Shown one piece after another: positions 1-64,000 of a stretch of DNA of 64,000 nucleotides (positions are counted from its first letter, which is position 1; each line of letters begins with the position of its first letter). The notes beneath the pieces are model-generated. The model ran no database searches and was not told where the DNA came from. It saw only the letters and a list, made by a program, of their open reading frames with translations. The translations under genes were made by a program, and so were the position numbers. The stretch lies in the sequence record LC819006.1, one strand, 5' to 3'.

Positions 1-3
1 ATG

Positions 4-612
4 TCACCACGCATTATAGCCAGAAGGAAGCGGATATGTCAGTCCGGTTCCAGTCAGCAAGTTAGCCGAACTATTGCTACCAGTTGCAGCCGCTCCCGAG
101 ATCATCGGATAGAAAGTCGTAGCCGATGAATAAGGTGTATAATCAAACGAGTTAAACGCAACCCCGTTTTTATAAAACTTCATGGTCTTGGCCGTCAGAT
201 CCATAGCGACGCCAATGACGTCGTTGAGCCAGGCATAAGTACCATACGAAAAACGTTGTGCTGTTCCGTAAAGCAACGCAGATACGTTCGACGTGTAGCT
301 ATAGAGAAGCAGTTCACCGGGACCACCCTGGTTCCATGGATGAAAGAGTCCAGTCGTCGACGGAGCAACTCCAATGCCAGGAGTGTAGCCCCCACTACCA
401 GATTCGATTCCAGTAATCTTGACTTCGAAATACCATTTTCCTGAAGAACGAGCAATCGTTCCTCGTACCGATCCACCAATGGTCGAATCGAATGTAACTG
501 TTTTATTTCCATTGGACAACGTTACGCCAGAAGCATACATGTCGCTAGGATTCAGAGTCAGAGTCGATGACTGGACTACAGACTTCTTATAAAGAAGTAA
601 CGGGTCATGCAT
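4..612 (-). CDS. SPRY/B30.2-domain protein (lectin-like beta-sandwich), possibly virion-associated
   Basis: SPRY motifs SSGKWYFEVKI, GIGVA, DVIGVAMDL..TMKFYKNG, FYPMIS. Start placed at MHDPLLLYKK (ATG 612); the ORF track extends to 624. Confidence 0.75.
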   Translation of the reverse strand: MHDPLLLYKKSVVQSSTLTLNPSDMYASGVTLSNGNKTVTFDSTIGGSVRGTIARSSGKWYFEVKITGIESGSGGYTPGIGVAPSTTGLFHPWNQGGPGELLLYSYTSNVSALLYGTAQRFSYGTYAWLNDVIGVAMDLTAKTMKFYKNGVAFNSFDYTPYSSATTFYPMISGAAATGSNSSANLLTGTGLTYPLPSGYNAW

Positions 613-626
613 AATTTTCACCAAAC

Positions 627-1307
627 TTAAATCAGTCCACCAACAGGCGGTGTAAAGTTAGCCGTAATGATTGCAGAATCCCAGAATCCCCATTCGGCCG
701 TATAAACGTTTATACCAGACTGACCAACAATCATGCTGTTGTTGTTTATGATAGACGTACTGTCTGAGAAGTTGGCATAGGTATAGGAAGAACCAGTGCC
801 ATTTGCTAGCATGATTGCAGTACCGTTTATGTAAACGGTATTTACATTGGCCTTTCGCATAAATGCGATATGGTACCACGCTGTCGACATCTGGCCTTCA
901 GTCACACTGGCATCCCAGCATGTGGCGATGGTCGACATGGCATAGCCGAACTGCAGTCGATTACCGAAACCGTTGTCGCCGGTTCGGATATTAAACGCAC
1001 TGCTCATTATCGTTACATAGCCGGTTGCGCCGACCAGTAATACTCGAAGAATTGCAGTGAAGTCAGCAGTACTGGTCCGACTTCCATTAGCATAATTGAT
1101 CGTATCAACGCCCTTCATCGCAGTCGTATAACCAGAGAGCGAAATAGGAGGCGTTACAATCGCACCTGCGGCAGCAGTGTGGTTCGTGGGAGTGATCTTT
1201 CCAGTCGACGAATTGCTGCTGTAATTATAACCCCACAGAGGCTGAATGGAGTTGAGACCACCGCCACCCGACACTGCTTTCTTTTTTAAAAGCATCGGTG
1301 ATAACAT
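627..1307 (-). CDS. LamG/concanavalin-A-like domain protein
   Basis: TADFTAILRV, AWYHIAFMRKANVNTVYING and ANFTPP are typical of phage LamG-like proteins. Likely start MLSPMLLKKK (ATG 1307). Confidence 0.65.
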   Translation of the reverse strand: MLSPMLLKKKAVSGGGGLNSIQPLWGYNYSSNSSTGKITPTNHTAAAGAIVTPPISLSGYTTAMKGVDTINYANGSRTSTADFTAILRVLLVGATGYVTIMSSAFNIRTGDNGFGNRLQFGYAMSTIATCWDASVTEGQMSTAWYHIAFMRKANVNTVYINGTAIMLANGTGSSYTYANFSDSTSIINNNSMIVGQSGINVYTAEWGFWDSAIITANFTPPVGGLI

Positions 1308-1351
1308 AGTTTTCTCGCAAATTTGATTTACGTAAGTCACAGTATCGACCC

Positions 1352-1377
1352 CCTACCTAGCCGAAAGGCTAGGTAGG
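1352..1377. terminator. GC-rich hairpin downstream of the DNA polymerase gene
   Basis: CCTACCTAGCC-gaaa-GGCTAGGTAGG, an 11-bp perfect stem with no U-tract. Confidence 0.6.
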
Positions 1378-1387
1378 AAGAGATCGA

Positions 1388-3538
1388 TCAATACGTATCG
1401 TAGATCATTCGCGTGTTTTTCTTGTTGCTCATGAAGATGCCCATGGTTTCCAAGATGTGGTAGTAAGCACCACAGCAATCTCGCACAATCTTGCGTGCGT
1501 TCGAACCAATCAGGATCTCATCCGGAATGCCAGACAGCTGGATGATACTGACAGGAACGTAAATCGTTGTCATGTACTTACGACCGATGCGAGTACATTC
1601 GTCTTGAATATCCTTCACGAGATCCTTGTTCTGAATCTGATCCAGATAGACTTGCCAATCCGACACGTTACCGATTTCCAGAGAAACCTTCAACGACGTA
1701 TAGGGCGGCTCATCGACCATGCCATAGATCTTGCCAAACGTACGGTTCCAGAAAGTATGGTTCCAGTACGGTGTGCGATCTGCATCTTTGATTTTGTACG
1801 CATCCGCCTTCTTCAGGTGAGCAGCGCGGAAGTATTCGGTATTACCCGACTTCACGTCTTCATAGATCGACCATTCTTTCTCAGCGACCATGTCGACGAT
1901 GTCGTTCAGGTTAAGACCTTTACCATCCACCACAGCTTTCATGGATTCCAGCAGGAAGTCTTTCACTTCTGTCACAATCGCGCCAGGTGTAGCCGACGAG
2001 ATCATGTTTGCTCCCTTTAGTTCCAGGTCAGGCTTACGGAATACGTTACCTTCCTGTGCTGTCTTCATGGCGTAGTAATGCTTGGCCATCGAAGTCGGGC
2101 AGAAGATCTTGAACTTGTACTCGTTCTTCATCTGCACGTCGAACAGACGATCCGGATGGACGCCATAGTTCGCAGACATCATTGCATGCAGGTGAGATGA
2201 CGTTTGTGCGGCGAGATACACCACGACGTCAGAAGTCGATTCCATTTCGTCCGTGAAACCGATTGTGCCGTAAACACGACCAACCCATTCCTGAACGGTA
2301 AACAGAGTCGAGTCAGTATCGCCACCGAGAACGGAACGACGAAGACTGGTCGGGAAGTTGCCCGTGGATGCAGGCATGTTGCCCGTGAGCCAGAAAGCAT
2401 CGATCAACGGCTGCACTGAGCACAGCGTATTGTTGATGTTCTTGGCATTGGTTGCGAGTACGCCGTAGTTGTGCGGACTTTCTTTCAGAATTTCCTTCGG
2501 CTTTTTACCAACCGAGAAAGAACGACAGATCTGACGCGACAGGTTAACGGTATCTTCCGAAACTGTCTTGAGAACGAACTGAGCTTCATCTACCGGCATC
2601 GATTCGTCGATGAAACGCGACAACTGATTCAGCAGACCAACCACAAAACCAGTATTGTGCTTGTACAGATGGTAGAAATCACCAACATACACGAATGCCG
2701 CACGCTCAAGCGGCTTCATCGTTTCGACGAAATCCCACACAGGTTGCATGTGCTGGTTCGACTGGAAATAGAGCAGACGACTACGATCGATACAATCGTT
2801 GACATCCTGCACCGTCGGCCAATGCAACTGGAACATCTTCATTGCTTCCTCGACCTTCTCCAGATCGGTGATAGCACAGATCGACACGAGGTTGTTCAGG
2901 ATCGTGTCGCGGTCCATGTAGTGGCGGTTGCCTTCGATGAACTTTTCGTTGTTTGCGTTTCCGTATGCAGTCGTGTTACGGCAGTTTGTCGTAAGCGACG
3001 AATGCGAAGTCGGATTAAATAGAGCCGTCGACGGAGTGAGTGAGGCCCCGGAGAGCGAGTTATTCGTGGTCTTTGCATTGTTCTGTCCGAGATCCTTAAA
3101 CACATAGAGAACCATGTCCCCTGCATTCTTGGCATCGAACATCTGATCTTTGAGCACCGAACGCTTAACGATGTTATCCATCGTGTAAAGCGACAGGAGC
3201 GATTGCCGAACATCCGGCGAGCAATACGACGTAAATGTCGGCGACATCGATTCGTTATTCTCGAATACATCTGCGAGATAACGCGACATCGTGGTTTCTT
3301 TGAGAACGCGGTCTTCAAAATTCTCACGATGGAGATAACGCACCATCGGATCCCGGAATTCAAACAGACCACCGGGTTTCATGTTCTTGACGACGAATTC
3401 TCGTGCAGCTTGGATCGTGATTCCCTTTCTCTTGGAGAGAAAGAGCGATGCCTGGTCTACATAACCGTTGAGCACTTTCGTGTCACGGCGATAGTCCTCT
3501 CGTTCTTTACGGAAAGTTACAGGTCGCAACTGATGCAT
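1388..3538 (-). CDS. Family-B DNA polymerase, palm-containing subunit of the split phiKZ-type polymerase (gp50-like)
   Basis: Catalytic GDTDS motif, K..NNSLSG region, HSSLTTNCRNTTAYGNANNE, KHYYA and LELKG. Start set at MHQLRP (ATG 3538) after an AAGGA RBS. Confidence 0.88.
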   Translation of the reverse strand: MHQLRPVTFRKEREDYRRDTKVLNGYVDQASLFLSKRKGITIQAAREFVVKNMKPGGLFEFRDPMVRYLHRENFEDRVLKETTMSRYLADVFENNESMSPTFTSYCSPDVRQSLLSLYTMDNIVKRSVLKDQMFDAKNAGDMVLYVFKDLGQNNAKTTNNSLSGASLTPSTALFNPTSHSSLTTNCRNTTAYGNANNEKFIEGNRHYMDRDTILNNLVSICAITDLEKVEEAMKMFQLHWPTVQDVNDCIDRSRLLYFQSNQHMQPVWDFVETMKPLERAAFVYVGDFYHLYKHNTGFVVGLLNQLSRFIDESMPVDEAQFVLKTVSEDTVNLSRQICRSFSVGKKPKEILKESPHNYGVLATNAKNINNTLCSVQPLIDAFWLTGNMPASTGNFPTSLRRSVLGGDTDSTLFTVQEWVGRVYGTIGFTDEMESTSDVVVYLAAQTSSHLHAMMSANYGVHPDRLFDVQMKNEYKFKIFCPTSMAKHYYAMKTAQEGNVFRKPDLELKGANMISSATPGAIVTEVKDFLLESMKAVVDGKGLNLNDIVDMVAEKEWSIYEDVKSGNTEYFRAAHLKKADAYKIKDADRTPYWNHTFWNRTFGKIYGMVDEPPYTSLKVSLEIGNVSDWQVYLDQIQNKDLVKDIQDECTRIGRKYMTTIYVPVSIIQLSGIPDEILIGSNARKIVRDCCGAYYHILETMGIFMSNKKNTRMIYDTY

Positions 3539-3577
3539 TGTTTCCGTTCCTTGGGTTGACAGCAAAAAAAGATAACA

Positions 3578-3618
3578 CCCCGTAAAGCAAATCCGAAGAT
3601 CACTTTACGGGGCGGATT
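3578..3618 (-). promoter_or_regulatory. Terminator-like hairpin with a competing pairing, upstream of the polymerase RBS
   Basis: 10-bp stem CCCCGTAAAG/CTTTACGGGG followed on the minus strand by a T-run. Loop sequence 3590-3595 is complementary to 3613-3618. Confidence 0.45.
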
Positions 3619-3648
3619 CAAACTAGATGGTGACCTAACAAAAAAATA

Positions 3649-4074
3649 TCAGGTCGTGGTCGTATTGCCATTGAAGGTGATCTGGAAGTTGACGAAGCCG
3701 GCTTGCTTGAGCATCGTCGACAGGCGTACCAGATCCGACGTCGAGACGTTCGGAATGACGATACCGGCAACGCTGACCTGAACTTCCGAGATGGAAGTCG
3801 GGTCAATCCAGGGCTCACCGATGATGGTGATCGTGCCATCGATTTTCTTGATCCGGTAGTAGTTATACTGACGCGGATCGTTGGGGAAACCCGTCGGCAA
3901 GTTCCCGGACGAGACAACAGCTGCATGCACGGGCTGAATGTCGCCTTGGAGCATGACTGCAGTTTCGAACGGGAAGTAGCCGAGGATCTCGACACGTTTG
4001 AAAGAAGTACCCAGGACATTCGGAGCATACGTCTCGAAGTCATAGATCTTCTTATTGTCCATCGCTTGTGACAT
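3649..4074 (-). CDS. Conserved jumbo-phage hypothetical protein upstream of DNA polymerase (phiKZ gp49-like position)
   Basis: Clean ORF with phage codon usage; FETYAPNVLG and YYRIKKIDGTITIIGEPWID resemble the syntenic phiKZ-like protein. Confidence 0.65.
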   Translation of the reverse strand: MSQAMDNKKIYDFETYAPNVLGTSFKRVEILGYFPFETAVMLQGDIQPVHAAVVSSGNLPTGFPNDPRQYNYYRIKKIDGTITIIGEPWIDPTSISEVQVSVAGIVIPNVSTSDLVRLSTMLKQAGFVNFQITFNGNTTTT

Positions 4075-4086
4075 GGATGTTCACCT

Positions 4087-4467
4087 TTAATCGTCGAACG
4101 GAGTTTCGAATCTTTTCACCACAATAGAGCGGTTATTCCGGTTCGACTCAGGTGCGTACTCGAATCCATCGCCAGCGTACAGACCGTGCGCCCGTAATTG
4201 CGACGCAATGTTTTTTACGAGAAGAAAAAAAGATTCCAGGAACCGCTGGAGGAATCTTGGATCGGGCTCCAGATGTTCACGATAGAAATTCCCCAACTTG
4301 GACAGTTGAGGTTCCTCGTGAACATCTTCGAGCTCGAAGATGATGACGTCGAACACCATCAGGACGACGTCACTCAAAACGTATTCAGGTAGTTTCTTCT
4401 CCGGACCCACATCGCGACAGAATTCACGAAGCGCGTGTCGGAGGTCGACAATTATCCGCTCAGACAT
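4087..4467 (-). CDS. Hypothetical protein, paralog-array member A
   Basis: 126 aa, overlaps the upstream gene; N-terminal RIIVDLRH. Confidence 0.7.
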   Translation of the reverse strand: MSERIIVDLRHALREFCRDVGPEKKLPEYVLSDVVLMVFDVIIFELEDVHEEPQLSKLGNFYREHLEPDPRFLQRFLESFFLLVKNIASQLRAHGLYAGDGFEYAPESNRNNRSIVVKRFETPFDD

Positions 4468-4880
4468 TCCCCTTCACCATGTTGGTCGATTTCATGTTCA
4501 GAAAAGATCTTGATGATCATATCCATACCCACAAACCCTTCAAATTTCAAAATGCTTGGAACTTGTGAGTTCAGAAGTTCAAGCTCTTTCATGTAACTAA
4601 AAAGTGTCGTCACGAATTCGTACGCCATCTGGGCAACGTCATCCGTGTACAACTCTTCGAGGATCCCCGTATCCGTGAGTTCCACGGCCATCTTCATCGT
4701 AGCTTCCAGGAGCTCGATATGTTGATTGGTCTTAGCGTTCTGAGAATGATGCAACCACATCACCATCGTGATCAGCATCTGCATCAGAACAAACTGATGT
4801 TCATCCTCTCGGAAATATTCCTCGAAGACGCTCTTCCATTTCTGGATCCGATCTTTCGTCGGAATAATGAATTTTTGCAT
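4452..4880 (-). CDS. Hypothetical protein, paralog-array member B
   Basis: 142 aa, ATG start; N-terminal KFIIPTKD and C-terminal MDMIIKI strand. Confidence 0.7.
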   Translation of the reverse strand: MQKFIIPTKDRIQKWKSVFEEYFREDEHQFVLMQMLITMVMWLHHSQNAKTNQHIELLEATMKMAVELTDTGILEELYTDDVAQMAYEFVTTLFSYMKELELLNSQVPSILKFEGFVGMDMIIKIFSEHEIDQHGEGECLSG

Positions 4881-4935
4881 GTTAACGATTCGCCGATAGG
4901 TGTCTCATAACCATTGCCGAACGATCGATGTATTT

Positions 4936-5292
4936 TTATTCGATCACCTCAAACTTCAACGACATAAAACTGTCGCTGGGAATGAAGCTAACGTGCTGAT
5001 GAATGAACCCTGCACGCTGCAACTCGCGGAGAATGTGCGCACGGATCCTCATAAAGAAATCCATGATTCGCATCTGCTGCCCAACAGTAAATGGCTTGAC
5101 TTCCTGATGACCCTGAAACCAGTAGTCACCATAAACCATTCTCCTGATGTACGCGCGATCTTCTTTATCTCCACGTATACCTTCACACAGGTTGTCTAGG
5201 GTCTCGGAATAATCGATTAATCCAAACTCCAGTGTAAAGAATTCCCGGAACATTTTCAGAATTTGGATCTTATCGATCAAGACCAGTTTCAT
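4936..5292 (-). CDS. Hypothetical protein, paralog-array member C
   Basis: Start MKLVLID overlaps the upstream stop as TGATG, indicating translational coupling. Confidence 0.7.
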   Translation of the reverse strand: MKLVLIDKIQILKMFREFFTLEFGLIDYSETLDNLCEGIRGDKEDRAYIRRMVYGDYWFQGHQEVKPFTVGQQMRIMDFFMRIRAHILRELQRAGFIHQHVSFIPSDSFMSLKFEVIE

Positions 5293-5717
5293 CAGAACCT
5301 CAATCGCATTTTCAAAGCGTGAGCGCTGGACCACTGAAGGCTGCGTTCATCGATGGCATAATCGCCGTGTACATCGCGAATTAACGACATCGTAGCGCGA
5401 ACCATATCGTCTATGATTGCACCGACTTTTGTTGCTTCACGAATCTCGTACTCTTCAACCGAGTAATTCCGATTGAAGGTGGCGTTGGAGAAATAGGTTG
5501 CTTCTTCTTCCTTTTTCGTCCACTCAGCCATCGCATCGTTCATCTCCCGAAAGATCTGAACGTCACGTGCACTTATATCTACTTCTCGCTGGGTCGCCAT
5601 CACACACGACTCGATAAAACCCTCCAGTTCATGCGGATAGAAATACAACAGATCCTCGGCAGGACCCACCTTTTCGAATACGTGACGGAAATCCACCAGG
5701 TAGGTTCGCTCACCCAT
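5292..5717 (-). CDS. Hypothetical protein, paralog-array member D
   Basis: AAGGAGG RBS precedes MGERTYLVDFRH (ATG 5717); the open frame extends to 5879. Confidence 0.65.
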   Translation of the reverse strand: MGERTYLVDFRHVFEKVGPAEDLLYFYPHELEGFIESCVMATQREVDISARDVQIFREMNDAMAEWTKKEEEATYFSNATFNRNYSVEEYEIREATKVGAIIDDMVRATMSLIRDVHGDYAIDERSLQWSSAHALKMRLRF

Positions 5718-5835
5718 GTAACGATCCTCCTTTAGCACTTCAATCATCCTCGGGTATTGCGTTGTGAAAAGATTCCGATTACGGAACGACTCATCTCTCA
5801 AAGCCAGCCCCGGTTTCGTTTCCACCTGGATCAGC

Positions 5836-6261
5836 CTAGAAGAAGTAGCCTCGTTGTTCTTCGTAACGTTCTGGAACATTGATAATCAGCTCCAATCTTT
5901 CGGTCAGCCAGTACATGTCCTCAGGTAGCTCGGCAGCGATATTCGGAAACCACGCCAAGACTTCACCCAGTACCAGATGTTCGAGTTCTTGTTTTACAAA
6001 GTCCGCCTCACCATTGATCATGCAATCGAGGTTCAGCGCCAGATCGAGTTCTTCCTGCATCTCGGTATGATCCGAAGTCAGATCAAAAACCTTCTCCACG
6101 ATCAAAGGAAGAATCTCCTTGATGTGGCAGGTCGAATACGTTTTGCCTTTTTCTGTAGCCCTTCTGACGTACCAGTTAATGGGACGATGCAGATCGACTA
6201 GATATCTACCACCTTTGTACGGTGGCTTTGGATAGACGGGATCATCGTCAAATGGTCTCAT
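5836..6261 (-). CDS. Hypothetical protein, paralog-array member E
   Basis: Likely start MRPFDDD overlapping the upstream stop; contains GRYLVDLHR. Confidence 0.65.
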   Translation of the reverse strand: MRPFDDDPVYPKPPYKGGRYLVDLHRPINWYVRRATEKGKTYSTCHIKEILPLIVEKVFDLTSDHTEMQEELDLALNLDCMINGEADFVKQELEHLVLGEVLAWFPNIAAELPEDMYWLTERLELIINVPERYEEQRGYFF

Positions 6262-6823
6262 GCCGGTTAGCAATCTTTTCTTGTTCCGCTTTCGTCCACT
6301 GGATGACTCGCCAGTCTGCATACTCTTCGATCATCAGAGTGCGCAGATCACGACCTTGTGTGAGGCGATGCAAGACGAAACGGTTCGGATTCATGTGCTC
6401 GGTCGTCAGAGCCAGCAATTGCTTGAGGACATCATCCAGCATGTCCGCAGCTTTCTTGTTTGCCGGATCGTTCAGATCGTAACGCAATTCTTCACGCAGT
6501 TCTGCTTCGATGTCGAAACCGATCAGCTCACGAAGATTTATGAGGTGGATATGCCAGTCACAGTCTTCGCCATAAACCCAGGCGCGCCGACGATTGACGA
6601 TAGCTTCCATGATCGTGATAACGACCTTGCGAACGAGATGCGTGAGAGCCGGTTTTGTAAAGTCGTATTCCTGGATGCTCGGCAGCATCTCGAAGATGTT
6701 CATGATGGCAGCAATGTGCTGCTGCGGATCGATAATGGTAATCTTGAACGGACGATCGGAGATAACCGAAGTATCCATCCAGACTACACCATCCGATGCT
6801 TTTGTGAATTCGGGTTCTTTCAC
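6248..6823 (-). CDS. Hypothetical protein, paralog-array member F
   Basis: GTG start after AAGGA/GGAG; contains KITIIDPQQH. Confidence 0.7.
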   Translation of the reverse strand: MKEPEFTKASDGVVWMDTSVISDRPFKITIIDPQQHIAAIMNIFEMLPSIQEYDFTKPALTHLVRKVVITIMEAIVNRRRAWVYGEDCDWHIHLINLRELIGFDIEAELREELRYDLNDPANKKAADMLDDVLKQLLALTTEHMNPNRFVLHRLTQGRDLRTLMIEEYADWRVIQWTKAEQEKIANRHETI

Positions 6824-6977
6824 CTAAACTCCGTCCTTGTAAAATGCCTCTAAAAGCTGCAGAATGACCCCGTAGTGCATTTGATTAGTGTCGGATATAA
6901 GAATATACTTACAACCATTCCAAAGCCTTCAGAGAGCCTAAAATTTAAATATAAAAATTTGGCGGCATAAGTGGAAG

Positions 6978-7007
6978 ACTCCAGAACCCCCGAAGGAGTT
7001 CTGGAGT
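6978..7007. terminator. Hairpin downstream of phuZ
   Basis: ACTCCAGAAC...GTTCTGGAGT, a 10-bp stem. Confidence 0.55.
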
Positions 7008-7017
7008 TCACCCAGCT

Positions 7018-8013
7018 TTAGAACACCAGGCCGTTGCTGGCCTTCTTGGTATTGCCTTCCGACAGCTTGTTGCGAACGACACGCGCGCCTTCACGCGTTT
7101 CGTAATCCGCCAACTGCTTGCGCAGGTTCTTCATGACGCCGTCGAGGAAACCATCAGCCACCACGAAGTGCAGCGGGAACTTCATGTCCTTGTCTGCATC
7201 CGGATGGACCGGAACGCCGACGCGCTGGAACTCGACCGGACGATCGAGCTTCGTGTTGTTCAGGTCGTTGTTCAGCGTTGCCACCGTCATCAGGTTGGCG
7301 TCCGAACCGAGGTTCAGCTTTTCCCGATGGATCGACAGCACACCGACCTGCGGCGCAAACGACGTGACGTTTTCCGGATGGAAAACGTTGATCAGGTCGC
7401 GAGCATCCAGGTTCTTGTTCTGGCCGCTGAACAGAACGGTCAAACACGATACTGCCAGATGCACCTTCGCGTCGACTTCTTCGATCGTGCCGTCGATGCC
7501 GTTTTGCAGATACTGCAACACGATCGACTTCTCGCGCGTTTCGACGATCCCTTCGTAGGACTCCATCGTACCGATGGTGTTCAGGATGTAGTTCTTGGTG
7601 TCGTCACCGCCGATCGAGAACACGATTGCAGTCTTGCCCTGAGCGAGTGCTTCCGATGCGATCGACGGACCCATCACCGAACCAGAACCACCGGTCGTGG
7701 AATGGATGATGATGTTGACGTCGGCCAGCGGGAATTTCTGGAGCATTTCGCCGGTGTACTTGATGATGTCCGGGCCATTGTAGCGGCGAACACCGCCCGA
7801 GCCGTTTGCTTCCGGCAGCTGATAGAAGTGCTCCGACGGCACACCGAAGGTAGATGCTTTGGAGGTGTCCATGTACACCGGATCGAGTTCTGCATAGCCG
7901 GTATTGCGATTGCCGCGTTCCGGTTCGAAATACTTGCCGATTCCGATGCCTGCGCCGCCGCAAGCGTAAATGCGAAGTTTGCCCAGCGTGTTGGTATTGT
8001 TCAGTTCCGACAT
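7018..8013 (-). CDS. phuZ: PhuZ phage tubulin
   Basis: YACGGAGIGIG, MDTS, GSGGVRR and the tubulin signature STTGGSGSVMGP; C-terminal tail ending ASNGLVF; 331 aa. Confidence 0.93.
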   Translation of the reverse strand: MSELNNTNTLGKLRIYACGGAGIGIGKYFEPERGNRNTGYAELDPVYMDTSKASTFGVPSEHFYQLPEANGSGGVRRYNGPDIIKYTGEMLQKFPLADVNIIIHSTTGGSGSVMGPSIASEALAQGKTAIVFSIGGDDTKNYILNTIGTMESYEGIVETREKSIVLQYLQNGIDGTIEEVDAKVHLAVSCLTVLFSGQNKNLDARDLINVFHPENVTSFAPQVGVLSIHREKLNLGSDANLMTVATLNNDLNNTKLDRPVEFQRVGVPVHPDADKDMKFPLHFVVADGFLDGVMKNLRKQLADYETREGARVVRNKLSEGNTKKASNGLVF

Positions 8014-8083
8014 GTTCAGTTCTCACTGTGAAATTTTAAAAGATGAGCCAGCGTCGAATTGATTTCGATACTGATTCACGTTT

Positions 8084-8099
8084 GTAATATATCGCTGAA
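8084..8099 (-). promoter_or_regulatory. phiKZ-type early promoter upstream of phuZ
   Basis: Minus strand reads TTCAGCGATATATTAC, containing the phiKZ early motif TATATTAC, 70 nt before the start. Confidence 0.7.
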
Positions 8100-8122
8100 T
8101 TTCGTTTAAACAAGGACTCCCT

Positions 8123-8935
8123 ATGCATTCAGGATCGGCCGTTGAGAAGGCCATCACGGAGATCAAGTACATCATCCCTGAGGAGATTCTTGATCTCGTC
8201 TTTCTCAAGAAAGCTTACTTCTTTCGTGACAGGCCGACCAACCTGGATCGAGAAATAATCAAGAAGGTCATCGCACCACGCGTGATGGTCGACTGCAGTC
8301 TCATCGGAGGTACAGACTATATCGTACCCCTGATGGATATTTATCGCGAGCTTACCGAGGAGTGGATGGCTGTTTACCGCATCCCGAAAGAGTTCACCGA
8401 TAACCGCAGCGTCATGTCGATTCTCGGCGTGATGTATATCAATCCGTACATGGTATCGGCGCCCGCGGGTAACAACATTACTGGCTGGTCGCACATCATG
8501 GCGACTACTCAGGCAGTGCTGGAAGCGATGTCTCCGATTCCGAACTTCAGTTCGTCGGATGTTTCGCTTGAAGGTGAGAACGTGATTGTCATTCGTGACG
8601 CTCGAGTTCTGCCCTCCTTCAGTTATGCTCGTGTCATTCTGTCTTACGACGAGTACATGAGCAACATCAATCCGCGTTCGTATCTCGCGTTTGCCAAGAT
8701 GTGTGAACTCGCAGTCAAGTCATACATCTGGAAGAACCGCGTGATTCCTCTGGATCGTGGTGAACTGACTGCTGGCGTGACACTTGGCGCCATCAAGGAA
8801 GTCATCGACGAGTACAAGGATGCGGAACAGATGTACCAGGATTATCGCAAAGATACCATGCGAAAAGTCCTGTTGATGAACGACGAAGGACGCAAACGTC
8901 GTCATCTCACGCGCATTATTGGCGGCTATAAATAA
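8123..8935 (+). CDS. Conserved phiKZ-like protein, probably virion structural
   Basis: 270 aa, TATG-overlapping start; IPEEILDLVF and LAVKSYIWKN..I.LDRG resemble a conserved jumbo-phage structural family. Confidence 0.6.
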   Translation: MHSGSAVEKAITEIKYIIPEEILDLVFLKKAYFFRDRPTNLDREIIKKVIAPRVMVDCSLIGGTDYIVPLMDIYRELTEEWMAVYRIPKEFTDNRSVMSILGVMYINPYMVSAPAGNNITGWSHIMATTQAVLEAMSPIPNFSSSDVSLEGENVIVIRDARVLPSFSYARVILSYDEYMSNINPRSYLAFAKMCELAVKSYIWKNRVIPLDRGELTAGVTLGAIKEVIDEYKDAEQMYQDYRKDTMRKVLLMNDEGRKRRHLTRIIGGYK

Positions 8936-8943
8936 TGTGGACT

Positions 8944-8971
8944 CCTACTCTACCCGAAAGGGTAGAGTAGG
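8944..8971. terminator. Bidirectional hairpin between convergent genes
   Basis: CCTACTCTACCC-gaaa-GGGTAGAGTAGG, a 12-bp stem. Confidence 0.65.
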
Positions 8972-8977
8972 TAGACC

Positions 8978-9463
8978 TTATGCTGTCGGCGAGGAATCCG
9001 TGTAATCGTGATGCTTGAAGCCGTTGAGTCTGTCTTCGGCCTTGGCATCTTTGTACTTGTCGTTATTGATCACGACCGTCACGTGAGTATCGTCAAGCCA
9101 ACCTTCACGACTGACTTCGGAAATGTTTTTCAACATTTCGTCACTACCGTCGGGAAGTTCACCTGCGACATGTTTGTTCTGGACATCTTGCCAGATGACG
9201 TGGTTGTAGCCCAAAAAGAAAATAGCCCACATCGCTGCAAGACATAACCACGCTCCCGCATCACGAGGCATGTGATACACGAAGAATGCTGCGGAAACGA
9301 CGAACAGCCAGAACGTCATCATGATCGCGAAGACCCAGTAACCGATTGCCTGCTGAGACCAGTTGAAGAGGATCGAATCCTCCTGATACATCAGCTGGTT
9401 CACCATCATGAAAAACGTGAACGCGAATAACAGCCAAAACAGAACACCCACAGCGGTATACAT
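8978..9463 (-). CDS. Integral membrane protein, about 3 TM helices
   Basis: Three hydrophobic stretches followed by an acidic soluble tail. Confidence 0.7.
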   Translation of the reverse strand: MYTAVGVLFWLLFAFTFFMMVNQLMYQEDSILFNWSQQAIGYWVFAIMMTFWLFVVSAAFFVYHMPRDAGAWLCLAAMWAIFFLGYNHVIWQDVQNKHVAGELPDGSDEMLKNISEVSREGWLDDTHVTVVINNDKYKDAKAEDRLNGFKHHDYTDSSPTA

Positions 9464-9566
9464 GGCCTACCTCACTTGTTATTAAAAAACGACCAAAAAA
9501 AATCCCAGGATAAACTCTGGGATTGAAAAGCCCATCTCGGGGAGACCGGATGGGCTGGGCTACTGT

Positions 9567-9851
9567 TTAAACCGCTTCGAGCTTGAGGCTGTTACGCAGC
9601 ACCACACCATTCATGGCACGTTCGATAGCTGCTTCAGCTTTCTTTGCTGCGAAGTCGGCTTCGCGCATTGCCATGCGTTGTGCGTGGACATATTCGCGCA
9701 CTTGCTTTTCTTCGCGAACCGTGAGGTTCTGGCGTTCGAGGCGATTGTTGACTTCGTCCCATTCGACTTCTTCAAACTTCTTGCCATCCATGTACTTGTC
9801 CGACAGGAAGAGGCAGAATTCGAGGACGGTGACTTGATAGAGGTTGTTCAT
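9567..9851 (-). CDS. Small helical hypothetical protein
   Basis: 94 aa with an AGGAG RBS and a coiled-coil-like C-terminal half. Confidence 0.7.
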   Translation of the reverse strand: MNNLYQVTVLEFCLFLSDKYMDGKKFEEVEWDEVNNRLERQNLTVREEKQVREYVHAQRMAMREADFAAKKAEAAIERAMNGVVLRNSLKLEAV

Positions 9852-9897
9852 GATGATGCTCCTGAGAAAGGGAAAATTACACAGACGGTAGAGGAAG

Positions 9898-10044
9898 TTA
9901 CTTGGCCAGCTTGTCGGTCATGTACGCGACCAAGGGGACGACGACCAGCAGAAGGAAGCCGACGTACAGAACGACGTCTTTCCGTTTTGCTTTGACCGTA
10001 TCGTTGCTGCGGTTTGCTGCTGCGAGAAATTGTTGCTTAGTCAT
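9898..10044 (-). CDS. 48-aa single-pass membrane microprotein, absent from the ORF track
   Basis: Hand translation MTKQQFLAAANRSNDTVKAKRKDVVLYVGFLLLVVPLVAYMTDKLAK; AGGA RBS; fills the gap between neighbours. Confidence 0.65.
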   Translation of the reverse strand: MTKQQFLAAANRSNDTVKAKRKDVVLYVGFLLLVVVPLVAYMTDKLAK

Positions 10045-10088
10045 GACTTATTCCTGTTGTTTGACTGTACTGAATTTTGGTTAATCGA

Positions 10089-10550
10089 TTACTGCAGGGG
10101 AACACGCTTGCGGAAGGTATCGAACTGGATGACGACGTATCCGTTTTCGATCGTCACACTCTCCACCCTCGCATTGCAGGTTCCGAAATCTTTGGCTTGG
10201 CGGACATCGCCATTTGCCAGGAACCAGTAAAGCTGATAGTCCGTTTTGCATTCGAACCCTTGATTGCCTGAGATCAGGATCAGGGGCTGATTGCTGTACG
10301 TACCATGCCAGGCGACTTTGATGTCGTCGAAGTTCTCTTCCATGTCAGTGACATAGTCGCGATACTTCATGTACCAGGTACGAGCGTCCGTATCCTGGTA
10401 GAACTGCACCGTGTCCACCGTTTTGCGGAGAACCGGTTTTGCATCCGCGTCACCTATACCACCCAACACCAGAACTGCGATCGCTCCAACGATCGCCAGG
10501 ATCCAGAACTTCCAGTTATCGTTGACATAGTTGCGAACTACTTGTGCCAT
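10089..10550 (-). CDS. Signal-peptide or membrane-anchored exported protein
   Basis: WKFWILAIVGAIAVLVLGGIG hydrophobic segment followed by a beta-rich domain with two Cys. Confidence 0.7.
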   Translation of the reverse strand: MAQVVRNYVNDNWKFWILAIVGAIAVLVLGGIGDADAKPVLRKTVDTVQFYQDTDARTWYMKYRDYVTDMEENFDDIKVAWHGTYSNQPLILISGNQGFECKTDYQLYWFLANGDVRQAKDFGTCNARVESVTIENGYVVIQFDTFRKRVPLQ

Positions 10551-10582
10551 TGCATCATCTCCAGTTACTGCATTGTAAAAAG

Positions 10583-10768
10583 TTACCTGTGGCGGATATT
10601 CGTCATCAGGCGTTGGACTTCATTCCGAACCACCATCTCGAAGGTATTCGGAAGTTCGCGGAATTCGACATCGATGATGTCAGGCTCGGTGATGACCTTG
10701 GGTACTTCGGGCTGAAGCGCGTTGTACATCTTTAAAGCCTGTGAAACGTATTGCTGACTGTGTGCCAT
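10583..10768 (-). CDS. Small hypothetical protein
   Basis: MAHSQQYV start after a GGAGG RBS, 52 nt downstream of a promoter motif. Confidence 0.65.
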   Translation of the reverse strand: MAHSQQYVSQALKMYNALQPEVPKVITEPDIIDVEFRELPNTFEMVVRNEVQRLMTNIRHR

Positions 10769-10819
10769 GATACGCCTCCGTTGAAAAGAATACAAAGTTC
10801 TTTATCCAACTTCACCGCA

Positions 10820-10835
10820 GTTATATGTTTCTGAA
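10820..10835 (-). promoter_or_regulatory. Early-promoter-like motif, identical to the copy at 13056-13071
   Basis: GTTATATGTTTCTGAA (minus strand TTCAGAAACATATAAC). Confidence 0.6.
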
Positions 10836-10898
10836 TTATTCTGGGATTCGATATTTGACGGCATAAGCCGGGGATGGGTTTTACCCCATCCCCTAGCT

Positions 10899-12206
10899 TT
10901 ACGCGACCAGTTTCAAACGTTTTGCATTCGAGCGACGACAGAGCTCCGTCAGGAATGCATCCGGATCTTCCGGGTTTTCCTTGAATGCGAGTTCTACTTC
11001 GCAACCAGGTAGCAACCATTCTTCCGAATGACACGACAGAATAAACCGTCGTACTTCTTCATCTGTGAGATCGTACATCAGCGCCATGTAAGGCTCGATC
11101 TCTTTGCTCGTGAGTTCGCCGATCAGGTAATCCTTATCGACTCGACCTGCGCGTTTGATAGCTTCATCGAGATCTTCCGGATGATTGGTCGTCATGATGA
11201 CGATCAGGTTATCCAATCCGATTACTCCATCAAACGCATTGAGTACACCAGACATGGTGAGGAAGCTCAGGTCCGCTACTGCCTCGACCAGTTCCTTTTT
11301 CTTTTTGCGATCCTTCACTGCACTGCCTGACTGATCGACATCCTCAATGAGAACGATCGAACCAGGTTTGATGGTCGCCAATGCTTCCATGAGCGAAGCA
11401 TTTGAATGCTGCGACAGATCGAGCAAATACAGATCTTTCTTGAAACGAGCAGAAAGCAGCTTCGACAGCGTCGTCTTGCCAGTACCCGGGGGTCCGTAAA
11501 AGAGGAACGAAATTTTGTATGTCAGTCCTTTTTTACGATACCACTCTCGACGATTTGAGAATTCTTCAATCCTTCCCAAGATGTCGGCCTTCAGGTCTGC
11601 GTTCATGCAAAACGTTTCGATGTCTCGCATGGGAACCTTACCAACCTGCTCCCAGCTTTTATCGCCACCGTACTTGTGGATGAATACTTCGTCGGAAGCA
11701 CCTCGCTTTTCATTGAAGAGATCGACCAGTTGCAGGAATGAACTTTGATTCCATCCAAACGTGCGGATGGTGATTTCTTCTTTCTGTTTTTCAGATCCGC
11801 CAGATTCCAGAGAACCTTTATCGAACCAGAAGAACTTTCGTTTGTACCAGAAAACATGAACGCCTTTGCCGATACCCAAGCGGTAAGGCTTGAATACGGT
11901 TTCATCCGAAAACATGTCTTCCTTGTATTGCCGGAACATGAAGAAGCTACGACTGAATTTCGCGTAGCCGGACATCATGAACCATTTGTCAAACATGTTG
12001 TACGCATCTGCATTGCCGTCCCAACCAGCATTGTTCAGACGCATCGTAACTGTCGTGTAGCGAACGACCAGATCCCAGAACTTCTTGGGTAGGTCCTTCA
12101 GGTAAAACATGATACCGCCAACCAACGGCAGTACCAGCGTCGCTAAGAGAGGGTTAGCTTTCGTTGCTGCATCGTAGTGGCCAAAGAGCCCATAGATCCA
12201 GTCCAT
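10899..12206 (-). CDS. BCS1-like membrane-anchored AAA+ ATPase
   Basis: N-terminal TM (LLATLVLPLVGGIMFYL), BCS1_N-like region, REWYRKKGLTYKISFLFYGPPGTGKT (Walker A), IVLIEDVD (Walker B), SGVLNAFDG, TTNHPEDLDEAIKRAGRVD. Confidence 0.85.
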   Translation of the reverse strand: MDWIYGLFGHYDAATKANPLLATLVLPLVGGIMFYLKDLPKKFWDLVVRYTTVTMRLNNAGWDGNADAYNMFDKWFMMSGYAKFSRSFFMFRQYKEDMFSDETVFKPYRLGIGKGVHVFWYKRKFFWFDKGSLESGGSEKQKEEITIRTFGWNQSSFLQLVDLFNEKRGASDEVFIHKYGGDKSWEQVGKVPMRDIETFCMNADLKADILGRIEEFSNRREWYRKKGLTYKISFLFYGPPGTGKTTLSKLLSARFKKDLYLLDLSQHSNASLMEALATIKPGSIVLIEDVDQSGSAVKDRKKKKELVEAVADLSFLTMSGVLNAFDGVIGLDNLIVIMTTNHPEDLDEAIKRAGRVDKDYLIGELTSKEIEPYMALMYDLTDEEVRRFILSCHSEEWLLPGCEVELAFKENPEDPDAFLTELCRRSNAKRLKLVA

Positions 12207-12285
12207 GTTGTTATTCCCCGAAAGAGTATTGTCAAAATAAACGTTGGCCAAATAAAAAAAGATTCAAACCTAGGCCGACAGAGAT

Positions 12286-12313
12286 CCTAGTACCTCCTCA
12301 CGGAGGTACTAGG
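12286..12313. terminator. Hairpin
   Basis: CCTAGTACCTCC-tcac-GGAGGTACTAGG. Confidence 0.55.
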
Positions 12314-12323
12314 TCACCGCTTC

Positions 12324-12998
12324 TTATTTGATTTTTGAAAGATCGAGATAGAACATCATCTCGTTATCGGTCTTCGGAAAGAATGCCTTGATCTTCCCGA
12401 GATAGTCTTTCTTGTCGTTGCCGATTACCCTGGAGTAGAAACCTACTTCCAGAAGAACACCACTGAACGGTTCTTCCTCGATGTTCACAAGATTCTTGCG
12501 ATCCATCTTCATCCGGTAAACCATTGGGTGGAGTTTCTCCAGAACGATAACGTTCTCTTCCAGGTTGTTCTTGACGATCAAGGGCAGACTGATCTTGCCA
12601 CCATGCAGCTGGTGTCCATTGGCATACCCCATGCCAAGGCAGATCTGGTTGTTTGCTGTGTTGTAGCCGAACTCAGCAATGATCTCACGATCGTCCTGAA
12701 TGAAACGACTCATCACATCCATACAACCACTCAGATCGCGGCGAAGCGTTTCCGAGAATTTCTTGATGCCTACATCGTACGGCTTTTTCTCGACTACGCG
12801 CTTCTCCCCAGGGATTGGGGTGTAATCGATACCAGGCTCTACAGCAGGCTTCATGACGCTGGTAGGGGGTAGGCTTGGACGTGCCGTCACGAGCGGGCTG
12901 GTGAGCCCTCCAGTGACCGTGAGCACCATTCCCTCATCGTCTTCACGATCCCCGGCTTGCGCCATTCTGAAATCCGCATAGCGGTTGGTCTTCTTCAC
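12324..12998 (-). CDS. Hypothetical protein
   Basis: GTG start after an AAGGAG RBS; 224 aa; no recognised motif. Confidence 0.7.
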   Translation of the reverse strand: MKKTNRYADFRMAQAGDREDDEGMVLTVTGGLTSPLVTARPSLPPTSVMKPAVEPGIDYTPIPGEKRVVEKKPYDVGIKKFSETLRRDLSGCMDVMSRFIQDDREIIAEFGYNTANNQICLGMGYANGHQLHGGKISLPLIVKNNLEENVIVLEKLHPMVYRMKMDRKNLVNIEEEPFSGVLLEVGFYSRVIGNDKKDYLGKIKAFFPKTDNEMMFYLDLSKIK

Positions 12999-13055
12999 GG
13001 ATGTAACTCCTTGTGGTACAACATTTTAAAAGGTTTACAGCGGAAACTCACAATC

Positions 13056-13071
13056 GTTATATGTTTCTGAA
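13056..13071 (-). promoter_or_regulatory. Early-promoter-like motif
   Basis: Exact 16-bp copy of 10820-10835, 58 nt upstream of the GTG start at 12998. Confidence 0.6.
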
Positions 13072-13089
13072 ACAATCTAGAGTTCCAAC

Positions 13090-13321
13090 CTTTCAAAGAA
13101 TCAAAGAGCATAACTTTGAAAGACCGAAACGCCCTTTCGGACGTCTCGGTTCTCTCTGGGGGGATGAATGTGGTTGTGTATCCCTCCAGATCATGGAGGG
13201 ATCATAGTTTCTTTTTATACGCCTTCCACAGGCGTATCACTTTTTTCTTTTCTTTCTTTCAAAAACTTTAGACTTATTATTCTTATTATTGTAAATACGT
13301 TAGTATTTACAATACTAACGT
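13090..13321. repeat. Cluster of inverted repeats in an AT-rich divergent spacer
   Basis: Stems at 13090-13122, 13123-13150, 13180-13202 and 13217-13237, plus the overlapping pair 13287-13314 and 13297-13321. Confidence 0.75.
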
Positions 13322-13481
13322 TTATAACTAATTCTAAAATTCTCTCTACAAGGTTCTGGTCACATTTAGAAAAATATATGTTTATGCCTGATAAGGCAGC
13401 AAAACTGTCCGGTAAAAATTCGGCAAGAAGCACAGATCATCTGACATCCGTTCCACTATCATCGCAAAGGACGAAACGAAC

Positions 13482-14129
13482 ATGGGCCTCGTAGGCACTC
13501 TGCGCGAGATCGAAAAAACCTCGCCCGAAGAACTCAATCGCTATTCCGAAAACCGTCCCGTCATGGTCGACGGTTCCCTGTCCGAACTCGTGACTCAGGC
13601 ACTGAATGTGGCCTACACGAAAAAGGACATGACCTCGGGTAAACCGTACTACGGTCATCAAAACGCAACGGGCGAACCGCCTCCTGGCGCAGGCAACATT
13701 CCCGACATCCTGAACCCGGATACTCCGCGTCAGGATCCGAACATCGTCAAGCCTTCGCTTGAAGGCATGCAGCAAATGGGCGCAGATGCAATTGCGACGG
13801 CAGCTGCTGTTCTTGAAGAAGCCGTCAACGTGAACGACGGCCATGAACACCGCGTGGGTGAAGATCCGCTCATGGTTTACGCCATTCCGGAAGACGGTAA
13901 GGTCACGGAAGAAATGAATGCGAACATCGACATGTACGGCGACTCCGGTGCCGTGGATCCGTCGAACTTCGTGTTTGTTTTCACCGACAAGAACGATACT
14001 GTTGGAAGCATCGACTATCGTTGCGTCGATCTGAGCCAGAAAGTGAAGAACTACGAAGACAAGGGCGCGAAAGTGTACCAGTCTCTCGAAGCCTTCTTCC
14101 GCGACTACGACAACCTGCGGCGTAAATAA
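13482..14129 (+). CDS. Acidic protein, probable head protein processed by the prohead protease
   Basis: 215 aa, AAAGGA RBS; PSLE/G at 13755-13763 fits the phiKZ S/A/G-X-E cleavage rule. Confidence 0.6.
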   Translation: MGLVGTLREIEKTSPEELNRYSENRPVMVDGSLSELVTQALNVAYTKKDMTSGKPYYGHQNATGEPPPGAGNIPDILNPDTPRQDPNIVKPSLEGMQQMGADAIATAAAVLEEAVNVNDGHEHRVGEDPLMVYAIPEDGKVTEEMNANIDMYGDSGAVDPSNFVFVFTDKNDTVGSIDYRCVDLSQKVKNYEDKGAKVYQSLEAFFRDYDNLRRK

Positions 14130-14140
14130 CGGAGTCACCC

Positions 14141-14575
14141 GTGCGTATCGAAAAAACTAATTCCTTCGTCGAAGCTTTCGGCGTTTTGCCTATGCTCAAG
14201 ACCCTGGATGAATTCTATCCGGATCTGTCGTACTGGTACGTCAATACCGTGGTGCCTGGATTGGTGCTAGGTAAAGATGTTTTGTTGCTGGCCAAAGAGG
14301 CTGGTCGTACCGTCGGCATTGCCTTGGGTAAGAAAGGCGAAGAGAAGAAGTTGCGATGCGTGCGGGTGATACCGGAATTCCAGAATACGGGATGTGGTCT
14401 GAAGCTGATGGAACGTATGTTCGATGAGCTTGAAACTGAAACACCTCACTGTACGGTGGCCGAGGAAATGCTCGGACTCTACAGTCGTGCCTTCGTGAAC
14501 CGTTATGGGTTCCGATTGAATTCGGTGGATAAAGGCCGCTATCGACCCGGAAAGCTGGAGTACGCCTTCAACTAA
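14141..14575 (+). CDS. GNAT-family N-acetyltransferase
   Basis: LRCVRVIPEFQNTGCGLKLME (acetyl-CoA-binding motif A) and a RYGF..Y..GK.EY.FN C-terminus. Confidence 0.75.
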   Translation: MRIEKTNSFVEAFGVLPMLKTLDEFYPDLSYWYVNTVVPGLVLGKDVLLLAKEAGRTVGIALGKKGEEKKLRCVRVIPEFQNTGCGLKLMERMFDELETETPHCTVAEEMLGLYSRAFVNRYGFRLNSVDKGRYRPGKLEYAFN

Positions 14576-14584
14576 GGACGCTGC

Positions 14585-15832
14585 ATGGACGGTCAGATCA
14601 AGAAAGTCCTGGATGCCGAATTCGATCACTTGCCGATCGACAAACGGCTCCTGGACAAAGTCCTAAAATACGAAAAGGATTTCATCAACAAGAACGAAGA
14701 CCACATCACCTTCTTCGGTGGTCACCTCATGGGGGTGCAAGTGGTTCGTTTCGATCCCCGCGATCGACAGTACTGGTTCGATGAAATCCTCGAAATCAAT
14801 GAGCAGGCTCTCGAAGAACCTCTCTACGCTCTGCGTGATCCGCATCATCCGAAAGATCCGCTGATCGACCCGGATTTCAATGTCCGCTCGGATGTCATGA
14901 ACATCACCTGCGGATATCTCATCCATCGATTCCTCACCGCAAATCACCTTCCGCACGACAAGCAAAAGGAAGGCGCTGAATGCGTGGTGCGAATCATGCT
15001 GTACAAGTTCCTGACTTCACTGCTCTGGAACTACTTCAAGTACCCGGCCAATCCTGCGGTAGCGGAAGCTACCTATAACGCTTTGTCGCTGAAGTTCGGC
15101 TTGAAGAAAAACGGCAACTGGAAAAAATACCTGGACGAGCGCGCTCACATCACTGTCGAGCCTGGTTCGATCCACTACAAGACGCTTGTCAACATGAAAG
15201 ACGACGAGCAGTTCCTGTACTTCATCGGCGATACGCAAGGTCGTATTCGCGGTACGGTGAAATCGATCTATGCGATCTTCGACCAGATGAACAAGGCTGG
15301 TATCAAGATCGTCTCCGCCTCCTCCGTCATGGAGTACGATGGCGAAATGATCCTGAAAGACAAGTCGAGAACTTACCAGTCGGAAATCCGTTACATCTCC
15401 GATGTGATTGGTGACCGCGGTTCGTTCATCAAACCTGAACTTCTGAAGATCATCGAGAAGTCAGTGCCGACTGCCAACCCCGACATGTTGTTGAAGACTC
15501 TCCAGTGGATGTCCGACAACGCAGGTTATGGTAAGGACGACATCGTGAACCAGCTGACGACCAAGACGGTTATCTACTCGTTCAACTATCTCGCCCAGAA
15601 TCCCGGCCTCATCAAAGGCAAGCGCGATATCTCTGGCGTACTCTTCCGTTTGCGTGGTTCGTTCATGGCTTCTCGCTCTTCGGACGAGGATCTCATGCAA
15701 CTGCGTGAAATGGCTGAGCAGATCGCTGGGTTCGCCACAGGCTCTCGCAATGACACGGTGAAGAAGTCGATCCGCACGGCGGTTCTGCTTTACATCATCG
15801 GTCGGATCATGGCGAAGGACTACTACTCATGA
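14585..15832 (+). CDS. Conserved phiKZ-like protein (gp32-like), probably structural
   Basis: 415 aa; NKNEDHITFFGGHLMGVQVVRF and YKFLTSLLWNYFKYPA resemble a core jumbo-phage family located near terminase. Confidence 0.6.
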   Translation: MDGQIKKVLDAEFDHLPIDKRLLDKVLKYEKDFINKNEDHITFFGGHLMGVQVVRFDPRDRQYWFDEILEINEQALEEPLYALRDPHHPKDPLIDPDFNVRSDVMNITCGYLIHRFLTANHLPHDKQKEGAECVVRIMLYKFLTSLLWNYFKYPANPAVAEATYNALSLKFGLKKNGNWKKYLDERAHITVEPGSIHYKTLVNMKDDEQFLYFIGDTQGRIRGTVKSIYAIFDQMNKAGIKIVSASSVMEYDGEMILKDKSRTYQSEIRYISDVIGDRGSFIKPELLKIIEKSVPTANPDMLLKTLQWMSDNAGYGKDDIVNQLTTKTVIYSFNYLAQNPGLIKGKRDISGVLFRLRGSFMASRSSDEDLMQLREMAEQIAGFATGSRNDTVKKSIRTAVLLYIIGRIMAKDYYS

Positions 15833-16251
15833 CGCGTGAAACCGTCACCGTCGATGAACTGAATCCCCTCCAGCTTGAGCAGTATCATGCCTTGCTGGAG
15901 GAGTCTGATAGTGAACCGATGTTCTACGGTAAGCCGTTAGACCGCAAAGCTAAACGTCAGATCGTCCTTGATGACGATGACAATGTCGTAGGGGCCTTTG
16001 AGTACACCCGCACCCTTTGGGAAGGTACGTACTACTGGCGAGCCAACCGTCCGTATGTCATGAAAGCGCATCGTGGCAAAGGACTGTTGTATCCTGCTCT
16101 TCGACTCTGGTTCTTAAATCGACGCCCGGCTCTTGCCTGGATCGATGACGAAAACCTTGCATCGATTCGCCTTTTCTTCTCGCTTGGCTTTTCGAGAGAA
16201 TATGCGTACACGATGCACGGCAAGCTGGGACATTTTTACGTCCTTCATTAA
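15829..16251 (+). CDS. GNAT-family N-acetyltransferase
   Basis: PYVMKAHRGKGLL (motif A) and DENLASIRLFFSLGF (motif B); ATGA overlap with the upstream gene. Confidence 0.75.
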   Translation: MTRETVTVDELNPLQLEQYHALLEESDSEPMFYGKPLDRKAKRQIVLDDDDNVVGAFEYTRTLWEGTYYWRANRPYVMKAHRGKGLLYPALRLWFLNRRPALAWIDDENLASIRLFFSLGFSREYAYTMHGKLGHFYVLH

Positions 16252-16281
16252 ACGCCATCAACTTAAGGTTAGGCACCCAAA

Positions 16282-16458
16282 ATGGCACCGCGCACCAAGC
16301 TTCAGAAGTCAATGACCAATAACTCCAAGATTCGTGATGCTGTCACGAATTCGGCTGCAACCATTTCGGTGGGTGAGCCAAGCCTCATGTCTCGCCAAGG
16401 TGCCCCGAAGAGCATTAAAGTGCAAATCGGAAAAGGCGGGCTGGGGAAAGCAAAATAA
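16282..16458 (+). CDS. 58-aa basic microprotein, absent from the ORF track
   Basis: MAPRTKLQKSMTNNSKIRDAVTNSAATISVGEPSLMSRQGAPKSIKVQIGKGGLGKAK. Confidence 0.6.
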   Translation: MAPRTKLQKSMTNNSKIRDAVTNSAATISVGEPSLMSRQGAPKSIKVQIGKGGLGKAK

Positions 16459-16512
16459 CAAAACGCAGTAGTCCTGGTCGTAATCTTTTGGATTATTCAC
16501 CGGGATTTGAAA

Positions 16513-16686
16513 ATGTCGAACCGACACCTCAAGCAGCACCTGATGCAGGCTACCTTGAAGCAGCACAAAGAGCATCACGTCAAGGATCTTTACATCGTCA
16601 CGGAATCGGAACATCGCGGCAAGCATGTCACGAGTACGGTTCACGTGAAGGTGGGTCGTGGCGGGCTGGAGCACGTCAAGAAGTAA
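16513..16686 (+). CDS. 57-aa His/Lys-rich microprotein, absent from the ORF track
   Basis: MSNRHLKQHLMQATLKQHKEHHVKDLYIVTESEHRGKHVTSTVHVKVGRGGLEHVKK; ends just before a terminator hairpin. Confidence 0.65.
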   Translation: MSNRHLKQHLMQATLKQHKEHHVKDLYIVTESEHRGKHVTSTVHVKVGRGGLEHVKK

Positions 16687-16698
16687 GCAGCATAAGTA

Positions 16699-16728
16699 CC
16701 TACTCCTACCCGCAAGGGTAGGAGTAGG
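16699..16728. terminator. Bidirectional hairpin between convergent genes
   Basis: CCTACTCCTACCC-gcaa-GGGTAGGAGTAGG, a 13-bp stem. Confidence 0.65.
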
Positions 16729-16739
16729 GCCTATGTCCG

Positions 16740-18920
16740 TCAATAAACGGTAGAACCCGAATCGACGACTCGACGATGTACCGTGTCGAGTAGATTCTTG
16801 TCCCCGCCTTTTTGATAGCCGATCCGTTTCTCTTCACGGGTCTTCTTGATCATGTCCGTAACAGAGAACGTTTCGCCTTCCTCTTCAACAACGCGTGATG
16901 CCAGAGCACCGATCTCGGCTTCGAGTCGCATTTGTACGAAGTGGTCTTGCGCTCCACCCAATTTCTGAACCAGAGCCTGGATGTCTTCGCGCAACTGACG
17001 TTGCTGGATTTCGAAGTGAGACATTTCACGCAGCGACTTCTTGGCCAGCGTGGAACTCATCACAGTCGTGTGGTCGATACCGTAGTAAGACAGGTTCTGA
17101 CCAAACATTGCCAGGTAGCAAGCCAGTAGCCATGCCACACAGCCGTCGTCGTGCTGTCCCTTCGGGTGATCGACTCGACCATTCTTGACTTCGAGAGCCA
17201 GAATCTGATCGATGGTCTTGATATCGTTAACGCGGTCCATGCCGTGCCGAACGGCATTTTGCAGAACCTGGCCGTAGAGGATCGATCGTGCATTCTCGCC
17301 AGAACCTGACGTGTTGTAACCAAAGTAGGACTTGTACTTGGTGTACAGATCACCCAGCACATACTTGTCGGCACGTTTGATTTCTTCCAGAACCTCCTTG
17401 TACTTCTCGGGATCCTGAACCAGACGGTTAAAGAGTCGTTTGAATGCATTCTGACCAGTCATGCGGAACTTCAAACACAGCTGGTCGATAATCGCAGGAC
17501 CCATGTTCTTGCATTCGATGATCGCTACAAGCTTAGGCCACTTCATCAGGATGTCGTAGAGCCAGAGCGAATAGTCAATCACGTTAGCCATGTTCACATA
17601 GCACGTGCCAATGACTTCGAGTGTTGTCAGGTCGACATATTGCATGCCGATCTCGTCCTTACCCTGAGCTTGGGAAGGATCAATACCGAGCGCGATGTTG
17701 CCTTCTTCCATGAGTTGGTCACGGACTTTCAGGCTAACATACCACTTCGTCAAGAAGCGGGTCTTCGGATCGATTTCAGCAACGAAATCTTCACGCTGGT
17801 TTTCACGAAGCGTGTTCAGTTGTTCGGTAGACAGAGGAGATCCGCGGCCACCAGAAGTCCAGATGTTGAAGTAATCTCGATCGGCTTCTTCGCCGCTAAT
17901 CATTGCCTTCTTGATATTCTCGTAATGTTGCTTATCCGAGATACCAAGCATGCGGTGACCAAAGGTACAGTTGATTGCAAAGCCGTTGCTCGACGATGCT
18001 TCAACCATCACTTTCAGGTCGTCCCAGTTACGCGCATCATAGATCTTGTCCGTAAACGGGAACGAGTTCGTCAGGATCTGATAAGCGTAGGAACCATCAC
18101 GGTCATCTTTCTTACCGGCGGTAGTTGCCAGGATAATGCCGTGGTGTGCGTTGTTTTCACGGGCAGAAACGAATGCCGCGTTGGTTGTCGACAGAATCGT
18201 CGTCAGTGTAGCTTTCAACCAGGAGATGTACGCAAATTCGTCAATCCGGATGTTGGCAGAAGTAAAGCCTCGGCCCACCTTGTAGGCACCCTTCTCATCC
18301 ATCCGAGGAACGTGCGTCTCGTACTTGTTCTCAAGAGCAGACAAGTAGATGTATTCCTGGTTGTTCGGATCTTTCTTCGGTATCGATCTTCGTAGATACG
18401 GAGGTAAGACTTCTTCGTATTCCTTCAAGCGCTCAATGTCGTTACGACGCAGCTGGTCTTCTTTCGTCAGCAAGTGAATGGACGAGTGAACCAGACCGAA
18501 GTTGAGCAGGTAGCGGTCAAGTGATGCAATGTTAACCGACTTACCAGTCTGACGAGGCTGAATCAGGAAGGTCGTGATGTGGTTGAAGTAACTCCACCAC
18601 AGAGCCAGGTTCCCGCGGTTGGCTAGAACAGGACTCGGTTGCATTGCACCCTGAACAGGGATGCGTGCGATCTCACGGAAGTAGTACCAGGGGTTATCGA
18701 AACACTCCTGGGTAATCATGCCCTTGTATTCGAAGGACAGATTCGGATCGAAGGGATCTACTCCGACCAGATATTTGTTGTGTAACGCCAGGGGCCAGAG
18801 GTTATTCTGGATGCCCATGTCGTCAAGAATGTAGCAAATGTCAACGAAGGACTTGTTTCGTGTTTCCAGATCGATGGTTGCATCCGGATACCGATTCCAG
18901 TCTTCTTGGAAAAGAATCAT
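16740..18920 (-). CDS. terL: Terminase large subunit
   Basis: Walker A PRQTGKS, Walker B IRIDEFAY, ATTAG coupling motif, nuclease GIDPS and HDDGCVAWL; 726 aa. Confidence 0.92.
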   Translation of the reverse strand: MILFQEDWNRYPDATIDLETRNKSFVDICYILDDMGIQNNLWPLALHNKYLVGVDPFDPNLSFEYKGMITQECFDNPWYYFREIARIPVQGAMQPSPVLANRGNLALWWSYFNHITTFLIQPRQTGKSVNIASLDRYLLNFGLVHSSIHLLTKEDQLRRNDIERLKEYEEVLPPYLRRSIPKKDPNNQEYIYLSALENKYETHVPRMDEKGAYKVGRGFTSANIRIDEFAYISWLKATLTTILSTTNAAFVSARENNAHHGIILATTAGKKDDRDGSYAYQILTNSFPFTDKIYDARNWDDLKVMVEASSSNGFAINCTFGHRMLGISDKQHYENIKKAMISGEEADRDYFNIWTSGGRGSPLSTEQLNTLRENQREDFVAEIDPKTRFLTKWYVSLKVRDQLMEEGNIALGIDPSQAQGKDEIGMQYVDLTTLEVIGTCYVNMANVIDYSLWLYDILMKWPKLVAIIECKNMGPAIIDQLCLKFRMTGQNAFKRLFNRLVQDPEKYKEVLEEIKRADKYVLGDLYTKYKSYFGYNTSGSGENARSILYGQVLQNAVRHGMDRVNDIKTIDQILALEVKNGRVDHPKGQHDDGCVAWLLACYLAMFGQNLSYYGIDHTTVMSSTLAKKSLREMSHFEIQQRQLREDIQALVQKLGGAQDHFVQMRLEAEIGALASRVVEEEGETFSVTDMIKKTREEKRIGYQKGGDKNLLDTVHRRVVDSGSTVY

Positions 18921-18953
18921 AGAGGAATCCTAGCACAGGGTCATAAGGTTAGT

Positions 18954-18981
18954 GACTGACTGGGCTTTCGCCCAGTCAGTC
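18954..18981 (-). terminator. Hairpin followed by a TATG late-promoter motif upstream of terL
   Basis: GACTGACTGGGC-tttc-GCCCAGTCAGTC; minus-strand TATG at 18945-18942. Confidence 0.55.
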
Positions 18982-18991
18982 TATCGCTTAA

Positions 18992-20710
18992 TTACCAGGT
19001 AGAGACCTGTTGAATCGGCACGCCGGCTTGACCGAGGATGATGTCATCCGTCGGACCTTGCTTGACGAACGTGAGGAACCACGTCTGGTCTTGCAGCACC
19101 GGGAAGTTGACCGTGAACTTCGCATTCCAGTAATCCGCGATCGCCAGACGAATCGAATTCGTCGTGCCGCCATCACTGAAGATGACGTGATCGGGTACCG
19201 GTGCATCTTCTTCCAACTGCGGGTTGGTCAGAGGACGCGTGTTGGTGTAGAACGCAGTGAGCCAGTTCTCCAGCGAGCCGTAGCCCGACTGCATGTTGAC
19301 TTCGCACAGGTTCTGGTTGATGAACTTGGACTTGACCACGTTCAAATCTCCGTATTCCGGGGTTTGGTTCGGATCGAAGGCGATCTTCCACAGCGTGCTC
19401 GCACCATCGAAGTTTGCACCGCCCTTGAGCAGCGTAATTCCGACAGTTTGCACGAAGCGGTAAGCGCGCCAGCTGCCATTGACCTTCGAGAGGTCGATAG
19501 CCATGGTGAGCTGTTGCTTGACGCCGTAGAGCGTCGGCGAGAATGCGGGGCTATTCGCACCCAACTCGACGATACCCGTGACGTCGTAGCAGATATTCCG
19601 ATCGAGGTTGAGCATGAACCAACGCAGGCGATAGCCATTGATCGGATCTTGCCAGACCGGGAACGGATAGAGCTTGACGGTGAGTTGGTTCTCGACGTCC
19701 ACGACCACCACATCCACATCTTGCATGATGAAGCGGTTCGTGCCCACAGCACCGCCGACGTAGCTGACTTCGCCACCGAGCAGGTTGTACTTGAGCTTGA
19801 ACGTTGCGTGCTCACCCGCCTGAGTCGGCGCGAACTCGCGCATGCCCAGCAGTTCGAAACGCGTACCGTCGACGTTGTACTGCTTGGATGCGCCACTGTT
19901 GTAGTTGACGAGACCCAGCAGGTTCATCGAGTTCAGCGTCAGGTTCAGCGGCACTTCCAGGCGGTTCGGAACCAGCTTGGAAACCAGCGGACCTTGCAAA
20001 GCGATGCCCGTCACAGCAGCAATCGACTGATCGGTCGAAGCCGTGAACGACGTCACCGTTGCACGCAGTTCCTTGGACGAGAGCACAGCACCCGTATCGT
20101 CGAAGAGCACCACGTACAGGAATTCGCCGTTAGCGACGTCCGTGTTCGTGTATGCGGTCGGGATGTAGTACTGAGCCTTGTTGATGCCGTTGGGCATGAC
20201 GCCCAGTTGCAGAGGAATCTGCGTGCCGATCGGTTGACCCGATTGGTCCAGCACCAGGCTGACGATTTCTTCGACGCCGTTGATGGGGTTGCCACGATAC
20301 ACGCGAGCCGTGGAGGCATTGCGAGCATTCACGTAACAACGCGCATCGACTTGCAAGCGGAAAGGCTTGGTCGTCTTGTCGATGAAACAGCGGAAGGCGT
20401 CCTTGGTTTGACCCAGGAGCACGTCTTCCGAGTCCATGTCGGCAATCGGCTTCGGTGTGACACGCGTGAGAGTAGGTACCCACAGATCCGACAGGGCTGT
20501 CACTTTGTAAGTGATGCCATAGTCGTAATCTTCCACGTAGTCGTTGATTTTCGGGATGTAGCGACCGGCTGCGTCACCACCGAGGAAAACTTCGGCTTTC
20601 GCCCAGGTCTTCCAAAGCGGAGCAACGTCCCAGTTCTTGATCGGCAGCTGACCGTCAGTCCCCCAGGGAATGGGGGTCTGCGGGACCGCGACCGTTGTCG
20701 TATCGGCCAT
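18992..20710 (-). CDS. Virion structural protein (phiKZ gp26-like, baseplate/tail)
   Basis: 572 aa, beta-rich, syntenic between terminase and sheath; YIPKINDYVED motif. Confidence 0.7.
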   Translation of the reverse strand: MADTTTVAVPQTPIPWGTDGQLPIKNWDVAPLWKTWAKAEVFLGGDAAGRYIPKINDYVEDYDYGITYKVTALSDLWVPTLTRVTPKPIADMDSEDVLLGQTKDAFRCFIDKTTKPFRLQVDARCYVNARNASTARVYRGNPINGVEEIVSLVLDQSGQPIGTQIPLQLGVMPNGINKAQYYIPTAYTNTDVANGEFLYVVLFDDTGAVLSSKELRATVTSFTASTDQSIAAVTGIALQGPLVSKLVPNRLEVPLNLTLNSMNLLGLVNYNSGASKQYNVDGTRFELLGMREFAPTQAGEHATFKLKYNLLGGEVSYVGGAVGTNRFIMQDVDVVVVDVENQLTVKLYPFPVWQDPINGYRLRWFMLNLDRNICYDVTGIVELGANSPAFSPTLYGVKQQLTMAIDLSKVNGSWRAYRFVQTVGITLLKGGANFDGASTLWKIAFDPNQTPEYGDLNVVKSKFINQNLCEVNMQSGYGSLENWLTAFYTNTRPLTNPQLEEDAPVPDHVIFSDGGTTNSIRLAIADYWNAKFTVNFPVLQDQTWFLTFVKQGPTDDIILGQAGVPIQQVSTW

Positions 20711-20722
20711 GGAACTTTACCT

Positions 20723-23323
20723 TTAGGTGATAGCTTTCAAACGGAGGAAGTGGTTGAGCACAACCTTGCCCTTCATGTAAACCTGAATCACGTAGGACAG
20801 GAAGTTGTAGTAGTAGATGTCGATGTCGATCACGTTCTCCAGGAAATGCGGAGTGATGAGAACGTAATTCGGATCAACAGCCGTTGCAGTCTGTGTCGGG
20901 TCAAATGCCAACAGCCATTCGTAAGGCGCGCAGAGCTGCTTCACGAAGTCCATGTTGTATTGAACCTTCAACTGATTGATGTCAATCGTCCCCGCCAGGC
21001 AGTCATACATGATTTTGCACAGGAACGGAGAGAAGACCGGATACAGATCCGGAATGACATCGGGACCACTCGGAGTAGGCTCCGGCAGTTTTGCAGAGAG
21101 GTAATCGCTTACCGCTTTGTCGATTACACGCGCATCATCACGCCAGCTGTACGTGTCACCATTCGTGAGAGAGCGCATCGGAACGATCATGTCACGCACC
21201 GAATACGGTTCACCGTTGTTGCCATCGGGAACAGCCACAAGCGCATCGTTTTCCGAGAAGAGCAGATCATCGCGATGACGCAGTCGACCATCCACGAGAA
21301 TACGCATGACGCGATCGTCTCGCAGATTGAAGATCGAGTTGCGCGAAAGCAAGTCGTACTTCAGGAAGCCATTGTCTTCAGGAAGCTGGCGCGTCAGATC
21401 GCTCTTGCAGAAGCCCGAGAAGCGAACAGCGATTTGCTGAGGCTGGTTAGCCGGATCCACGAGATACTTCTTGTTACAGATCACAACCTTCGGCCATTGA
21501 ACGAAGTAGTCCAGCTTTTCAGTCAGACCACGAGCATTCAGCATGATGTCCAGTTCGCCCATCGGCACATCCATTGCCTGGCTGCCGCTTACGCCGTTCT
21601 TCGTCACGATCTTGATCAGATCGAATTCGATAACGCCATCGGGGAACATCTGGGTGATCATGTACCCGAGCGAGTTCTTATCCGAACGAACCAGTGTCGA
21701 GTAGTTATTCATGTTGATGAGCCAGGTCAGCTGGTTGTTGATAACCGAGTACTGACCGGATCCAGTTACGTCCTTCCAGTTGTTCTGAAGAACACCGCCG
21801 ATCTTGTCGCAGACGTACATGCGATAGTTCAGCGTCGGATCCAACGTTTGATTCTTGGTGTCGTAGACTTCGTCGATCGACTGAGCCGTATGACCGTAGA
21901 TGGCTTCCACGAGCGCGCAGGACTGGTTCTGTACCACGTATTGGTCGCCCACGTCATGCAGGTACCAACCGAGCAACAGACCGTCGCTATCGTACTCATA
22001 GCACGTTGCGTTCTCGTACATGCCTTGTGGCAGATTCACCATCTTCACGCCGTTAACCGTCACGACCTTCAGAGGCGTATCGCCCAGCACCTTCGACACA
22101 GCGTTGTAACCCAGTGCCGATTGAACCATGTCACGTGTGATCAGCTGATCGTTCGGTTGACCATTTTGCGTACTGTTGGTCAGACGCATGATCTTCGTGT
22201 AGTCGGAAGCTTCGAGAACAGCTGCTTGCCAGTTCGACACAGTGGCGTTATCACCAATCATCGCAGGCAGGAAGTCGCTCTCATGCAACTTGTACAGTTC
22301 GTGGATCCGGTTCTTCTCGTAAACGAGAGGACGGTTATAACCACTCTCACGAATCAGAGCAAGAACACGGCATTGCTGGGGGTCGGTCCAACCCGGCTTC
22401 CCATCCACGAATGCATTGATGAGCTGAACGCTCATCGAGTAGTCTTTGTGCGTCACCATTCGCATGGCTGCCGCGGTGTTTTTGTGGTGGTACACGCCGT
22501 TCGGTTTGGCAGGAGCTGCCGGCCGCTGGATCAGGAAGAGATCCACGTCATCCTGATATTCGATCCTGGTCATCGCATCGGAATAGTGGAGCAGATACTT
22601 ACGCTCGCTATCCAGAGTGGAATCGAATGTAGGCAGGCTCGATACGGGATACTCGACGACCTTGGTCACCGATGCATCGTAGAACCATTCCACCAGGTCA
22701 CCTACTTTGCAGGTAATCGGGCTGATTTCTTCTGCCCAGTAGCCGTTGATGATCGCGTAAGCGTAACCAGCTTTCGCGCGGTACTGGTTGAACCTCGTCT
22801 GCATGGCGAGAATGTCAGTCGTCATCAAAGGCGACTTACCATCAGCCACGATCGATTCAGTGTAGCCTTGGCTACGAGCTGATTGCCAGAACGCATTCGT
22901 GTAAACGCGGAAAAAAATATCTTCCGTGTTGTAGTCCACGTTCAACAGCTTGTCTTCTTTCTTGGTTGCGATGATGAGGTTCTTCGATTTCGTCACCATG
23001 TAGTAGGTTTCGAACTTCGGAAGCAGCACACCCTTTTCGGTGTAAGCCTCAGCAACCATCCCCATCTTGTTGCACACGTCCAGGAAGCTGACCCACTGGT
23101 TCTGCACCGGGAACAACCCGAAGTAGTCCGGATGAATCTGCCCAACCTGATAGACGTGGTAGTAATGCGTGTTGTCGGGAAGGTAGATCTGGAGCCAGTC
23201 CAGTTCCAGCTTCACGTACTCACCGCCAAATTGGCTGATCCGCTTGGGACGGGCACGGAACTGCTTGTCCTGCCTCGGTGAGCACCAAAAATTCTTCAGT
23301 GCATAATCGACAAGGTAATCCAT
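20723..23323 (-). CDS. Virion structural protein (phiKZ gp27-like)
   Basis: MDYLVDYALKNFWCSPRQDKQ N-terminus, 866 aa, synteny. Confidence 0.72.
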   Translation of the reverse strand: MDYLVDYALKNFWCSPRQDKQFRARPKRISQFGGEYVKLELDWLQIYLPDNTHYYHVYQVGQIHPDYFGLFPVQNQWVSFLDVCNKMGMVAEAYTEKGVLLPKFETYYMVTKSKNLIIATKKEDKLLNVDYNTEDIFFRVYTNAFWQSARSQGYTESIVADGKSPLMTTDILAMQTRFNQYRAKAGYAYAIINGYWAEEISPITCKVGDLVEWFYDASVTKVVEYPVSSLPTFDSTLDSERKYLLHYSDAMTRIEYQDDVDLFLIQRPAAPAKPNGVYHHKNTAAAMRMVTHKDYSMSVQLINAFVDGKPGWTDPQQCRVLALIRESGYNRPLVYEKNRIHELYKLHESDFLPAMIGDNATVSNWQAAVLEASDYTKIMRLTNSTQNGQPNDQLITRDMVQSALGYNAVSKVLGDTPLKVVTVNGVKMVNLPQGMYENATCYEYDSDGLLLGWYLHDVGDQYVVQNQSCALVEAIYGHTAQSIDEVYDTKNQTLDPTLNYRMYVCDKIGGVLQNNWKDVTGSGQYSVINNQLTWLINMNNYSTLVRSDKNSLGYMITQMFPDGVIEFDLIKIVTKNGVSGSQAMDVPMGELDIMLNARGLTEKLDYFVQWPKVVICNKKYLVDPANQPQQIAVRFSGFCKSDLTRQLPEDNGFLKYDLLSRNSIFNLRDDRVMRILVDGRLRHRDDLLFSENDALVAVPDGNNGEPYSVRDMIVPMRSLTNGDTYSWRDDARVIDKAVSDYLSAKLPEPTPSGPDVIPDLYPVFSPFLCKIMYDCLAGTIDINQLKVQYNMDFVKQLCAPYEWLLAFDPTQTATAVDPNYVLITPHFLENVIDIDIYYYNFLSYVIQVYMKGKVVLNHFLRLKAIT

Positions 23324-23392
23324 TTTTCGACGCCATAAAAAGAGGTTTCCCTACCCACCGGGATTGCCGGCAGGTAGGGTATCGAGCTTGTC

Positions 23393-24292
23393 TTACGACT
23401 TCAGCGTTGCGGTGATTTGCAGCAGGAAGTCGTCAGCCGAGTTCTTCGCCGGTACCCGTTCGATCATCCTGGAAAGCTGCGAACGGTGATACGCACGCTC
23501 CGACATCGCAGCCGTGATCATGGCCAGGAATGTCGGTACGTGTTCGACGGAACACGCTACGATCTCGTGTCCATTGGCGCTGAACCAAGTCGAGTTGAGA
23601 ATCGGATACAACACGATGGAGCTGAAGTTCTTCAGACGGATGTTGCCAACCACGTCTTCAGCACGCTCGCAAAAGTCCGTGATGTCCTTCACGTAGTCCT
23701 GACCATCCAGGACCTGCATGATCGCATCGGCGCCGATTCGCGTCGCTTTTGCAATACCCTGACAGATCTTAAGATAGTCACGTTCGTCCGGCTTTTCGCT
23801 GTTATCGAACAGCGAATAGTAGAACCACGCCGAGAAGATCGTCAGCTTGTACTGATCCTCTGGCTCCAGGCCGAAACGTCGACTGATGTTTTCGCTCAGC
23901 CAGGAGGAATAAACACTTGCCGGAAGAGGGCTCATCGCGCGGAAAAGCGTCGGGGGTTCCGAGCGCCACACCGCTTCTAGACCGGCGCGCGCCAAAAGCA
24001 GATTGTAGTCCGCCTGCGAATTGATCTTCAATTCACCACTCTGACGGTTCTTCGTAACGAAGTGCCGAGCGTCGACATACAGACCATCGTATGGATGCTT
24101 TTCGACGTACAGAGGGTGTGAAAATGCAGGGATGTCGACCGGCCATTCCGAACTGTCTTCGATGACAGTATAGCCAGCGTCATTTTTTGCAAGATAATTT
24201 GATACCGTTGCTTTTACGAGTGCCGCTTGAGTCGGCTCGGTGTGGTATCGGCGGCCGAAAGTGGTGTCGTACGCTGAAAGAAAAACAGGCAT
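23393..24292 (-). CDS. Virion structural protein (phiKZ gp28-like)
   Basis: 299 aa, divergent from the sheath gene; WLSENISRRFGLEPEDQ motif. Confidence 0.68.
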   Translation of the reverse strand: MPVFLSAYDTTFGRRYHTEPTQAALVKATVSNYLAKNDAGYTVIEDSSEWPVDIPAFSHPLYVEKHPYDGLYVDARHFVTKNRQSGELKINSQADYNLLLARAGLEAVWRSEPPTLFRAMSPLPASVYSSWLSENISRRFGLEPEDQYKLTIFSAWFYYSLFDNSEKPDERDYLKICQGIAKATRIGADAIMQVLDGQDYVKDITDFCERAEDVVGNIRLKNFSSIVLYPILNSTWFSANGHEIVACSVEHVPTFLAMITAAMSERAYHRSQLSRMIERVPAKNSADDFLLQITATLKS

Positions 24293-24402
24293 TTTTTGCC
24301 ACCTCTAAACATGTATTTTTTTATTGCCGTAGCCCGACAATAAAGGAATTGGTTTCGAAATAAACGTCATATCATGAACTCATTTTCTAAGGAAGGCTGA
24401 CG

Positions 24403-26514
24403 ATGGCAACTGCCAACTTCAACTCGATGCCTCAGAACGTTACTTACGGGGCACGAGACAAATCCGTTCCGGATCCGATCCTGACCGCGAAGCAGTATGC
24501 CACGCATCTGCCGTTGTGGTTCATCTTCGCCCAAAAGGGTCCGCTGACGCGAGTCGTTGCGGATGGTCCGACCCGTGAACAACTGTTCGGAGCTTCTTCG
24601 TTCGATCCGAGCTCGCCGTACTTCACCCACGCTACTCAATTCGCGAACCAGGCGAACAGCAAGGGCAACCAGAGCATTTATCAGCGTGTCGTCCCGGCAG
24701 ATGCCAAGACGGCGATGATGCGTCTCTGGCTGGACCTCTTGCCGATGCAGGTTCCCGAATACAAGCGTGGTACGGACGGCAAGTACCTGCTCGACCAATC
24801 GGGCAACCCGCAAACGACGGGCACGAAAGTCGCTGGTTACCAGCTGAAGATCGTGAAGACGCCTATCGACGGCACGCTGCCCAATGGCGGTGCATTCGGT
24901 CAAGCGTCGCAAATGGTCGGCGACCAGGTCGACGCTACGAGCAACACTCAGTCGCAGCGTTATCCGTTCATGGACATTCCGGTTTCGTTCGCCGGCCTGT
25001 ACGGCGACGACCTGGGCTTCCGTGCATGGGCGCCTGTTGCTGGTTCGCGCGTCACTCCCGACGCAGAACTGCTCGAAACGAACAAGTGCTATCCGTACGT
25101 GTTCGCCTGCCTGGATCGTTCGACGGATTCCATCCAGAACGTCCAGACGACTGCTGGCACGCAAGAAGTCACCTGCGTGTTCCGCCGTGGTCAGGTGAAG
25201 GCTTCGGTTGGCAACCAGGACGTCTCGTTCGAAACGCGTTTCTACGACGCGTACAACGATCGCGAACGTACCGGTCTCGCACCGCTGTATGGTCCGTTCG
25301 ACAACGTGCATCTGTACTACGACAACCTCGTCACGGTACTCAAGCTGCTGTACACCGCAGAACAGCCGTTCATCGACTCGTTCAGCGACTTCGATGGCTC
25401 GGGCTTCACGGCTACCGACGAAGGCGAAATCTTCCGTTTCAACTTCCTCGGCGGCAAGACCTCGGGCGGCGTGCCGTACCATTCGTTCCTCATCAACCGC
25501 AACGACGCGAACGCTGAAGCAATGAGCGACATCTCGACGGTGTGGGCTGAAGGTGGTGCAGACGGCGACATCTCGCTGGACAACCTCAACCGTCTGGTTC
25601 AGACGGAAATGGAGAAGTACGGCGACATCAACCAGGAAGTCACGGACGACCGTCTGGGCAACCCGCAAAGCATTTTCTGGGATTCGGGCTTCGACTCCGA
25701 TTGCAAGATGGCTATGGCCAACTTCATCGCCGTTCGCAAGGACACCCAGATCGTCTGGTGCTTGCAGGATGCTCAAGCAGCACAACCGCTGACCGCCGAC
25801 GAAGAATCGTCGATGGCAATCGCGCTGTTCACGCGCGCTCAGCAGATGCCGGAATCTTCGGAATACGGTACGTCTGCAATCCGTGCGATGATCGTCGCAT
25901 CGGACGGCATCCTGATCGGTTCCACGAACCGCAAGCGTCTGCCGCTGTCGCTGGAACTGCTGTCGAAGTCCGCTGAATACATGGGCGCTGGTAACGGCCT
26001 GTGGAAGTCGGCGTTCAGCTTCTCGCACGGTGCTCGTGCAGAAGTGACGTTGTTCCGCGATGTCAACGTCGTGTGGCGTCCGATCGCTGCTCGTCAGCGT
26101 GACTGGGCAAACGGCATGGTCTACGTCCAGAAGAAGGACATGGATACGCTGTTCTTCCCGGGCCTGCGCACGGTGTACGCTGTGGATCAATCGATCTTCA
26201 CGTCGTTCATCACCTCCTGCGTTCTCGTCGACCTGCAAAAGGTTGCGGATCGCGTGTGGGCGAACTTCTCGGGTGCGGACGAGTACACGAACGAGCAGTT
26301 CAAGAAGTACGTGGAGCAGGAATTCTCCAAGGCGATCGAAGGCAAGTACGACAACCGCGTCACTGTGGTTCCGACTGTCTCGTTCACCGCCGTGGACGAA
26401 TACAACGGCTTCTCGTGGACTCTCAACGTCGACATGGGTGCCGACAACATGAAGACCGTCCAGTACACTGTGCTGACGGGCTACCGTAAAGAATCGATGC
26501 CCAGCGCCAACTAA
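24403..26514 (+). CDS. Tail sheath protein
   Basis: 703 aa; HLPLWFIFAQKGP, FWDSGF, RAQQMPESSEYGTSAIRA and FFPGLRTVY match the phiKZ gp29-type sheath; strong codon bias. Confidence 0.9.
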   Translation: MATANFNSMPQNVTYGARDKSVPDPILTAKQYATHLPLWFIFAQKGPLTRVVADGPTREQLFGASSFDPSSPYFTHATQFANQANSKGNQSIYQRVVPADAKTAMMRLWLDLLPMQVPEYKRGTDGKYLLDQSGNPQTTGTKVAGYQLKIVKTPIDGTLPNGGAFGQASQMVGDQVDATSNTQSQRYPFMDIPVSFAGLYGDDLGFRAWAPVAGSRVTPDAELLETNKCYPYVFACLDRSTDSIQNVQTTAGTQEVTCVFRRGQVKASVGNQDVSFETRFYDAYNDRERTGLAPLYGPFDNVHLYYDNLVTVLKLLYTAEQPFIDSFSDFDGSGFTATDEGEIFRFNFLGGKTSGGVPYHSFLINRNDANAEAMSDISTVWAEGGADGDISLDNLNRLVQTEMEKYGDINQEVTDDRLGNPQSIFWDSGFDSDCKMAMANFIAVRKDTQIVWCLQDAQAAQPLTADEESSMAIALFTRAQQMPESSEYGTSAIRAMIVASDGILIGSTNRKRLPLSLELLSKSAEYMGAGNGLWKSAFSFSHGARAEVTLFRDVNVVWRPIAARQRDWANGMVYVQKKDMDTLFFPGLRTVYAVDQSIFTSFITSCVLVDLQKVADRVWANFSGADEYTNEQFKKYVEQEFSKAIEGKYDNRVTVVPTVSFTAVDEYNGFSWTLNVDMGADNMKTVQYTVLTGYRKESMPSAN

Positions 26515-26530
26515 AGCGAGGAACTAAAAC

Positions 26531-27397
26531 ATGAGCCGCATGTCCGATTCGATGGTCCTGCCGGGGGTAGGTATCTCCAGCAACGTGGGCCGTCGCATGA
26601 GCAACCCGAACTACGGTGGCGTGATGGGCTGGTCGCCCAATCCGACACAGTGGGTCAACAAAACCGGTTACGTTCGTCGTAACCTCATCCCGATCGTCCT
26701 GCGTGCGCCGGCTGGCTTTGCCTACCTGCCCAATCCGGACGACTGGTACGCAGCCACGCGTTCGATTTTCGAAACGCATCCGATCAGCATCGAAGGTCTG
26801 AACTCGACGCTGACGGTGGCTGCATCCGACACCCCGTACGGTGGTGCTGGTGAACAGTTCCAGGATCCGACCAACGTGACTCGCGAGCGTACCTCGCCCT
26901 CGTTCACGCTGCCGGATATCTACGGTGCGCCGATCAACGCGTACCTGGAATCGTGGATCCAGTACCTCATCATGGATCCGGAAACGAAGACGGCCCTCGT
27001 GAATACGCTGGGTGGTCAAGTTCCTCCGGACATGATGGCGGACATTTACACGATGGACATGCTCTTCATCGAGCCGGATCCGCAACAGTCCACGGTTATC
27101 CGTGCCTGGATCGTGTACAACATGTTCCCGCTCTCGGGTGGCGAAACCACTGGTCGTCGTGACATCACGACCGACATGGAACAGATCCGCTACACCATCC
27201 AGATGGCCGGCTTCGCGCAGGTCGGTACGGGGGTGAAGGCGTTCGCGCAATCCGTCCTCGACGGCATGCGTATCGCTGGTGCGAATCCGTTCCACCGTCG
27301 TACGTACCTGGAAGGTATCGATGCGGACATCCTCCGTGCTCGTACCGGCTTCGGCAACCAGATCCAGGAACTGTCCGACAACCAAGTCGTGGTCTAA
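26531..27397 (+). CDS. Tail tube protein
   Basis: Directly follows the sheath; YGGVMGWSPN, GYVRRNLIPIVL, FIEPDP and NMFP..GG..GRRD match the phiKZ gp30 type. Confidence 0.88.
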   Translation: MSRMSDSMVLPGVGISSNVGRRMSNPNYGGVMGWSPNPTQWVNKTGYVRRNLIPIVLRAPAGFAYLPNPDDWYAATRSIFETHPISIEGLNSTLTVAASDTPYGGAGEQFQDPTNVTRERTSPSFTLPDIYGAPINAYLESWIQYLIMDPETKTALVNTLGGQVPPDMMADIYTMDMLFIEPDPQQSTVIRAWIVYNMFPLSGGETTGRRDITTDMEQIRYTIQMAGFAQVGTGVKAFAQSVLDGMRIAGANPFHRRTYLEGIDADILRARTGFGNQIQELSDNQVVV

Positions 27398-27420
27398 ACG
27401 ACATCCAGAAGCAAAAAAAA

Positions 27421-27452
27421 ATACCACCGGTCCCTTGCGGGGCTGGTGGTAT
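27421..27452. terminator. Bidirectional intrinsic terminator
   Basis: ATACCACC...GGTGGTAT stem flanked by an A-run and a T-run between convergent genes. Confidence 0.75.
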
Positions 27453-27468
27453 TTTTGCCGTCAACTAC

Positions 27469-28758
27469 TTACGAAGGCTGGCGCATCACGCCGACCATCA
27501 CGTAGTTGTTGTTGCCATCGATGATGGCTTGGTTCGTACCGAGCTGGTTCGACACGAGGACATAGGCGTAGACCAGTTGGCCATTGACCGTGCCCTTGTA
27601 AGCCTTGTAGTGAACCACGCCACCGTCAACAGGCTTGCCTGCCGAGGTGAATGCCGGGAACAGAGCCGTATCGTTTTCGCCGTTCGAATACTGGACATTG
27701 CCCGAAGCGTCCCACGTAGCGACGTCCTTCGTTGCGCAGTCTTGGTATTCGTCGAATTGCTTGCCGGCGAGTTCCGTCGGGTCGGTGACTTCCGTCAGGT
27801 CGCTGGATGCGAACACGTACTGACCCATCGACTTACCAGCGTTCGAAGCGCACAGCATGCCCACACGGTTGCCCAGAGTGGAGATGACGCCCGTGAACGA
27901 ACCCGCATCGGTGAACGACGTCACATTGCCGTTTGCGTCGATGCTGGCCTTAGCCGACAGCGAACCGCGATTCGGGTCAGTGATAGCGATGCCGAACGTG
28001 TTGTCCAGGTTGATTGCCGAACCGATGTTGAACGAAGTCATGTTCGGGGTGGTGAATGCCGCAGCCGTGAACGCTTGCTTGGTGAGAGCCGTGTCCGCAG
28101 TTGCAACCTTCGCCGACACATCTGCCTGAGTCAGACCGGCGGCTTTCAAAGCCGTCGCGTACTGGTCGAGCAGCGCGTCGTTTGCGTCACCCTTCACAGC
28201 ACCGAAGGTGGAGTTGATGGGGTTGAAGTCCGAAGCCAGTTGCAGCTGGCCCGGCAGCGTAGCGATTGCAGCCTTGACCTTCGTGAGCGAAGTAGCGAGC
28301 TTGTCCGCGGTGATGTTACCCGAGAGCGAGCCTGCCGTTGCGCTGTTGAAGAAGGTTGCCGGGTCCTGACCTGCCATCGCGCCGACCATCGCATCCGTCA
28401 GCGGAGTGATGTTCGAAGTACCCGGAGCCGGAGCTACCGAATACAATGCGTTTTGAAGGGCCTGGCCGTTCGCCTGACCGCCTGCGACCTGCAAGGCACA
28501 CGGATAGTCGTCCGCGCTTGCCGTGACCGTGTAGAGGCCGTTTGCGTCGGTCGTAGCGGTATGCGTATCGCCCGTCACGCACTTGAACGTGACGGTGCCG
28601 CCCACGATGGGCGCGCCGATTGCAGCCGTACCACGAGTGACGACTTGAGGTTGTTGATTAGCAGTGCTCGAAGGGCTGTTCGAACCACCACCACCGCCGC
28701 CACAGGCGGACAGAACGAGTGCCGATGCGATGATAGCGGCGATTTGAATCTTTTTCAT
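27469..28758 (-). CDS. Host-like outer-membrane lipoprotein
   Basis: Lipobox LSAC (Cys19), Gly/Ser linker, GTAAIGAPIVGGTV..ATTDANGLYTV beta-sandwich start and NITPLTD. Confidence 0.8.
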   Translation of the reverse strand: MKKIQIAAIIASALVLSACGGGGGGSNSPSSTANQQPQVVTRGTAAIGAPIVGGTVTFKCVTGDTHTATTDANGLYTVTASADDYPCALQVAGGQANGQALQNALYSVAPAPGTSNITPLTDAMVGAMAGQDPATFFNSATAGSLSGNITADKLATSLTKVKAAIATLPGQLQLASDFNPINSTFGAVKGDANDALLDQYATALKAAGLTQADVSAKVATADTALTKQAFTAAAFTTPNMTSFNIGSAINLDNTFGIAITDPNRGSLSAKASIDANGNVTSFTDAGSFTGVISTLGNRVGMLCASNAGKSMGQYVFASSDLTEVTDPTELAGKQFDEYQDCATKDVATWDASGNVQYSNGENDTALFPAFTSAGKPVDGGVVHYKAYKGTVNGQLVYAYVLVSNQLGTNQAIIDGNNNYVMVGVMRQPS

Positions 28759-28842
28759 TTTCTACGGTCCTTTTCTTATTACGAAAAAAGCGGGCCTACC
28801 CTCGCAGGCCCTGTTGTCAAAAAGTTTTACTGCTACTGCTAG

Positions 28843-29628
28843 TTACGACGACTTCTTGTCATCGGGCTGATTCAGTTCATGAGCCCGACGTTCTGCATGA
28901 CGACGTTCCTGACGACGGCTTTGATGGCCGGTAACACCTGCCGATTGAAACGCCTTCTGCATCTGGTTGCTACCCATCTCGACTTCACGACCCGGTTCGC
29001 CAACAGAACCAGCCGCTTCGACGATATGGCTCGGCGCCAATACTTCAGCCGTCGGCGATTCGACTTCGCGGTCTTGCTGCTTGCGCTCCGCCGCACGAGT
29101 ACCCGAATGCCACATCCAGTGCATCTGGTTGTCGCTCTTGTTGACCACAGCCGTTGCCGGCGTGTGATCGTCTTCCTTCGGGTCGATCGGGCGGAAGCCG
29201 AAGATACGATCGATGACCTTCAGGTCGGTCGTCGTAGGCGTGAGGATGTTCAGTTCACGAAGGATGTCTTCGCTGGTGGCCTTGACGCCATGAACATTGA
29301 GCCACGGACCGATCGAGTAGTACACTGCGATCAGATCCTGGCCGAACGCCTTGACCCAGTACCACTTGTTGAAGTCCGGATCGTTGATGATCACGAACTT
29401 GTCCTGCATGAGCTTCTCGGCGAGATGCGTGGCCAGAGCCGGCACCTTCATCGAGATGCGTTTGTCGTTGCCTGCGGCGCCGTCGAGATACAGACTCGCG
29501 TAGGCGGTCATCAGCATGTCGAGGCTGAGGTCTTTCGGTTCCAGCTGCGTGACACGCATGACTTGTTTCGTGCGGTTGATCAGATAGCCGGATTTGTTTG
29601 CGCTTTGCATGTTGTTCTCCTTGAACAA
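28843..29628 (-). CDS. Hypothetical protein with a disordered charged C-terminus
   Basis: Phage-like codon usage; no recognised domain; true start may be MQSANK (about 29610). Confidence 0.65.
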   Translation of the reverse strand: MFKENNMQSANKSGYLINRTKQVMRVTQLEPKDLSLDMLMTAYASLYLDGAAGNDKRISMKVPALATHLAEKLMQDKFVIINDPDFNKWYWVKAFGQDLIAVYYSIGPWLNVHGVKATSEDILRELNILTPTTTDLKVIDRIFGFRPIDPKEDDHTPATAVVNKSDNQMHWMWHSGTRAAERKQQDREVESPTAEVLAPSHIVEAAGSVGEPGREVEMGSNQMQKAFQSAGVTGHQSRRQERRHAERRAHELNQPDDKKSS

Positions 29629-29684
29629 TTTTTGCCAAAAAAGATTTGATTGTAGAGCCGAGGCCGGTAAAACAGAAACCCATA

Positions 29685-29718
29685 CATAGCTCCTGAGCCC
29701 GAAGGCTCAGGAGCTATG
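29685..29718. terminator. 15-bp hairpin
   Basis: CATAGCTCCTGAGCC-cgaa-GGCTCAGGAGCTATG. Confidence 0.6.
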
Positions 29719-29743
29719 CTGGGGGTGCTTCTAACGGACCGAA

Positions 29744-30253
29744 TTACTTCGAGCCGAACGCCGACGTGAACGTCGTGTTGATGGTGTCGCGCAGCTTGCT
29801 GAGATCGCCGCGGCTGTTCTTCGCGCCGTAGGTCGCGAACTTGATGTTGGTCTGGCCGTAGACGTCCTTCTCGCCGTCGACGACGAAGTTGCCCGTTTCC
29901 TTGTCGAGGACGCGGTTCGGGACACGCTTGTGACGCTCGAACGAAACGTCGAGCACGCTGCGGCCGAGTTCGAACGACAGTGCTGCCGTGCCGAGATCCT
30001 TCGTTTCCTTGAAGCGGCGTTCGACGGCTTTCGCGCCGGCGTCGGTCGAACCGAGGATGAAGTCGCTCACGTAGTTCTGGTCGTCGATCATCTGATCGAC
30101 ATTGCGACCGTCTTCGGTCGCGATTTCGCGGAACACGGACTTCTGCAGATCCTTGTCGAGATTGCCCGACGTGTCGACCTTGCCGTCGATCTTGGCGAAG
30201 AGGCGATCCGAGATCGATTGTGCACGCGTGTTCAGCTTGAATTGTTCGCTCAT
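29744..30253 (-). CDS. Hypothetical protein, probably highly expressed
   Basis: AAGGA RBS; codons almost all C/G-ending. Confidence 0.75.
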   Translation of the reverse strand: MSEQFKLNTRAQSISDRLFAKIDGKVDTSGNLDKDLQKSVFREIATEDGRNVDQMIDDQNYVSDFILGSTDAGAKAVERRFKETKDLGTAALSFELGRSVLDVSFERHKRVPNRVLDKETGNFVVDGEKDVYGQTNIKFATYGAKNSRGDLSKLRDTINTTFTSAFGSK

Positions 30254-30319
30254 CGCGATGATTCCTTTTTAGAAAGAAGAGTTACTACGTTTAAAAGAGA
30301 CTACGTTTTCAGCCGCTAG

Positions 30320-30769
30320 TTAATACGAGCGACCACCGGGCTTGCGGTTGTTATTGTTATAACCACCACTGCCTTGATACTTCGGCCGATCCCCGTAAGA
30401 CTTCGGAGGATACGACCGCACTTCTTGCACCGGCACCGAAATGGGTTGCGGCGGCGGAGCAACGTACGGCTTGGCTTGGTTCAGGTTGTACTTCGTGATG
30501 AACTTCGCCTTGAAACCTTGTGACAGCACCGGACCGTTTTCCGGCATGAACACGAGAACGTACTTGCCTTCGCGTTGCGTCACGATCGGCTTCTTGTACT
30601 TCTCGTGCCAGTCAGCAGGCAGCTGCGACTGATCGAACGTCGTGTCATGGAACGCCGAATTGGGTTCGATGTACGTATCGTTCGATTTACCGACGGCCTT
30701 TTCGAGACCTTCGATTGTGTATTCGTTGTCCAGGAATTTGATAGTCCTGGAGTTCGCACCATTGGTCAT
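30320..30769 (-). CDS. Hypothetical protein with a Pro/Gly/Asn/Arg/Tyr-rich tail
   Basis: GAGGA RBS; C-terminus YGDRPKYQGSGGYNNNNRKPGGRSY. Confidence 0.7.
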   Translation of the reverse strand: MTNGANSRTIKFLDNEYTIEGLEKAVGKSNDTYIEPNSAFHDTTFDQSQLPADWHEKYKKPIVTQREGKYVLVFMPENGPVLSQGFKAKFITKYNLNQAKPYVAPPPQPISVPVQEVRSYPPKSYGDRPKYQGSGGYNNNNRKPGGRSY

Positions 30770-30884
30770 TTGATCCTCAATTGTAAAATTGACCTGTGAC
30801 TCATCTCTAAATCAGAGAGAGCGCTAGTAACTTTTTATAAGTTTGAAGCAGGATTATCAAAGTTTACTCAGGAAACTCATGTGT

Positions 30885-30900
30885 GTAATATGTGGTTGAA
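30885..30900 (-). promoter_or_regulatory. Early-promoter-like motif heading the 27.5-30.8 kb accessory block
   Basis: Minus strand TTCAACCACATATTAC. Confidence 0.55.
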
Positions 30901-30915
30901 AATAAATAGAAAGCA

Positions 30916-30948
30916 TAATTCACAGGGGCTTGTGGCCCCTGTGAATTA
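30916..30948. terminator. Hairpin downstream of the protease gene
   Basis: TAATTCACAGGGGC/GCCCCTGTGAATTA, a 14-bp stem. Confidence 0.6.
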
Positions 30949-30957
30949 GCGGTCTGA

Positions 30958-31740
30958 TTACAACTTCTTGGTGTTGATCAGTTCGAAGAAGTTACGCTTC
31001 GCTTGTGGCGTGTCGCGCACTTCCCAACCCAATGCACCCATGAGTGCATCGAGCGGAACGGATACCGATTCGTTCGAACCGGGACGTTGACGGATGTTGC
31101 GTGCCGATTGACGAACCGCGCCTTCCGTGAAGATCTTGCTGGAGTGAGCTTCCAGCGACGGCGAGTCGTACTTCGTGGCCATGGCGATGCCAGGCTCGTT
31201 CACGTAGTCGAACGTGACGACGTGTTTCATCTCCTTGATGATCCGGCCACCGACGCGATGAGGCATCGAGAAGCAACGAATCGAGAAGCACACGTTTTCA
31301 CTGCCGTTGTTGATCTGCTTGTCCAGTGCATCACCATACGGACCGGACGGAGCCACCGCAGACATGATGCCCACGATAGGACGGCCTTGACCATCCTTGT
31401 AGTGATCGAAGTCCAGGTAGATCTTCTTGTGATGACAGCAAGCCGACTTTTCGTCGATGCGCAGGAGACGTTCAACGAACTTGTCGTCCGATTGACCCGT
31501 TTCCTGATTGGGGTGGCCATACTCACCACGCAATACGCCCTTCGATGCCATGCGAACGAGATCGCTCGCTTCGGTGAAGAACTTCTTGCCGTAGTTGTAG
31601 TCGTAGAACTCACCCTTGTTGTTTGTCATGTTCAGGGCGCCCACGATCATGTCGTAGTACCCGTCACTGTTTTTCTTGAGCGTGCCGGCAGCGTTCCGAC
31701 CATTCAGAACCTGACAGCTAAACTCCACGGCGCCTTGCAT
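30958..31740 (-). CDS. Prohead (head maturation) protease, phiKZ gp175-like
   Basis: GYYDMIVGALN, LRGEYGHP (catalytic His), FSIRCFS (Ser), TFDYVNEPGI (Asp); C-terminal PSLE/A candidate autocleavage site. Confidence 0.88.
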   Translation of the reverse strand: MQGAVEFSCQVLNGRNAAGTLKKNSDGYYDMIVGALNMTNNKGEFYDYNYGKKFFTEASDLVRMASKGVLRGEYGHPNQETGQSDDKFVERLLRIDEKSACCHHKKIYLDFDHYKDGQGRPIVGIMSAVAPSGPYGDALDKQINNGSENVCFSIRCFSMPHRVGGRIIKEMKHVVTFDYVNEPGIAMATKYDSPSLEAHSSKIFTEGAVRQSARNIRQRPGSNESVSVPLDALMGALGWEVRDTPQAKRNFFELINTKKL

Positions 31741-31761
31741 CTTTAACCTCTTTGCGAAAAA

Positions 31762-32484
31762 TTACATACGGAGATATTCTTCGATTTGCTCGACACGCTC
31801 CGAGGGATTATTCAGCGCAGCGATAATACCCCGTTGCTGATACGAACCCGCGATACGGGTAAGTGTCGAGCTGGCCGAGTACTCGATGGTACGAATCGAA
31901 GTCGGCACAGATTCTTTTTCGGTGAGGTCGGCTACCGTCTTGACTTCATGGCGGAAGTACTTCGACCGGTCTTTCGCAAGACGCGTGTTCGTTGCCACAA
32001 TCAGTTCAGTAATTTCACACTGTTCCGTGATGTTCGTGCCGGCGTGTTTCACAGCCGAATCGAACACCTTGCAGCGGTCCAGGTAATTCATGAACCAGGG
32101 CACACGAGCCTTAGCGATGATCTCGGTAAAGATGTGGTAAACGAGACCACTGTTCTTCACGAGGTCCATGCTCGGACACACAACCGTGTTTTTGTCGAAG
32201 TTGTAGAGGACATAGATGTCCCCATCGACGTCAACTTCCGAAATGGATGTCGGCGTCAGCGGAATGAACGCATTCGTCATGGTGATGAAGTAGCGGTTGC
32301 CCACAATCCATGCACAAATGCCGATGGTCTTGTTCTCGGAACCAACAGTCGCAAGCTTCACTTCGACGAAACGTTTGGGGATCATGATCGAGCAAGCATC
32401 TGCTGCCATGAGAGCCCCAGTCTTCGTCGTAACGAAACTACGCTTCGCGACTTCCGGGTCACGAGTGAGTTTCGTGACGTCCAT
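31762..32484 (-). CDS. Conserved core protein (phiKZ gp176-like)
   Basis: Synteny; IIAKARVPWFMNY and STLTRIAGSY..GIIAAL motifs. Confidence 0.7.
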   Translation of the reverse strand: MDVTKLTRDPEVAKRSFVTTKTGALMAADACSIMIPKRFVEVKLATVGSENKTIGICAWIVGNRYFITMTNAFIPLTPTSISEVDVDGDIYVLYNFDKNTVVCPSMDLVKNSGLVYHIFTEIIAKARVPWFMNYLDRCKVFDSAVKHAGTNITEQCEITELIVATNTRLAKDRSKYFRHEVKTVADLTEKESVPTSIRTIEYSASSTLTRIAGSYQQRGIIAALNNPSERVEQIEEYLRM

Positions 32485-33917
32485 CAGGCGATTTCGATCT
32501 GGTCAGCGAACCAGTCCGCGACGTAGTCGACCACAGCCAGGTTCAGCGCGTCTTCCGTCGAGATGTCGCTATTCGCAGCCATCGCTTCGTTCACGCCGCG
32601 CAGGATACAGATTGCGTCGGTGTGATTGAACATCGTCAGGCACACGGCCTTCATCGCGAGGATGTCGATGTCCTTCAGTTCCGGATTGTAGACGCGGGAG
32701 ATGAACTCTTCTGCGTTGTCCAGAATGCGGTTGACGTTGGCGCGAATGACTTCGTCATCCGTCGTACGAACGTAATGACGGATGTATTCGCCGATAGCAC
32801 GACGCACGGAGATCAGCATACCGCTTTCCGTGTTCTGCTTGGCGAGCGTGACCTGGTAGGCCCACGCCTGCTTGTACTTTTCCGTACCAGCGACGATGTC
32901 TTCGAGATAGGTCTTGCGGTCGCCCGAGATTGCAGCACCCAGAACCGTCTCGACGTCGCCACCTTCTTCCATGTAGCGATCGTACACCGACTTGTTGACG
33001 AACACGGTCTTGTTGTCGACCTTTTCGATCAGCTTGCCGTGCTTCATCTGCTGGTTGTTGTACTCCATCGCGATGTAGAGCGCCGAGCCCGTGACTTCCA
33101 CGAGGTTCTTCAGAGCGTAGGTGTACTTCGAGCTCGACAGCCCGTTCACGCCCGTACCCGTCGGAACGCCTTCACCGCCAGCGAGCAGGCGATCTGCGAA
33201 CAGGAAGGTCGCGAAGTTGCGAGCCGTACCCTTGACACGATCGACGCGGAATTCGTCGTACGTCTTGAACGTGGTCGCCTGATGAGCGAACACAACGTTC
33301 CAGACTTCGCGGATGAGTTCGATGCCTTCGTTGGCCACGAACTGGTCGACGGCCGTGTCGTAAGCTTCCGCACCGATCTTCAGCAGACCGAGCAACTGCT
33401 CGTCCGTGAGTTCCGGATAGTCCAGTACCAGCACCTGGTTGTCTTGCGGCTTGATCGAGGCAAACTCTTCGAGCTTGTTCACAATAGCCGGAACGTCGAA
33501 CAGGGGCGAGCCCGTGACCATTTCGATCGTGTAGCTGCGAACGCCCGTACGCTCGTCGATGTCCAGGACTTCTTTGAGCTTGTTGTGTAGTTCATGCACA
33601 GCCGGAATGACGACGGTCGTAGCAAATGCCACGTGACCAGCCAGAGCCGTACCCAGCGCCGAGGACGCCGATTCCATGTAGCAGTCGTGCACGTGTTCCT
33701 GCACTTCGCCATTGACGATCTGCGTTTCGTTGCCGTTGTAGATCTGTGCCGGCAGGCCGTCGATCTCGCTCAGGCAGCTGATTGCGCTACCCCAGATGTG
33801 GGTGGCAGCCAGCGCTTCTTCGATCGGCGAACCGGCTTTCGGACGCAACGACACGCCCTTGTCGGCGAGAACCGCCACGAGGTCTTTCGAGGAGTTCAGT
33901 GCTTCGAGAGTCAGCAT
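32484..33917 (-). CDS. Conserved virion protein (phiKZ gp177-like)
   Basis: 477 aa, synteny between protease and RNAP beta, strong codon bias. Confidence 0.68.
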   Translation of the reverse strand: MLTLEALNSSKDLVAVLADKGVSLRPKAGSPIEEALAATHIWGSAISCLSEIDGLPAQIYNGNETQIVNGEVQEHVHDCYMESASSALGTALAGHVAFATTVVIPAVHELHNKLKEVLDIDERTGVRSYTIEMVTGSPLFDVPAIVNKLEEFASIKPQDNQVLVLDYPELTDEQLLGLLKIGAEAYDTAVDQFVANEGIELIREVWNVVFAHQATTFKTYDEFRVDRVKGTARNFATFLFADRLLAGGEGVPTGTGVNGLSSSKYTYALKNLVEVTGSALYIAMEYNNQQMKHGKLIEKVDNKTVFVNKSVYDRYMEEGGDVETVLGAAISGDRKTYLEDIVAGTEKYKQAWAYQVTLAKQNTESGMLISVRRAIGEYIRHYVRTTDDEVIRANVNRILDNAEEFISRVYNPELKDIDILAMKAVCLTMFNHTDAICILRGVNEAMAANSDISTEDALNLAVVDYVADWFADQIEIA

Positions 33918-33930
33918 GATTTTTGATTCC

Positions 33931-34203
33931 TTACTTGGCGATGACGTTGGGGTTCACGGCACCGCTTTGGTGTTCGCCAGTACGCACCGACTTGTTGAAC
34001 TGACCGCTCGGCATGTTACGCAGAGCGCCTTCGAGCTTCTTGTGGACCTTCATCATGAAGACGCGGTACACGGTGTCACGTGCTGCCGGCTGGCCGAAGA
34101 AGTTGCGCACGTTCTCGTTGGTCATCATCGATGCCACGGTGTTACGCGTCAACTCGGCGCCGTTGGCCAGAATGGCCATGTTGGTTTGCGGAGCGGATTG
34201 CAT
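33931..34203 (-). CDS. Small hypothetical protein
   Basis: Start MQSAPQ (ATG 34203) after an ACAGGAA RBS. Confidence 0.6.
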   Translation of the reverse strand: MQSAPQTNMAILANGAELTRNTVASMMTNENVRNFFGQPAARDTVYRVFMMKVHKKLEGALRNMPSGQFNKSVRTGEHQSGAVNPNVIAK

Positions 34204-34245
34204 AATTGTTCCTGTTAAAAAAGATGCTGATTTCTCGACAGACAT

Positions 34246-34274
34246 AAATGGGTGAGGACTCGCCTCACCCATTT
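34246..34274 (-). terminator. Hairpin downstream of RNAP beta
   Basis: AAATGGGTGAGG/CCTCACCCATTT stem; TATG follows on the minus strand. Confidence 0.55.
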
Positions 34275-34285
34275 TTCGTTTCAGA

Positions 34286-37200
34286 TTACGAGTCGTATGC
34301 AGCCACTACAAGCTCTGCGCCCTTCATCAGAATGGCAGTGGTCGTGCCAACGATGTCAGGCGAATTCACAATACGACGTGCAATCGACGTGTAGCTGAAC
34401 CGACCGAGGATCTTCGTGCCATCCTCAGCCTTCATGGGTTCCTTGATGACCTTGCCGATAATCGACTTCAGCTGGTTCACCAGCACGATCTTGTCACCCA
34501 CGCCAGCAGGTTCCGGCCCAGTAATGTAGATTCGGATTGCAACAGAATCCAGAGGAATCGAATTCCCCTTGACCTTGAAGCCCTCATCCACTTCACCGGT
34601 AACAACCTTCTTCCCGGCCGACTTCCGACGGTGGCCAATCTCGCGGTCAGACGCAGCAACAATCTTCTTGATGCTGTCGGACATGTCCTCTTTGTCGCCG
34701 CGATAGAACACCTCGATGCGTTCAACAACGCCGTCGTATTTCGCTTTCGGAGCTTGAGAGCCGAGGGCTTTCAAACTATCAATGTCCGCCTCATCATAGA
34801 GATCGAGACCGGAAGTGATCTCGTCCTGAATGATCATCAGAACATCGTCGTATTTGACTGCTTCACCGACTTTGATCAGGCGAGCAATCGCCTGTTTGAA
34901 CGACACGATAATCGTCCGCTGTTTTGTCTGTTCCGTCATCAGCATGTCCGCAAGTTCTTGCGAGATCACGCTAGCATCTTCAATCACGTCAGCAGGTTCG
35001 CACAAAGCGAAGTGAGCGTAGGTGCCATTACACCACACCACCTGACGGGGGTTCAGAGTGTCGGGTTTGAAGAAGCCCTTGTTGAAGGTAATTGCATCGC
35101 CTTCAATGAACTTCGTACCAACTTTGAGATTGGTTACCAGGGTATGCGGAATCGTCATACCGGCGTTCTCGCCGTATTGTCGTCCCAGCGGATAACCCTT
35201 GGTTGTTCCGTCTTCGTACTGGACAGTAATGCCGTGATCGGTAACTTCCGTCACCTTGCCTTTTTGCTTGGCAGTCACTGCAAAGAGTTCGCTCGCACGA
35301 TGAGGAATCACGCGATCGTATCCAGTCGACAGGATGTTTTCCATCTGACCGGTCACTGCCACGCCATGCTCATGCTGAATGGAAATAAAGCCCATCCGCT
35401 TCATGTCGTCACGGGTAGCACCAGGAGAAGCCAGAACACTCGACGAGAAGATGGAACTCATGGCGAGATCCTTCTTGTCGGGTTCAACCGGCATACCCAG
35501 CGTGTTGGTCAGCTGAGGATTCGGTGCGAGATAGGTATTGATGCCCACTTCACCAGAGTCCTTCGTAGCTTCAGAGATGATGCCGATGTCGTTCTTCCCG
35601 TATTCACGGGTAGCGGCTGTCATGGTGTCTTTCGAGCGACCACCAGCGCCTGTGAACGTAACTTCCTCGCGCATCTTCAGGTTTGCGATCGGATTGATGT
35701 CCTTCACCACGACGATTGACGGATCTTCCGCCAATGCTTGCCAGATGGCAAAAGGTTTCATCTCAATCGGATAACGGCTCTTGCCCGGACGACCGTTGTG
35801 AGCTCGCATGGAGCGCACCAGTTCCTGATAAACCGCACCTGCGATTCGTTCGTAACCCTTGATGCGCATTTCGCTCATGTCGAGTTCCGGACGATGCATG
35901 TCGTCCAGGAGCAGTTCCGTCGCAAAGACCAGAATGCCCATGAAGTCAGTCGGTTCTTTCAGGTGGAGCAGCACATCCTTGGTAATCGGATCGACAAACA
36001 TGTCGCGAGCCAAGGTGATCTCACGCAAAACGCGAGTGCCGCCACCCGTCGTATCCAGAACGTTCTGATAAACGCCCGGATGATCGAAGTCCGTGATCGA
36101 GAAACCACGAATGATCCGACGGAATTCCTGGAAGCCGCCCAAGAGCAGGCAGGCAAGACGATCGTTCTTGGAGAAGAGCAACGTTTCGTCACTAAACACC
36201 AGAGCGACTTCGTCAGGCTGTTGTTGAGTACGCGTACCAACCGGCACACGACGGGTCTTGATCTTCAGACGCTTGATGAGTTCAGTCAGACCGTAATCCC
36301 AAGCGAGAATCATGCCGATCGGCACGTATTTCCCAGCTATCTTGATCTCGACGAATTCAGCAGGCATACCGGACATATCGAGCCCGAGTATTTCTTCCAT
36401 CTCGCCCAGAGGCTTAACCGTTTCACCTTGAATCAGGTAGAACGAATCGCCTTCGTAGTAGATGATCTTGCGTTTGTCGGAGATGGCGATCGGAACAAAG
36501 CCCTTCTTGATCCAGGGACCGACCACTTCCATGTTGAAGTTATCTTCGATCTTCGAGAGATCGAGATGGAAAACGAACTTTTCCTTTTCCACATTCTGCA
36601 ACGTGAACTCTTTGATCTGGTGCGCAAGCGCCGACACAGAGCGAGGAGCCTTGATGTTCATGTGGAAGACGTTTGCAGTCTTGATATCCGTCACCACGTC
36701 GATCGAGTTATCGAAACCCAAGGACATGACTTCATTGATCAGCCATTGCTGGTAATCATTGACGGCTTTGCGGCTACGGTAGATGAAGAACTTGCCGTAG
36801 TAGCTCGTGATTGCAACGCGGTTCGGTGCCACCTTACGGATCGGGAAGTCGCCGCGTTGATTACGCATTGCATACTTCACGCCGTTGGCGGTGTACGTAC
36901 CGTCTTCGTTGATTTCCGGGATAGGGAAACGCAGCGTGGTCGGCGCGCCTTCAACAGGCACGATACGAGCCACGAAGTTCTGGTTCGTACCCTGAATCGT
37001 CTCGGTCTTTTCGACTTCGAGATGATCCAGCATAACGTTCGCGCTCTGAACGTGGGTGATCATCCTGAGGATGTGTTTGGGCAGCGTGTGCTTGATGTAT
37101 TTCTGCTGACTCACTTCGATCGAGGAGTGCAGCATCGAACCATCGACGACCACTGCATTGGGTGCAGCGATGTGTTTGGTGTCGACATGAAGCTCATGCG

Positions 37201-38737
37201 GCTCGATATGCATTGCATCGACGAGCGTGCCCTTCCCGCCGAACGGATGGGGAATCGTTTTGTACTTTTCAGTGAGGTTCGACAGACGACGATACTCGGC
37301 AGCAGTCAGAAGACCAGCCTCAGCGAGAACGCCAATGCGATCTTTCGTCTTGTGTTCGTAAGGACGCGTGTCATCGACGGCCAGAGGCAAGACTTCGCCA
37401 GTAACCGGATTCACGATGTCCCGTGACTCTTCACTACTGTTGAGCTTTTCGAGCTCAGCGAGATCAGCATCGATCATCGCGTTGATGTCGTCCGTGATTT
37501 CGAACCTGGAGGAATCTTCATCCTCGTGCTCAGTGAGCTTGGCTGCATTGCGAAGAAGTTCTTCGCTAGATTTCACCTCGGGCCCTTTTAAGCTCTTGGA
37601 TGAGACCGTCGAGTCCGCCAGGTCTACGTCTTTTTTTACGGCGATTTCCTCCTCGTCCGCTGCACGCGGGAGTCCTTCATCGTCGTGTTCCGGTTCTTCT
37701 TCCGGAGTTTCTTTACCGAGCAGTGCTTCTGCTTCCTGCTTGGCGATGTCCTTCGGAGAAACCAGCTTGTCTGCTGCCGCAGCATTCGCATCGATTGCAG
37801 TAACCGAGCGCGCGGACATGAGCACCATGTACATGCGCAGAATGTACTTCTGCAGCTGCTTGTTGTTGTACGAAACGCTATCGATCTTGCGAACGTCCTT
37901 GGCCTGCATCTTGCCAGTCTTGACGTCCTGCTTCACCTGGTCGTGGTACGCTTCGTTGACGCTCTTTTGCCAGTAGTACAGGCGCTCCAGGTTCACCGAG
38001 ATCCACGAGTTCGCATCTTCGATGATGAAGTTGATGAACCGGTAGTTCTTCGGCTCGATACGATCGAAAATGTTTGCAGGCTTCTTGCCTTCGTCATCAG
38101 GCTCCATCAGGAACTTCCACAACTCCAACAGGAAACGAGCACCGTCGGAATGGAAGATCTTGAGCGAGTTCTGATCCATGTTCTTGCTGGCAGTGTTCAG
38201 GCGACTGATTGCCGGCAGGACTTCAGGGGTCTTAACGATGAGGAACTGATTGCGCTGCGAAGCGTTCGCTGCAATGTTCATCTCGCTGGTGACCGTATGC
38301 ATCAGGTCGAACCAGGCATTGTAATCCGCATAGAGCGAACGGATATACTTGTAGTTGTGATGGACAACGGCGTAATTGGTTACGACCATCGTCTTCGGAT
38401 CTTTCGGCATCTTCTCCAGATCCAGCAGCTTGCGGAACCGCCGATTGCGGACGAAGTAGCCGCGCAGAATCGGATTCGCATCGAACGTCACCCGACGGGG
38501 TTCGTGGGGCGGATCGATGAGTCTGAGCGGAGTGTAGATCAGGATGGGTTTGGTAATGCCCTTAAAGAGCGGATGATCCGAACCCGGCCCGACATCGATC
38601 TTACTTTCTGCAACGTAATGCAAGAGCGAGTTTTGAGGGAGCTCCATATCCTGAAGCGTCGAAACGATAGGGGCAACCAATTGGCCGCCCTTACGAATCA
38701 TCCTCGCTCTCTCAAAGTTCTGATAAAGAAGGTTCAT
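34286..38737 (-). CDS. rpoB: Virion RNA polymerase beta subunit, N-terminal/main part (phiKZ gp178-like)
   Basis: 1483 aa; RIKGYERIAG, TFTGAGGRS, ISEATKDSGEVG, DDMKRMGFISIQHEH and GVGDKIVLVNQLKSII match beta conserved regions. Confidence 0.9.
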   Translation of the reverse strand: MNLLYQNFERARMIRKGGQLVAPIVSTLQDMELPQNSLLHYVAESKIDVGPGSDHPLFKGITKPILIYTPLRLIDPPHEPRRVTFDANPILRGYFVRNRRFRKLLDLEKMPKDPKTMVVTNYAVVHHNYKYIRSLYADYNAWFDLMHTVTSEMNIAANASQRNQFLIVKTPEVLPAISRLNTASKNMDQNSLKIFHSDGARFLLELWKFLMEPDDEGKKPANIFDRIEPKNYRFINFIIEDANSWISVNLERLYYWQKSVNEAYHDQVKQDVKTGKMQAKDVRKIDSVSYNNKQLQKYILRMYMVLMSARSVTAIDANAAAADKLVSPKDIAKQEAEALLGKETPEEEPEHDDEGLPRAADEEEIAVKKDVDLADSTVSSKSLKGPEVKSSEELLRNAAKLTEHEDEDSSRFEITDDINAMIDADLAELEKLNSSEESRDIVNPVTGEVLPLAVDDTRPYEHKTKDRIGVLAEAGLLTAAEYRRLSNLTEKYKTIPHPFGGKGTLVDAMHIEPHELHVDTKHIAAPNAVVVDGSMLHSSIEVSQQKYIKHTLPKHILRMITHVQSANVMLDHLEVEKTETIQGTNQNFVARIVPVEGAPTTLRFPIPEINEDGTYTANGVKYAMRNQRGDFPIRKVAPNRVAITSYYGKFFIYRSRKAVNDYQQWLINEVMSLGFDNSIDVVTDIKTANVFHMNIKAPRSVSALAHQIKEFTLQNVEKEKFVFHLDLSKIEDNFNMEVVGPWIKKGFVPIAISDKRKIIYYEGDSFYLIQGETVKPLGEMEEILGLDMSGMPAEFVEIKIAGKYVPIGMILAWDYGLTELIKRLKIKTRRVPVGTRTQQQPDEVALVFSDETLLFSKNDRLACLLLGGFQEFRRIIRGFSITDFDHPGVYQNVLDTTGGGTRVLREITLARDMFVDPITKDVLLHLKEPTDFMGILVFATELLLDDMHRPELDMSEMRIKGYERIAGAVYQELVRSMRAHNGRPGKSRYPIEMKPFAIWQALAEDPSIVVVKDINPIANLKMREEVTFTGAGGRSKDTMTAATREYGKNDIGIISEATKDSGEVGINTYLAPNPQLTNTLGMPVEPDKKDLAMSSIFSSSVLASPGATRDDMKRMGFISIQHEHGVAVTGQMENILSTGYDRVIPHRASELFAVTAKQKGKVTEVTDHGITVQYEDGTTKGYPLGRQYGENAGMTIPHTLVTNLKVGTKFIEGDAITFNKGFFKPDTLNPRQVVWCNGTYAHFALCEPADVIEDASVISQELADMLMTEQTKQRTIIVSFKQAIARLIKVGEAVKYDDVLMIIQDEITSGLDLYDEADIDSLKALGSQAPKAKYDGVVERIEVFYRGDKEDMSDSIKKIVAASDREIGHRRKSAGKKVVTGEVDEGFKVKGNSIPLDSVAIRIYITGPEPAGVGDKIVLVNQLKSIIGKVIKEPMKAEDGTKILGRFSYTSIARRIVNSPDIVGTTTAILMKGAELVVAAYDS

Positions 38738-38748
38738 GAAAAGTCCTG

Positions 38749-40365
38749 TTAACGGGTCAGGTTGAAGCAGACGAGTTTCGCCGTATCAACCACCGCAGAA
38801 GCGATGAGTCGACCCTTCGGATCAACATAGGCAATTTTCTTTTTGAAGAGATCGTTGACCTCTTTAACGCCCTCGTCAGTGTAGAGCGCGTTGGCCGAAG
38901 ACGTGTCGCCGTCGAAGTCTGCATTGAGCAGCGCGAGGCGAATCATGTTCGGACAGATGGTGTTGATGAAGGCTTCGCCACGAATCGGGAAGGACATCAC
39001 GTAGTCGTCTTCGTGACGTTCCCAATTGTCGTCCAACACCCAACGCTTTTCGCTGTTGGTGGTCGTTTTGATATACCCGATAGACGGGTAGATCGAGCCC
39101 AGAGATGCGACGGGGTAACGCGTCACAAACAATGGGAGGGTGCTCAATTTTTTTACAACAGACAGATAGATCAGTTCTGCGTAAGTCGCAGGGCTGACAT
39201 TGTTCTTGTCCAGATTGTCGGGCAACTCGCCGATGTCTTGCAGCAGACGAACGGTATTATCCGGGCCACGATAGACCAATGCCAGATAGTGATTGCCCAC
39301 CATGGCAGGCTTGTGACGCATCTCCACGTTCTGAAAGAGCGAGAAGAGTTTGTCGATGCCTTCGTCACTGAAGAACTTATCCCAGTCGTCCGGTTTCAGT
39401 TGCACGTTCTCCTGCTTGAACGTGTTCTTATTTACCAGCTTGACAGGCGAGCCCGGTCCGTTGTGAACTTTCGAGAGGAAGTTGTTTTTGAACTCGAAGA
39501 TAGCCACTGGACGACAGGCGCGGATTGCCTGGTAGAGTCCGTAGACCGTATGGTTCGGTCCGACGTTGCCGGGGTCGCCGAGTTCGGTGATGCCTTCATC
39601 CAGAGGCGAGATAACATTTCGCGTACCGTCCGCAATGTGTCGTGAAGCCCACTTGCCGAGCACCAGCTTCCGTTTACCGGAGATCAGGTTCTTCAGGCTT
39701 TCGTAGATTTCGTTAAACGTCATCTGCAGCTTAAAGCGCGCAGCGTCCGATACGTCGCGATCCGATGCCTTACCGTCGCCAGGAATGGTGTTAGCTACCA
39801 TCAGCAAGCGTCGATAGATCTTGTTGATTTCGTCTTCTTCACTACGACCATCGTCGCCCATTTGCAGGTCGCGCATGGCAGCAGGAATCACCATGACCTT
39901 ATCGGTCAAGGCAACATGCTTGTAATTGACGATAAGCTTCTGAGCTTCCATCTTCTCAGGAGACTTGGTCGGCTGCAACTTGATGTCTTTCCAGTGCTGC
40001 ATGAAGAACCGGAAACCAGTTTTCCCGTTGATGGGATCGCTGGGCATGAAGTCGCCTTCCTTGTCGTCCCAAACGGCATAACCCTTACCGGACACGATGT
40101 CCATGTAAAGATGTTTGTTGCCCACCAGCGCGTTGAAAATGGCCGGGTGGAACACTTGCGTTTTGACGTTGATGTAGCTGAATTTCTCGGCCCGCATTTC
40201 TTCGCCGACCTTACCGAAGATCAGCGCAGAAAACAAACCATCGGGGTGGAAGTTGATCCCGGAGTTGTCGAAGATATCCAATGCCGATACGGGCCGGAGG
40301 TTCTTCAGACGTTCATCCTTTGGATCAAGAATCTTGATATTAAAAGGTACATTGATAGGCTTCAC
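38749..40365 (-). CDS. rpoC: Virion RNA polymerase beta' catalytic subunit (phiKZ gp180-like)
   Basis: Catalytic NADFDGD motif; FHPDGLFS..IFG, TRYP and GKWASRHIADGTRNVI. Confidence 0.93.
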   Translation of the reverse strand: MKPINVPFNIKILDPKDERLKNLRPVSALDIFDNSGINFHPDGLFSALIFGKVGEEMRAEKFSYINVKTQVFHPAIFNALVGNKHLYMDIVSGKGYAVWDDKEGDFMPSDPINGKTGFRFFMQHWKDIKLQPTKSPEKMEAQKLIVNYKHVALTDKVMVIPAAMRDLQMGDDGRSEEDEINKIYRRLLMVANTIPGDGKASDRDVSDAARFKLQMTFNEIYESLKNLISGKRKLVLGKWASRHIADGTRNVISPLDEGITELGDPGNVGPNHTVYGLYQAIRACRPVAIFEFKNNFLSKVHNGPGSPVKLVNKNTFKQENVQLKPDDWDKFFSDEGIDKLFSLFQNVEMRHKPAMVGNHYLALVYRGPDNTVRLLQDIGELPDNLDKNNVSPATYAELIYLSVVKKLSTLPLFVTRYPVASLGSIYPSIGYIKTTTNSEKRWVLDDNWERHEDDYVMSFPIRGEAFINTICPNMIRLALLNADFDGDTSSANALYTDEGVKEVNDLFKKKIAYVDPKGRLIASAVVDTAKLVCFNLTR

Positions 40366-40393
40366 ACTGAATCCTTAACGGAGTAATCGAGGT

Positions 40394-43300
40394 ATGGCGT
40401 CTAAAAAGAAACGCGGCGGGCGCGATGATTTCGATTTCGATAGCGACTTGGACTTTGACATTCCTGACTTCGGGGGCGATAACCCCGAAGCCACGAGTAA
40501 GAGTCGTAAACCGATTTCTGTTGGCCTTAAGTCAGCAGCGGCAGGGTTTGGCAAGACGTTCGCCAATGAGGCACGTCTGCGTAAAACTCTGACGAAATCA
40601 CTGCCCAAAGAGTACGAAGAACCGATCTCGAAAGCATTCGAGATCAAAGATGGGTTTCGGGATCTATACAATACCAGTTCGTCCCAAGCCAGCGAAATCG
40701 TTCGTGAGACCAAACGTTCAGTCGGGCGGATCACGAGAAACCTGGAGTCTGCACTTCCCAAAAAGCTGGCTGAAAAGCTCAAAGCGTGGGGCGACTCTGC
40801 TGATTCGGATACCGTAGGTAACCTGTCGAAAAGTGAAGTAGAGCAAGGCACGATCGATTCGGCCTTTGCATCCATCTTCGCCCAGACTCAGCAGGCTCAG
40901 GCTGATAACGAAAAGAAGCGCGACGCACGTCAGGTCATTCAGGACCAGATCGATCAAAAGCGTCATAAGGACATGACGTCTATCCTGGGGTCGATTGACA
41001 ACTCGCTTTTGCAGTTGGCAACATTCCAGGATAAGATCCAGACCAACTACATGAAGAAGTCGTTGGAGCTTCAGTTCCGTTCGTACTTTGTACAGAACGA
41101 CATGCTGGCGCTTCAGACGAAGTTCTTTGACGAATTCAAGAAAGACCTTCAGGCGATCACGAAGAACACAGGGCTTCCTGATTACGTCAAGAAGGCGCCG
41201 AAAGAAGCTCTCATGGAGCTCATGCGGCAAAAGACCTTCGATTCGCTTTCGAACACCATTTCCAAAAAGCGTAACCAGTGGCTCTCCGGCGTTTTCAAGA
41301 AAGCGCAGGGTAAGATCTCCGAGACACTCGGTAACGTCAAGGACGGCCTGGGAATGGTTCTCGACGGGGTTGAAACCGGCTCCAGTATGTATGGTTCTGG
41401 TTTCGGTCCGTCGGGTGAAGAACTTGTCGGCGATCTCGCTGGCGGTTTCGCGGGGAACAAAGCACAAGACTGGTTGGCTAAGAAGATTCGGGCCCAGATG
41501 GTCAAGAATCCGAAAGCAGTCAAGTTCGGGAACAAAGCCAATCAAGTCTTATCAAATCTGCCGCAGTGGATGGGCAACCAGCTGGAAAACGGCAAGTACG
41601 CTGACAAGATTCCTGAATGGCTGAAGGATATCCTCAAGCCCGATACGGAGTCCTCTGGCGTCAATCTGAGCCGTGAAGTCGATCTCGATCGTGCAGCACG
41701 TTGGTCGGATAAGAATTCGCGTTCTCTGAATGTCGTGATTCCGGAACTGCTCTCGAAGATCCATCACGAGCTCTACGTTACCCGCACGGGCGACGTAAGC
41801 GCTAAACCTTTGGCGTATGACTACGAAAAGGGCAAGTTCGTCACATCGAAAGAACGTCAGGCTCAACTGGCGGACACGATTGTTTCGAACCGTACGAAAG
41901 AATCGACGAAGCACCAGGTCGACAACATCTTCAAGGAAATCGATCCGAAGGGTGAGATCGATCCGAAAACTCGTAAGGCGATTGCTGCACGCATTTATGG
42001 CGCTAACAAACGCAATGTCTATTTCGACAAAGATAACATCCTGTCGCATGAAGTACTGGGCGATCACGATGATGCACGTCGCAAGTTCGAAGAGTATCTC
42101 GAAAACGACGAGCAGGGCCACAAAGAACGACGTCTCACTAACATGTTCGGTCGTGTTGGCGGAGACAACGGTGAAGTCAAGGATGTGATCCAGGATCTTA
42201 TTGACCAAGGACGCCACGGCGAACTGGCCGATATGGGATTGCTGGATCTGAAGACTGGCCGTATCAACATGGAAAAAGTTCGCGAGATGGAACTGAGTCA
42301 TGTTGGTAAAACTGTGAAGTCTGCAAATGGTAACATCTTCTCGGGCGGTAACGTCCAGATGTTTGCCAAGGGCGGTGCATTCACGAACAAGATCGTACGT
42401 CGTCCTACCGCTTTCCCGATGAAGGGTGGAAAGACAGGTATCATGGGCGAAGCAGGTCCTGAAGCGATCATGCCTTTGTCGCGTGACAAAGATGGTCGTC
42501 TGGGCGTTAAAGTCCAGAAGGGCAAAACTGAACAAGCCGTTGAGGAAATCCTCGGCATCCTGAAACGCTTCGAAGCGAAAGGCTTTGGTGGCGGTATGAT
42601 GGATCCTGAAATGCTCGAAGCTTATCTGTCTGGCAAGATGGATGATGCCAAGGGTTATTTCGGTAAGGGCGGTGCAGCCCTCAAGAAGCTGGGTCTGGGC
42701 GCGGCAGGTTCCATTTGGGGCGGCGCCAAGAACTCCTATCGTCGCAGCCGCATCATGGCTCGTAAAGCCAAAAAGATGGTTTTCGGCGGTGGCGCCTCCG
42801 CTCTTGACTGGCTGGGTAAACAGAAAGACAAATTCGATCTGTATATCGGTAACGAAGTCGAGCCTCGTCTGTCAAAGATGAAGCTCGAAGCTGGCCGATA
42901 CGTCGATGCGAAGACCGGTAAGGTCATCGAGAAGTACGAAGATATCAAAGGCGACATCAAAGATCTTGATACGGATGAGATCGTTCTCAGGGCCACTGAG
43001 ATCAAGGACGGTATTCTCAAAAACTTCGAGACGGGTAAGTCGGTGTTGTTGCGACTGACTGGCTGGGGTAAATCTGCGATCAAGCAAGCATACGAAAAAA
43101 CCAAAGCGACCATTGCGAAAGCGACGGGTCTCTCCAAGCTTCTCTCTAGCACGGCTTACAACAGCGTGAAGAAAGCTTATGAATTTTACACGGACGGGCC
43201 ACAAGACGTGTATCTGAAGGACCAGTACGAAACACCGGTTCTTCTCAAGCGCATCATGGCGCAAGGATTGTATTTCGATAAAGCAACTCTCGATCCGATC

Positions 43301-46300
43301 TCGAAGGTGAGTCAGATCAAGGGTCCTGTTGTCGATAACGAAGAAAATGTCCTTATCACCAAGGAAGACTTGGCCAATGGTCTGTACGACAAGGAAGGTA
43401 AGGAAATCAAGACCGGCTTTGACAAGATTGCATCTTTCGTAGGTGCATCTATCAAGGGCGCGATTGGAACCTACAAGAAGCTGTTGGGTAAGGGCAAGGA
43501 CATGGGGATGCGAGCGATGGCTTGGCTCAAGAATCTCTTTGGCTTTGATTCGCCCTTCACAGTCTTCAGCAGCCGTACGAATGACATTCTGACGGCAATG
43601 TATGCCATGCTCAATGATCGCTTGCCTGGCGAGCGCTCACCTGACCTGGATTCCATGATTGGCAAGGGTTCGTCTGGTTCTACCAAGGACACTGTCAATA
43701 AGGCTGGCAAAGCCGCGGGAGCTTTCAAAGAAGGCTTCATGAAGCGCTGGAATAAAGGTAAGGATCAGGCACAGGCTAAAGCCGATGAACTCAAGGCGCG
43801 TTTGCCGGGAGATATCGAGAACGCCAAACAGAAAGCACGTGACCTCCATGGTCAGGCTTCTGACAAACTGAACGAATGGAAAGACGAGCATTGGGATAAG
43901 GCAGAGCAACAGGTTCGTGAAAAGCTTGGTCGAGGGAAGGACCGAGTTGTAGACGGACTGCATGCTGTTGTCGACACCCTGCGCGCGCGTCTGCCCGAAC
44001 AGAAAGCCAAGGTTGAAGGCGATAGCAATGGCGATGGTGTTCGCGATGGTTCCATCGATGACCTCCGTGCCAAACGTGCTAAAGTCAAGGAAGAAAAAGA
44101 GAAGGAAAAGAAGGAAGCCGAACAGTCTGCTGAAAAGGGCAGTACCAAGGGCGCCTGGGCGGCATTGTCCGCATTCTTCAAAAAGAATAAAGGCGAGGAC
44201 GAAGAGAAGGGTGATCACTCTCTCCTCGAAGACGCCGAGGATCTCGTAGGCGGCGGTAATGGCGGCAAGGCTGAGAAAGCCGGTAAGGGCCTGAAGAAGG
44301 CTAGCCGTTGGGAAAGGATGATGCCTAAGGGCAAAGGCTTGGGTTCCAAGCTTCTGCGTGGCGGCATGAAAGCAATCGGCGGTATTGGCAAGCTCGGCCT
44401 GAAGTTTGGCGGCGCTCTCCTGGGCGGTGGTTTGCTTAGCGCGGAAACGCTGCTGGGTGGGTTGTCGCTCGTGGGTTCTGCTCTGGGCATGACTGCCACT
44501 GCAATCGGTGCAATCATTTCGTCTCCCGTTACCGTTCCGCTCCTGGTAGCTGCTGGTGTTGGTGCCGCAGGGTACTTCGCCTATAAGTGGCTTACCAAGC
44601 CGGATCCTCAACCAATCGAAAAGGTACGACTCGTGCAGTATGGCTTTAAGGCCAACGACATCGAAGCGTACAAGAAGATGAAGAGTCTGGAGCAGCAACT
44701 TGCCCCAGCAGTAGTCTTCAAGGGTGAGAAGGCAGAATTCGATCCCAAGAAAGTTGATCTGAAGCAGGCGATGAAGCTTTACGGCTTGAACCCGGAAAGC
44801 AAGGACGATGCGGAGAAGTTCGTGTCGTGGTTCGCTGATCGCTTCCGTCCGGTCTACCTCCAACACAGAGCGCTGATCGTGACATCGAAGTCTCCGAAGC
44901 CTCTGGAAGACGTTGACGATAACAAGCCTGATTTCAAGCAGTCCTATCTGGATCAGTGTTTGTTCCCGGGTGGTCATTACAACGTCACGACCAATCCCTT
45001 CAAGGGCAAGGACTATCTGCCTACCGCGCAGTATTCGGTGGAACAGCAGATCAAGGCCGCGAAGGAAGAAGTCGAGAAAGAAGGCTCCAAGAAACAAGAT
45101 ACCAACAAGGCTGATGCTCCGAAGCCTGCTGGAGGTGTAGCTGCCGCCGCTCTCGCTAAAAACGAAGCGGATAAGAAAGCACACGAAGCTGATCAAAAGA
45201 AGAATGATTCGACCTTGACTCCTGCCCAGAAAGATCCGAGGCATGATTCCGACAAGGTCATGGCGCAAAATCGCCTGGCTGCTGCAACTGTTGGTGCTAA
45301 CGAGGGCCCCGGAGGCCCCGGCCGTCAACCTGGAGATCCGATTACCGGACCTTCTGGCCCTGACGGATCTGCTAAACCGGCAAAGTCCAAACCTGGCGTT
45401 AAGCCGATGAGCGGTGCCGCAGCACTGGTGAAAGAAACACTCCTGAAAGACATGCCGAAGTACGGGATTACTTCCCCGAACCAGCAGGCTGCCCTCCTGG
45501 GCAATATCGAACACGAATCCGGTTTCATGCCGATTTCGGAGAATCTGAATTACAAGCCCACCCAGCTGATGAAGTTGTGGCCTAACCGTTTCCCTGATTC
45601 GGGTAAGGCTCAGCAAGTTGCATCGCAAGGCCCTCAAGGCATTGCGAACAACATCTACGGCGGTCGGATGGGCAACACGGATACCAACGATGGTTGGGAT
45701 TACCGTGGTCGCGGCCCTCTCCAGATTACTGGTAAGAGTAACTACGCGGCTGTCGGTAAGGCGATGGGTAAAGACATCGTCAATGATCCGGACAAGCTTA
45801 TCACCGATCCTCAGACCGCAGCTGACTCTGCTCTGGCCTACTGGAAACTCAACCCTGCGCTCGGTAAGAACGCAGACGCTGGGAACTTCCAGAAAGTTCG
45901 ACAGATGATCAACGGTGGTGGTATCGGAGCAGATGACGCAAATGCACGCGTGCAGAGTTATCTGGACAAAATCAAGAATGGCGAACTGCAAGTGGGTGGT
46001 TCGTCGTCTGGCCCTGGCGGTACGATCACTCCTACGGGAACGGTCGATTCGCCTAAGCCTTCTACAGCTAACGTGGCGTCGAATCCGAATTCGGGTCCGG
46101 CACCTGATGCTTACCGACAAGCGTCCAAGGCTGAACCGACTGCGACGACTCCGTCTCAATTGGTTAGCTCTCCGCGTCCGACGTATGATCCGAGCTCTGG
46201 TGGTGGTGCGGCCATGAGTTCGAGCTCTGCGCCTTCGCAAAACGCTTACGTACAACGCAATACCCAACTGAACGCTGGTGATTCCCTTGACATCATGAAG

Positions 46301-46513
46301 CAAGGTCTCAAGGAATCGCAAACTCAGACTGGGCTTCTCCAACGCATCGCAGATGGTATCGACAAACTCAACTCCAGATTCGATAAGAACATGGGCGGTG
46401 GAGATAGTCAGACGCCAGCTGCCGGTAGCGACGAGAAGAGTAACTACGGCAAGCCTCCCGCTCCGATGACGGCGCCGTCATTGGGATTCCGCCGACAACT
46501 TGCTAACGTTTAA
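40394..46513 (+). CDS. Large tail protein/tape measure with a C-terminal GH19-type peptidoglycan hydrolase (phiKZ gp181-like)
   Basis: 2039 aa, mostly helical, divergent from beta' as in phiKZ. GH19 motifs HESGF..ISENLNY, YGGRMGN..DGWDYRGRGPLQITGKSNY and INGGGIG at about 45420-45980. Confidence 0.85.
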   Translation: MASKKKRGGRDDFDFDSDLDFDIPDFGGDNPEATSKSRKPISVGLKSAAAGFGKTFANEARLRKTLTKSLPKEYEEPISKAFEIKDGFRDLYNTSSSQASEIVRETKRSVGRITRNLESALPKKLAEKLKAWGDSADSDTVGNLSKSEVEQGTIDSAFASIFAQTQQAQADNEKKRDARQVIQDQIDQKRHKDMTSILGSIDNSLLQLATFQDKIQTNYMKKSLELQFRSYFVQNDMLALQTKFFDEFKKDLQAITKNTGLPDYVKKAPKEALMELMRQKTFDSLSNTISKKRNQWLSGVFKKAQGKISETLGNVKDGLGMVLDGVETGSSMYGSGFGPSGEELVGDLAGGFAGNKAQDWLAKKIRAQMVKNPKAVKFGNKANQVLSNLPQWMGNQLENGKYADKIPEWLKDILKPDTESSGVNLSREVDLDRAARWSDKNSRSLNVVIPELLSKIHHELYVTRTGDVSAKPLAYDYEKGKFVTSKERQAQLADTIVSNRTKESTKHQVDNIFKEIDPKGEIDPKTRKAIAARIYGANKRNVYFDKDNILSHEVLGDHDDARRKFEEYLENDEQGHKERRLTNMFGRVGGDNGEVKDVIQDLIDQGRHGELADMGLLDLKTGRINMEKVREMELSHVGKTVKSANGNIFSGGNVQMFAKGGAFTNKIVRRPTAFPMKGGKTGIMGEAGPEAIMPLSRDKDGRLGVKVQKGKTEQAVEEILGILKRFEAKGFGGGMMDPEMLEAYLSGKMDDAKGYFGKGGAALKKLGLGAAGSIWGGAKNSYRRSRIMARKAKKMVFGGGASALDWLGKQKDKFDLYIGNEVEPRLSKMKLEAGRYVDAKTGKVIEKYEDIKGDIKDLDTDEIVLRATEIKDGILKNFETGKSVLLRLTGWGKSAIKQAYEKTKATIAKATGLSKLLSSTAYNSVKKAYEFYTDGPQDVYLKDQYETPVLLKRIMAQGLYFDKATLDPISKVSQIKGPVVDNEENVLITKEDLANGLYDKEGKEIKTGFDKIASFVGASIKGAIGTYKKLLGKGKDMGMRAMAWLKNLFGFDSPFTVFSSRTNDILTAMYAMLNDRLPGERSPDLDSMIGKGSSGSTKDTVNKAGKAAGAFKEGFMKRWNKGKDQAQAKADELKARLPGDIENAKQKARDLHGQASDKLNEWKDEHWDKAEQQVREKLGRGKDRVVDGLHAVVDTLRARLPEQKAKVEGDSNGDGVRDGSIDDLRAKRAKVKEEKEKEKKEAEQSAEKGSTKGAWAALSAFFKKNKGEDEEKGDHSLLEDAEDLVGGGNGGKAEKAGKGLKKASRWERMMPKGKGLGSKLLRGGMKAIGGIGKLGLKFGGALLGGGLLSAETLLGGLSLVGSALGMTATAIGAIISSPVTVPLLVAAGVGAAGYFAYKWLTKPDPQPIEKVRLVQYGFKANDIEAYKKMKSLEQQLAPAVVFKGEKAEFDPKKVDLKQAMKLYGLNPESKDDAEKFVSWFADRFRPVYLQHRALIVTSKSPKPLEDVDDNKPDFKQSYLDQCLFPGGHYNVTTNPFKGKDYLPTAQYSVEQQIKAAKEEVEKEGSKKQDTNKADAPKPAGGVAAAALAKNEADKKAHEADQKKNDSTLTPAQKDPRHDSDKVMAQNRLAAATVGANEGPGGPGRQPGDPITGPSGPDGSAKPAKSKPGVKPMSGAAALVKETLLKDMPKYGITSPNQQAALLGNIEHESGFMPISENLNYKPTQLMKLWPNRFPDSGKAQQVASQGPQGIANNIYGGRMGNTDTNDGWDYRGRGPLQITGKSNYAAVGKAMGKDIVNDPDKLITDPQTAADSALAYWKLNPALGKNADAGNFQKVRQMINGGGIGADDANARVQSYLDKIKNGELQVGGSSSGPGGTITPTGTVDSPKPSTANVASNPNSGPAPDAYRQASKAEPTATTPSQLVSSPRPTYDPSSGGGAAMSSSSAPSQNAYVQRNTQLNAGDSLDIMKQGLKESQTQTGLLQRIADGIDKLNSRFDKNMGGGDSQTPAAGSDEKSNYGKPPAPMTAPSLGFRRQLANV

Positions 46514-46520
46514 ACGAAAG

Positions 46521-46554
46521 AATACACAGGTGGCCGACGGGCCACCTGTGTATT
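46521..46554 (+). terminator. Hairpin
   Basis: AATACACAGGTGGCC-gacg-GGCCACCTGTGTATT. Confidence 0.6.
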
Positions 46555-46590
46555 TAATATGATTCGACGTAATTTCTAACAGGAGTAGCG

Positions 46591-48486
46591 ATGGGTGTAA
46601 CCTCTCGCGACGTACAATGGTTGCGTAAGTCTTTCCTGCTCGCTACTGATAATCTCGATGATCAGTCGCTGCAAGAGTTCGGCTATACCGATACCATTGC
46701 ACGTCCTTTCGACACAAGTCCTGGTGGCAATGAGGTAATCAACCCTCTGCCCCAATTCACCCGGCATTGCGACATCAAAGTCAAAACGCCACTCATGAAC
46801 ACGTTTGGTATTGGTCGCTGGTACGATGAGACGTACGGCCAGTACTCGCAGAAAATCTACCTGCGCTTCGGTGTGCCCGAGTTCACCCCGATGTCTCAGT
46901 TCTTTACGGGGTTCTACAGCTATGAGGCTTCCCTTCTGGCCCGCACTGGCCGTGCTTCCGCTGGTATTGCTTATTACCTTGGTCGTGGGGTTGGTCTGGC
47001 TGTAACGATCTTCAACATCCCGTTGTTGTTGACGACCGTTGCTCTGGAAGCTTATCGCTTCTTCACGCAAAAACAAAGCTCGAAGTTTTACTACTTCAAG
47101 CCCGCCATGCATCTGTACTGGAATGCTGTCACCACGCTTGTGAATCACTACTGCGTGAACCGAGGCATCATTCCGCGGATGTTTACGTCTGACCAGAACC
47201 AGACGATGGCAGCTGAAAACACGTACACATCGGATGACCTCAAGCGCTTCGCTCAGGTGCTCGAAGTGTTCGATGAGAACGGTCAGGTCGACATGTACCG
47301 TTATGCTTCGTTCGCACAACGCCGTAAGAAAGCGTTCATGGACAAGCTGAAGGATATGCTCGATGTTTCGAACCTGGACTTCTCGGCATTGCACAACAAC
47401 TTCCGTTCCGCTCTGAATCAGCAAACACAGCCCGTACAAGGCCGTGCATTCAAAGAGTACATGGATCTATGGCTCAACAGTCCGGAAGGCAATGCGAACT
47501 CATCTAGCGGTTCTACGGATGGTTCCCAGGGCGAGTCGGTTGCCGACACTCAGGTGAACACGATCGATAAGCCCGATCGTGATGGTCTCTGGAAGCTTCT
47601 GCAATCTGAGTGGAACGACGGTACAGCTTTCGTTTGCTTCCGCGTGAATTCCACGGGTGAAGTTTCGGAGTCCTTCTCCAGTTCCACTGCCAAGTCGGAA
47701 ATCGAAGACAAGATCAACGGTCTCGCCTCGCAGGCACGTAAGACCAGTTTCAACTTCTCCGGCGGCAACCTGACCGGAGCGTTGAGCGGTGCTCTGGGTG
47801 CTGTGGGCGACTTCGTAGGCGGTGTGGCTGACCAGTTCAACATCTCGGGTCTGGCTGTGTTGGGCGGCGCAGCATTCGTGGATATTCCGGAACACTGGGA
47901 ATCCTCGACAGCATCTCTGCCTCAACAGTCGTACACGATCCAGCTGATTGCGCCTTATGGCAATGCACTCAGTCAGTTGTTCAATATGTACATCCCGCTC
48001 TTCATGATTCTGGCTGGTGCGCTTCCTCGCTCCACTGGTAAGCAGTCGTATACGGCTCCGCCTCTCGTGCAGTTGTTCGACAAGGGCAAGCAACAAACAC
48101 GACTGGGTATCATCGACTCGGTCTCAGTTCGTCGTGGCACAACCAACCTGCCGTTTAACAAACACATGCAAGCGATGGGTATCGAGGTTACGTTCTCGAT
48201 CAAGGATCTCTCCTCCATCATGCACATGCCGATCTCGCAAGGCTTCTCGTTGAATCCGACGAAAGGCATCTTCGACGAAGACACGGTATTCTCGGACTAC
48301 ATGGGCGTGCTGGCTGGTCTCGATCTCGATGATCAGATCTACTCGTTCCGTAAGTTCGCTCTGAACATGACTCGTTACGCAACCAACTGGCGTAGCTGGA
48401 CGTCGTCATCCCACATGGCGTCGTTCCTCGCTAACGGCACTCCGCTGCGTTTCGTGTCGATGTTCTACAAGGGTATCGATCCATAA
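46591..48486 (+). CDS. Virion structural protein, tail tip/baseplate hub candidate (phiKZ gp182-like)
   Basis: FTDTIARPFDTSPGGNEVINPLPQFTRHCDI-like N-terminus, GIGRWYDE, GIIDSVSVRRG; synteny. Confidence 0.75.
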   Translation: MGVTSRDVQWLRKSFLLATDNLDDQSLQEFGYTDTIARPFDTSPGGNEVINPLPQFTRHCDIKVKTPLMNTFGIGRWYDETYGQYSQKIYLRFGVPEFTPMSQFFTGFYSYEASLLARTGRASAGIAYYLGRGVGLAVTIFNIPLLLTTVALEAYRFFTQKQSSKFYYFKPAMHLYWNAVTTLVNHYCVNRGIIPRMFTSDQNQTMAAENTYTSDDLKRFAQVLEVFDENGQVDMYRYASFAQRRKKAFMDKLKDMLDVSNLDFSALHNNFRSALNQQTQPVQGRAFKEYMDLWLNSPEGNANSSSGSTDGSQGESVADTQVNTIDKPDRDGLWKLLQSEWNDGTAFVCFRVNSTGEVSESFSSSTAKSEIEDKINGLASQARKTSFNFSGGNLTGALSGALGAVGDFVGGVADQFNISGLAVLGGAAFVDIPEHWESSTASLPQQSYTIQLIAPYGNALSQLFNMYIPLFMILAGALPRSTGKQSYTAPPLVQLFDKGKQQTRLGIIDSVSVRRGTTNLPFNKHMQAMGIEVTFSIKDLSSIMHMPISQGFSLNPTKGIFDEDTVFSDYMGVLAGLDLDDQIYSFRKFALNMTRYATNWRSWTSSSHMASFLANGTPLRFVSMFYKGIDP

Positions 48487-48496
48487 AGCAAAAAGC

Positions 48497-48530
48497 CATA
48501 TACCACCTGGCTTGCGCCAGGTGGTATATG
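48497..48530. terminator. Bidirectional 15-bp hairpin between convergent genes
   Basis: CATATACCACCTGGC-ttgc-GCCAGGTGGTATATG. Confidence 0.65.
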
Positions 48531-48538
48531 TTCGTCTA

Positions 48539-49741
48539 TTAACCGCCAGGAATGGTGGTGGACTTGCCGGCAATCAGATCATCCAGCCACTGGATGTTGC
48601 GAGGAGCACCTAGGTCTTCTTGCGGCGGCTGAACGCGAGGATCAGTATCACGCACCACCTGGTTCGAACCAGTCGAAACCGATTGGGGGAAACGCTTCGA
48701 GATCTCTTCGTTAACCGACAGAGGCTTGTTGAACACTTGCAGTGCTGCATACGTCTTATCGATGGAGTTGGTGGAAGTCAAACCACCCGTCGTGAAGATG
48801 TTCTTCACTTGAACCGACGCGCCCAACAAAGAAGTCAGGTCACGCAGTGGCGCTGTCGAGCCTTGAGGCTTGAAGTCCGATGTGTTCCAGTTCGGATCGA
48901 CTTTCTGATAGGCGCCCTGATACTGAACGAATTGACCGTTCGAACCAGAGATGTCGGAAGGCGTATAAGACGTCTTGTCATTCTTGGCCAGCTGAGACAC
49001 GGCGTTCGGCTGAAGCATGCCCACCGCACCATTGCCGATATAATCGGTCATCGCTGCAACAGAAGCCAGATCCCCACGAGCCAAAGCACCAGGCAATGAG
49101 CCAGTTGCGACCGTGTAAAGGATCGAACCTTTGTTTACGAGCGTGGTGGAAGACTGGATGGTGTCGGCAATGACTCCAAAAGCCCCCTGAATGCCCTGTG
49201 CGCCTGCCTCTCCGACTAGAGCGGTGAAGACACCTCCGAGAGCGCCGTTGGCACTGAGAGCGATTCCGGCCTTCCCAGCCACGGCGTTGATTGTGTTCGC
49301 GATTCCACGAATGTCGGAAAAATTACCAGTCTGAACCGCACGAACGATACCATTGACTGTCGTGTAGACTCGGTTGGCTTCCTTGATCAGGCCAGTGACT
49401 TCGTTGACGCCGCTCTTGACAGCAGCAATAGCCGACTGACTACCCGAGACCACATCGTTTACGAGCGACTTGGCTTTCGAATATTCGTCCGAAAAAGCTG
49501 CAGAGATTTTGTCTGTGAGGGATTCAGGATTCAATCCCAGTACGCCATCAGTGGCGCTCTTCAGCAGATTGCCTGAAGTGAATTTGCTCAGGAACCCGAA
49601 CTTGTCGGACAGATCGAATCCGGTCAGATTCAGATCCTGAAAACTGTTAACGACCGAGGAGTCTGTCTTTTTGTAGACGTCCTCGACTACGGTTTTCTCG
49701 TCCGGCGTCCGGCTTAGAATACTGGAAGCTAAGGTCGGCAT
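48539..49741 (-). CDS. Probable virion structural protein (Ser/Gly/Ala-rich)
   Basis: 400 aa; the TPDEKTVVEDVY N-terminus recalls phiKZ-like tail-associated proteins. Confidence 0.6.
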   Translation of the reverse strand: MPTLASSILSRTPDEKTVVEDVYKKTDSSVVNSFQDLNLTGFDLSDKFGFLSKFTSGNLLKSATDGVLGLNPESLTDKISAAFSDEYSKAKSLVNDVVSGSQSAIAAVKSGVNEVTGLIKEANRVYTTVNGIVRAVQTGNFSDIRGIANTINAVAGKAGIALSANGALGGVFTALVGEAGAQGIQGAFGVIADTIQSSTTLVNKGSILYTVATGSLPGALARGDLASVAAMTDYIGNGAVGMLQPNAVSQLAKNDKTSYTPSDISGSNGQFVQYQGAYQKVDPNWNTSDFKPQGSTAPLRDLTSLLGASVQVKNIFTTGGLTSTNSIDKTYAALQVFNKPLSVNEEISKRFPQSVSTGSNQVVRDTDPRVQPPQEDLGAPRNIQWLDDLIAGKSTTIPGG

Positions 49742-49785
49742 TTTTTCACCAGAAAAAAATATAGGTCACAACATAAGCAGATTCC

Positions 49786-49815
49786 TGACAGTGTAGCCCG
49801 AAGGCTACACTGTCA
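49786..49815. terminator. Hairpin
   Basis: TGACAGTGTAGCC-cgaa-GGCTACACTGTCA. Confidence 0.55.
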
Positions 49816-49827
49816 GTATCCATAGAA

Positions 49828-50355
49828 TTACTTCTCCTGAATCAGCGTAAAGTTCATGTCCCGGAAGTTCACAAACTCGTGAGGTTTCTCACCGCGAAGG
49901 ATATCGCGCACGTCATTCAGAACGCCAATGTACAGACTGCTGTGACTCGGACGAATCGGAAGACGGTCCGGGCCTTGCAGGTAATAATGATCGAAAGGCA
50001 AATCGTTTTCGACCATCATCTGCGCATAATGGCTATTCGTTTGCAACTTGAGAATGGTTGCATCGAGGATCAGTTCACGAAACTTATCGCACGAGTATTT
50101 CGGCGACAGTCGCATGAAATTGATTGCTTGATGCGGCTCCATATTTCGAATTGCATCACGTGTGCCGCCGGTGTTCAGGTAGCAGAACATGTTCTGCACG
50201 GTCCGGAAATGCCCGAGCAGAGGATGGTGGATTGGCTCACCAACGTTGTACGACAATGCAAGCAGACGACCGAGCTTGGTCTTCGCCTTCATTTGCGTGT
50301 TGATGTGTGTGTAACCATCTTCATGCGGATTGGGACGAACAGTCAAGTCACTCAT
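49828..50355 (-). CDS. Hypothetical protein, degenerate NADAR/T4 30.3-like candidate
   Basis: EDGYTHIN..KAKTKLGRLL..HPLLGHFRTVQNMFCYL resembles the phage DG.THINIYSKG.TELGR.LSNF family. Confidence 0.5.
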   Translation of the reverse strand: MSDLTVRPNPHEDGYTHINTQMKAKTKLGRLLALSYNVGEPIHHPLLGHFRTVQNMFCYLNTGGTRDAIRNMEPHQAINFMRLSPKYSCDKFRELILDATILKLQTNSHYAQMMVENDLPFDHYYLQGPDRLPIRPSHSSLYIGVLNDVRDILRGEKPHEFVNFRDMNFTLIQEK

Positions 50356-50920
50356 TGCTTTCTCCGGAATCTTTCTTCTTGTTCTTGTGACCAATCAGCT
50401 TACGCATCAAAGCCTTAAGGGGGCTACCTTCTTTTTTCGATTGAAGGAAATCGTTTACTTGCGCGATGAGTTCTGATTCCTCATCCTCCTCGCTCAGACT
50501 AAGCAGAACATCAGGAGTAAGTGGATACCGAACCTTGCCGACAAGACGACGACCATCTTTCATCTTCCAGATAGCCAGCAGTTCGATCTCTTCGACATTG
50601 GCAACAACAGCTGCCTTGACGAAGGTTGAGACCGACATACTTTCATCTTCAGAGAACACCTGGTTCGTGATGTTGCCGCGCGCACTGGTGCGATGTGCTG
50701 GCGTTTGCGGGATCCCGTTTGCAGGATCGTTCACATAACGCTTAAGCAGGGCGTCCCAAGTTTCCAGGCGTGTTATGCCCAGACCCTTGAACAGAAATCG
50801 GTGCGTCAAATACCAAAGAACATTCTTTGGCCTTGAGGGGAAATTGAATATTCCCCGAGCAGTCAGGTCCATCTGACTGTTGACTCGTCGTGTGACGAGA
50901 CTATCTTCTTTTCGTGCCAT
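50348..50920 (-). CDS. Conserved hypothetical protein
   Basis: 190 aa; W..L..RYVNDP.NGIPQT..R..ARGN pattern of phiKZ-like early genes. Confidence 0.65.
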   Translation of the reverse strand: MARKEDSLVTRRVNSQMDLTARGIFNFPSRPKNVLWYLTHRFLFKGLGITRLETWDALLKRYVNDPANGIPQTPAHRTSARGNITNQVFSEDESMSVSTFVKAAVVANVEEIELLAIWKMKDGRRLVGKVRYPLTPDVLLSLSEEDEESELIAQVNDFLQSKKEGSPLKALMRKLIGHKNKKKDSGESNE

Positions 50921-50974
50921 TTGATAGGCTCCAAACAGTGATATGGTTTTCCATACCGGTTAAGATGACTTTGG

Positions 50975-51490
50975 TCATTCGCCAAAGTGTTCAAGTAAAG
51001 CATTGATAAACCCAGTCAACGTCTGCGTGTATTTGTACAGCTGACGATGGTTGTGTTCCATAGCACCATGCAGTTCCATGTCTGCGAACTTCATGTACTC
51101 GTAGTAAGTGTCGATCAACTCTACTGCTCGTTGGATCTTCACCGCCGTGTCGTCCACGTAGTAGCCATCGTGAACAAAGAGGAAGTCGTCAAATCTCGGA
51201 TTCTTCAATTCCCTCACAGAGAAGATTCCGCGTTCAATATGTTGCTTATCTTTCAGATAGTCATTTACCTCCAGGAGTGACTTAATGAAGTCCGGCAAGT
51301 TCTCGGAGAAACATTCGATTCTTCCGAGAGAGGCCGGCGACTTGGTAAGAGTCAATTGCGTGATGCCGATACGACCCAGTGCAATCTGGAGTTGCATATA
51401 GATGCTGTCGGGATCAGCTTTCTTCTCTTCTACCGCAACGGGTTCAGGAGTATTCCTTCTCCGCAGATAGTCGAACAGTCGCTGTATCAT
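50975..51490 (-). CDS. Hypothetical protein
   Basis: Start MIQRLF after GAAGG; early promoter motif just upstream. Confidence 0.65.
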   Translation of the reverse strand: MIQRLFDYLRRRNTPEPVAVEEKKADPDSIYMQLQIALGRIGITQLTLTKSPASLGRIECFSENLPDFIKSLLEVNDYLKDKQHIERGIFSVRELKNPRFDDFLFVHDGYYVDDTAVKIQRAVELIDTYYEYMKFADMELHGAMEHNHRQLYKYTQTLTGFINALLEHFGE

Positions 51491-51532
51491 GTGACCTTCA
51501 TTCAATGGATTTTCCAGACATAGATCCAAATA

Positions 51533-51548
51533 GTAATATATGTCTGAG
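51533..51548 (-). promoter_or_regulatory. phiKZ-type early promoter
   Basis: Minus strand CTCAGACATATATTAC. Confidence 0.7.
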
Positions 51549-51569
51549 CTGTTTTAAAGGAGAAACATC

Positions 51570-52007
51570 GTGTCCTCATTGACACCTGAAAAGATCGAGG
51601 AAAGTTTTCAGGACCTCGACTACACCACGGGAATCCGCAAACAGATCGTGACTGCTCTGCTTCCGGATGCGCTAGGGAGCAAAGATCCTGAGCTTGCTCG
51701 AACTGTCATGCAGGGGCTTGACGGCATTGATAAAGTTGCCCTTGGTCGTCTCAAACTCAATGAGAAAGCCAAGGAAAACGAAACCCGTGCTGACGAAGCC
51801 GCGGCAATGGCACAGTATCTGGTTACTTTGTCTGACCGCCGTCAAAAGGAAGGCAGACCGGAAGTCAGCCACAACGAAACAGTCGGACGCAAGCTGCCGG
51901 AAGACCGTCGGCCGGCCTACGATCCGTCTGTCCGTGACTCTGCAGCGGGTAGCGAAAACACGTCGGAATTCACCGAACGCATCGAAGGCGAGAACGGAAA
52001 GCGTTAA
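51570..52007 (+). CDS. Hypothetical protein (coiled-coil)
   Basis: GTG start after an AAAGGAG RBS; 145 aa. Confidence 0.7.
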   Translation: MSSLTPEKIEESFQDLDYTTGIRKQIVTALLPDALGSKDPELARTVMQGLDGIDKVALGRLKLNEKAKENETRADEAAAMAQYLVTLSDRRQKEGRPEVSHNETVGRKLPEDRRPAYDPSVRDSAAGSENTSEFTERIEGENGKR

Positions 52008-52798
52008 TCCGCTTTGTTCTGTTCCACCAGTTTCTTATCGAGTTCATCGATAGAAAGATGCTTCGAAACGTCGACGTCTTCGATCGCAGCCAGACGTTCA
52101 TCTGGGTAGATGATCGAAAAGTGTTCAACGTTAATGAACTTCAAGTGAATCCTGGGAGCCACTGCGGCTTCCAGGACCGCTAGGCTATTTATGCCGCGTT
52201 TCATCTGCTCGATGACTTCTTCGTCCTTATCCGGATCGGAGTTGAAGTACACCATCGGAGCCACCAGCAACAGGAACGGCTTCGGATTTTTGATGAGCGA
52301 ATTGGCATGTGCGTTGAGGTAGTGATGGTAGTCGTACATCACCATCATCACGTAATTCTCAGCACACAAAGCGGGCGTCATTTCCTTGATGTCTTTGCTG
52401 ATGACGTTCACGCCAATGCGGCCCTGGAACTTCAGATAGATGATACTGCGCAGTGCAGCCATCTCGTCAGGCTGGAACGGATACGGCCAGACGTTCACAT
52501 CCAGCTGTGGCTTCTGATTGTCCGGCAGTTCGTGAGCAATCGTTTCCTTCATCAGTTCGGCAATCTGGGGAGCCAGAAAGACGAAGATGTTGGTCATGAG
52601 TGCTTCTTGCAAAGTCTCGACTTCGAACTTGTTGTAAAGCTCGTCGTAGGCTTTCTTATCGATACCTTCGAAGAAGTCACCCTTACGAACGTGATAGCCG
52701 TTCTTAATGAGGCTATGAGCGGCTTCCGGGTTCAGGCGCTTCACTACCCCATAGCGCGCATCCAGGAGAGCGCCAATCTCTACGTAGATGCCTTTCAT
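52004..52798 (-). CDS. Conserved hypothetical protein (phiKZ gp147-like position)
   Basis: IYVEIGALLDARYG and LDVNVWPY; synteny before the RNAP beta C-terminal gene. Confidence 0.65.
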   Translation of the reverse strand: MKGIYVEIGALLDARYGVVKRLNPEAAHSLIKNGYHVRKGDFFEGIDKKAYDELYNKFEVETLQEALMTNIFVFLAPQIAELMKETIAHELPDNQKPQLDVNVWPYPFQPDEMAALRSIIYLKFQGRIGVNVISKDIKEMTPALCAENYVMMVMYDYHHYLNAHANSLIKNPKPFLLLVAPMVYFNSDPDKDEEVIEQMKRGINSLAVLEAAVAPRIHLKFINVEHFSIIYPDERLAAIEDVDVSKHLSIDELDKKLVEQNKAD

Positions 52799-53283
52799 TA
52801 TGCGACTACCTCCGCAATGATTTCAGGATTACCGTACGTGAAGAGAACAGCAAACATCACGAGGTAGCGGTTGTTCTGAAGGATCTTGATAATGCCGTCC
52901 GGATCAGGAATACGATCACGATATTCCGTACCCATAAACGAAAGTTTCGGATCCGCTGCTTCTTTCGTGTTGAAGGCTTGAGCCAGATGGACGATCAGTG
53001 CCTGATAATCCTGCTCGGGCAAAGTGAAACGAGTGCGGAACAACGCCGTCAACGTGTAGACCAGGTTGATGTGTAGTGTGTCCTTGTAGATCATGTCGTA
53101 GAGATTCTGCATCGAATCTTCCGTGAACACGAGCCAGCCTTGCGTTTGCAAGAGAACTTCGGCGAGAAAAGTTGCTTCATTCTGACGATTCTCGCCCTTG
53201 ATCGTCAGGTTATGGAAATAATGCGACAGCGCACTGTTGATTGCGTTCTGTGCGGTTTCCGTGATTTCTGCAAGTGTAGACAT
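52798..53283 (-). CDS. Conserved hypothetical protein (phiKZ gp148-like position)
   Basis: Start MSTLAE (TATG, 53283); stop overlaps the next start. Confidence 0.62.
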   Translation of the reverse strand: MSTLAEITETAQNAINSALSHYFHNLTIKGENRQNEATFLAEVLLQTQGWLVFTEDSMQNLYDMIYKDTLHINLVYTLTALFRTRFTLPEQDYQALIVHLAQAFNTKEAADPKLSFMGTEYRDRIPDPDGIIKILQNNRYLVMFAVLFTYGNPEIIAEVVA

Positions 53284-53309
53284 AAAGACTCCGAACAAAA
53301 GATACGACA

Positions 53310-53335
53310 GAGTACCTGGCCGAAGCCAGGTACTC
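53310..53335 (-). terminator. Hairpin
   Basis: GAGTACCTGGC-cgaa-GCCAGGTACTC. Confidence 0.55.
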
Positions 53336-53347
53336 ACACAGGATGGC

Positions 53348-54031
53348 TCACAGCGTGTTGTCGTAGTGCATGCCAAGAAGGATGTTACGAAGCGAACGGG
53401 TCGATCCGACCTCACCCGCATAGGGTTCGAGTGCTTTCATGGAGGCCCCGCCAGTCTTCATGATCGCTTGATTCATGAGACGATTGCCTTTCACGTCGCC
53501 CCCGCGCCAGTGCATGAATTCTTCAATGGTCTTCTTCAGACCGAAAGCCTTCAGCAGTGACAGTTCGGGGTAACTGATCTTCGATCCCTTGCTATCGCCA
53601 GTGACCTGACCAGTAAAGTCGTCGATCGAGTGGTTGTTTTCCGGAATGGAAATCTTCTCCACCAGCAGCTGCGCCTGACGTCGTACCGGGAACGGTAGAA
53701 TCAGATACGCATTGGGCGTCAGGAACCAGTCGCCTGATTCATCCTGATACCAGAGATGCTGGAAGAATTGAATTCCAAACTTCGGTCCAAGGACGTTGAT
53801 GTTTCGCATCGTGTCCAAGGGGAACTTGCCGCCTGGTGGATCGATATACACCAGCGCGCCTTCCTTGTTTCGCATGCGCTCGATCCAGTTATGGAACTGA
53901 GCGTCATTCAGGTACTTCGGGCTTTTCGGATCGAAGAGTGCCTGGTAAAGAGCCACGTTCGGATTGCCAGGGGCAATCGCGTCAATGATCTCCAGACACA
54001 TCTTCTCAGCCGCCTTGCGGTTACGTGGCAT
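53348..54031 (-). CDS. Virion RNA polymerase beta subunit, C-terminal part (phiKZ gp149-like)
   Basis: RRQAQLLVEKISIP..DDFTGQVTGDSKGSKISYPE..L.A.G...EF..RGGD corresponds to the beta C-terminal region. Confidence 0.82.
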   Translation of the reverse strand: MPRNRKAAEKMCLEIIDAIAPGNPNVALYQALFDPKSPKYLNDAQFHNWIERMRNKEGALVYIDPPGGKFPLDTMRNINVLGPKFGIQFFQHLWYQDESGDWFLTPNAYLILPFPVRRQAQLLVEKISIPENNHSIDDFTGQVTGDSKGSKISYPELSLLKAFGLKKTIEEFMHWRGGDVKGNRLMNQAIMKTGGASMKALEPYAGEVGSTRSLRNILLGMHYDNTL

Positions 54032-54569
54032 CGGGTTCGTCCTTGAGGCGAATCAGTCGCAACTTGATCTGCTTGTCTTTGCATCGCTCCAACATATCTT
54101 TGGTTCCGGGAGAATGACCGTCCCAGAAGCCAAGACCATGGCTCGATACATTAGCCATATCCTGGTTGCGCATGAAGCCAGCCAAAGCGTTGTACTGCTT
54201 GCCTTGAGCATTGGTCTTAATCTTCGCACCAGGAACGTCGATGTTGTTCCAATCAGCCGGGAACTCACTCCAGCGCCAGCCTTTAGCTTTTGCCCAATCG
54301 ACGATCTGTTTGTCGGCACCTTCTTTCGCCATGCCAGACACAAACACTGTGTTTTCGGGGATAAAAGACCAGTCACGAATGAAGCCTTCCAAACAAGCTT
54401 CAAAGATTTCCTGGTCTACATTTTTCCGACTGCCAAAAACGACTACTACGTTTTTGAACTTTCTCAATTCGTCACGTCGGATCGGACGAACCGGCTTGCC
54501 ATCGCTCATGATTCTGCAATCCTGGTTAAGCCCCGAAAATTGATAGTTCTTCTCAATATATCGAGGCAT
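54021..54569 (-). CDS. SLOG-superfamily protein (DUF2493/YspA-like)
   Basis: VVVFGSR, VSGMAKEGAD..WA, FPADW, AGFMRNQDMA and FWDGHSPGTKDM. Confidence 0.8.
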   Translation of the reverse strand: MPRYIEKNYQFSGLNQDCRIMSDGKPVRPIRRDELRKFKNVVVVFGSRKNVDQEIFEACLEGFIRDWSFIPENTVFVSGMAKEGADKQIVDWAKAKGWRWSEFPADWNNIDVPGAKIKTNAQGKQYNALAGFMRNQDMANVSSHGLGFWDGHSPGTKDMLERCKDKQIKLRLIRLKDEPDAT

Positions 54570-54603
54570 AAAAAGGAGAGCGGAATCAATCCGCTCTCAC
54601 GTT

Positions 54604-56013
54604 TTACTTCCAATAAGGCTTGTACTTGTCAATACGCATGCGCATCAAGTCCAGCGTCGAGAGGTAAGGAATGGGGTGATCGTCGTTGTTCAACGTCCAC
54701 CAGCCGCGAGTATTGCCCAGGATTTCATCCCAGTCGTAACCCTTTTCCTTGATGCCGTCGAACAGTTCCTTCGGCGTGCACAACAGACCCTGATTGCGAA
54801 GCTCGGGCATCAGACGGCTCATTTGCATGAGTTCCATCGTGATGTTGAGCGCGCGTTGCAGCATGGGGTCGGTGTCGATCTTCGAACGAACCTTCGTACG
54901 GCTCAGCTTGGCATCAGGGCGAAGAGTCAGGTAGTAATTCTGATCGTTGCCCTCCAGACCGAAAGAGTCCGGATGATCCCACAGATTATAGAACTCGGTC
55001 ATCGCCGGCAGAATGCCTTGCTTCTGCGAAACGATCAGACGAATGGGCACCCCCGACGGACCCGACTTGCCGCGCAACTCAACTGCGTGCAATACGTTCA
55101 GGTCGGTATCGCCTTCAGCATTGTCGAACTCGTCGCGCGGGAATTGCGGCAGCTTCGTCTGACGATGGATCAGCTTCTCCAGATTGTAGAACTGGACGAT
55201 CGAGTTCATGATGTACGTGAACTTGTCCGTCACGCCCTTCATCTTGACGTTGCCCTGGATGTTCGACAGCTTCTTCTTTTCCGGATTGTATTGATCCAGA
55301 TTGAAGATGGGGCCGACCTGAGCAGTCATGGAGAAGTAGTGAGAAGCCTTGTGAAGCAGCGGCGGCAGTTCCGAGAGCAGACGCAGCTTGTTGATACCCT
55401 GCTTCATGAACATCGTCTCAGCACCTTTCTCGCCAAGACCCGTATCGGAGTTCATCTTCGACACGTCTTTGGTCACGAAGTCCGTGAACGAGTCCAGGCC
55501 GCCGAACGTCGGGATGATCATGTCCATCAGTTCGTTGGTCGTACCCAGCTTCACGAAAGGAAGCGGCGCGCGATACTCTTTCTTCTTGCCGAGATCACAC
55601 TTCGTTTCCAGGAATTCCTTGGTCTTGTCGTACCACTCTTCACCGCCGTAGACCTTGCGGTTGGTGACGACGAAGCGTTCGGATTCGATCGGGTCCACTC
55701 CGTCGAACTCAGGAAGCTGTGCGGCGAGATCGCCAACGCGCGTACCCTGTGTGTTCATTTCGGTTTCGAACATGGAGCCTGTCGATTCGCCATGAATGCG
55801 ATACATTGCTCGCAGGTTCTTGTACAGCATCGAGGTGGTCTTGAAGAGGTTACCGCCACCTACGTAACCGCTCAGCTGAGCATGCCCGCCATTGAGCAAT
55901 GCTTCGCCATGTTGGCCGTAATACCAGCGGCCGGTGATGATGTCGAGACCGGCTCCCACGTTGATCATGGGTGCAAGATGTTCGGCCTTTTGGTAAGGTT
56001 GTTTAAACAGCAT
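54604..56013 (-). CDS. uvsX: UvsX/RecA-like recombinase (phiKZ gp152-like)
   Basis: INVGAGLDIITG, P-loop variant GGGNLFKTT, LDSFT, LRGKSGPSG and VSQKQG; synteny. Confidence 0.8.
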   Translation of the reverse strand: MLFKQPYQKAEHLAPMINVGAGLDIITGRWYYGQHGEALLNGGHAQLSGYVGGGNLFKTTSMLYKNLRAMYRIHGESTGSMFETEMNTQGTRVGDLAAQLPEFDGVDPIESERFVVTNRKVYGGEEWYDKTKEFLETKCDLGKKKEYRAPLPFVKLGTTNELMDMIIPTFGGLDSFTDFVTKDVSKMNSDTGLGEKGAETMFMKQGINKLRLLSELPPLLHKASHYFSMTAQVGPIFNLDQYNPEKKKLSNIQGNVKMKGVTDKFTYIMNSIVQFYNLEKLIHRQTKLPQFPRDEFDNAEGDTDLNVLHAVELRGKSGPSGVPIRLIVSQKQGILPAMTEFYNLWDHPDSFGLEGNDQNYYLTLRPDAKLSRTKVRSKIDTDPMLQRALNITMELMQMSRLMPELRNQGLLCTPKELFDGIKEKGYDWDEILGNTRGWWTLNNDDHPIPYLSTLDLMRMRIDKYKPYWK

Positions 56014-56118
56014 GTGAATGCTCTCCAATCATTTGAAATGAAGAATGCGTGAGTCAAACTATGGGTTTTTTCACTAAAAATATAGTTTGGCGTCTTTGAT
56101 TACCTTAGCGAGATACCC

Positions 56119-57000
56119 ATGGACCACATTTTCCAGTCGAACATTTACTCGGATCGGGATCCGGATCAGAACATGGTCCAGATGAACGGATTGTTCCTCG
56201 ACCTGATCTCGACCTCTGCCACAGCAGACTGCCAGTCGATGCCGCTCAAGCAGTTCTTTGGCGACTTCTACACGAAGGCACGTTTCTCGGTGGAGAACAC
56301 GTTCGACAAGTTCCTCTCCTCGGCTCCGATCGAACTGCGTCCCGCGAAGATCTTCGAGCGTTTCGTGGATACGCGTCCGTATGCGGACATCATGCAATAC
56401 CGCGCTGAGATCCCCGAAGGTCTCATCGTTACGTATCTCGATTACCTGAAGGTTCTCATGCCTGCTCAGGAATCGGCCAACAACATCGTGAAGGACGTCA
56501 TCGATCCGTTCACGACTTTCGTCTCGAAGATGATCTCGGACGAAATCTTCCGTAATCAGGCTGGCCATCAGATCAAGGAGTTCGCTAAACTTGAACCTGA
56601 ATACGTGAAGATCAACAAGGAATTCGCCAAGTGCTTCGGCAAGAACGATTTTAGTGCTTCTGCTGCATTCGGTGAAGTCGTCAAGCGCAACGGTGACTGG
56701 CGTACTGTCTTCTCGGAAACGGCAGAACTGAAGAAGCTCTATCAGGACTTCCCGGCTCAGGAACTCACGAAGAAGCTGAACCGTCTCTACGAGATGCTCG
56801 ACGAGCTCGTGGATCAGATCAAGCTCGATCACTACGCGCAGGTGGAAAAGGAAGTCACGCAGCTGCTGGGCAACGGCATGTACTTCGTGGCGAAGATGGT
56901 GGAGCTCTCGGCTCTGACCACGTTCCGCAGCCGTACGTTCATCGAGACGATCAACACCACGATCAAGAACGTCGAAGAGTTGCCGAACGTGAAGAATTAA
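56119..57000 (+). CDS. Virion protein (phiKZ gp153-like)
   Basis: 293 aa, helical; IPEGLIVTYLDY; lies between UvsX and RNase H. Confidence 0.65.
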   Translation: MDHIFQSNIYSDRDPDQNMVQMNGLFLDLISTSATADCQSMPLKQFFGDFYTKARFSVENTFDKFLSSAPIELRPAKIFERFVDTRPYADIMQYRAEIPEGLIVTYLDYLKVLMPAQESANNIVKDVIDPFTTFVSKMISDEIFRNQAGHQIKEFAKLEPEYVKINKEFAKCFGKNDFSASAAFGEVVKRNGDWRTVFSETAELKKLYQDFPAQELTKKLNRLYEMLDELVDQIKLDHYAQVEKEVTQLLGNGMYFVAKMVELSALTTFRSRTFIETINTTIKNVEELPNVKN

Positions 57001-57037
57001 AACGCAGTTAAGAAACAAAAAAAATAATGACGCTTAT

Positions 57038-57067
57038 CTACTCCTGGGGCCTAGGCCCCAGGAGTAG
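57038..57067. terminator. Bidirectional hairpin
   Basis: CTACTCCTGGGGC-ctag-GCCCCAGGAGTAG between convergent genes. Confidence 0.6.
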
Positions 57068-57078
57068 TTTGTCTCTTT

Positions 57079-57537
57079 TTATTCTGCGGCAAGTTCCAGC
57101 GGCCGGTTGTGCGTGAAGTCGGCTAATAACCGTTCACGACGAATCTGCGCCTTTGCTGTGTTTACCTTAGAGAGATACCGTCGGTCGCCTGGGTTGTACA
57201 TGGCGATGGCGCGGTCACGGGTCTTGTAACGGTCAAGGTTACGAGAAAGAAGAGTAGCACCGAAACCCACGTTCGTGCATGACTTGTAAAGATCTTTCGC
57301 GAATACTTTCTTTTTCCTTAGTTCGGGAAGGTGAATGGAATTGATTTGCATGAGACCGTAACTGGTTGAACCATTACGATCATGGTGGACGGCTTTCGGA
57401 TTACCGCCGCTTTCGACCTTGATGATGGCACGGACGTCCATCTCATTGAGGCCGTTCTGTTTAGCGATGTCGCTGACGCAATCTGCAAGGGCCAAGTTGC
57501 AGAGGGAGAAGAGTAGCGCGAGTAAGAATAAACGCAT
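57079..57537 (-). CDS. Soluble lytic transglycosylase (SLT; IagB/PilT-like) with signal peptide
   Basis: MRLFLLALLFSLCNLALA signal; catalytic IIKVESGGN, YGLMQIN, NVGFGATLL and AIAMYN; AAGGA RBS. Confidence 0.85.
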   Translation of the reverse strand: MRLFLLALLFSLCNLALADCVSDIAKQNGLNEMDVRAIIKVESGGNPKAVHHDRNGSTSYGLMQINSIHLPELRKKKVFAKDLYKSCTNVGFGATLLSRNLDRYKTRDRAIAMYNPGDRRYLSKVNTAKAQIRRERLLADFTHNRPLELAAE

Positions 57538-57632
57538 TATTTTCCTTGTTAGACTACCAGTTGTAAAAAAGCGAGACACAAACTCACTCTACACCCTTGT
57601 GGGGCGTAGAGTGGTTTATGGGAGTTCTTCGA

Positions 57633-58049
57633 TCACTGGACAAACAACTGATCACGAGCTTCGAGGAGCTGACGAACTTCGATGACCACACGGAAGATCT
57701 CATCGTAGACCAACCAGCACGGCATCATCACAACGATTTGTCGCGCAATTCGCGTCAGGTCGTGATCCGATTTTTGATGAAGGAAGACTGGACAGACAAG
57801 GTCTTCGACAGGACGTTTGCCCCAGATCTTGTCTGTGCAGGCGATCGGGAGTTCCATTGCGTGAGGATCGACTTTGGTCAGACCAAACTCTTTCTGAATT
57901 CGCAATAGTGTCTCTCGATCCAGTTCACTCTTCCCCGCAAGCTTGCCTGACAGGGAGGAAATGAACATGAGTCGTTTCATGCGCGAGGGTAAGAGGTGGA
58001 ACAAAACCCGCAACGTGCGGGTCTGGAATCTCTTATTCGACAGTTTCAT
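57633..58049 (-). CDS. Hypothetical protein
   Basis: Start MKLSNK (TATG); basic; about 138 aa. Confidence 0.6.
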   Translation of the reverse strand: MKLSNKRFQTRTLRVLFHLLPSRMKRLMFISSLSGKLAGKSELDRETLLRIQKEFGLTKVDPHAMELPIACTDKIWGKRPVEDLVCPVFLHQKSDHDLTRIARQIVVMMPCWLVYDEIFRVVIEVRQLLEARDQLFVQ

Positions 58050-58086
58050 AGTTGAATAACCTGCGAACAATAAAGTTGATCATCCC

Positions 58087-59676
58087 CTATGCGGCCTTTT
58101 TCAACTTCGATTGCTTCGCCTTGTTCAGGCGTACATTCGAGTAGTAACCACAATAGGCACCGGCGTCATCACCTGCTTCGATGACGGTGAAATAACGGAA
58201 CACACCAGGAGACTCTTCCCAAGTAAGAAGCGTAACCTTTGGATTCGTCTCTTCGATCCTCTTAAGACCATTACGGTCAGCCATGTCGATTCCGAATGTG
58301 AGGATCGTGGGAAGCGTGATCTCCACGCCATTGGAGTCCCGGTAGAGGGCGTCTACCTCGATCGAAGCTACCCCAGGCTTGATCGACGCCTTCAGTTTCG
58401 TTACAGGAATTTCCTTGTTCTTCTTCTTCGTAATCGACGTCTCATATAAATGAGGCGTCAGATCCGTCACCGCATACCGTTTGGACGATTCGTCTTTGTT
58501 CAACCACTCGTCAAGACGGCTGGCCAGAGTGTTCACGGCCATTACGGCTTCCAAGGCTTTCTTCGGTGGATCGACTACCTCGGTGACGACCTGTTTGTCT
58601 ACCGACTGAAGATTGTTGTTGTAGGAGTTGGGCTGATACAAAGACCAGTTACCATACTCGGTGAACATCTTGAAAACGTTCGACTTGAAAAACGCACCCA
58701 GATGTCCGATGACCATCTCGTTCTTATAGCCACCCAACTTGCAATGGTAGGCTATAAGGGCCTCCAACGATTCGATCGGTTCTTTCGTTTGAATGACTGA
58801 GTAGGAGGTATCGCTCAGTCGCTTGCCGAAGAGACCCAAGTCCTTGTCGATGGCGCCCATGTAGTAGCGGCCCTTCTCGGTCCCGGTCATCTCTCCGTTG
58901 AAGAAGAGCTTCTGATGGCAGATAAGCGGATGCTTGTCGACTTCTGCTGCCTTCCAGTAACCCTGAGCAGGTTCCTTATGGAAGGCATCGTCGGTCAAAC
59001 CAGCCAAGGTCATGTTCTTACCCAGGTTGGCATTGTTATCTGCCAGCTGGTTGCCCAGGAAGATCGAGTGACCCGGCATCCAGTCGCACTTGATGTCGTA
59101 GTCCTTCATCTCGTTCTTGAGCTTCCAGAGATGCTGCCAGAGCGGCTTGTTCTTGATTTCATTGCCATCGCGGCGACGCCAGTTGTTCTTCGCCCAGAGG
59201 GGAAGGACTTTGGTATAGCCGTCGAGAGTGTATTCGCTATCCAGCCACAGGCGGATTGTGCGAATGTTTTCACGCTGGCAGTATTCAAGTGCTTTGATGA
59301 GGGCAGTGATTTCTGCGGCGTTGTTGGTCGAACGACCTTTCTCGTCAACGATCGGCGAAGGACCGAAAGCGTCGAGATAGAAGACGGGAGTAATTTCGAT
59401 CGATTCCATGTGGCGATCGAGGATGGACATCGTGCCTTCCTTCAGCTTCGATTCGTCCAGGTTCACGTAAGGATCTTCACCCTTACGGAATGCGTCGAGC
59501 ATGGCTTTGTCGACGTAGCCTTCGTTGGTCAGGTAGAAGTCAGCGTTGCCGCTTCCTTTCTTGGGTGCTTCGTTCGAATAGGCGTAACCGTGAATACCCC
59601 AGCCGCCTTCGCCGGGGTTAGGCACGCACGATCCGTCCGTATGCAGAATGATTGCATCGATTTTAAGGTCGCTCAT
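58087..59676 (-). CDS. rnhA: Ribonuclease HI with a large C-terminal extension (phiKZ gp155-like)
   Basis: HTDGSC.PNPG.GGWG, TNNAAEI, LDSEY, WAKNNW, IKNKPLWQ and GHS..GNQLAD; all four acidic catalytic residues present. Confidence 0.9.
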   Translation of the reverse strand: MSDLKIDAIILHTDGSCVPNPGEGGWGIHGYAYSNEAPKKGSGNADFYLTNEGYVDKAMLDAFRKGEDPYVNLDESKLKEGTMSILDRHMESIEITPVFYLDAFGPSPIVDEKGRSTNNAAEITALIKALEYCQRENIRTIRLWLDSEYTLDGYTKVLPLWAKNNWRRRDGNEIKNKPLWQHLWKLKNEMKDYDIKCDWMPGHSIFLGNQLADNNANLGKNMTLAGLTDDAFHKEPAQGYWKAAEVDKHPLICHQKLFFNGEMTGTEKGRYYMGAIDKDLGLFGKRLSDTSYSVIQTKEPIESLEALIAYHCKLGGYKNEMVIGHLGAFFKSNVFKMFTEYGNWSLYQPNSYNNNLQSVDKQVVTEVVDPPKKALEAVMAVNTLASRLDEWLNKDESSKRYAVTDLTPHLYETSITKKKNKEIPVTKLKASIKPGVASIEVDALYRDSNGVEITLPTILTFGIDMADRNGLKRIEETNPKVTLLTWEESPGVFRYFTVIEAGDDAGAYCGYYSNVRLNKAKQSKLKKAA

Positions 59677-59728
59677 GTTTTATCTCTACGTTGGCATTAG
59701 ACACTGTATCAGAGTCTAGCCTAAGTTT

Positions 59729-60064
59729 TTATCGACACTGTTCTACCCGCTGACGTGTCTTGGTGATCACGTACAGGAGTTGGTCGATGTATTTGTTTTG
59801 CTTGTCCATGTAGTCTTGCAAGAAGGCATCCATGGTTCCGTTTTTGATATCGTCGTCGGTGAAGCTTTGAAACTTCTTCCGATCGAACTGAGGCCGACGT
59901 GTGTAACGAGGCATGTTCTCCTGTTCACACAAGTCAACCATCATTCTATTCTGTTTGGTAATATATTCCTGATTTTTGTCTGTCTGTGGAGGATCAGGTT
60001 GTTTCGGTTCTTGCGCGCATGCAGCCAGGAACGCGAAGAGAACCCCCGTCAAAATTTTCTTCAT
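59729..60064 (-). CDS. Lipoprotein, o-spanin candidate
   Basis: Lipobox LAAC (Cys16), Pro-rich start, two further Cys; directly downstream of an i-spanin-like gene. Confidence 0.6.
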   Translation of the reverse strand: MKKILTGVLFAFLAACAQEPKQPDPPQTDKNQEYITKQNRMMVDLCEQENMPRYTRRPQFDRKKFQSFTDDDIKNGTMDAFLQDYMDKQNKYIDQLLYVITKTRQRVEQCR

Positions 60065-60123
60065 CTCTTCAATCCGGCAAAATGACCCCGGGAACGGAGC
60101 TCTGTTTAGGAGCCCCGTTTTCC

Positions 60124-60621
60124 CTAATCGTCGTACTTATCAAAGAAATCCGAATAGGACTTCTTCCGTCTAGCGGCTACTGATTCAGAAGCGACCTGGT
60201 CCTGGCCTGACTGCTCCTGAGGGCGCGCTTTGCGGTGCTGCTCGGCCTTCGTTTTAAAAGCTGCCACGACGTTGTGTTCGGGTGGTTCTGGAAGTCGTCC
60301 AGGGATTTCCGCGGGATTCACACACGTGACAGAGTTCAAAGTTGGTCGCGCTGCCAACTTGTCTTCTAACTCTTTGATACGTAATTCCATCCGGTGAACG
60401 TTAGCAGCTTCAACGGACTTCTCTAGCTTGATGTGTTCCTGCGACAACTGGTAGAATTTGGGAATGATCAGGAAGAGCGCGAAGATCAATCCCGAAACAA
60501 AGAAAAGCAGGAACACTTTCTTTCTTTGAGTCCTCATCCCCTCTTTCAGGGTAATCCCACCTAGAACCAATTCTTTTAAGAACGGCCAGATGAGCCTGAA
60601 GATGTAAAATGCTGATGACAT
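60124..60621 (-). CDS. Inner-membrane coiled-coil protein, i-spanin candidate
   Basis: TM segment VFLLFFVSGLIFALFLIIP followed by a heptad-rich region and one Cys. Confidence 0.55.
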   Translation of the reverse strand: MSSAFYIFRLIWPFLKELVLGGITLKEGMRTQRKKVFLLFFVSGLIFALFLIIPKFYQLSQEHIKLEKSVEAANVHRMELRIKELEDKLAARPTLNSVTCVNPAEIPGRLPEPPEHNVVAAFKTKAEQHRKARPQEQSGQDQVASESVAARRKKSYSDFFDKYDD

Positions 60622-60730
60622 GCCGAGGACCTCTTATCCATTTTATGACGGTTCCGTGTTCCTCATGTATTTTACCACTTTTGGTGGGAAAATTCTAACA
60701 ATTTTTTTGAACTGCTGTATAAGGTGAGCC

Positions 60731-62032
60731 ATGAATACCATCAAAGGCTTTGCTCTCAATCGCAACTTCGTCAACAACGCTCCAGGCGTCGTTGCTGATA
60801 TCGGCGAGCTTTCACAGCTGGGTTATACCTTCGCCAAGGAACCCAGGGTGTACTCCTCGCAGACATATCCCACATTATCACTGGTCCACATGCCGACCAA
60901 AGGTAGTGGTGTGGGTTTCTCTGCTGCCATTCCGGACGATCAGGTCGCACACATCCTGAACGTCATCAACAACATTTACACGAAGTCGCTCAGCAATACG
61001 AATCCGATTGCTCCGGGTGAATTCGTGACCTACCTCCAGAACCAGATGGGTGCCGCTGTGGCAAACATCACGGTCGGTGGTCAGGTGATTTCGGGTAACC
61101 GCTCCATCGTCGAATGGATCCAGTGGAACAACCCCGCAGTCGACAACACCAACATCAACAAGGTCTGGTTCGTCAACTCGTCTTTCGTTGGCCAATTCGA
61201 CGAATACGACTTCACGGTTATTCCGCCTTTCACTCCGGTCAGTCAGTTCTTCGGTCAGCCGGCAGACGTGAAGGCGCTGCTCGCTTCGCGCAACTACAAC
61301 CAGCAGACTCAGGCCATCGAAGATGCTCGCGCTGGTTCGAACGAAACGTTCCTCTGGGGTAACGAGTACAACTACGTGAACCCGGTGAACGCCAACGACA
61401 AGACGCCTGCGAAGTTTGCTGTGCTCGGTTATGGCGAAGCTGCGAACAACATCGACTTGATCAAGCAAGCGATCGTCGACTACCTGCTCACCAACTCCAC
61501 GCAAACGCGAGATCAGTGGAAGGCAATTTTGCCTGACCTTTTTTTGCGTACGGAGGTGATGTTGTTCCCCCAGTGGGGGTCGTTCGCGATTGAGAATGTG
61601 GTCGGTGGCAACAACGGCATCTATTCGCCGATTCAGTTGCTCTCGTCGATCCTGACTCAGATCACGAACGACGCAACAGGTTACGACCCGACCTTCGTGC
61701 AGAACAACGCACAGATCTTCACGTTCCCGTATATGTCGATTGCAATCGGCTCGTGCGGCAATGCAGAAAACCGTGACGGCAAGACGAAGCTCTCGGACTG
61801 GTTCCCGGATTACTTCTTCACACCCAACACATCGGCTGACTTCAACCGCATGTCTCTCGACACGCAGGGCTGGTTCCAGATGATGATGGCGATGCTGCCG
61901 ATTGCCCGTGACATGACTTCGGGCTCCACGGTTCCCAACGGTTATACGCGAGTGATTCGCGGCACGAAGATGTATCTCGCTAAGAGCTACGACGACGTGC
62001 AGTTCCTCGTGCAAGCACAGGCGACTCCGTAA
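60731..62032 (+). CDS. Virion structural protein (phiKZ gp157-like)
   Basis: IKGFAL..FVNN.PGVVADIGELS and ILPDLFLRTE..LFPQW; 433 aa. Confidence 0.72.
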   Translation: MNTIKGFALNRNFVNNAPGVVADIGELSQLGYTFAKEPRVYSSQTYPTLSLVHMPTKGSGVGFSAAIPDDQVAHILNVINNIYTKSLSNTNPIAPGEFVTYLQNQMGAAVANITVGGQVISGNRSIVEWIQWNNPAVDNTNINKVWFVNSSFVGQFDEYDFTVIPPFTPVSQFFGQPADVKALLASRNYNQQTQAIEDARAGSNETFLWGNEYNYVNPVNANDKTPAKFAVLGYGEAANNIDLIKQAIVDYLLTNSTQTRDQWKAILPDLFLRTEVMLFPQWGSFAIENVVGGNNGIYSPIQLLSSILTQITNDATGYDPTFVQNNAQIFTFPYMSIAIGSCGNAENRDGKTKLSDWFPDYFFTPNTSADFNRMSLDTQGWFQMMMAMLPIARDMTSGSTVPNGYTRVIRGTKMYLAKSYDDVQFLVQAQATP

Positions 62033-62667
62033 TGGCAACTGAACTCCTACCTGGCATTGGAGCTTCGGGGGATTGGACCCTCAAGCCTCCTTACGATTCC
62101 AAGTACACCGCTGGTCTCGCTTACAGCTGTCGGGCGATCAACAAGATCAGTTCCATGGTGGCCACGGGTATTGACGTTCTGAATACCCTGTTCATCCCGG
62201 CTGGCTTGGCGCAAGCCGATTACGATGCGGCTGTGGTGGCGGACCTTTCGATGGTTACGCTGCAATCCGCAGCGGGTCAGTTGATCATCCTGCCTTCGAC
62301 GTATCTGGCAGGCTGGCCCAGTGGGGACTCCGTACCTTATGCTGTCGTGGGTATGGTGATCAACCTCGGTCCGATTCCGAACACGATCGATCCGACCTTC
62401 CTCACGGCAAAGGTTGAGCCTGTCATCAAGAACGCTCTGGGTTTGGACCCCGAGATCCATTACGTTACGTTGTCGGAGACGACCAACAAGACGTGGGACG
62501 ATCACGTGGCTCAGGAGAACACACGCACTGCTGCAATCACGGATGGCAATTCGGATTACATCAAGCGTCTGAATGCCGAGGCTGCTTTGACGGCAGCACA
62601 AGCCCAGATCGCAGCACTACAGCAAGTCATCATCGATGCTGGTTTGACCATCCCGACAAGCTCATAA
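62032..62667 (+). CDS. Conserved phiKZ-like protein following the gp157-like gene
   Basis: PGIGASGDWTLKPPY N-terminus and C-terminal coiled coil; TAATG coupling. Confidence 0.68.
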   Translation: MATELLPGIGASGDWTLKPPYDSKYTAGLAYSCRAINKISSMVATGIDVLNTLFIPAGLAQADYDAAVVADLSMVTLQSAAGQLIILPSTYLAGWPSGDSVPYAVVGMVINLGPIPNTIDPTFLTAKVEPVIKNALGLDPEIHYVTLSETTNKTWDDHVAQENTRTAAITDGNSDYIKRLNAEAALTAAQAQIAALQQVIIDAGLTIPTSS

Positions 62668-62679
62668 ACGAAAAAGACT

Positions 62680-62705
62680 CTACTGCTGGCTTCGGCCAGC
62701 AGTAG
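62680..62705 (+). terminator. Hairpin
   Basis: CTACTGCTGGC-ttcg-GCCAGCAGTAG. Confidence 0.6.
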
Positions 62706-62735
62706 TGATCTTGTGAATTTAGAATAGAGGCGTAT

Positions 62736-63395
62736 ATGCAAACCGCGATGCTTTTAAAAAAGAAAGCAGCTATAGGGGTGCTGACCAATCTGTTAATGCC
62801 GTTTGACGGAAATTTCACAGATCTGGCAGGTAATACTGGCATCACCCAAGCCAACTATAGTTTCTTGACAAACCAGAAGTTCGGACAACAGGCAGTCAAG
62901 TTCGGATCGAATGGTGGCGTGACTGTTCCGCTAACATCGAAAATCACTTATGCTGGCGATTTCACAATCGAGACATGGGTATCGATGGGATCGCTAACCG
63001 GCGAGCAGATGCTGATTACTGCTGGGGCTGGGTGTTACATTGACTGCTATACGGGCGGCGCCTATAACGGAGGCGCTCCATGTTTTATTGTTTCGATCAA
63101 TCCGACGAATAGTCATGCGTCAATGATTGTCGTTGGCAATAACTGGACGGTTGGGACACTCCATCACCTGGCACTTTGTCGCTCGGGTTCAACAGTAACT
63201 TTGTACGGCGACGGAGCGGTGAAGGGAACAGTGACCAATACCAATGTATGGGCGAATTCAAACTGGACGATCGGCAACTACACGTCGTCTCCGCTCTACG
63301 GTTTCTCTGGCGGTGTTCAGCAAGTTCGAGCATCGAATGTCTGCCGCTATACCGGACCATTCACGCCGCCGTCTAGCCCGTTCGTTCTCGATTAA
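62736..63395 (+). CDS. LamG/concanavalin-A-like domain protein
   Basis: LLMPFDG..FTD, KFGQQAVKF, GDFTIETWV, LHHLALCRSGSTVTLYGDG, QVRASNVCRYTGPFTPP. Confidence 0.8.
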   Translation: MQTAMLLKKKAAIGVLTNLLMPFDGNFTDLAGNTGITQANYSFLTNQKFGQQAVKFGSNGGVTVPLTSKITYAGDFTIETWVSMGSLTGEQMLITAGAGCYIDCYTGGAYNGGAPCFIVSINPTNSHASMIVVGNNWTVGTLHHLALCRSGSTVTLYGDGAVKGTVTNTNVWANSNWTIGNYTSSPLYGFSGGVQQVRASNVCRYTGPFTPPSSPFVLD

Positions 63396-63408
63396 GTGAA
63401 GACAGAAT

Positions 63409-63939
63409 ATGCAAGCACTCGCAAAGATATCCGGCACCTGGAAAATTGTTAGGCAGATCTTCGTCAAACAAGGCGGAGTCTGGAAAACGGTTAAGCAGGG
63501 CTACATCAAAAGTGGAGGAGTCTGGAAACTCTTCTTCACACTGGGTTTTACCGCTCAGCCACAAACCTTCGTTCTCAGTAGTCATGCGGCTAGTACCGAT
63601 CTTGCTGAAATTAGTTTAACCGGCATGGGGGTTACGGATCACGGAGCGCTTCTCTCCGATCTGTTCATGTCGCAAAATTACGATAGTGGCGATGAGAACA
63701 GTGTAACGTCGTGGACATATCGAATGATGTACGATTCTTCGTCTGCGCCGCCTAGTTGGAGTGGGAATCTGAAAGTAACCAACCTGAGCTCAGGTATTTC
63801 TGTAACGCTGTCGCCCACAGCGGACCCCAGAACGTGGTTGCTTCAAATTCCCAGCGATGGTAGTCAGACGTATCCGGTTAGTCCTTACGACAAATGGATA
63901 CGTGATTCGATGGATACCTATTCAATCAGTGAAGCATAA
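63409..63939 (+). CDS. Tail-fibre-associated-like protein with an N-terminal K-x-G-G-x-W-K repeat
   Basis: KISGTWK, KQGGVWK and KSGGVWK repeats. Confidence 0.6.
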   Translation: MQALAKISGTWKIVRQIFVKQGGVWKTVKQGYIKSGGVWKLFFTLGFTAQPQTFVLSSHAASTDLAEISLTGMGVTDHGALLSDLFMSQNYDSGDENSVTSWTYRMMYDSSSAPPSWSGNLKVTNLSSGISVTLSPTADPRTWLLQIPSDGSQTYPVSPYDKWIRDSMDTYSISEA

Positions 63940-63947
63940 AGACATAG

Positions 63948-63973
63948 ACTACTCTCCCGTAAGGGAGAGTAGT
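63948..63973. terminator. Hairpin flanked by CATA and TATG
   Basis: ACTACTCTCCC-gtaa-GGGAGAGTAGT. Confidence 0.6.
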
Positions 63974-64000
63974 CGTATGTTTAACTGATTACCACATGTT

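Follow-up and report, generated by a model that had tools for sequence, protein, structure and literature searches.

Gene Content and Organization of the Locus

The window analysed here, a stretch of 64,000 nucleotides from sequence record LC819006.1, is 100% identical to Burkholderia phage FLC8/Ralstonia phage FLC4-11C (Chiangmaivirus, a chimallivirus). Based on ORFs and annotation, it harbors an array of six genes, designated A–F, all of which are found on the minus strand between the genes for PhuZ and SH3DP/DNA polymerase. The bounds of A–F were corrected through ortholog alignment, and the features of the locus are as follows:

1388..3565, minus strand: divergent family B DNA polymerase, counterpart of PhiKZ gp50 (Pfam PF20286, E = 1.1e-280)
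3649..4074, minus strand: SH3DP (Pfam PF20287, E = 1.4e-34; match to PhiKZ gp049)
4087..4467, minus strand: gene A, 126 aa (ORF and annotation; 12-nt gap to SH3DP)
4452..4880, minus strand: gene B, 142 aa (ORF; PHROG 34482)
4936..5292, minus strand: gene C, 118 aa (ortholog alignment)
5292..5879, minus strand: gene D, core domain at 5292–5717 (141 aa), ORF open to 5879 (195 aa)
5836..6261, minus strand: gene E, 141 aa (ortholog alignment)
6248..6823, minus strand: gene F, 191 aa, GTG start (ORF; PHROG 28182)
7018..8013, minus strand: PhuZ tubulin, upstream neighbour of the array (PHROG 4733, E = 6.9e-108)
8123..8935, plus strand: DUF7484 protein, counterpart of PhiKZ gp42 (Pfam PF24302, E = 1.4e-89)

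The six closely spaced or overlapping genes that the original prediction had placed between PhuZ and the DNA polymerase are, with these corrected bounds, real. PhuZ also matches the Pfam families Tubulin and TubZ_C_2, both weakly. The DUF7484 gene, which is oriented divergently from the array, is the upstream synteny anchor of the locus, and PhiKZ gp042 matches the same Pfam family (E = 1.5e-98). SH3DP serves as the downstream anchor; this small protein of SH3 fold, which is linked to the divergent DNA polymerase, corresponds to PhiKZ gp49 and core gene cg1. The array locus corresponds by position to PhiKZ orf44–48, located between DUF7484 (gp42) and SH3DP-DNA polymerase (gp49–50), with the anchors gp42 and gp49/gp50 matching on both sides.

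Overlaps were observed at the junctions A/B (16 nt), C/D (1 nt) and E/F (14 nt), while gaps of 55 nt and 118 nt (the latter counted from the D core) separate B from C and D from E. The ATG of gene C, which is preceded by GAGG at 9 nt upstream, overlaps the stop codon of D, and a longer GTG ORF extending to 5334 was rejected based on ortholog alignment. Gene D has an AAGGAGG Shine-Dalgarno sequence ahead of the ATG at 5717; its upstream ATG, located inside the xAT-GTN codons of E, is retained in all 15 loci, the N-terminal tail of the 195-aa form is poorly conserved, and PHROG 38636 matches residues 55–195. A start giving a 161-aa product of gene E was rejected, as RSF1 has no such start; the N-terminal tail of E is proline-rich and its C-terminal QRG-x-FF tail is invariant. 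The core of F is flanked by N- and C-terminal extensions. Scanning for sigma-70 promoters and terminators gave results at chance level.

Conservation of the Array

Each of the genes A–F is a single-copy ortholog whose place in the gene order is unchanged across 15 related loci, and the arrangement PhuZ-F-E-D-C-B-A-SH3DP-DNA polymerase is kept, with one ortholog of each gene, in five phage and nine metagenome loci. Genes A, D and F are strongly conserved, and the rate of evolution of B, C and E is far above that of the replication proteins. The most conserved member is A, whose orthologs are 61–96% identical across 13 loci; at the depth where A shows 61–63% identity, SH3DP shows 56–58% and PhuZ 49–50%. 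The fastest-evolving member, B (29–99% identity among orthologs), occurs as two types of allele, of which one carries an insertion of 9 aa, and in RSL2 it is only 65% identical, while the neighbouring genes are 91–98% identical. Distant homologs of A (about 25–35% identity) are always found directly upstream of SH3DP-DNA polymerase. A profile search with the A family against 1.84 billion representative proteins returned A orthologs only, and when IMG/VR was scanned with PhuZ, RSF1 itself was the sole hit.

Sequence Comparison of the Six Proteins

Searches of A–F against Pfam, PHROGs, NCBIfam and PADLOC revealed no informative family, so that the statement of the original prediction that no named family was recognised holds for these sequence libraries; PHROGs assigns B, D and F to three different families. 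Sequence-profile searches of the PDB gave nothing or noise (C5a, E = 0.05).

Pairwise blastp and phmmer comparisons among the six proteins yielded noise only (A–D N-terminal match of 27 aa, E = 0.5), and HHalign probabilities did not exceed 2.2%, first with shallow ortholog profiles and subsequently with deeper ones. HMM cross-searches between the families and against the arrays of RP12, FLC1-1B and FLC9 produced no score above 9 bits. When 36 profiles of array genes from eight phages were all compared with one another by HHalign, none of the 630 comparisons was significant, including the best of them (A versus FLC9 gp4, probability 28%). Neither at the sequence nor at the profile level did any test support paralogy, and therefore one of the findings that the original prediction had named as speaking against a common origin, the lack of mutual profile similarity, was obtained by blastp, phmmer, HMM and HHalign.

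The motifs proposed to unite the array did not hold up in the form proposed. An Asp after the first strand is indeed present in five of the six members, but it is invariant only in the orthologs of A and F, the position being D/N in C, D/G/N in D, and D/S/G/P/M in E. A catalytic role for this residue was rejected because it is not conserved in the orthologs of C, D and E. The strand-plus-Asp pattern is found in 5/6 array proteins versus 6/38 other FLC6 proteins (P = 0.002, a post hoc value from the same data), and, among array proteins of other chimalliviruses, in only 13 of 39. The pattern F-F-x5-I-x3-L-x3-G, claimed for both A and C, fits A only, C having x6, and the F-F of C is missing in its distant orthologs.

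Predicted Structures and Fold Neighbours

A and the core of D were modelled with AlphaFold2, and the models were compared by Foldseek with BFVD and the PDB (350,542 chains). The model of A (pLDDT 74, moderate confidence; pTM 0.70) consists of strand 4–8, four helices, and strands 102–106 and 114–119, and that of the D core (pLDDT 87.7, pTM 0.81) of strand 3–9, four helices, and strands 121–129 and 134–140. The two models thus have an identical order of seven elements, strand-four helices-two strands. The early strand and terminal beta pair that the original prediction had described for all six members are present in A and D, the two proteins modelled, and the sequence strings it had quoted as strands fall on the first and last strands of both. 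A Chou-Fasman style secondary-structure estimate was not used because it conflicted with AlphaFold2 on the C-terminal strands of D.

Foldseek linked A to F (probability 0.99, TM 0.52), D to the RSL2 ortholog of F (0.98, TM 0.47), and A to D (0.72, TM 0.43). A further link joined D to an FLC6 protein of 142 aa, probably B as judged by its length (0.57, TM 0.42). The F orthologs in BFVD (191 aa in FLC6, 177 aa in RSL2) are neighbours of both A and D, and A also matches RP12 ORF008 (probability 0.99). Some BFVD accessions were tied to genes by length alone, and the membership of the neighbours in the chimallin-encoding phage set was checked. Almost all BFVD neighbours of A and D are small uncharacterised chimallivirus proteins, many from the same locus, and on the basis of length several correspond to genes of the matching arrays in RP12, Noxifer and Ea35-70. 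Among the PDB chains, no structural neighbour exceeded TM 0.26 (best hit of the D search, E = 1.4, TM 0.23). The structural links are borderline (TM 0.43–0.66, E = 3e-3 to 0.6) and all involve predicted models; a shared fold is only moderately supported. The proposal of one fold amplified and diversified is supported by the fold-level results for A, D and F, and weakly for B; the sequence and profile comparisons lend it no support. The array is neither a recent nor a lineage-specific amplification: all relatives found carry one stable ortholog of every member, with the gene order unchanged, and arrays with apparently the same fold occupy this locus in distant chimalliviruses.

Relation to the PhiKZ Import Locus

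According to published genetics, PhiKZ orf47 (Imp2) and orf48 (Imp4) encode adaptors that serve the import of specific cargo into the phage nucleus. Genetics and microscopy in PhiKZ/PhiPA3 indicate that Imp2 is needed for import of Nlp1 and is itself imported through Imp1, and Imp4 is needed for import of host TopA. For Imp2, Imp4, Imp5 and Imp7, the only known cargo-specific factors, conservation has been reported to be limited to PhiKZ-like Pseudomonas phages, and in the core-gene table they lie outside the sequence-defined core genome. Imp1 (gp69) is core gene cg12 of the chimallin-encoding phage set, which includes FLC6, RSL2 and RSF1. The proximity-labelling and antisense-oligomer papers do not mention PhiPA3 gp40–46 or PhiKZ gp45–48.

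PhiPA3 orf44 is the homolog of PhiKZ orf47, and PhiPA3 044, 201phi2-1 gp79, a Phabio protein and PHIKZ047 are homologs of one another. Three predicted models of this Imp2 family are Foldseek neighbours of the A model (probability 0.93–0.98, TM 0.52–0.56, E = 0.02–0.08), namely PhiPA3 044 (0.98, TM 0.53), a 276-aa 201phi2-1 protein, gp79 by length (0.96, TM 0.56), and a 287-aa Phabio protein (0.93). Two Imp2-family models were also matched by D at a probability of 0.5; the scores of A and D alike are borderline and obtained between predicted models. By phmmer and HHalign, comparison of A–F with the Imp2 group gave noise only (best match, protein E against gp47, E-value 0.046 in a set of 45 sequences).

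Possible Function of the Array

The best explanation, which we put forward tentatively, is that A–F represent an ancient, fast-diverging chimallivirus fold family at a conserved locus, acting as cargo-specific adaptors or licensing factors. Its members would share one chimallivirus-specific alpha/beta fold, in which an N-terminal strand is followed by four helices and a C-terminal hairpin, and would reside between DUF7484/PhuZ and SH3DP-DNA polymerase, having diverged past sequence recognition with each retained as a single-copy ortholog. Both family and locus would include PhiKZ Imp2 (gp47) and, by position, Imp4 (gp48), and, by analogy, each of the six proteins would bind a different client and deliver this, at the nuclear shell, to Imp1/PicA, the conserved importer. 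We infer a common ancestry of all six, and position together with fold suggests a putative adaptor function: as old copies of a fold that probably includes known cargo adaptors, A–F may help to choose what enters the phage nucleus. The cargo-adaptor role guessed in the original prediction fits the published role of the positional counterparts orf47/Imp2 and orf48/Imp4.

It is rather unlikely that the six are unrelated small genes whose strand-helices-hairpin order reflects generic convergence rather than ancestry. Small helix-rich folds can converge, every sequence and profile test was negative, PHROGs splits B, D and F over three families, A and D superimpose at only TM 0.43, and neither the Asp nor the F-F motif is conserved. 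Against this, the A and D models agree in the order of all seven elements, and their viral neighbours are almost exclusively chimallivirus proteins, many of the same locus, with the PDB giving none above TM 0.26; such lineage restriction argues against a generic fold, which would match everywhere. A role of the six, and of A above all, as replication accessory proteins partnering SH3DP and the divergent DNA polymerase in the nucleus (e.g., polymerase subunits, processivity or assembly factors, with the likeness to Imp2 due to shared fold ancestry only) also appears unlikely. The slower divergence of A than of SH3DP and PhuZ, the constant position of its remote homologs, and the proposal in the literature that SH3DP may itself be a polymerase subunit agree with such a role, and the 12-nt coupling to SH3DP-DNA polymerase could equally mean it. 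However, no nucleic-acid-binding or enzymatic family was matched in Pfam, PHROGs, NCBIfam or PDB profile searches, replication proteins evolve far more slowly than B, C and E, and the sole functional data for genes at this position, those on PhiKZ orf47 and orf48, concern import.

The other option raised by the original prediction, a panel of proteins for anti-defence or host takeover that would each have a different host target, received no specific support and is regarded as improbable. The members are small, lineage-restricted proteins with no function assigned, and B, besides being hypervariable, shows a mosaic pattern between near-identical phages, which agrees with such a panel. The array, however, lies within the core replication/nucleus block, A, D and F are strongly conserved, and order and copy number are stable in all relatives, with none of the presence/absence variation usual for counter-defence loci. 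The lack of a match in PADLOC-DB, which covers defence-system proteins only, has no bearing on an anti-defence role.

If the six share a fold family and a locus with Imp2 and Imp4 as preferred here, adaptors would be general to the virus family and would evolve so as to escape sequence searches through their speed of change; every chimallivirus would offer a small, defined candidate set for structural and localisation work, and it would be explained why the locus is syntenic yet unrecognisable by sequence. A broader version is possible, if rather doubtful: the stretch from DUF7484/PhuZ to SH3DP-DNA polymerase in every chimallivirus would encode one old, quickly diversifying superfamily of licensing adaptors, 5–8 per genus, with a fold absent from the PDB, of which Imp2 and Imp4 would merely be the Pseudomonas-phage members. 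Cargo adaptors would in that case be universal, in contrast to the Pseudomonas-specific distribution reported from sequence searches, and the adaptor set of each genus would define the phage and host proteins licensed for nucleus entry.

Comparison with Known Systems

The same locus holds genes of similar sizes to A–F in RP12 (ORF007–013), FLC9 (gp4–10), Ea35-70 (gp208–215), Noxifer (gp035–042) and 201phi2-1 (gp74–80). Gene number ranges from 5 to 8 in these arrays compared with six here, all the proteins are uncharacterised, and several are Foldseek neighbours of the predicted A or D models. Past the weak link of A to FLC9 gp4, no sequence similarity to A–F was found in them.

Like A–F, Imp2 is a small protein without a Pfam family, encoded in an array just upstream of SH3DP-DNA polymerase with DUF7484 on the far side; it differs in size, the Imp2 proteins (170–287 aa) being larger than most array members. 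In terms of sequence, Imp4 belongs to a very narrow family, a word-index search with PhiKZ gp48 having retrieved close relatives only. The expanded A HMM had no match in the PhiKZ locus, the Imp4 group, made up of gp48, 201phi2-1 gp80 and PhiPA3 gp45, and the A family were outside the best 40 of the 630 HHalign pairs, which implies a probability below about 1.4% because those 40 bottom out at 1.4%, and no Imp4 model was recognised among the Foldseek matches listed. The likeness of Imp4 to A lies in position and size: A (12 nt) and its remote homologs hold the Imp4-type position directly upstream of SH3DP, Imp4 has 127 aa versus 126 aa for A, and both, as judged by eye, have one short hydrophobic stretch at the start and two at the end.

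Gene content and bounds of the array

The window is 100% identical to the genomes of Burkholderia phage FLC8 and Ralstonia phage FLC4-11C, and nine further Chiangmaivirus records, among them RSL2, RSF1, FLC6, RsoM3USA and SURPRISE13, are 81–99.7% identical to it. Six small genes (A–F, 4087–6823), labelled hypothetical in every deposited annotation, lie between the genes for PhuZ and SH3DP. The bounds of A–C, E and F were set by stop-to-stop alignments of orthologs, at first from six phages and then from nine metagenome loci.

Genes of the locus, with identity to the window protein at the deepest divergence sampled
Minus strand: divergent family B DNA polymerase (Pfam divDNApol, E = 1.1e-280)
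Minus strand: SH3DP, small SH3-fold partner of the polymerase (E = 1.4e-34); 56–58%
Minus strand: A, 126 aa; 61–63%
4452–4880, minus strand: B, 142 aa; 29–30%
ATG at 5292, minus strand: C, 118 aa; 31–32%
ATG at 5717 or 5879, minus strand: D; 38–40%
5836–6261 (ATG at 6261), minus strand: E, 141 aa; 34–35%
6248–6823 (GTG at 6823), minus strand: F, 191 aa; 41–42%
7018–8013, minus strand: PhuZ; 49–50%
8123–8935, divergently oriented, beyond PhuZ: DUF7484 gene

Adjacent genes overlap at A/B, C/D and E/F, with 12 nt between A and SH3DP. A longer start of E is absent in RSF1. D has two candidate starts: translation from the ATG at 5717, with an AAGGAGG ribosome-binding site ahead of it, yields 141 aa, while the upstream ATG at 5879 is retained in 15 of 15 loci and is the sole usable start in distant relatives. 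The latter lies in the E/D overlap (5836–5879), where it spans the E codons for N/H/D and V (xAT-GTN), and its wobble T is constant in all 15 loci even where the E residue has changed. This argues for selection on the overlapping start, although the strong internal ribosome-binding site at 5717 in the window clade is a counterpoint. The 54 residues separating the two starts are weakly conserved.

Genes downstream of the DNA polymerase in relatives (loci L008, L009 and L012) contain Laminin_G_3 (concanavalin-like) domains, and the window ORFs 4–624 and 627–1340 are probably their counterparts. GIY-YIG/I-TevI-like homing endonuclease genes are inserted beside DUF7484 and PhuZ in two metagenomic relatives (L012:1685–2488 and L014:615–1409); the window lacks such genes.

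Conservation and synteny

As determined by tblastn, each of A–F is present once per record in the same 11 phage records. Protein searches combined with look-ups of contigs added more distant relatives from metagenomes. All loci share one gene order, DUF7484 (opposite strand), PhuZ, F, E, D, C, B, A, SH3DP and DNA polymerase, and each family HMM matched a single ORF in each of them. Thus, the array is a stable module, neither recently amplified nor variable.

PhuZ is mosaic among near-identical phages: that of FLC4-4C is 73% identical to the window protein, with flanking genes at 99–100%. Its identities across relatives are out of step with those of neighbouring genes and its GC content (0.56–0.58 vs 0.43–0.49 in the array) is higher, which suggests allele exchange. 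Gene B occurs as two allele types, with a 9-aa insertion in RSL2 and RSF1; these are 60–65% identical to window B, far below the adjoining genes (83–98%), a pattern pointing either to local recombination or to accelerated change.

Equivalent locus in other chimalliviruses

Five to eight small genes are found directly upstream of SH3DP–DNA polymerase in RP12, FLC1-1B, FLC9, Ea35-70, Noxifer, 201phi2-1, PhiPA3 and PhiKZ, usually with DUF7484 and PhuZ close by. Since PhiKZ gp042 is DUF7484 and gp049 is SH3DP, the array corresponds positionally to PhiKZ orf43/44–48. A larger block, DUF7484 (opposite strand), PhuZ, small-gene array, SH3DP, DNA polymerase, one opposite-strand gene and chimallin, is common to distant chimalliviruses (L008, L011, L014, Ea35-70 and Noxifer). 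The published core block 1, which opens with cg1 (SH3DP), is thereby lengthened on its upstream side; as defined by sequence, that block begins at gp049, with orf47 and orf48 just outside.

Sequence relatedness and predicted folds

The original prediction took A–F for probable diverged paralogs of one fold. At the sequence level this gained no support: blastp, phmmer, HMM cross-searches and HHalign (profiles of 13–15 sequences) revealed no mutual similarity (probabilities ≤2.2%, bit scores <9), and B, D and F fall in three distinct PHROGs families. The Asp after the first strand, originally noted in five of the six members, is invariant in ortholog alignments of A and F only, and the F-F pattern attributed to A and C matches A and misses C by one residue.

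Structures were predicted for A (pLDDT 74, pTM 0.70) and the D core (pLDDT 87.7, pTM 0.81), chosen for their most suggestive N-terminal likeness. The models share the same sequence of elements (A: E4–8, H10–20, H28–47, H55–65, H70–93, E102–106, E114–119; D: E3–9, H11–24, H30–43, H48–76, H85–117, E121–129, E134–140), bearing out the predicted order of strand, helices and terminal strand pair. Beyond its own FLC6 ortholog, A matched dozens of small uncharacterised proteins in BFVD by Foldseek (E = 3e-3 to 0.1, probability 0.9–1.0, TM 0.5–0.62). D behaved likewise (top TM 0.66) and had no fold match in PDB (best E = 1.4, TM ≤0.26). The organisms named are nearly all chimallin-encoding phages by the published list. 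Several BFVD accessions were matched to genes by length; by length and organism, the matches include array genes of RP12 (ORF008, ORF010), Noxifer (gp038, gp040, gp041) and Ea35-70 (gp212).

The main rival on ancestry is that A–F are unrelated small proteins of convergent likeness. Within the array, A matched F of FLC6 (191 aa; probability 0.99, TM 0.52) and of RSL2 (177 aa; 0.99, 0.51) as well as D (0.72, 0.43), and D matched F of RSL2 (0.98, 0.47) and an FLC6 protein of 142 aa, which by its length is B (0.57, 0.42). Such values (TM 0.42–0.52) are borderline for a shared fold. A generic fold would hardly account for neighbours that are limited to a single virus family and come mostly from a single locus.

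Putative role and relation to nuclear import factors

Each member may use the putative common scaffold to bind a different client and would attach to a separate interface on Imp1/PicA, the importer of the phage nucleus and a core gene of the virus family. Fast-evolving B, C and E would follow changing clients, and the strongly conserved tails, namely the terminal QRG-x-FF of E, the C-terminal extension of F and the acidic end of B, are putative docking elements. In E, the invariant QRG-x-FF is preceded by a conserved VP-x-x-YE motif; in F, the highly conserved extension continues for 22 residues past the last strand. Both resemble docking peptides. The main functional rival to this client-binding and docking mechanism is an accessory role in replication, for A especially.

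The Foldseek matches of A include PhiPA3 'protein 044' and two larger proteins, one of 276 aa from 201phi2-1 (assigned to gp79 by its length) and one of 287 aa from Phabio; by tblastn, these three and PHIKZ047 are homologs. In a genetic selection, import of the nuclear protein Nlp1 required PhiKZ orf47 (Imp2) and PhiPA3 orf44, Imp2 itself is imported through Imp1, and import of host TopA required PhiKZ orf48 (Imp4); sequence conservation of Imp2 and Imp4 was reported in Pseudomonas phages only (Kokontis et al., bioRxiv 10.1101/2024.03.27.586873). A later preprint terms both cargo-specific adaptors. By sequence, A showed no similarity to the Imp4 group. A profile search of 1.84 billion proteins recovered remote A homologs, and all three that were located lie directly upstream of SH3DP, the place occupied by Imp4 in PhiKZ.
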